The notes: generated from the letters alone by a model not told the origin. Numbered from the stretch's first letter, positions 1 to 25,092 are shown. The stretch: 25,092 bases of DNA from Phycisphaerae bacterium (GCA_050245935.1 JBFWWY010000001.1:1-25092), one strand, 5' to 3'. Made by a program: numbers and translations.

Positions 1-241
1 GCGCCCGCCGACGCCGCGACAACCAAGCATAGTAGGATGCGTCCGCGACGCATCATTCACCCCAATTTCCAATCAGACTCACAAATCTTCGTGAACGACT
101 GACCGGCTGAGAGGCGGTCCCCCACTTTGTCCGTAGACGCCGGCTCTTCTGCTCCCGCCGACGCCGCGGCAACCAAGCATAGCAGGATGCGTCCGCGACG
201 CATCATTCGCCCCAATTTCCAATCAGACTCACAAATCTTCG
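1..241. repeat. 91-bp direct repeat (1-91 and 151-241, period 150 bp, 4 mismatches); each copy carries a REP-like hairpin G(T/C)AG-GATGCGTC-CGC-GACGCATC
   Basis: Direct comparison of the two copies; perfect 8-bp stem at 36-54 and 186-204, preceded by GTAG/GCAG. Confidence 0.9.
101..125 (-). repeat. GTGG-type REP-like palindrome (GTGGGGGACCGCCTCTCAGCCGGTC) between the two 91-bp copies
   Basis: GACCG...CGGTC stem preceded by GTGG on the minus strand. Confidence 0.5.
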
Positions 242-258
242 ACAATGCGACTCCGTGC

Positions 259-289
259 GTAGGGTGGGTAGAGCGCAGCGAAACCCGCC
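259..289 (+). repeat. GTAG-type REP-like palindrome GTAGGGTGGGTAGAGCGCAGCGAAACCCGCC
   Basis: GTAG tetranucleotide followed by a GGTGGGT/ACCCGCC stem, just downstream of the convergent NHL gene stop. Confidence 0.6.
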
Positions 290-315
290 GTTGCAACCGC
301 GTCAACATACAAGAC

Positions 316-2748
316 TCAATCCACATCAACCGGAAACACCAATCGCTCGGTGACGTTACCCAGCGTCACATCCACGTAAATCTCCCAATACCCCGGCATG
401 TGAAAATTCATGCCGCGCACCGCATACTTCCGCGGCGAAACCTCTTCCACCTCCGGCGACACCAGCATCCCATGCCGATGCGCGGGCATGTCGGCATCGA
501 CCCCGATCGCGAGCTTGGCAGCTTCCGTGTCCAGCGGATTCACTTCGACTTCCAGATCGAATAACTGATTCATCGGAACCGGATTCTTGTTCGTCCGCAA
601 CGAAACGCGACACCGCTCCAACGGCCCGGTACGCGTCATGACATCCGCTGTCGCGGTTTTCTCGCTCAAATCGTCCGACTTCGCTTTTTTTTCAACAGGT
701 TGCGAGGTCGGCGCCGGTGAATAGGACGAATACGGCCATTCCGGCATGCCTTCTTCTGAACGCTTAATGTCTTCGCAATACCACCGGCTGCCGAACACGC
801 GCAGAAATTCGCCTTTCGGCGATAAGGTCTGCAACCGGTGATGCCCCCAATCGACAATCGTGATCGCACCGTTGTCATCCACTGCAATCCCGCGCGGCTT
901 GTAGAACTGCTTGCGGCCGAGGCCAGTGCCCTCCTGCGAAAGCTCCCTTGCGCCCGTTCGAAATGAGGCTAGAAACACGGCGTTACCTTGGTCCGTGGCA
1001 AACACGACTTCGCCGGGTGGCGCAATCGCGATACCAGCAATATCCCGGCCCGCAACCGCAGGTTCGAGTTGTGCGCTAATGTCGACTACCGTGATCTTTC
1101 CATCGGTGGAATCGATAAAGGCACCAGCCAGTGCGCCGGCACCATGTCTCGCCGCAATAATCGGGAGATTCCGCGCAGCTTTCGGAACAGGGCCGATCGC
1201 CAGATCAAACGCATCAACGCGCACATCCGAATCATTACTCAGGGATTTCTTGCTGACGAATTCACCGCTGTATGTCATCACCACGAGTTGACCATTCGCC
1301 GCGTCCAACACCCCTAACCGTTCCTCCGGCAAACGCACGATATCCTCAGGCGTCACGGCCCATTTCAGCGAGTCGCTGTCTTTGTCTTTGAGCTTCGAAA
1401 CATCAATCTCATACAAAAACCGCGCCATCTGCGGATTAAACCGCAACGTCGTCTCGCTGCGATGATCGATGTGCCACACGCTGATGCGTCGTCCCGCCGG
1501 GTCGCAGACGAACAGCCAGTCGCGCTCCGGATCGTAGGTCATCCCGCCGATGGTGATAAACCGCCCCGGCGTGCGGCCGTAGGCGCCGAGATTGGTGATT
1601 TCGATCGGCGTCGGCTGGCTCTGGTCGAAGATGCGCACGCGCGACGTTTCCGGCTCGCTCGTAAACAGCAGCCGTCCGTCGATGTGAATCTTCTCGCCGA
1701 AGTGCGCACTCTGCCCCGGCTCCGTCTGCTGCCACCCCGCGATCGGCGAGGTGTCTTTCGGCGCAGTCGTGAAGACCTGCACGCGATTCTGAAACGATTC
1801 ACCGACGGCGGCGTACTTGCCGTCGCGCGAAATCGCGATGCTGTCGGGATAATGAAAATGCCCCTCGCCTTGCCCCGGCTTCACGACGTGCAGGCCCCAC
1901 TCGTAGCGCACCTGCCCGTCGAGATCGAAGACCTGAATGCGGTGGTTCATGCGGTCGGCGACAAACAACTCATCTTTGTAAACCGCAATCCCGCACGGCT
2001 CCGCGAGCAGGCCGGGGTAGTAGCCGCGGGCACCGAACGACAGCAGGTGCTTGCCGCTTCCGTCGAATTTCTGGATGCGGTGGTGATCGGTATCGGCGAC
2101 GTAGATGTTCCCACTCGCGTCTACTGCGATACCGCGCGGATTGGTGAATTGACCGTCATTTCCGCCATATTCGCCAAACGTCAGCAGATGCTTGCCGTCG
2201 TAGTCAAAAACCTGCACGCGGTGATTGCCGGTGTCGGCGACGTAGACTTTCGACTTGTCGCACGCGATCGCGCGGGGCACCGCGAATTCGCCGGGACCGA
2301 CGCCGCGCTTGCCCCACGTCGCGGAGATGTTCTCCCCTACATGCTGCACCTGTGCGCGGCGGGTCTCTACCACAAAGAACGAATTCCCGGTGGGCGTCGA
2401 AGCAATTGCGCCGGGAACGGGCCAAATTCGTGCGTCGTCGGGTGACGTCGTCGAAGATATCACAGTCGAATTCTTTTCGATGTCCGCGAATGGCACCAGG
2501 TGGACAAACGGCGCTTCCAAAAACGCGATGGCGAGGTCCGCATCCGCAAACGCCAGCCCAGCTGGTTCGTGAGGCGTCTCAAACTGCGCGACGAATTTGC
2601 CGAATTGCAGCGATTCGGGTTCGTCGGCAAGTGAGGACTGTGACAAGGTAAGGACCATCATGATGGTCAGGTTCGCCAACAGCCGAAATCGGTGAGTTTG
2701 AGGGCCGGCTAAAGATCGCTGTATCGTCGGAGTTAATCGGTTCTTCAT
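316..2748 (-). CDS. Exported NHL-repeat beta-propeller protein (~810 aa) with a C-terminal YtkA/FixH-like His/Met domain
   Basis: Repeated NHL motifs (DTGNHRVQVFD, DTDHHRIQKFD, DRMNHRIQVFD, DWGHHRLQ); signal-peptide-like N-terminus ending SLA-DE; C-terminal DADMPAHRHGM...FHMPGYWEI. Start moved from 2937 to ATG 2748 because of the signal peptide and an adjacent -10 box. Confidence 0.8.
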   Translation of the reverse strand: MKNRLTPTIQRSLAGPQTHRFRLLANLTIMMVLTLSQSSLADEPESLQFGKFVAQFETPHEPAGLAFADADLAIAFLEAPFVHLVPFADIEKNSTVISSTTSPDDARIWPVPGAIASTPTGNSFFVVETRRAQVQHVGENISATWGKRGVGPGEFAVPRAIACDKSKVYVADTGNHRVQVFDYDGKHLLTFGEYGGNDGQFTNPRGIAVDASGNIYVADTDHHRIQKFDGSGKHLLSFGARGYYPGLLAEPCGIAVYKDELFVADRMNHRIQVFDLDGQVRYEWGLHVVKPGQGEGHFHYPDSIAISRDGKYAAVGESFQNRVQVFTTAPKDTSPIAGWQQTEPGQSAHFGEKIHIDGRLLFTSEPETSRVRIFDQSQPTPIEITNLGAYGRTPGRFITIGGMTYDPERDWLFVCDPAGRRISVWHIDHRSETTLRFNPQMARFLYEIDVSKLKDKDSDSLKWAVTPEDIVRLPEERLGVLDAANGQLVVMTYSGEFVSKKSLSNDSDVRVDAFDLAIGPVPKAARNLPIIAARHGAGALAGAFIDSTDGKITVVDISAQLEPAVAGRDIAGIAIAPPGEVVFATDQGNAVFLASFRTGARELSQEGTGLGRKQFYKPRGIAVDDNGAITIVDWGHHRLQTLSPKGEFLRVFGSRWYCEDIKRSEEGMPEWPYSSYSPAPTSQPVEKKAKSDDLSEKTATADVMTRTGPLERCRVSLRTNKNPVPMNQLFDLEVEVNPLDTEAAKLAIGVDADMPAHRHGMLVSPEVEEVSPRKYAVRGMNFHMPGYWEIYVDVTLGNVTERLVFPVDVD

Positions 2749-2755
2749 GAAAAAG

Positions 2756-2766
2756 AGTGTAGCAGG
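2756..2766 (-). promoter_or_regulatory. Extended -10 (CCTGC-TACACT) 7 nt upstream of the ATG; probable leaderless promoter
   Basis: TGn-TACACT directly upstream of ATG 2748, no Shine-Dalgarno; near-identical motif precedes the GH144 gene. Confidence 0.5.
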
Positions 2767-3039
2767 CGGCTCACATCGCGCGAAATCCGCAATAGGGGAT
2801 CTGAGCCGTTCAGACATTTGCCGGGACGGCTCTGATCGCTCCCATGGAGAAGTGGACCGGTTATGGAGCGACCGAGTACGCACCGGCGAGACGCCGATGC
2901 TCCCCTGCAAATCCCTTCCTTTGGGGCGGCGTAACAAGCCGCCGTCCCCACTCGGCAGAACGACGGGAAACCCCTATGATGTGGGGCTTGCGCGAACCCG
3001 GGGGTTCGAGGCAGACGGTACCAGCAACATTGTGGATTT

Positions 3040-4869
3040 ATGAAACAGGCAAATATACGAAATATTGCGATCATTGCGCACGTCGACCACGGCAAGACCA
3101 CACTGGTCGATCAGATGCTGCGTCAGTGCGGACAGTTCCGCGAAAATCAGCTCAAAGGCGAGCGTATTCTCGACTCGAACGATCTCGAGCGTGAACGCGG
3201 CATCACGATTCTCTCCAAGAACATCGCGATTCAATATAAAGACATCAAGATCAACCTGATCGACACGCCTGGCCACGCGGATTTTGGCGGCGAAGTGGAA
3301 CGCGTGCTGAAGATGGCGGACGGCTGTCTGTTATTGGTGGACGCTTTCGAAGGGCCGATGCCGCAGACGCGTTTCGTGCTGCGTAAAGCGTTTGAATATG
3401 GTCTTCAGCCGACAGTCGTCATCAATAAGATGGACCGGCCCGACGCACGACCGAACGAAGTTATGGACGAAGTGCTCGACCTGTTCATCGAACTGGGTGC
3501 CGACGAGGCCGGTCTCGATTTCCCAATCATTTACGCCTCGGCTGTGAAGGGCTGGGCCTCCGCGCATGTCGACCAGATCACCGAAAACATGCATGCACTG
3601 TTCGACGCGATCCTGGAATATACCCCGGCACCGGAAGTCGATGTCAACGCACCGGTTCAGATGCTGATCACGACACTCGACTACAGCGACTACGTTGGCC
3701 GCATCGGGATTGGTCGCGTGTTCGCCGGCACGCTGCACGCGGCGGACCCCGTCATGGTCATTCACCGCGACGGAACCCAAATGAAGGAACGAATCGGGGA
3801 GTTGTTCGTTTTTGACGGATTGAGCCGGAAAAAAGTCGATGCGGTGCCTGCCGGCGATATTTGCGCGGTCGTCGGTTTGGAATCGGTCGACATCGGCAAC
3901 ACGATCTGCGACCCCGAAGACCCGAAGCCGCTGCCGCTGGTTCGCATCGACGAGCCGACCCTGCACATGACGTTCCGCGTCAATGACTCGCCGTTTGCCG
4001 GTCGATCCGGAAAGTACGTCACGAGTCGGCACATTCGCGACCGTCTTGAGAAAGAACTGCAGCGCAACGTCGCACTTCGCGTCGAGCCGGGACATACGCC
4101 GGAAGAATTTCACGTTTCCGGTCGCGGCGTCCTGCACCTTTCAGTGCTGATCGAGAACATGCGTCGCGAAGGCTACGAACTGGCCGTCGGGAAGCCGAAG
4201 GTCATCTTCCGCGAGCTCGGCGGCAAGAAGACCGAGCCGATCGAACTCTGTGTGATCGACGTCTCAAATGAGCACGTTGGAAGCGTGATGGAAATGATGG
4301 GAGGTCGGCGCGGCATCTGTACCAAGATGGAGCAACGCGAAAACATCACCCACCTTGAATTCACGATCCCGACGCGCGGCCTGATCGGATTGCGAAACCG
4401 CATGCTCACCGCGACGCAGGGCACTGCGATCATGCACCACGTTTTCTACGAGTATGAATACCTCCGTGGATCGATCCCGTCGCGCACGCTGGGCGTGCTG
4501 ATTTCGAATGAGGCAGGGCAGGTCACAGCGTATGCGCTGGATGGCCTTAAAGATCGTGGGGAAATGTTCATCGCCCCCGGCGCGCAGGTCTATCCGGGTA
4601 TGATTGTCGGCGAGCATTGCCGCGAAAATGATTTGAACGTCAACGTCGTTCGCGGCAAAAAGCTGACGAATATTCGCACGACTTCGTCCGACAAAAACAT
4701 TATTCTCAAACCGCCGCGCGAGCTTACCCTCGAAATCGCCCTGGAGTTCATCGACGACGATGAACTGATTGAAGTAACACCGGAAGGCTTGCGACTTCGC
4801 AAGCGGCTGCTGTCAGAAGCCGATCGCAAGAAGGCGATGCGGAAGGAGCGCGAAGCGGTCGAAGGCTAG
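3040..4869 (+). CDS. typA: Translational GTPase TypA/BipA
   Basis: [50 protein letters not shown]-terminal KKLTNIR and [13 protein letters not shown]; 609 aa. Confidence 0.98.
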
Positions 4870-5133
4870 CATTTGCGGTTTCCAAGATAGGGTGGCGCGC
4901 TGCAAAAAGGGCGTCGTCATCAGGGGCCGATTACTGTCGGCTGCCCGCCCCAAATTGAGGTGATTTTTAGCTCTCAGTCGACGTTTTCCGGACGCGCTGG
5001 TCAGTGTTCGGCGTAGGCAATGACCTTGCCGAGCGCGCAATCCGTCGAAAACTGCCTTGATTGGTGCCAATCCCCCGCGTATTTTAAGTGCTTCGCATAA
5101 CGCGACACTTCTCGAATTCTCGGAGGGTTTGAA

Positions 5134-7146
5134 ATGCACGGGAAAGGTAAGGGCGCGCGGCACTTCCGCGCTCGGTTCGTTTGCATTGGCGGCCTCGTCC
5201 TCGGAACGCTCCTCACCGGTAACGCGACTCTTCAGGCACAGTCGGTCGCCCACGACTGGAATGAACAGCTACTCGCGGCAATTCGACGAGATTTCGCAAG
5301 GCCCACAGTACACGCGCGAAATCTTTGGCACACGTCGATCGCGATGTACGACGCATGGGCGGTCTACGACCTTCACGCGTTCACCTATCTCACTCACGAG
5401 TACCACACTGCGGCGGATGTGGAGGCGGCGCGCGAGGAATCGATCAGCTATGCAATGTACCGAATCCTGCGACATCGCTTCGCTTCCTCGCCGGGCGCGG
5501 CGCTTTCGCTCGCCGCTTTCGATGCCATGATGGTCTCGTTAAGTTATGACATCAACATCACCACCACAGTGGGTAATACGCCCGCTGCTGTGGGAAACCG
5601 AATTGCGGCAAATGTCATCGCGTTTGGTTTGAGCGACAATTCCAACGAACAGCTCGGATACGCGAATCTCTTTTACTTCCCGGTAAACCCGGCGCTTGTC
5701 GTCACACTTCCAGGCAATCCCGACCTTCTGTTCGTCAATCGCTGGCAGCCTCTCGCGCTCGATTTCTTTGTCGATCAGAACGGCATCGTCATTCCACTCG
5801 GATATCCGCCCGCGTTGAGCCCGGAGTGGGGGATCGTAAAGGGATTTTCGCTGACAGATGAAGATCTGACGATTTACCAGCGCGGCGGATTTGATTACTG
5901 GGTCTACCACGATCCGGGTCCGCCGCCGCTTCACGGCACGGCAACCGAAGATGCCTTCAAGCAAACTTTTGAGAAGGTCATTGAGTATTCCAGTCTGCTC
6001 GATCCGACGGACGGTGTCATGCTCGACATCGGACCCGGCGCGCGCGGCAACAACACATTCGGTACCAATGACGGAACCGGACATCCGCTCAACCCGTTTA
6101 CCAACCAGCCGTATGCACCCAACGTGGTCCCCGCCGGCGACTACTATCGTGTACTCGCAGAGTTCTGGGCGGACGGTCCCAGCTCGGAAACGCCGCCGGG
6201 TCACTGGAATTTCATTGCCAACACGGTCATGAGTGCACCCGGATTCGAGCGTCGGTTCCGGGGACAAGGTCCGATTCTCGATGAACTCGAATATGAAGTG
6301 AAGCTCTATCTCGCGTTGAACAGCGCCGTCCACGATGCGGCCATTTCCGCGTGGGGAGTCAAAGGTTGGTACGATTTCGTGCGACCCGTTTCCGCGATTC
6401 GCTATCTGTGTGGACTCGGACAATGCTCGGATCCGATGGGGCCGTCATTTCACCCAGGCGGCATCCACTTGATCCCCGACCTGATCGAAGTGGTGACACC
6501 TGCGAGCAGTGCGATGGGTGAGCGGCATGAGCATCTTGCGGCCGATGTCGGCAAGATTGCCATCAAAGCGTGGCGCGGTCCGGACTTCGTTGTCGATCCA
6601 CAGGTGGACACAGCAGGGGTTGATTGGATTCTTGCGGACAACTGGTGGCCCTACCAGCGCCCGACGTTTGTTTCGCCGCCGTTCCCCGGCTATGTGTCAG
6701 GACACAGCACATTCAGCCGCGCGTCGGCGGAATTGATGTCGCTGTTCACCGGTTCGCCGTATTTCCCGAATGGACTGGGCGAATTCCACTGTCCTCAGAA
6801 CGCGTATCTGGTATTTGAAGAAGGCCCCAGCGTCAACGTCACCCTCCAATGGGCGACGTACGGGGACGCTGCGGATGAGTGCAGTCTGTCCCGCATCTAT
6901 GGCGGCATTCACCCTCCGGCCGATGACATTCCCGGCCGCTTCATCGGCCGTGCGGTAGGGCACGACGTATTCCGTTTGGCACGGGCGTACTTTAACGGTG
7001 CCGTATTGCCGATCTTCGCCGATTGCGAAACCGGACCGGGTTCGCAGGGCGTACTCAGTGGTCAATGCCTCCGATCCGACAAGGACGGCGACAATGACAT
7101 CGATGTTCACGACCTGGCGCAAATGATGATTGACGCCGGCGCATAA
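5134..7146 (+). CDS. Secreted vanadium-dependent haloperoxidase-like protein (PAP2/VHPO superfamily) with a C-terminal dockerin/EF-hand-like motif
   Basis: All three vanadate/phosphate-binding motifs: K-x6-RP (KGWYDFVRP), PFPGYVSGHS, SRIYGGIH; signal peptide ending LQA-Q; GGAGG RBS at 5121-5125; tail CLRSDKDGDNDIDVHDLAQM. Confidence 0.85.
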   Translation: MHGKGKGARHFRARFVCIGGLVLGTLLTGNATLQAQSVAHDWNEQLLAAIRRDFARPTVHARNLWHTSIAMYDAWAVYDLHAFTYLTHEYHTAADVEAAREESISYAMYRILRHRFASSPGAALSLAAFDAMMVSLSYDINITTTVGNTPAAVGNRIAANVIAFGLSDNSNEQLGYANLFYFPVNPALVVTLPGNPDLLFVNRWQPLALDFFVDQNGIVIPLGYPPALSPEWGIVKGFSLTDEDLTIYQRGGFDYWVYHDPGPPPLHGTATEDAFKQTFEKVIEYSSLLDPTDGVMLDIGPGARGNNTFGTNDGTGHPLNPFTNQPYAPNVVPAGDYYRVLAEFWADGPSSETPPGHWNFIANTVMSAPGFERRFRGQGPILDELEYEVKLYLALNSAVHDAAISAWGVKGWYDFVRPVSAIRYLCGLGQCSDPMGPSFHPGGIHLIPDLIEVVTPASSAMGERHEHLAADVGKIAIKAWRGPDFVVDPQVDTAGVDWILADNWWPYQRPTFVSPPFPGYVSGHSTFSRASAELMSLFTGSPYFPNGLGEFHCPQNAYLVFEEGPSVNVTLQWATYGDAADECSLSRIYGGIHPPADDIPGRFIGRAVGHDVFRLARAYFNGAVLPIFADCETGPGSQGVLSGQCLRSDKDGDNDIDVHDLAQMMIDAGA

Positions 7147-7170
7147 GCGAGCGGCCGATACGGTGACAAC

Positions 7171-7206
7171 AAAAAACCGCCGCAGCGCTGCGGCGGTTTT
7201 CTTTTT
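7171..7206. terminator. Bidirectional intrinsic terminator between the convergent haloperoxidase and SPFH genes
   Basis: Perfect 28-bp palindrome AAAACCGCCGCAGC/GCTGCGGCGGTTTT (7173-7200) with an A run upstream and T runs downstream. Confidence 0.9.
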
Positions 7207-7247
7207 CCGCTTGTTCGGTAAAGCCGGATTTCAAGCGGCGGAATTGA

Positions 7248-8207
7248 CTACGCCTGCGGCGGTTGCGGGCGCTTCATCGAGCGCGGCGGCCGCGGTTCGT
7301 CGCCGTTTTCGTCCGCATCATGCGTGACGAGCATTGCCTGCATGATCTGCTCGCTGACGTTGTTCATGCCGCTTGGGCCGTACGGCACCATGAGCACGGT
7401 CGCCTTGTTCCGCGCACCAACAACCGCGAGCGTATCGTAATGCTGCGTGAGCAATACCATCTTGGTCGCTTCTTCCGGCGAGATGCCGGCCTCGGCGCAG
7501 GCTTCGACCGACTCTTTGAGACCGTTGGCAATCGCGAGGCGCTGCCGCGCAATACCCACACCCTGCAGTTCCTTCGCGCGCGCTTCCGCTTCGGCATCGG
7601 CGATGGTGCGAATCTTTTTTGCTTCCGCCTCGAACTTCGCGGCTTCCCGCAGGCGCGCCGCCGCGTTCACGTGGTTCATCGCTTCCTTGACCTTCGGGTC
7701 CGGCTGGATGTCGTTGACGAGCGACTGCATAATTTCGTAACCGAACTGTCGCATGGTGTCTTCGAGGCGATCCTTAACGGCCAGCGCGATTTTCTCCTTT
7801 TCGGAGAATACGTGATCGACCGGCATTTCCGGCACCAAGGCGCGCACAGTGTCAAAGACATACGAACTCATTTGTTGATGAGGATTGCTGAGCTTGTAGT
7901 GCGCGAGCTTGACCGCTTCGTCGTTGTCTTCAACAAAAAATTGCACCGCGATCAGCAAATCTACGAAAACGTCGTCTTTTGATTTCGATTCGATCGTGAT
8001 TTCCAGTTCGCGGATGCGGTGCGAAACGCGTCCGGCCACCGTGTCGAAGATCGGAATTTTGAAATTCAAACCCGGCCCAGCGATTTTGTTGAACTTGCCG
8101 AAGCGCTCAATGACTGCGTGCGTCTGTTGTTGCACCGTAAAGAGGCCGGAAAAAACGACGATCAATAGAAACACGCCGATGACACCGCCAGCGATCAAGT
8201 AACCCAT
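7248..8207 (-). CDS. SPFH/band-7 (stomatin/prohibitin/HflKC superfamily) membrane protein, ~319 aa
   Basis: N-terminal TM, then VIERFGKFNKIAGPGLNFKIP, SKSKDDVFV, MSSYVFDTVRALVP, DIQPDPKVKEAMN and an A/E-rich coiled coil; start at ATG 8207 with an AAGGA RBS. Confidence 0.92.
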   Translation of the reverse strand: MGYLIAGGVIGVFLLIVVFSGLFTVQQQTHAVIERFGKFNKIAGPGLNFKIPIFDTVAGRVSHRIRELEITIESKSKDDVFVDLLIAVQFFVEDNDEAVKLAHYKLSNPHQQMSSYVFDTVRALVPEMPVDHVFSEKEKIALAVKDRLEDTMRQFGYEIMQSLVNDIQPDPKVKEAMNHVNAAARLREAAKFEAEAKKIRTIADAEAEARAKELQGVGIARQRLAIANGLKESVEACAEAGISPEEATKMVLLTQHYDTLAVVGARNKATVLMVPYGPSGMNNVSEQIMQAMLVTHDADENGDEPRPPRSMKRPQPPQA

Positions 8208-8235
8208 GGGAGCTTCCTTTCCTGGGAAAGAGTTG

Positions 8236-8700
8236 TTATTCGTCTTCGGGTCGCCAGTCAAATTCTGCCGAAAGCAGCCTCACCGCGACAGAGTGTACCG
8301 CGTCCTGCAGTTCCCACGACGGGATTTCGACAGTGATTTCCACGCCTGTCGGAAACTGTTCGATTTCGAGGACGCCTTGATACGCGGGTTCACCGCGCTT
8401 GCCGACAGCGCGCACTTCATAGCGGACGTCTCGCAGCGGATAGCCGGCGTTGAACAAGGTCAGTTCGATCGGCTCGGTGCCGATGAGCCGCGTCCCGCCC
8501 CAAGCCGATTGTCGTTTGAAGTAAAGGCATCGTGCCTGCTGCCACGGTTCCGCGCCTTGCGGCGTTGCCAGCGGCTCCGGATGCGCCATTCGGCCGGCGT
8601 CGGGCTGTGCAGCGACCGCGCCCGTCAACGACAGACCGCAGTATGCGCAGAATTTCGCAGATGCGGTGACGGATCGTTTGCAGCGCGGACAGTCGTTCAC
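8236..8700 (-). CDS. Zinc-ribbon domain protein of unknown function
   Basis: N-terminal CPRC-x10-CAYC; GTG start with AGGTG RBS; ends 28 bp before the SPFH start. Confidence 0.75.
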   Translation of the reverse strand: MNDCPRCKRSVTASAKFCAYCGLSLTGAVAAQPDAGRMAHPEPLATPQGAEPWQQARCLYFKRQSAWGGTRLIGTEPIELTLFNAGYPLRDVRYEVRAVGKRGEPAYQGVLEIEQFPTGVEITVEIPSWELQDAVHSVAVRLLSAEFDWRPEDE

Positions 8701-8929
8701 AGGAGCACCTCGGGAGCGGGTCGGCGATAATCGCCCATCCTCGCAGCCGACGAATACGGCCGCGCGCGAGTTCCCCGCTTTATATGAGTAGTGTAGTTTT
8801 CACGCGGGCAAACGCCACTACAACTTTTGTTCGTGTTTGGAATGATCCGCGTCGCTGGAAATTCGAGATTTCGGCGAATTGTGCGCGAATATCACGCTCT
8901 AGACGGGAAAATCTGTTCGTGTGAAAACG

Positions 8930-9457
8930 TCAGCCGCGCGGAAGAATCGACAAATATTCCCGCCATGGACCGACAGCTTCGCGATACTGATACGCCATCG
9001 ATTTTGCGATCTGGTGAATGTGGTTGAGGTCGTGTACGACCCACGTGGCCAGCAATTGCTCAAGCGTGACGCTGCCGAAAGCGGGGTGCGTGCCGCGTAG
9101 CGCAAGATTAGTCGCGTCGAGGTGAAGTGCCGCAAGCGACACGAGATTTTCGGCGCGAAGTTCAGCGAATTCCCGTAGTAATTCGTCGATCGTACGACCT
9201 TTGCTTGCTTCGTACATCGCGTAGCGATCAAACGGTGCAAACGCTTGCGACTCGCCGTCGTCCAGAATCATCCGAACGCGAACCATCCAGTCCGTTTTCT
9301 CGCCGTGTATCAGGTGGCCGACGACGTCGAAGGGGGAGAACGTGTCTACGCCATAGTTATTGCTAACCCACGGCGCGCTCAAGCCGGACAGCATGGCACG
9401 CAAAACTGATGGCGTCCGCTGCAGGATTTCGACGGCGTGTTGAAGATTGAACTGCAT
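8930..9457 (-). CDS. DinB/YfiT-family protein, ~175 aa
   Basis: AVEILQRTPSVLRAML, FSPFDVVGHL, FAPFDR, TWVVHDLNHIHQI (His metal-binding pattern). Start moved to ATG 9457 because the longer ORF overlaps arsR. Confidence 0.88.
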   Translation of the reverse strand: MQFNLQHAVEILQRTPSVLRAMLSGLSAPWVSNNYGVDTFSPFDVVGHLIHGEKTDWMVRVRMILDDGESQAFAPFDRYAMYEASKGRTIDELLREFAELRAENLVSLAALHLDATNLALRGTHPAFGSVTLEQLLATWVVHDLNHIHQIAKSMAYQYREAVGPWREYLSILPRG

Positions 9458-9555
9458 CAGACGTGTCGCTCGCAGGTCATCGTAGCGCTTCACCCTTCTT
9501 GACGGTTGATGCGGGCGTCCCGCCTGTACGTGCACGATTAAAATCTTAGCATTCG

Positions 9556-9882
9556 CTATTCCTCCGGCGTTTCGACGAGTGCCTTGAGTCGATCGAGCCG
9601 GCGATCCCACTCGATTTCGACTTCACGCATCCACTCCCGCACCGCAGCGAATTGATCTAACGACAGATTGTAATGCTCTTCGCGGCCGCGTCGCGTTTTG
9701 GTGACGAGACGCGCCTTCTGCAGGACGCGAAAATGCTTTGCGACCGCCTGACGCGTGATGTTCAGCCGCTGCGCAAGGCCGACCGATGTGCCGGTTCCCT
9801 CGCGCGCAAGGATGCTGATCAACTCGCGCCTTCGCGCGTCCGCGAGCGCGCGAAAGGCGTCGTCGACAGTTAGCACAGTCAT
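9556..9882 (-). CDS. ArsR/SmtB-family transcriptional regulator (Cys-free, SRPBCC-associated type)
   Basis: FRALADARRRELI, HTH segment ITRQAVAKHFRVLQKARLV, C-terminal WDRRLDRLKALVE; ATGA overlap with the SRPBCC gene. Confidence 0.92.
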   Translation of the reverse strand: MTVLTVDDAFRALADARRRELISILAREGTGTSVGLAQRLNITRQAVAKHFRVLQKARLVTKTRRGREEHYNLSLDQFAAVREWMREVEIEWDRRLDRLKALVETPEE

Positions 9883-10334
9883 ACGCGCTTCCGCTCCGCA
9901 AACAGGTCATAGAGTTTCGCGAGCTCTTCGGTCCAGCCGAATTCGTTATCTGTTCGCGCACGTTTGGCGAGCGCTTCCGGCATCGCGGCAAATCCCGATT
10001 CGCGCAGCGTCAGCTTTGTGCCGTGCGGATGATCCTCCAGCACATACTCAACGTGCAGGTAGAGCGATGCGTCTACTTTGATGTCCTTGATTGAGAGGAA
10101 CGGCTGCCATTTGAAGACAAAGCGCTGCTGCGGCTCAACCGCGACGACTTCGCCGTCACAGCATTCGTCGAACTGTGCCCAGTAGTAGGAGACTTTTCCG
10201 CTGGGCTTCAGGTCGATTTCGGTCTTGGTGGAAAACCACTTCGAAACCTGCTCCGGGTCGGTCAGGGCTTTCCAGACTTTCTCGCGCGGCGCTTTCAGCA
10301 CCATTTCTCGAACAATTTCATCGGGCACGCTCAT
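9879..10334 (-). CDS. SRPBCC/AHSA1-like (START-fold) ligand-binding protein, ~151 aa
   Basis: IVREMVLKAPREKVWKALTDPEQVSKWF, GTKLTLRESGF, FGWTEELAKL; start at ATG 10334 after AAGGAAA. Confidence 0.92.
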   Translation of the reverse strand: MSVPDEIVREMVLKAPREKVWKALTDPEQVSKWFSTKTEIDLKPSGKVSYYWAQFDECCDGEVVAVEPQQRFVFKWQPFLSIKDIKVDASLYLHVEYVLEDHPHGTKLTLRESGFAAMPEALAKRARTDNEFGWTEELAKLYDLFAERKRV

Positions 10335-10378
10335 CAATCGTTTCCTTTTTTTTGTCGCGGCATTGCCTTTGATGGTCC

Positions 10379-10432
10379 GCAACCGATTGGTTGCGTTTCG
10401 CAACTATAAGCAACCGTTCGGTTGCGTGTCAA
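10379..10432 (-). promoter_or_regulatory. Sigma70-type promoter TTGACA-18 bp-TATAGT with two GCAACC-N4-GGTTGC operators (10379-10394 and 10410-10425)
   Basis: Minus-strand TTGACA at 10432-10427 and TATAGT at 10408-10403; two palindromes with identical 6-bp arms, 31 bp apart. Confidence 0.85.
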
Positions 10433-10472
10433 CCGGCTTGACCGAATCGCGGCGCGACGCGACGCTAGCGAG

Positions 10473-11693
10473 ATGCAGCGACTGCCTTACGACGAGCCCG
10501 ATTTGCCGCCATTCGCGCCACCGCCACACGCTGGTGCGTGCGATACAAACTCTGAATTTGAAACGATTTGCGCGCATTTCGCCGAAGACCGTAATGCCCT
10601 CGGCGGCGGTGCGTCCGTGCCGATCTTCCAATCCTCGACGTTCGTCTATCCGAGAATGGCGGACTTCGACGCCCGCAAATCCGGCGACTCGAATTTTTGG
10701 GAGTACACCCGCGTCGGCAATCCAACCACCGCGATCCTGCAAGCCAAACTCGCCGCACTCGAAAAAGGAAACTGGTCTTTCGCAATGCCCAGCGGCATGA
10801 GCGCCATTTCCGCGGCGCTCAATGCGTGCCTCAGCGCCGGCGATCATGTTGTCGCGCTGGAACGCTGCTACTGGCCGCTTACGCGGTACCTGCGAAATTA
10901 CCTGCCGCGATTCGGCGTGACTGCGACGCTCGCCGCCGAAGCGACCGCCGACGCGGTGATCGCCACGATCCAGCCGAACACAAAAGTCATCTATCTTGAA
11001 AGCCCGACAAGCGGCACATTCGACGTGCTTGACCTCGATCCGATCATCGCAGTCGGAAAAGAGCGCGGCATCGCAACGATCTTCGACAATTCGTGGGCGT
11101 CGCCGTGTTTCTTCAACCCCCTCGAGCACGGTATCGACATGGTCGTTCACAGCGCCACAAAATACATCGGCGGACATAGCGACGTGGTCGCGGGTGTCGT
11201 CGTCGGGCGCGATGAGATTTGGAAACGACGCGTTTTTCGTGAAGTCGAGCTTGTCGGCGGAACGATCGATCCGTTCGCATCGTGGTTGCTGTTGCGCGGA
11301 TTACGCACGCTGGGCCTGCGCATGGAGCGGATGCGCGACAACGCGCTCGCGGTCGCACGTCTCCTTGAGAATCACGAGAAAGTGCGTCGCGTACGGCATC
11401 CCGGTCTCGAATCGCACCCGCACTACGAACTCGTGCAGAAATACTTTACCGGCACCGGCAGCTTGTTTTCCTTTGAGCTAACGGATCAATCAAAAGCAGC
11501 CGCATTCGCATTTGTCGACGCGCTGAAGCTTTTTTCCATCGGCGTAAGCTGGGGCGGTCACGAAAGTCTCGCGCTTGCCGGCGAATATTTCAGTGATCCG
11601 AACGATCCCGCGTGGGCGATCAGGTTGCATTGCGGCCTGGAGAGCGAAAATGATCTGCTGCGAGATGTCGAGCAAGCGCTCGCAAATGTCTAA
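10473..11693 (+). CDS. PLP-dependent Cys/Met metabolism enzyme (cystathionine beta-lyase/gamma-synthase family)
   Basis: YTRVGNPT, PSGMSAI, YLESPTS, FDNSWASP, HSATKYIGGHSDV (PLP lysine), GVSWGGHESL; substrate not resolvable by eye; start ATG 10473 is a best guess. Confidence 0.9.
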   Translation: MQRLPYDEPDLPPFAPPPHAGACDTNSEFETICAHFAEDRNALGGGASVPIFQSSTFVYPRMADFDARKSGDSNFWEYTRVGNPTTAILQAKLAALEKGNWSFAMPSGMSAISAALNACLSAGDHVVALERCYWPLTRYLRNYLPRFGVTATLAAEATADAVIATIQPNTKVIYLESPTSGTFDVLDLDPIIAVGKERGIATIFDNSWASPCFFNPLEHGIDMVVHSATKYIGGHSDVVAGVVVGRDEIWKRRVFREVELVGGTIDPFASWLLLRGLRTLGLRMERMRDNALAVARLLENHEKVRRVRHPGLESHPHYELVQKYFTGTGSLFSFELTDQSKAAAFAFVDALKLFSIGVSWGGHESLALAGEYFSDPNDPAWAIRLHCGLESENDLLRDVEQALANV

Positions 11694-11694
11694 T

Positions 11695-11767
11695 GTAGGG
11701 TGTGTTGGCGTCGCGCCAATAAGTAATGAATGGTGCGCAGGACGAATCGCGACGCTAACGCACCATT
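11695..11767 (+). repeat. Long-loop GTAG REP-like element (arm GTAGGGTGYGTTSGCGTCGC, 32-34 nt variable loop, arm GCGACGCTAACGCACCATT), copy 1
   Basis: Arms match the copies at 13448-13518 and 13554-13624. Confidence 0.8.
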
Positions 11768-11835
11768 CGCTAGATTTGCTTGGTAGCGTTCACGAACTCA
11801 GTGGCATTCTCGGTGACCGGGCGCGGCGCTCACAA

Positions 11836-11896
11836 CGGCTCGGCTGGAGCCTCGCCCTCCCACCAACGGTAGCGGTCGTGCCTCCGTGCCGACCGC
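11836..11896. repeat. Two further REP-like palindromes back to back (minus-strand GTGGGAGGGCGAGGCTCCAGCCGAGCCG; plus-strand GTAGCGGTCGTGCCTCCGTGCCGACCGC)
   Basis: GTGG/GTAG tetranucleotides each followed by a GC-rich imperfect stem. Confidence 0.55.
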
Positions 11897-11931
11897 CGCG
11901 CCACGGGCGGACATTCAAATTGGAGAACACC

Positions 11932-13350
11932 TTGTCCCGCGAATTCATTCACCCGCTTGTCAGTCGCTACGCATCGCGCGAGATGGTCGAACTCTGGGGG
12001 CCGCAACACCGGCACGAAACGTGGCGGCGCGTCTGGGTCGCACTCGCCGAAGCGCAGCGCGACGCCGGCCTGAACATCAGCACGAAACAGATCAACGCAA
12101 TGAAACGCGCGGTCGCGAAAATCGACTTCGAAGCCGCCGCCAAATATGAGGCCGAGACGCGGCACGACGTCATGGCTCACATCCACGCGTTCGGCGACGC
12201 CGCCCCGAGCGCGCGGGGCATCATCCACCTCGGTGCAACGAGCATGGACGTCGTCGACAACGCCGACCTCGTGCTCACGCGCGACGCAATTGATCTCGTC
12301 ATCGGTCGCCTCGCTGCCGCGATCCAGCCGCTGCTCGACTTCTGCGAAAAATACGCCGACCTGCCCGCGCTCGGCTTCACGCACTTACAACCGGCACAAC
12401 TCACCACCGTCGGCAAACGCGCCGCACTCTGGCTGCAGGATTTGATGACCGATCTGCGGCGGCTGTCGGAGATTCGCAAGGAACTCCGCGCCCGCGGCCT
12501 CCGCGGCGCGACCGGCACGCAGGCGTCCTTTCTCAAGCTTCTCGGCAGCGCGACAAAAGTCCGCAACATGGAGCAGCACTTCACAAAATCGCTCGGCTTT
12601 GACAAATGCTACGACATCTGCGGCCAGACTTATTCGCGAAAAGTCGACATTGAAGTCATCAACGCGCTCGCGTCCTTCGCCGCCGGCGTACAGAAAATCT
12701 GCAACGACATCCGCATCCTCGCGATGCTCAAAGAAATCGAGGAGCCGTTCGGCAAGAAGCAGGTCGGCAGCAGCGCGATGCCGTACAAACGCAATCCCGC
12801 GAAATGCGAACGGGCAACCGGCCTCGCGCGGTATCTCATGAGCCTTGCAACGTCGCCGCCGATGACGCTCGCCGACCAGATGCTCGAACGCACGCTCGAC
12901 GACAGCAGCAACAAGCGGCTTGTCTTTCCCGAGGCGTTTCTCACCGCCGACGCACTCGCGATTCTGCTGCACAGCATTTTCGACGGCCTCGTCGTCTACC
13001 CAGCCACGATTCGCGCTCGCGTGATGGCGGAGCTGCCGTTCATCGCATCGGAAAACATCCTCATGGCCGCCGTCGCACAAGGCGGCGACCGCCAACAACT
13101 CCACGAACGCATCCGCGATCACGCCCAACAAGCCGGCCAACTCGTCAAAAACGAAGGCAAGCCGAATGATCTGATCGAGCGACTGCAAAAAGACCCGGCT
13201 TTCGCGGGGATTGATTTGTCCAAAGTGCTGGAGCCGGGGGATTATGTGGGGCTGGCGCCGAAGCAGACGCGGGAATTTGTGCGCGGCTGTCGGCGGGAAT
13301 TGGGTAACATGAAGTTGCCGAAAGTACAATTGAGCACAATTTCAGTTTAG
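11932..13350 (+). CDS. purB: Adenylosuccinate lyase, ~472 aa
   Basis: HPLVSRYASREM, TRHDVMAH, IIHLGATS, GFTHLQPAQLTTVGKR, GSSAMPYKRNP signature; TTG start at 11932 with GGAG 6 nt upstream. Confidence 0.97.
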   Translation: MSREFIHPLVSRYASREMVELWGPQHRHETWRRVWVALAEAQRDAGLNISTKQINAMKRAVAKIDFEAAAKYEAETRHDVMAHIHAFGDAAPSARGIIHLGATSMDVVDNADLVLTRDAIDLVIGRLAAAIQPLLDFCEKYADLPALGFTHLQPAQLTTVGKRAALWLQDLMTDLRRLSEIRKELRARGLRGATGTQASFLKLLGSATKVRNMEQHFTKSLGFDKCYDICGQTYSRKVDIEVINALASFAAGVQKICNDIRILAMLKEIEEPFGKKQVGSSAMPYKRNPAKCERATGLARYLMSLATSPPMTLADQMLERTLDDSSNKRLVFPEAFLTADALAILLHSIFDGLVVYPATIRARVMAELPFIASENILMAAVAQGGDRQQLHERIRDHAQQAGQLVKNEGKPNDLIERLQKDPAFAGIDLSKVLEPGDYVGLAPKQTREFVRGCRRELGNMKLPKVQLSTISV

Positions 13351-13418
13351 GTCGCTTTGTGGTTGTCTCCTTGTGATGTATCAGTGGCGATACCTTGAAG
13401 AATCTTCGCGCGATTGGC

Positions 13419-13624
13419 ATGGTGCGTTAACGTCGCGATTAAGTTGTGTAGGGTGCGTTCGCGTCGCTCCCAAAAAATTCAATCGTTAGGGGATTCGACG
13501 CGACGCTAACGCACCATTCTGTCACGATTTTAGCATCTGCTCGCGCCATCGGGATGGTGCGTTAACGTCGCGATTGAGTTGGTCGTCTGTTCGATATTTC
13601 CAGCGCGACGCGAACGCACCCTAC
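13419..13624. repeat. Cluster of the long-loop REP-like family: partial arm 13419-13440, full copy 13448-13518 (+), full inverted copy 13554-13624 (-)
   Basis: GTAGGGTGCGTTCGCGTCGC at 13448-13467 and its exact reverse complement at 13605-13624; ATGGTGCGTTAACGTCGCGATT at 13419 and 13554. Confidence 0.88.
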
Positions 13625-13699
13625 GAAATTGAATTCGTAATATCAGTCCCCATCCGGAACGGCCAGGGCACCCGCCCCCGTGCGGTAGCCACGGGAAGC

Positions 13700-15949
13700 T
13701 CAAATGCGTTCGCTGCGCTGGAGTTGTGCGAGATCGCGAATGTCGACGTCGCCGTCTTCATCGCGATCACAAGCGATCCCCATTTCCGTGTCGCCGTGCG
13801 GCGATTGATCCGGCCCGTTCAAAACAGCAATTGCAAGTATCGCATCGTCAGCATCAATCGTGCCGTCGTGATTCAGGTCGGGTTCGTACGTGAATCCAAT
13901 GGCAGCGAGCATGGGACGTATTTCCGGATTCTGCATGAAGAGCCGCCAACATAGTCCGCTGCGAAAATTCTCGATCATCACCACAATCGGTGCCTGATCA
14001 ATCGAAATGAAATCATCCGCAACCCAGTCCTCTGTTGGATTCAGCGCGTCGTAAAACCCAAAGGGGCTGTTGAGCTGCGCACCATAAGTGTCATAAAGAT
14101 AGCGAAGGGTTTGCAGCGATTCGGTCGGCGTATAGGGCATGGCGGACAGCGCCGCCGTCGGGGCGATCGTGCCATTGTCGAGCGTCGGCGCGTGCGGCAA
14201 ATACTGGTGCGGACCCATCGAAGCGGTCAACCCCCAGAGCCAACGGTGATACCCGACAAACCGACGCGGATTATCGATCGAGTACGCGCGATGAATCCGT
14301 GACATCGCGCGACCGGTTACGAAATAATTCGTGAATGCATCGCGCTTGAATCGCGGATCGAAACCCAGCGCGGAATAATGCGTGAAGAAGAGCGGCCCGC
14401 CGAGCGGTTCGCTCACGTCCTGCACGATACCGTAGTAGGAATCGCCGTTGGCATAAGCGGGTCGGCTCGCCCACCCTTCGTAATACGATTCCGGCGGCAT
14501 CGGATGCGTCGGCGATGCGATGGCGAGCAAGTAAACAATCATGGCTTCGTGATAGCCCCGAATTGGCAGATCCACAGCCCAGCCGTGATTCGGAGACCAA
14601 TGCCACCAGAGCGTGAGACTGTCCGGATCGCGACGGAACCAGTCCCACTCGATGGCTTCCCACATCCGCGTTGCGCGGTCGCGAATTGCAATTTCGATCG
14701 GCGCATCACCGTTGAAATACTGTCGTACGGTCAATAGCCCCTGCGCGACAAACGCCGTTTCAACCAGATCCGCGCCGTCGTCGAATTTGCCGAAGACATG
14801 CGACGCGCCGGTTGTGCCATCGACAACATGGGGCCACGCGCCGTGAAACCGATCCGCGACGTCTTCGAGGAAGGTGAGCATCTGATAGATGCGAATGGCC
14901 GACTCTGCGCGCGTCGTCCAGCCGCGCTCGGTGCCGACGACAATCGCCATCAACCCCATGCCGCTCCCGCCGACCGCGACTTTGTTTGCGTCCCACGGTT
15001 CGGGAATCATTCCGCTGACGGGGTGTCCCCCATGCCAGAAATAGTTGAACGTTGCATTCTGAAGCTGATCGAGCAATTCCTCATCAGTGAGGCCGTTGTA
15101 TTGCGCGGGTGCCGGTACGCTTCGTGCGGTTTCGCCGACGAGGGTCACCGCGCTGAGCGCGTAGTAGCGCGTTTTGGCGAATGGCCCTACGTCAACAAAG
15201 TGACGATCTGCGATCGGCGTTGTCGTCAGTTGTTCGAACGGACCGGAAGCGTCATCGCTGGCATACACGTGGTAGCCGAGGAGTTCGTCATCATGTACCG
15301 CGTCCCAGGTAATTTCGTTGCGATCGAGAAGACCGAGTGTCGCAACACCGGAAGGGATGGGCGTCGGCTCGCTGTATTCGAGTCGAAGATGATCGACATA
15401 CATCGTGCCGCTGGTGCCCGCCATATTTTCGAAAACGATCGCGCCGAGAAATGACAAGTCGCGCTGACTGCGATCGTTGAGCGGGAAGCGAATCGTCTGC
15501 CACTGTGCGACTTGTGTCGGCGGTGCAACGGCAGGCTGCCAGGCGCTCGGCGGATCCCAATTTCCCGAGTAAACACCAACCAGCCCGGGCAAGGCGGTTG
15601 GCGTTTCAACAAAAACGTCAAGCAGGAGTGCGTCGAAACGCGACAAGTCGTAGTGCTGATTCTCTTCGATGATGTGAAAACCAAACTCAATCTTGCGGTC
15701 AGGCTCGTTGGTGAATGAAAGCCGAACGAGCCGTTCGCCATCTGTAGCAAACGGCGCGCCGTCCGTCCCACCGCGCAAAACGTCGAGGGTCAGGCTCGGG
15801 TCGAAACTGCCGGGATAGAGTTGAATCGCAGTCGCGAGCGGTGCCTCGAAACCAGCAACGCGCACAAACGGCTTCGCATGCGCGATTGTCGTACCCATCG
15901 CGAGCAGCGCTGTGGCGAACCGGCCGATTGACCGTACACGCATAAGCAT
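13700..15949 (-). CDS. Secreted GH144 (glucoamylase-like, beta-1,2-glucanase family) protein: CBM-like domain + Fn3-like domain + GH144 + dockerin-like tail
   Basis: GGSGMGLMAIVVGTERGW, RFHGAWPH, DDGADLVETAF, GGPLFFTHYS, GTIAPTAALSAMPYTP, GFYDA, IDQAPIVVMIENFRSGLCW; signal peptide ending AHA-K; two DxNxDGxID/DxDGDVD loops at the C-terminus. Confidence 0.88.
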   Translation of the reverse strand: MLMRVRSIGRFATALLAMGTTIAHAKPFVRVAGFEAPLATAIQLYPGSFDPSLTLDVLRGGTDGAPFATDGERLVRLSFTNEPDRKIEFGFHIIEENQHYDLSRFDALLLDVFVETPTALPGLVGVYSGNWDPPSAWQPAVAPPTQVAQWQTIRFPLNDRSQRDLSFLGAIVFENMAGTSGTMYVDHLRLEYSEPTPIPSGVATLGLLDRNEITWDAVHDDELLGYHVYASDDASGPFEQLTTTPIADRHFVDVGPFAKTRYYALSAVTLVGETARSVPAPAQYNGLTDEELLDQLQNATFNYFWHGGHPVSGMIPEPWDANKVAVGGSGMGLMAIVVGTERGWTTRAESAIRIYQMLTFLEDVADRFHGAWPHVVDGTTGASHVFGKFDDGADLVETAFVAQGLLTVRQYFNGDAPIEIAIRDRATRMWEAIEWDWFRRDPDSLTLWWHWSPNHGWAVDLPIRGYHEAMIVYLLAIASPTHPMPPESYYEGWASRPAYANGDSYYGIVQDVSEPLGGPLFFTHYSALGFDPRFKRDAFTNYFVTGRAMSRIHRAYSIDNPRRFVGYHRWLWGLTASMGPHQYLPHAPTLDNGTIAPTAALSAMPYTPTESLQTLRYLYDTYGAQLNSPFGFYDALNPTEDWVADDFISIDQAPIVVMIENFRSGLCWRLFMQNPEIRPMLAAIGFTYEPDLNHDGTIDADDAILAIAVLNGPDQSPHGDTEMGIACDRDEDGDVDIRDLAQLQRSERI

Positions 15950-15955
15950 GGACGC

Positions 15956-15966
15956 ATTGTAGCAGG
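15956..15966 (-). promoter_or_regulatory. Extended -10 (CCTGC-TACAAT) 6 nt upstream of ATG 15949; probable leaderless promoter
   Basis: TGn-TACAAT-N6-ATG, no SD sequence. Confidence 0.55.
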
Positions 15967-16118
15967 TTTGATGCGTCGATTTTCGCTTTAGTCATTGTCC
16001 GGGCACCGTCTTGGACAGCCCAGTGCGCGGGAAAAATCCAGCGAAGGAGGCTCACGCCACGCTTGTGGTTGCTTTCGAAAATTATGATTCCGCCGCTCAG
16101 GTTCCTACAATAATCGCT

Positions 16119-17417
16119 TTGAATGCTTGCAGTGAGCCATTCAACTCTTCCTTTGTCCTTCGCCTGTCGTTGGCTCTCCTGATCACTGCGTCCCAGAATT
16201 TGTATGCCGGTGAGGCGATCGTTCTCGCGCCCGATTTTGCAATCAGCGTCCAGCATGAAGGCCTGATCCACCCCACGCAAATCACGTTTGGCCCCGATGG
16301 TCGGCTTTATGTCGGTGTGCAGTCAGGGCAGATCTACGCCTTCGACTATACGCCGCGCGGCGTGAACGGCGGCGCGGCGCTTGTCGCGAGTGGCGTCGGA
16401 AACCTGCTGCTCGGCATCGGCTTTGATTCGACGGGCAGTCTGTACGCTTCTTCCAACGAAGGCACTGACGACAGCGGCTTCCTCGCGCGAATGCGTGACA
16501 CCGACGGCGACGGCTTTTTTGAAACGATCGATAAGTTCGTCACCGGCCTGCCCAATCGCGGTCATCACAACGACCAACTCGCGATCGACGGACGCACGCT
16601 CTACGTCGGGATGGGCTCACGCAACGATGACGGTGACGTGGATGACGTGTCGCCGATTCCTGCGGCGACGATGTTGCGTGTTGATCTGGACGCGGTCGAC
16701 TTTTTATCGTCGAGCAATCTGCCGACGGTGTATGCGCGCGGCCTCCGCAATCCGTTCGGCGTCGCGCTGGATGCGGCAGGGCGGCTCTGGTGCGCTGATA
16801 ATGGACGCGACTCGCCGCTTACGCAGGAAACACTGCATCGGATCATGCCGCACGCGCATCACGGCTTCCCAGCGGAATCCGCGCCGAGCGATGCGATCGC
16901 GCCAATCACGACCCTCGGCCTCGGTACCTCCGCGAACGGCTTTGATTTTTATCCGTCAGATGGACGGTGGGGGACCGCGTTTTCAGGAAATATTTTTCTG
17001 ACCCGTTTCGATTTTGAGTTGAATGATCCCGAAGGCATCGGCCAGGATGTGGTGCGCATCATGTTGGATGAAGCGACACCGGGTTTGCCGAAGGCGACCG
17101 TTGATTTATTCGCGCGCGGTTTACGTCGACCGCTGGATGCGGAAATCGATCCGTACGGCAATTTGCTCATCATGGAATACGGCAGCTATTCCGGTGCGAT
17201 TCCGGGCCGCATTCAGCGTATCGCGGCATTGATCGGCGCGGACCACGATCGCGATTCCGATGTAGACATGCGCGACGTTGCGGCGTTGCAGACATGCTTT
17301 GCCGGTACATTTGCACCTGAAGAGCCTTCGAATTGTGCAACGTTCGACAGCAATGTGAATCACAGCATTGATTTTGCTGATGTGCTTGCTTTTCTGGCGG
17401 TCTTCGCGGGAACCTGA
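16119..17417 (+). CDS. Glucose/sorbosone dehydrogenase-like (PQQ-type) beta-propeller protein with dockerin-like tail
   Basis: HPTQITFGPDGRLYV, HHNDQLAIDGRTLYVGMGS, YARGLRNPFGVALD, ADNGRD, FARGLRRPLDAEIDPYG; tail DHDRDSDVDMRDVAALQTCF...DSNVNHSIDFAD. Start uncertain (TTG 16119 chosen from the -10 box and signal peptide); PQQ use not proven. Confidence 0.75.
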   Translation: MNACSEPFNSSFVLRLSLALLITASQNLYAGEAIVLAPDFAISVQHEGLIHPTQITFGPDGRLYVGVQSGQIYAFDYTPRGVNGGAALVASGVGNLLLGIGFDSTGSLYASSNEGTDDSGFLARMRDTDGDGFFETIDKFVTGLPNRGHHNDQLAIDGRTLYVGMGSRNDDGDVDDVSPIPAATMLRVDLDAVDFLSSSNLPTVYARGLRNPFGVALDAAGRLWCADNGRDSPLTQETLHRIMPHAHHGFPAESAPSDAIAPITTLGLGTSANGFDFYPSDGRWGTAFSGNIFLTRFDFELNDPEGIGQDVVRIMLDEATPGLPKATVDLFARGLRRPLDAEIDPYGNLLIMEYGSYSGAIPGRIQRIAALIGADHDRDSDVDMRDVAALQTCFAGTFAPEEPSNCATFDSNVNHSIDFADVLAFLAVFAGT

Positions 17418-17490
17418 TCAGGTTCATGCACATCGCATCGCATTCCACGTCACCAAGTCACCCGACTCGGTGAATTCCACTCCGCCTCGG

Positions 17491-19101
17491 CTAAATGACT
17501 TCGTCTTCTTCCTCGAACTCGCTTTTTCCACGGCCGCTGATTGCAAATTCCGTCGCGCGAACTTCACGCATGACGGTGACCTTGATTTCTCCGGGAAAGG
17601 TGACAAGTTGCTCTTCGATTTTTTTCGCGATGTCGCGGGCCATTTTGAGAGAGGAGCGGTCGTCGGTGCGAACCGGATCAACGATCACGCGCACCTCGCG
17701 ACCCGCTTCGATCGCATACGCGAGCTTGACGCCTTCGAAGGACGTGGCGATCCCTTCGAGCTCCTGCAGACGCTTGACGTACCGCTCCAGCGATTCGCGC
17801 CGTCCGCCGGGGCGTGCCGCGCTGATCGCGTCCGCCGCTGTCACGAGCGGCGTATACGGGTGCGTCGCGGGAATGTCATTGTGATGTCCGCCGATCGCAT
17901 TCAATACCGGAGCGGGTTCGTTGTAGCGTCGTGCCAGGTCGGCACCGGTCTTCGTGTGCGATCCTTCGGCTTCGTCGTGCGGGATCGCCTTGCCGATGTC
18001 GTGGAGGAGGCCGCAGCGCCTGGCCAGTGCTTCATCGAGTCCCAGTTCTGCCGCCATCAGGCCGCAGAGATGGGCCACTTCAATGCTGTGTTTGAGCACG
18101 TTCTGGCCATAACTTGTGCGGAACTGCAACCGCCCCAATACGTCCAGCAGCTTCTTGTTGACGCCGTTGACATTGGCTTCCAGCGCCGCGTGCTTACCAG
18201 CTTCTGAATTGCTGGCTTCCACTTCTTTCGTGACTTCCGCAATGACCTCGTCAATGCGGGTCGGGTGGATACGGCCGTCGCGAATGAGGCGGTCGAGCGC
18301 GCGGGCGGCAATCTGCTGCCGGACCGGATCGTAGCAGGAAATGGTGACGACGCCTGGCGTGTCGTCGACGATCACCGTGACGCCGGTGGCCTTCTCAAAC
18401 GCACGAATGTTGCGACCTTCCCGGCCGATGACGCGGCCTTTCATGTCATCGCTGGGAACGTCCACCGTGCGCACGACGGCCTCGCAGGTATGATCCGCCG
18501 CAAATCGCTGAATCGCACCAATCGTGATGTAGCGGGCCTTTTCTTTCGCGTTGTCTTCCGCGTTCTGAATGATGCGTTCGACGATCTGTCCCGCGTCGTG
18601 CTCCACTTCATTTTCGATTTTCGCGAGGCACATTTTCCGCGCTTCTTCCCGCGAAAGTCCGGCAATCCGTAGCAGTTCGGTTTTCTGCGATTCGAGGAGC
18701 CGGTTGGCTTCTTCGCGGTTCGCTTCAATTTCCTGCTCGCGCTTGGCAATATCGGCCTGCACACGATCGAGATTGCGTTCTTTGGTGTCGAGTACGTCGA
18801 GCTTTTTGTCGAGCGTATCTTCACGTTTTTCGAGTCGTTTTTCCGCGGCTTTCAATTCGTTGCGGGTGCCTGCGGTTTCCTTCTCAAACCGCTCCATCGT
18901 CTCCAGCAATTTTTTCTGTGCCGTCACTTCGGCTTCGCTGATGATCCCCTGGGCCTTCTGATCAGCCTCACGAAGTTTCACCGTGCTTTGCTGTTCGATT
19001 TCCTTCAGCGAATTCTGCAACCGCGACTTACCGATGAACCACGACCCGGCTGCGCCGAGTCCCGCGCCTGCCACCAGCAGGACAAAATGCCACACATCCA
19101 T
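17491..19101 (-). CDS. rny: Ribonuclease Y
   Basis: N-terminal TM, long coiled coil, KH domain ([17 protein letters not shown]), HD domain ([20 protein letters not shown]), [18 protein letters not shown]-like IEAGREVRV. Confidence 0.97.
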
Positions 19102-19179
19102 AGGTCAATCCACCAATCATTTGCTAAGTCTTTGAAGGTGGGGTGTGTGATCTGCGACATTCGGTTGGCGCGGTGAAAT

Positions 19180-19364
19180 TCGGTCCTGCGGGAACGAATC
19201 GCCGGCCCTTGTTTCCGCAAATCAGCAAACAAGAATAAGACGTGACCCTGCGTTGGATCTACCAACGTTAGTGCGCAGTGGAAATCGGCAGGTCCCTTGG
19301 CGGAAGAAGACGGAAAATGAATGTATATGAGCCAATCACCTGGTGTTTCCCGATTTATGACCGA
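19180..19364 (-). ncRNA. ssrS: Candidate 6S RNA (~185 nt), co-oriented upstream of rny
   Basis: End pairing TCGGTC/GACCGA, GGGAA/TTCCC, GGCTC/GGGCC; A/T-rich unpaired stretch; internal CGTTGG/CCAACG hairpin; GGGACCTG...CACTGCG...CAGGGTCA resembles 6S cores as I recall them; ssrS-rny synteny is established. Not verified with a covariance model. Confidence 0.5.
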
Positions 19365-19475
19365 TCGGCATAAGCCGAGCAATCCGAAGTATACTGCGTG
19401 CCAAAGCGTTGCATCCCGAAAGCCGGGGCCATTCAGACTCTTGTATGGCACTCCACGAAGCCGTACCTTTTCTCT

Positions 19476-19520
19476 CGTCCCCTCAATATAAACGTAGGGT
19501 GCAAATCCCGCTAGGGGACG
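19476..19520 (+). other. Stem-loop CGTCCCCT...AGGGGACG enclosing a T-loop-like GGG-TGCAAAT-CCC
   Basis: Perfect 8-bp outer stem and an internal hairpin visible in the sequence; function and strand unknown. Confidence 0.4.
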
Positions 19521-19627
19521 GTGAGCTTCGCGGAACATTCCGTCCACTCAGGAGTTAGAATGATGGCGGCCTTTCAATTTGCACGCCGTATTTCCTTGCG
19601 GGAGCGGAGCGCCAAGGGTAGCATCAA

Positions 19628-20167
19628 ATGAAGAATATGGATCGGCGAGGATCAGAAATCCAGACGAATGACCTCCCTCGCGACGTGGAAAGTCGTCCGC
19701 GATTCCGCGCGACGAGCGTCCTGCCGCATTGGGTTGCCGCGTTCTCCCTGGGAATTTTGGCAACCGTAGCGCTGTTTCGCGGCTTGGAGTCCACCGAGCG
19801 GGAAGCGGTCGCACAGACCAACGGAATGGCCGGAGCCCGCGGCGTTTTCGCGTTCTCCGGTCAACTGGACAAAAATCGCAACGGCCTGTTCATGCTGGAT
19901 ATCGAGCAGGGGACAATTTGGGCCTATGAACTCGAAGAAGCCGGCGGAGGCGTGCGTCAGATGCGACTGGTCGCAGCCCGCTCCTGGTTGTACGACCGCT
20001 ATCTTCGTAACTTTAATTGTGCCCAACCCACGTATCAGCAAGTACAGGACCTCGTCGCACGAGAGCGGGCACAGACCGTTGCCCGTCGCGGCGGTGGCCT
20101 GCAGGACGAAGAGGCCACCGGCGATGGAAGCGAACCCAACCTTCGCATACCTCCTGAAAACCCCTAA
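19628..20167 (+). CDS. Hypothetical single-pass membrane protein
   Basis: One hydrophobic segment (WVAAFSLGILATVALF) followed by a beta-rich globular part (LFMLDIEQGTIWAYE, LVAARSWLYDRYL); ends 21 bp before the HTH gene; start 19628 or 19637. Confidence 0.75.
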   Translation: MKNMDRRGSEIQTNDLPRDVESRPRFRATSVLPHWVAAFSLGILATVALFRGLESTEREAVAQTNGMAGARGVFAFSGQLDKNRNGLFMLDIEQGTIWAYELEEAGGGVRQMRLVAARSWLYDRYLRNFNCAQPTYQQVQDLVARERAQTVARRGGGLQDEEATGDGSEPNLRIPPENP

Positions 20168-20188
20168 CCGACATCGAGGAAGCTCTGA

Positions 20189-21118
20189 ATGGCCAAGCCT
20201 TTTTATTCGCTCGAAGAAGTTGCCGATCTTCTCGGCAAGTCCAACGACGAAATCACCGCTTTGGTTCGCGCCGGCGATCTGCGCGAGTTTCGGGACTCGG
20301 GGAAGGTGTTTTTCAAGGCCGAAGATGTCGAGAAACTCCGAAAATCCGGCGACTCCGGCGAGATCACGCTCGACTCCGTCGACGCCGACTCCTCCGATTC
20401 GTTGCCAACCCTCGTAGACACCTCCGGCGGTACCAGCATCATCGGCTTGTCAGACATGGATGATGCCGAGTCAGGCGGCAGCGGCGCGCCGGCGGCCAAA
20501 GAGGGCACCTCGCTGCCCAGTGGCATCGGCGTTTTCGATGACGACGAATTGGAACTGGACGACGACCCGATGGCCGCGACGCAGGTGACGGCCGCCGCGG
20601 GCGCTCCGGGAAGTGTTTCGCTGGAAGGCACCGGAAGCGGCTCCGGCCTGTTGGATCTGACACGAGAAGCAGACGACACCTCCCTCGGTGCTGAGTTGCT
20701 CGACGAAATTTATCCGGGTGAAGACGATGCCGCCGCCTCGAAAGCGGGTTCGCGAACCGGCTCCGCCGCCAAGAGCGCAGCGGGGGCTTCGCGCGGCGGC
20801 ACCGCGATCGAAGACGCCGCCGACGAGGAAGACGAAGAAGCGGTCGAGGAGGAAGAGGTTCTGGTGCCCGCCCAGCGGACGTATGCAGTCGCCTACGATC
20901 CCCTCGAAGGTATGTTTTCTTTCATGCTGATCGCGGCGCTGATTATCCTCGGAATCGCCGGTGCTGTGCAGGCGGCGGTAATGCAGGGTTACGTTCCTGA
21001 CTACGGCGTGTTTCTCGCGAACAGATTTTGGATCTTCATTGCCGGCGCCGTGGGAATCCTCGGGTTGCTGACGCTGATCGGCTTCTTGATCGGGCGCAGC
21101 GGTGCAAGGCGCGTCTAG
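20189..21118 (+). CDS. Membrane-tethered excisionase-like HTH protein (HTH, long acidic disordered linker, two C-terminal TMs)
   Basis: FYSLEEVADLLGKS...LVRAGDLREFRD...FKAEDVEKL; D/E/S/G-rich linker; two hydrophobic helices at the C-terminus. Confidence 0.82.
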   Translation: MAKPFYSLEEVADLLGKSNDEITALVRAGDLREFRDSGKVFFKAEDVEKLRKSGDSGEITLDSVDADSSDSLPTLVDTSGGTSIIGLSDMDDAESGGSGAPAAKEGTSLPSGIGVFDDDELELDDDPMAATQVTAAAGAPGSVSLEGTGSGSGLLDLTREADDTSLGAELLDEIYPGEDDAAASKAGSRTGSAAKSAAGASRGGTAIEDAADEEDEEAVEEEEVLVPAQRTYAVAYDPLEGMFSFMLIAALIILGIAGAVQAAVMQGYVPDYGVFLANRFWIFIAGAVGILGLLTLIGFLIGRSGARRV

Positions 21119-21168
21119 GAGTCTCGAAGGGCAGAATTCAGATCTGCGTTCGTAAAACAATTTTCACG

Positions 21169-21197
21169 AAATCCGCGCCGCCGCGCGGATTTTTTTA
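21169..21197. terminator. Intrinsic terminator, probably bidirectional, overlapping the TAA of the convergent gene
   Basis: AAATCCGCGC-CGCC-GCGCGGATTT followed by a T run. Confidence 0.85.
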
Positions 21198-21989
21198 TAG
21201 CGCTGCAATCTGCTCCGCAATTGTGACCGGTGCCAACCGGTCTTGCGGGCGGCGACTGACAAAACTGTACGTCAGCACACCGTTTTTGTTGAACAGAAAT
21301 TGCGCAGGGATGGCAATATCTCCTCCGGTGGGTTTTCCGTTCGGATGCAGCAACCCGAACTGACGAATCACATTCCCTGACGGATCTGCAAGCAGCGGAA
21401 ATTCCAGTTTGTTCTTTTCCGCGACAGCCCGCGATTCTGCGGGGGTATCCGCGGAGATCGCAAGCAACGTCCCGCCTTTCGCGCGAATCTGTTCATGAAT
21501 CGCTTCGAGACCTCGAAGCTCCGAAACGCAGAACGGTCACCAGTGTCCACGATAGAAAACCAGTAGGACCGGCCCTTTGCCCCAATAATCTGCGAGCGTT
21601 ACCGAATTCCCATCCTGATCCGGCAGCGTAAACGTCGGGGCGTCGGCGTCGACCGCCCGAAGCGCATCGATTCGCGCTTGTTGCGGCGCCGGGACGCCAA
21701 AAAACAGGTAAGTAGAGGATACGAAAAGCGCGGTGGTACCCAGCGCGACGATGCTGGCAAGCGTGCCCGGCCAGCGTGGTCGCATGGTCGCGGCCCGCAC
21801 GGCTATCGCACAGCCCGCAATCATCAGCAAAAGATTGGGAGTTCCATATTTTCGAATCGACGGCACATCAAGGAGCGCGACGTAGCTCGCGGCACCGGCA
21901 ACGATGACAAGAATCGACAAAATTGAAGCAAGCAGGGCACGCTTCACACTCGGATCGTTCGGCGTTTCCCTTTGTGGTTTCGCGTCCAT
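21195..21989 (-). CDS. Membrane-anchored peroxiredoxin-like (AhpC/TSA, PRX-like 2) selenoprotein, 264 aa, Sec at codon 151 (TGA at 21539-21537)
   Basis: The frame continues through TGA: APTFTLPDQDGNSVTL...VLLVFYRGHW-U-PFCVSELRGLE...LLAISAD...FPLLADP...PAQFLFNKNG. The TGA sits at the first Cys of the RGxWCPxC motif; SECIS-like hairpin follows; three N-terminal TM segments. Confidence 0.88.
21502..21519 (-). promoter_or_regulatory. Bacterial SECIS-like hairpin GCTTCGA-GGTC-TCGAAGC
   Basis: Perfect 7-bp stem starting 18 nt after the UGA; apical loop starts at +25 with GG. Confidence 0.72.
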
Positions 21990-22180
21990 GGCTTTCGAGT
22001 ATATTGACCCGGTCGTATTTGCACCATCGCAGTCCGGCGCAAGTTGCGGCCAATACGACGCAGATCGGTAAAACGACTTGACGTGATGAATTCGCATCCA
22101 TGAGCGACGCAGTGACGCTTTGTCCCGCGCCGCGCGGAGCGATGCGAATCCGTACATCTCCCGCTTGAGAGGGGCAGTTC

Positions 22181-24142
22181 GTGACGAAAAAACGATGGCA
22201 GCGGGTCGCATTCGGCTGCGGCATTTGGTTTTGCCTCGTATCCGCCAACGCACAGGACATCGTCACCGACGATGCGCAGCCGGACACGCAGCAATCTGTC
22301 ACGACAGTTGTGCCCGAGGTATCAACGGCAGACTCCTCGAGCCCCGAGCTGATCGATGATCTTACCGCGCTACCCGTCTGGCCCTCGTTCAACCGTGTGC
22401 AGTTCGCCTGGATCGGCGTTCTGGGGATTCTCGCGATTACGTTGATGCTCCGGCGCGGCTCGGAGCTGGCGGCGCTCGATGGTCTGCTGCTTGCATTTGC
22501 CGCGACGTGCATGTTGCTCCGAAGCGTCCACACGACCCCGGATTTTCTCGTGGGACATGACCTTTCCTGGTGGACGTATCTCGCGCTGCTGGCGATCGTC
22601 GTATATTTCGCAGTACGCGGCATGTTCTTGCTGGGGAATCAGGTTCCCGATCAGGTCGGGCGCAGCGGCAACGAAGGTGCCGCGTTTGTTTTCCTGGTCG
22701 CAGCGATCCTCTTCGGCACCTGGTACGCGAAGAACGTCCCGCCTGCCCAGGCTTCGGTCGATGGCTTGCTTGGCGGTCGCGAAACCATGGATTTCGGCAC
22801 TCTTCCGTACGGAACGACTTCGAATCATAATCACCGGTCCCCGCTCCTGTATTTGTGGTACGCATCACTCGCAAAAATGGATCTCGTCAACCCGCTTCCC
22901 GATCGGGCGTCGGAATTCGAATTTGAACGAACGAACTTTGAGGTTCGCACGCAGGTTGCACCCTATTTGTGGTACTCGGCGCGCCCCATTCTCTGGTCCA
23001 ATCTTTTCTTCGCGGGCCTGACGCTGATCGGCTTGATGGTGATTGGCAGCCGGCTCCATTCCGCTTCCGTCGGGCTCAGTCTCGCGGCCCTCTTTGCACT
23101 CTTCCCCGGAACGCTGGACGCGATCACGAACTCCGAGCTTTTGCTCGGCACTGCATTGCTGACCTGGGCAATCGCATTCTCCCTGTTGCCATTACTCGGC
23201 GGGTTTTTTGGGGCGCTGTTCTTCGTGGCCGCCGGTTTTGTCTGGCCCTGGGCGTGGCTCGGATTGCCGATCCTCCTCGCGTACTCATGGGTTCGCGGCT
23301 GGATGGTTGTTTGGAGCATCTTCGGATTTCTGGCAGGCGTCGGCCTGTTTGTCTGGGCCTTGCCAATTCTGGTGCCGGCATCGTTGCCGCAACCTCGCGG
23401 CTTTTGGTCCGATTCAGCGGAATTCCCGCGCTATGCCGCAGCATTCGATCCCGAGCAACTCACATTAACCATTACGCCCATGACGGAGCGTCAGCGCACG
23501 GAACTTGCTGCCGAACCGCATACGTTTGCGCCCATGATCGACTGGCTTCTGCGACAGGGTTCCACCACGATCGACAGATTGGCGTCAACGTCGTTTTCTG
23601 ACGGCCGCGTCGTAATTGCCGAGGGAGTTGATCCCCACACGACACATTATGCTGCGATCCTTCCGGTCGACGAGCTTTCTCGTTCCAAACTTCAGGCGCA
23701 GTACCAGTTCGATATGAGCACGGCCGATCCCAAGAAGCAGTTCATGGGTTCCTTGCGAACGCTGATCGAAGACACCTGGCGACCCGGCAAAAGTCCATAT
23801 TCCCTGGAGCAGAGTGCCTGGCGAAGCTGGGGGGCGCTGGAAAAATCCAAAGCGGATCAGATCCGTACGATTCGACGCGTGATCAAGACGATGGCACTCG
23901 TTCTGGCCGCACTGTGTTCGGTCATCCTTCTGTCACGCAAAGCAGTGGCCCCGCCCGCGTTCGTCGGTGCATTACTGGCTGTATTGGCCGTCGGTTTTAT
24001 CGCGTCGCTGAACGGACCGGGGGATCATTGGGCATGGATTTTGCCGGCAATGCTCGCGGCACACGCGGCTACGCGTCCGCGGCTGCCCGCCGTTTCGGTG
24101 GAGGGATATTCCATACCGCCCGCATACCCTGTCCGGCGATGA
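22181..24142 (+). CDS. Polytopic membrane protein, possibly GT-C-fold glycosyltransferase-like
   Basis: Signal-peptide-like start ending ANA-Q; many hydrophobic segments (roughly a dozen by eye); loop GTLPYG...HRSPLLYLWY reminiscent of GT-C/PIG-U-like proteins. The CDS is solid, the function tentative. Confidence 0.6.
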   Translation: MTKKRWQRVAFGCGIWFCLVSANAQDIVTDDAQPDTQQSVTTVVPEVSTADSSSPELIDDLTALPVWPSFNRVQFAWIGVLGILAITLMLRRGSELAALDGLLLAFAATCMLLRSVHTTPDFLVGHDLSWWTYLALLAIVVYFAVRGMFLLGNQVPDQVGRSGNEGAAFVFLVAAILFGTWYAKNVPPAQASVDGLLGGRETMDFGTLPYGTTSNHNHRSPLLYLWYASLAKMDLVNPLPDRASEFEFERTNFEVRTQVAPYLWYSARPILWSNLFFAGLTLIGLMVIGSRLHSASVGLSLAALFALFPGTLDAITNSELLLGTALLTWAIAFSLLPLLGGFFGALFFVAAGFVWPWAWLGLPILLAYSWVRGWMVVWSIFGFLAGVGLFVWALPILVPASLPQPRGFWSDSAEFPRYAAAFDPEQLTLTITPMTERQRTELAAEPHTFAPMIDWLLRQGSTTIDRLASTSFSDGRVVIAEGVDPHTTHYAAILPVDELSRSKLQAQYQFDMSTADPKKQFMGSLRTLIEDTWRPGKSPYSLEQSAWRSWGALEKSKADQIRTIRRVIKTMALVLAALCSVILLSRKAVAPPAFVGALLAVLAVGFIASLNGPGDHWAWILPAMLAAHAATRPRLPAVSVEGYSIPPAYPVRR

Positions 24143-24168
24143 CCCGGTCGTCGATTCGCGCCTCCGGA

Positions 24169-24197
24169 TTGACGACGATTCGCGGCGCGTTTACGGT
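24169..24197 (+). promoter_or_regulatory. Sigma70-type promoter TTGACG-17 bp-TACGGT, 6 nt before the guaA ATG (leaderless geometry)
   Basis: Canonical 17-bp spacing; predicted start site coincides with A24204; no SD sequence. Confidence 0.55.
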
Positions 24198-24203
24198 TGT
24201 CCC

Positions 24204-25092
24204 ATGAGTCACCGCCAAAAGATCGTCATTCTCGATTTCGGCAGTCAAACCTCGCAACTCATCGCGCGCCGCGTACGTGAAAATCACGTTTACAGCGAAC
24301 TCCTGCCTCCCGACGTTTCGGCGAAATCCCTCACCAACGACGACGTGCGCGGGATTATTCTCAGTGGCGGTCCCGCGAGTGTGGCTGCGGCCGATTCGCC
24401 GCGCTGCGATCCGGCGATCTTCGAGCTCGGCGTCCCCATTCTCGGCATCTGTTACGGCATGCAACTGATGGGAGAGTCGTTCGGGGGCGTGGTGGAAGCC
24501 GGCCAGACGCGCGAATTCGGTCGAACCAAAATTGATATTCGTGCCGCCGAATCCATCCTGGCGCGACTCCCGGAGCAGTTACACGTTTGGATGAGCCATG
24601 GTGATCTTGTCTCGCGCGTCAGCGACGATTTTGAGATCCTTGCGGCCTCGGATCATTGCCCGGTAGCGGCGGTCCGCCATCGTTCCAAGCCGCTTTTTGG
24701 GGTGCAGTTTCATCCTGAGGTGACGCACACCCAGCACGGTTCGACGATCATTCGCAATTTTGTCTATGAAGTCTGCGGCTGCACCGGCGACTGGAAGGTG
24801 GACAACGTCGTCGACGAAGCGGTCGCCAAAGTTCGCCGACAGGTCGGAGGCGAGGATCGTGTCATCTGCGGTCTTTCCGGAGGCGTCGACAGCAGTGTCG
24901 TTGCGGCACTGATTCACCAGGCCATCGGAAATCGACTGGTGTGCATTTTCGTGGACAATGGACTGCTTCGCCAAAATGAGCGGGACGTGGTCGAGTCCAC
25001 GTTCCGCGATCACTTTGGAATGGAACTCCACGTGATCGACGCCGCCAGTCGATTTCTTCGCGCGCTTCAGAGAGTCACGGATCCGCAGGAAA
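24204..25092 (+). CDS. guaA: GMP synthase (glutamine-hydrolysing), 5' part, truncated by the window end
   Basis: My translation: MSHRQKIVILDFGSQTSQLIARRVRE...GIILSGGP...LGICYGMQ...VWMSHGD...GVQFHPEVTHT...GLSGGVDSSV...VDNGLLR; absent from the ORF track because it has no stop codon in the window. Confidence 0.97.
   Translation, partial: MSHRQKIVILDFGSQTSQLIARRVRENHVYSELLPPDVSAKSLTNDDVRGIILSGGPASVAAADSPRCDPAIFELGVPILGICYGMQLMGESFGGVVEAGQTREFGRTKIDIRAAESILARLPEQLHVWMSHGDLVSRVSDDFEILAASDHCPVAAVRHRSKPLFGVQFHPEVTHTQHGSTIIRNFVYEVCGCTGDWKVDNVVDEAVAKVRRQVGGEDRVICGLSGGVDSSVVAALIHQAIGNRLVCIFVDNGLLRQNERDVVESTFRDHFGMELHVIDAASRFLRALQRVTDPQE

Follow-up and report, generated by a model that had tools for sequence, protein, structure and literature searches.

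A locus on the minus strand of the window, which is the whole stretch of 25,092 bp analyzed here from a Phycisphaerae bacterium, is very probably one intact gene for a membrane-anchored selenoprotein with a peroxiredoxin fold. The predicted product is most likely a thiol:disulfide oxidoreductase; it has a UxxC motif and belongs to a selenoprotein family that is known from prediction. The genome to which the window belongs (G000) is a metagenome-assembled genome consisting of 565 contigs with a completeness of 70%.

The reading frame and conservation of its UGA codon

The following features define the gene and its downstream boundary:

21195–21989, minus strand: complete CDS with the start codon ATG at 21989–21987 and the stop codon TAA at 21197–21195, 264 codons plus TAA
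21537–21539, minus strand: UGA codon 151, predicted to encode the Sec residue of the U-P-F-C redox motif (homologue comparison and Sec machinery)
21169–21192, no strand assigned: 10-bp GC-rich hairpin AAAUCCGCGC-GGCG-GCGCGGAUUU directly after the stop codon (read from the sequence)

Translation from the ATG at 21989 with TGA read as U gives 264 residues, and the context of codon 151 is VLLVFYRGHW-U-PFC-VSELRGLE. An earlier note on this DNA had claimed that two ORF fragments represent one frame with a single TGA at the redox motif. Indeed, the fragments 21537–22253 and 21195–21467 were found to be the two halves of a single minus-strand frame, and the TGA at 21539–21537 is its sole break. The expectation that annotation pipelines would misannotate the gene also proved correct, as the product is cut at W150 in public protein sets and the remainder is listed as a separate AhpC-TSA fragment. 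TGA terminates 8 of the 19 long frames in the window, which indicates the standard genetic code, and genome-wide reassignment of TGA was ruled out on this basis. Support for the TGA at the level of reads, a check suggested earlier, was sought in a landfill metagenome, where Logan contigs (contigs, not raw reads) from two samples agree on the TGA and show no variants.

The landfill contigs break in the region corresponding to positions 21526–21575 of the window, i.e., at the stretch coding for FYRGHW-U. A 48-nt piece from the same metagenome has four differences from the window and runs on into other sequence, thus another organism in the same samples has a homologue.

To evaluate the conservation of the UGA codon, homologues were collected from related genomes and by scanning one genome per species with the peptide pattern VLLVFYRG[SH], and FYRG-x-W-[U/C]-x-x-C forms were counted. 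TGA at the position of codon 151 with an open frame beyond it was found in 77 distinct homologues and TGC or TGT in eight, a Sec:Cys ratio that is biased by sampling with this pattern. The carriers belong to Planctomycetota (mostly labelled Phycisphaerae), Acidobacteriota, Binatota, Gemmatimonadota, Thermodesulfobacteriota and Myxococcota. The protein search revealed full-length relatives (258–286 aa, about 40% identity, 84–94% coverage) with WCPFC at the Sec column, as well as five predicted relatives ending exactly at ...VFYRGHW. A TGA is present at that codon in four of these five (the DNA of P0021 was left out), and the frame downstream of it is open, conserved and annotated separately as an AhpC-TSA fragment. 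The loci L018–L024 also contain TGA at the same codon, followed by an open and conserved frame. In addition, 20 of the 60 related genomes searched contain full-length homologues, 22 in total, that each have a single in-frame TGA, and a few genomes contain forms lacking the TGA.

Sec predominates in the maximum-likelihood tree, which comprises 82 domains, and Cys occurs at three points of it: in a Bacteroidota pair, which is set apart from all other rows by midpoint rooting, in a paralogue clade of Planctomycetota, and at one tip within the Sec clade. The Cys forms of the protein with three transmembrane (TM) helices constitute a separate paralogue clade with the sequence RGSWCPFC. Paralogues of both types, Sec and Cys, co-occur in several genomes, namely G012, G014 and G021 (loci L036, L028, L042 and others).

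The genome contains a gene for tRNA-Sec (RF01852, 69.5 bits), which ARAGORN identified as tRNA-SeC(tca) with the anticodon UCA, and genes for SelB (325 bits, C338:1497-3383) and SelA (516 bits summed). No selD gene was found over the cut-off in this 70%-complete genome, the best match having 50 bits against a cut-off of 125 bits. Four relatives, namely the two congeners and two genomes from the same family, do contain selD with 364–380 bits (G001:C103:10621-11550, G002:C3:447-1376, G014:C1:133960-134883 and G036:C2:3222595-3223518). Each of these four genes contains one in-frame TGA, so a Sec-containing SelD is predicted for them. As selD is present in the congeners and in the genomes of the same family, its absence here is most likely due to the incompleteness of the assembly. 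The Sec machinery, which the earlier note had proposed to look for, was therefore recovered in the genome itself as tRNA-Sec(UCA), selA and selB, and with respect to selD over the cut-off in the congeners and the genomes of the same family.

A second candidate selenoprotein of 318 aa is encoded elsewhere in the genome (G000:C540:1398-2354, minus strand; L113:499-1455). Its N-terminus resembles a signal peptide, and its AhpC/TSA domain contains the sequence YRAFW-U-PFC, where the TGA is located at C540:1718..1716 and is followed at a distance of 14 nt by the hairpin GCAACUG-GUU-CAGUUGC. The presence of a second TGA-containing AhpC/TSA gene suggests that the Sec trait is in use in the genome. 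A weak AhpC/TSA-like match (30 bits) was also found at G000:C338:3692-3907, approximately 300 bp from selB on the same short contig.

The hairpin at 21169–21192 is located between two convergent genes, 20189–21118 on the plus strand and 21195–21989 on the minus strand, and is flanked by an A run on one side and by TTTC on the other. A simple scan picked up a part of it at 21177–21165. This hairpin looks like a bidirectional terminator whose T-run is better for the plus-strand gene. On the other side of the locus, a divergent neighbour (22181–24142, plus strand) encodes a protein of 653 aa that seems polytopic on visual inspection and matches no Pfam family (best E-value 0.093); the 5' end of this gene overlaps the upstream extension of the ORF fragment 21537–22253. 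No conserved neighbour genes were found within about 1.5 kb among 56 loci, a heparinase gene being common to four close relatives only. For this reason, no operon-based function, partner or substrate is proposed.

The stem-loop downstream of the UGA codon

One further feature is located within the coding sequence:

21502–21519, minus strand: SECIS-type hairpin in the CDS with a 7-bp stem GCUUCGA/UCGAAGC and the apical loop GGUC

The 7-bp hairpin with a GGUC loop that had been reported 18 nt downstream of the UGA was found as described: GCUUCGA-GGUC-UCGAAGC occupies 21519–21502, its first stem base is the 18th nucleotide after the UGA, and the spacer is 17 nt long. The hairpin encodes part of the peptide E157-L-R-G-L-E-A.

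When the 66 nt following the UGA were folded as a single sequence, the z-score was +0.42, and 127 of 200 shuffled sequences folded as well. The Rfam scan of positions 21380–21620 with E-values up to 10 gave no match. The minimum free energy structure differs from the conserved hairpin, so that comparative evidence alone counts here. When the same peptide was recoded with synonymous codons (n = 5000), only 3% of the recodings produced a hairpin with a G-led loop and seven or more stem pairs at this place.

Comparison of the 20 Sec forms of the close clade showed that 85.7% of the cells of the seven pairs are standard pairs and that three pairs have changed on both sides; none of 500 shuffles reached the observed values. 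A compensatory change of U-A to C-G was found at the column pair 24/35, where the synonymous change of CTT to CTC is paired with a change of GAA to GGA. RNAalifold recovered a 5-bp core from the same 20 sequences. Clades with another peptide contain a different hairpin at the same place, namely GAGCUC-GUC-GAGCUC in the locus L030, CAGCUC-GGG-GAGCUG in Gemmatimonadota and GCUGCAG-GGU-CUGCAGC in Binatota, all at the same distance. In the Cys forms, the ELRGL peptide is encoded by CTG-CGC-GGC-CTG and there is no such hairpin.

A fixed rule was then applied to all the forms (stem start 12–26 nt after the codon, loop of 3–6 nt, G as the first or second base of the loop). Stems with 5 bp or more were found in 67 of 77 Sec forms versus none of eight Cys forms (Fisher's p = 9e-7, uncorrected for relatedness). 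With a stem of at least 4 bp, the numbers were 76 of 77 and 0 of 8, respectively, for sequences that are kin and not independent. The earlier note had suggested searching for relatives with TGA or Cys at this codon and for a conserved hairpin; as found, the TGA is mostly accompanied by the hairpin and Cys by its absence. All these characteristics are those to be expected if a bacterial SECIS is encoded in synonymous codon positions. In the paralogue pairs, ELRGL is encoded with the hairpin in the Sec form and without it in the Cys form, which provides a clean natural example of such an arrangement.

The SECIS of E. coli fdhF, which is the type bacterial SECIS, has a GGUC apical loop closed by A-U. 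Like the window hairpin, it is located directly downstream of the UGA and inside the coding region. The G/U of the loop in the window is about 6 nt further from the UGA than in fdhF. In addition, the stem in the window has no bulged U, unlike that of fdhF.

Proceeding from these data, UGA151 would be decoded as selenocysteine by SelB and tRNA-Sec, and the in-frame stem-loop 17 nt downstream would direct Sec insertion, as in other bacterial Sec genes. The incorporation of selenium into the protein is thus a prediction from the UGA, the hairpin, their conservation and the presence of the machinery. The idea of a selenium-dependent switch, in which termination at the UGA leaves an anchored stub, is speculation and would apply to any bacterial selenoprotein alike.

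It could also be supposed that the gene is a pseudogene with a nonsense mutation, or that a TGC or TGT codon was altered by an assembly or sequencing error, and that either a 150-residue anchor or nothing is made. This would agree with the behavior of gene callers, which stop at the TGA (P0002), and with the failure to find selD over the cut-off in the 70%-complete genome. However, the same TGA occurs in 77 homologues from several phyla with conserved downstream sequence and a co-conserved hairpin, contigs from two samples agree on it, and tRNA-Sec, selA and selB are present in the genome. Such an explanation is extremely improbable: the conserved TGA, the contig support and the standard code exclude a sequencing error, a pseudogene and codon reassignment in practice. 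Comparative analysis therefore identifies UGA151 as a conserved selenocysteine codon and not an error, and the protein is considered below as a predicted selenoprotein.

The redox domain and the membrane anchor

The features of the redox domain are as follows:

21267–21650, minus strand: AhpC/TSA domain (peroxiredoxin-fold, thioredoxin-like), residues 114–241 (PF00578, E-value 2.7e-33)
21528–21530, minus strand: codon of Cys154, the second residue of UxxC (invariant in alignment A3, aligned with the peroxidatic Cys)
21306–21308, minus strand: codon of Pro228 at the position of the peroxiredoxin catalytic Arg (kept in at least 90% of alignment A3)

The match to PF00578 has 115 bits against a cut-off of 26, and no NCBIfam model reached its cut-off, the best one being the SelL-related NF040769 (60.7 bits versus 120). 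The AlphaFold 2 model, which was built from a 55-sequence alignment, has a mean pLDDT of 93.4 and a pTM of 0.88 and contains a thioredoxin-like domain. The best PDB folds found using Foldseek were Bcp4, AhpE, PrxQ and ResA, with TM-scores by target of 0.82–0.88, and the matches to 3hjp and 1xxu had E-values of 1e-12. The peroxiredoxins BCP/PrxQ and AhpE (3hjp, 2cx3 and 1xxu) are similar to the domain with TM-scores by target of 0.87–0.88, an rmsd of 2.0–2.4 Å and 24–30% identity, and their peroxidatic Cys is aligned with Cys154. However, the peroxiredoxin Pro, Thr/Ser and Arg are replaced here and the domain has an N-terminal membrane anchor. In the HMMER alignment to BCP from Aeropyrum pernix (2cx3), F-F-P-A-A-F-S-P-V-C corresponds to F-Y-R-G-H-W-U-P-F-C, and 'akRavF' around the catalytic Arg corresponds to 'aiPaqF' in the query. 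The catalytic Pro, Thr/Ser and Arg are thus replaced by Arg147, Sec151 and Pro228, and the PxxxT/SxxC motif with Arg of catalytic peroxiredoxins is absent from the protein according to this alignment.

Thiol:disulfide oxidoreductases of the thioredoxin-fold suprafamily, including TlpA, ResA and CcmG, are characterized by W-C-x-x-C facing a (cis-)Pro. Pro228 is located where thioredoxin-like oxidoreductases have their cis-Pro, and by analogy we infer a cis conformation for it. Since W-U-x-x-C is opposite a Pro and the peroxiredoxin residues are replaced, the site can be read as a Sec/Cys redox pair and not as a classical peroxidase, which indicates a thioredoxin-like UxxC center. The TlpA/ResA/CcmG proteins (1su9, 2h19) share with the domain a site of the W-C-x-x-C-x-x-E type with the Pro opposite, an N-terminal anchor that places the domain outside the cytoplasm (here a prediction from the positive-inside rule) and a likely dependence on CcdA/DsbD. 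They differ in having one anchor helix and Cys instead of Sec, and the NCBIfam scores are far below the cut-offs (ResA, 48.8 of 170; TlpA, 26.3 of 230; DsbE, 16.5 of 123). No cytochrome c maturation genes were found near the locus.

Most likely, the W-U-P-F-C center acts as a thiol:disulfide oxidoreductase that forms a selenenylsulfide, with Sec151 as the presumed attacking nucleophile and Cys154 as the presumed resolving residue. The domain would probably be re-reduced via a membrane electron shuttle of the CcdA/DsbD type. The genome contains one gene of the DsbD_TM family (G000:C405), whose product may supply the reducing power. Both the substrate ascribed to the domain and the direction in which electrons flow are presumptive.

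A UxxC center with Sec could also reduce peroxides directly, and Sec is an excellent peroxide reductant, as is known from GPx chemistry. It is conceivable, if rather unlikely, that the same Sec gene encodes a peroxidase of the membrane surface and not a protein-disulfide oxidoreductase. H2O2 or lipid hydroperoxides would then oxidize Sec151 to selenenic acid, which Cys154 would resolve in a GPx-like or Sec-Prx-like chemistry. The fold, which is closest to the BCP/PrxQ and AhpE peroxidases, agrees with such a function, as does the position of the domain next to the membrane, the pTM of 0.88 suggesting fixed packing on the helices. However, the peroxide-activating residues Pro, Thr and Arg are all replaced, and the arrangement of W-C/U-x-x-C with Pro is that of the thioredoxin/TlpA type. 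Moreover, Sec is found at the position of Thr and not at that of the peroxidatic Cys, which is the Sec position in Sec-containing peroxiredoxins (TxxU; PMC1088965). The thiol:disulfide oxidoreductase is therefore the reading retained here.

The membrane part of the protein contains the following features:

21870–21938, minus strand: transmembrane helix 1, residues ~18–40 (hydropathy; AlphaFold 2 helix 13–38)
21852–21869, minus strand: loop 1 motif D41-V-P43-S-I-R46, predicted at the outer face (conservation; AlphaFold 2 helix 43–48)
21783–21839, minus strand: transmembrane helix 2, residues ~51–69 (hydropathy; AlphaFold 2 helix 50–69)
21699–21773, minus strand: transmembrane helix 3, residues ~73–97 (hydropathy; AlphaFold 2 helix 73–95)

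The three hydrophobic segments and the corresponding helices of the AlphaFold 2 model agree with the N-terminal three-helix anchor proposed in the earlier note. Each of the 56 non-duplicate loci of the close clade contains these segments, at constant distances from the Sec codon and in Sec and Cys forms alike; the members of this clade belong to Planctomycetota, Acidobacteriota and Binatota. In Sec forms that are more distant, there is mostly one hydrophobic segment (a signal or an anchor) before the domain, and seven of them have none. Pfam contains no meaningful match for residues 1–112 (DUF6056, E-value 0.007, below the cut-off). The whole architecture is shared by a cluster of 96 members from Binatota in the ESM Atlas, with a TM-score of 0.80.

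Charges were counted in 55 sequences. The loop between TM2 and TM3 (residues 64–76) contains a mean of 3.9 Lys+Arg and has a net charge of +3.1, and the net charge of the N-terminus is +1.0. Loop 1 and the linker after TM3 each have a net charge of +0.2 with about one Lys+Arg. According to the positive-inside rule, these counts argue for an N-in, C-out topology, i.e., for a redox domain on the periplasm-like side of the membrane. They favor the earlier suggestion of a periplasmic Sec domain, and the three N-terminal helices would thus carry the peroxiredoxin-fold domain on the outer face.

In an inverted arrangement (N-out, C-in), the redox domain would be located in the cytoplasm and attached to the membrane from the inside. 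The N-terminal segment is indeed weakly positive (net charge +1), and soluble Sec forms without a hydrophobic segment exist in distant clades. Nevertheless, the TM2-TM3 loop contains 3.9 Lys+Arg on average, while loop 1 and the linker that follows TM3 have about one each, and most distant relatives have a single N-terminal segment that would export the domain or anchor it outward. The inverted topology is therefore considered improbable, and we infer that the N-terminus is inside and the domain outside the cytoplasm, as far as can be predicted from charge counts and hydropathy.

In loop 1, P43 is present in 44 and R46 in 48 of the 55 sequences of alignment A3, and R46 is invariant in alignment A1. 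This conservation, together with the high pTM, hints that the three-helix module docks on the domain. One could go further and suppose that the module, with its loop motif D-x-P-x-x-R packed on the Sec domain, makes up a membrane-integral selenoenzyme, a class that would be widespread and unrecognized in Planctomycetota, Acidobacteriota and Binatota; we regard this as a long shot. The substrates of such an enzyme could be lipid hydroperoxides, quinone-type compounds or a disulfide of a membrane protein.

Relation to known selenoprotein families

The Prx-like thiol:disulfide oxidoreductase selenoproteins contain the domain pfam00578 with UxxC or UxxU, and their type member is WP_010940744.1 (PMC1088965, PMC2398784, PMC1794560, PMC9312934, PMC13188914). 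In the GOS survey, 'Prx-like 1' (pfam00578, UxxC) was represented by 225 sequences (PMC2398784). Reviews define selenoprotein families by the domain and the Sec motif (PMC9312934, PMC13188914). The family was predicted about twenty years ago and is still uncharacterized.

The product of the gene is similar to this family in its AhpC/TSA domain, in UxxC in place of the peroxiredoxin TxxC/TxxU, in the existence of Cys homologues and in the in-frame bacterial SECIS. The predicted protein fits the family, membership being assigned by domain and motif. The protein is also related to SelL (NF040769) by its Prx-like fold, by Sec in a CxxC-type motif and by the best NCBIfam match; however, SelL contains UxxU, and with 60.7 versus 120 bits the protein is not a member of that group.

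The difference from the Prx-like family lies in the conserved three-helix membrane module that is fused to the domain here. The term 'transmembrane' is not used for this family in PMC1088965, PMC2398784, PMC1794560, PMC9312934 and PMC13188914. The first described carriers were 'deltaproteobacterial' members of Thermodesulfobacteriota and Myxococcota, and the Sec forms found in these two groups in this work have zero or one hydrophobic segment. Thus, the conserved three-TM anchor is apparently the only undescribed trait, and the selenoprotein itself belongs to a known family.

The gene encodes a hidden membrane-anchored selenoprotein with a SECIS, which is a sound but fairly ordinary finding, and no new mechanism is implied by it. 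With this gene, a well-supported selenoprotein becomes known from Planctomycetota (Phycisphaerae-like MAGs), which are barely covered by selenoproteome surveys; in the 2006 survey, there were too few genomes of Planctomycetes to judge (PMC1794560). At least 56 loci with the three-TM architecture are split in public annotation into an 'unknown membrane protein' and an 'AhpC/TSA fragment'. If the domain is periplasmic, the protein would be a candidate extracytoplasmic selenium-dependent redox enzyme.
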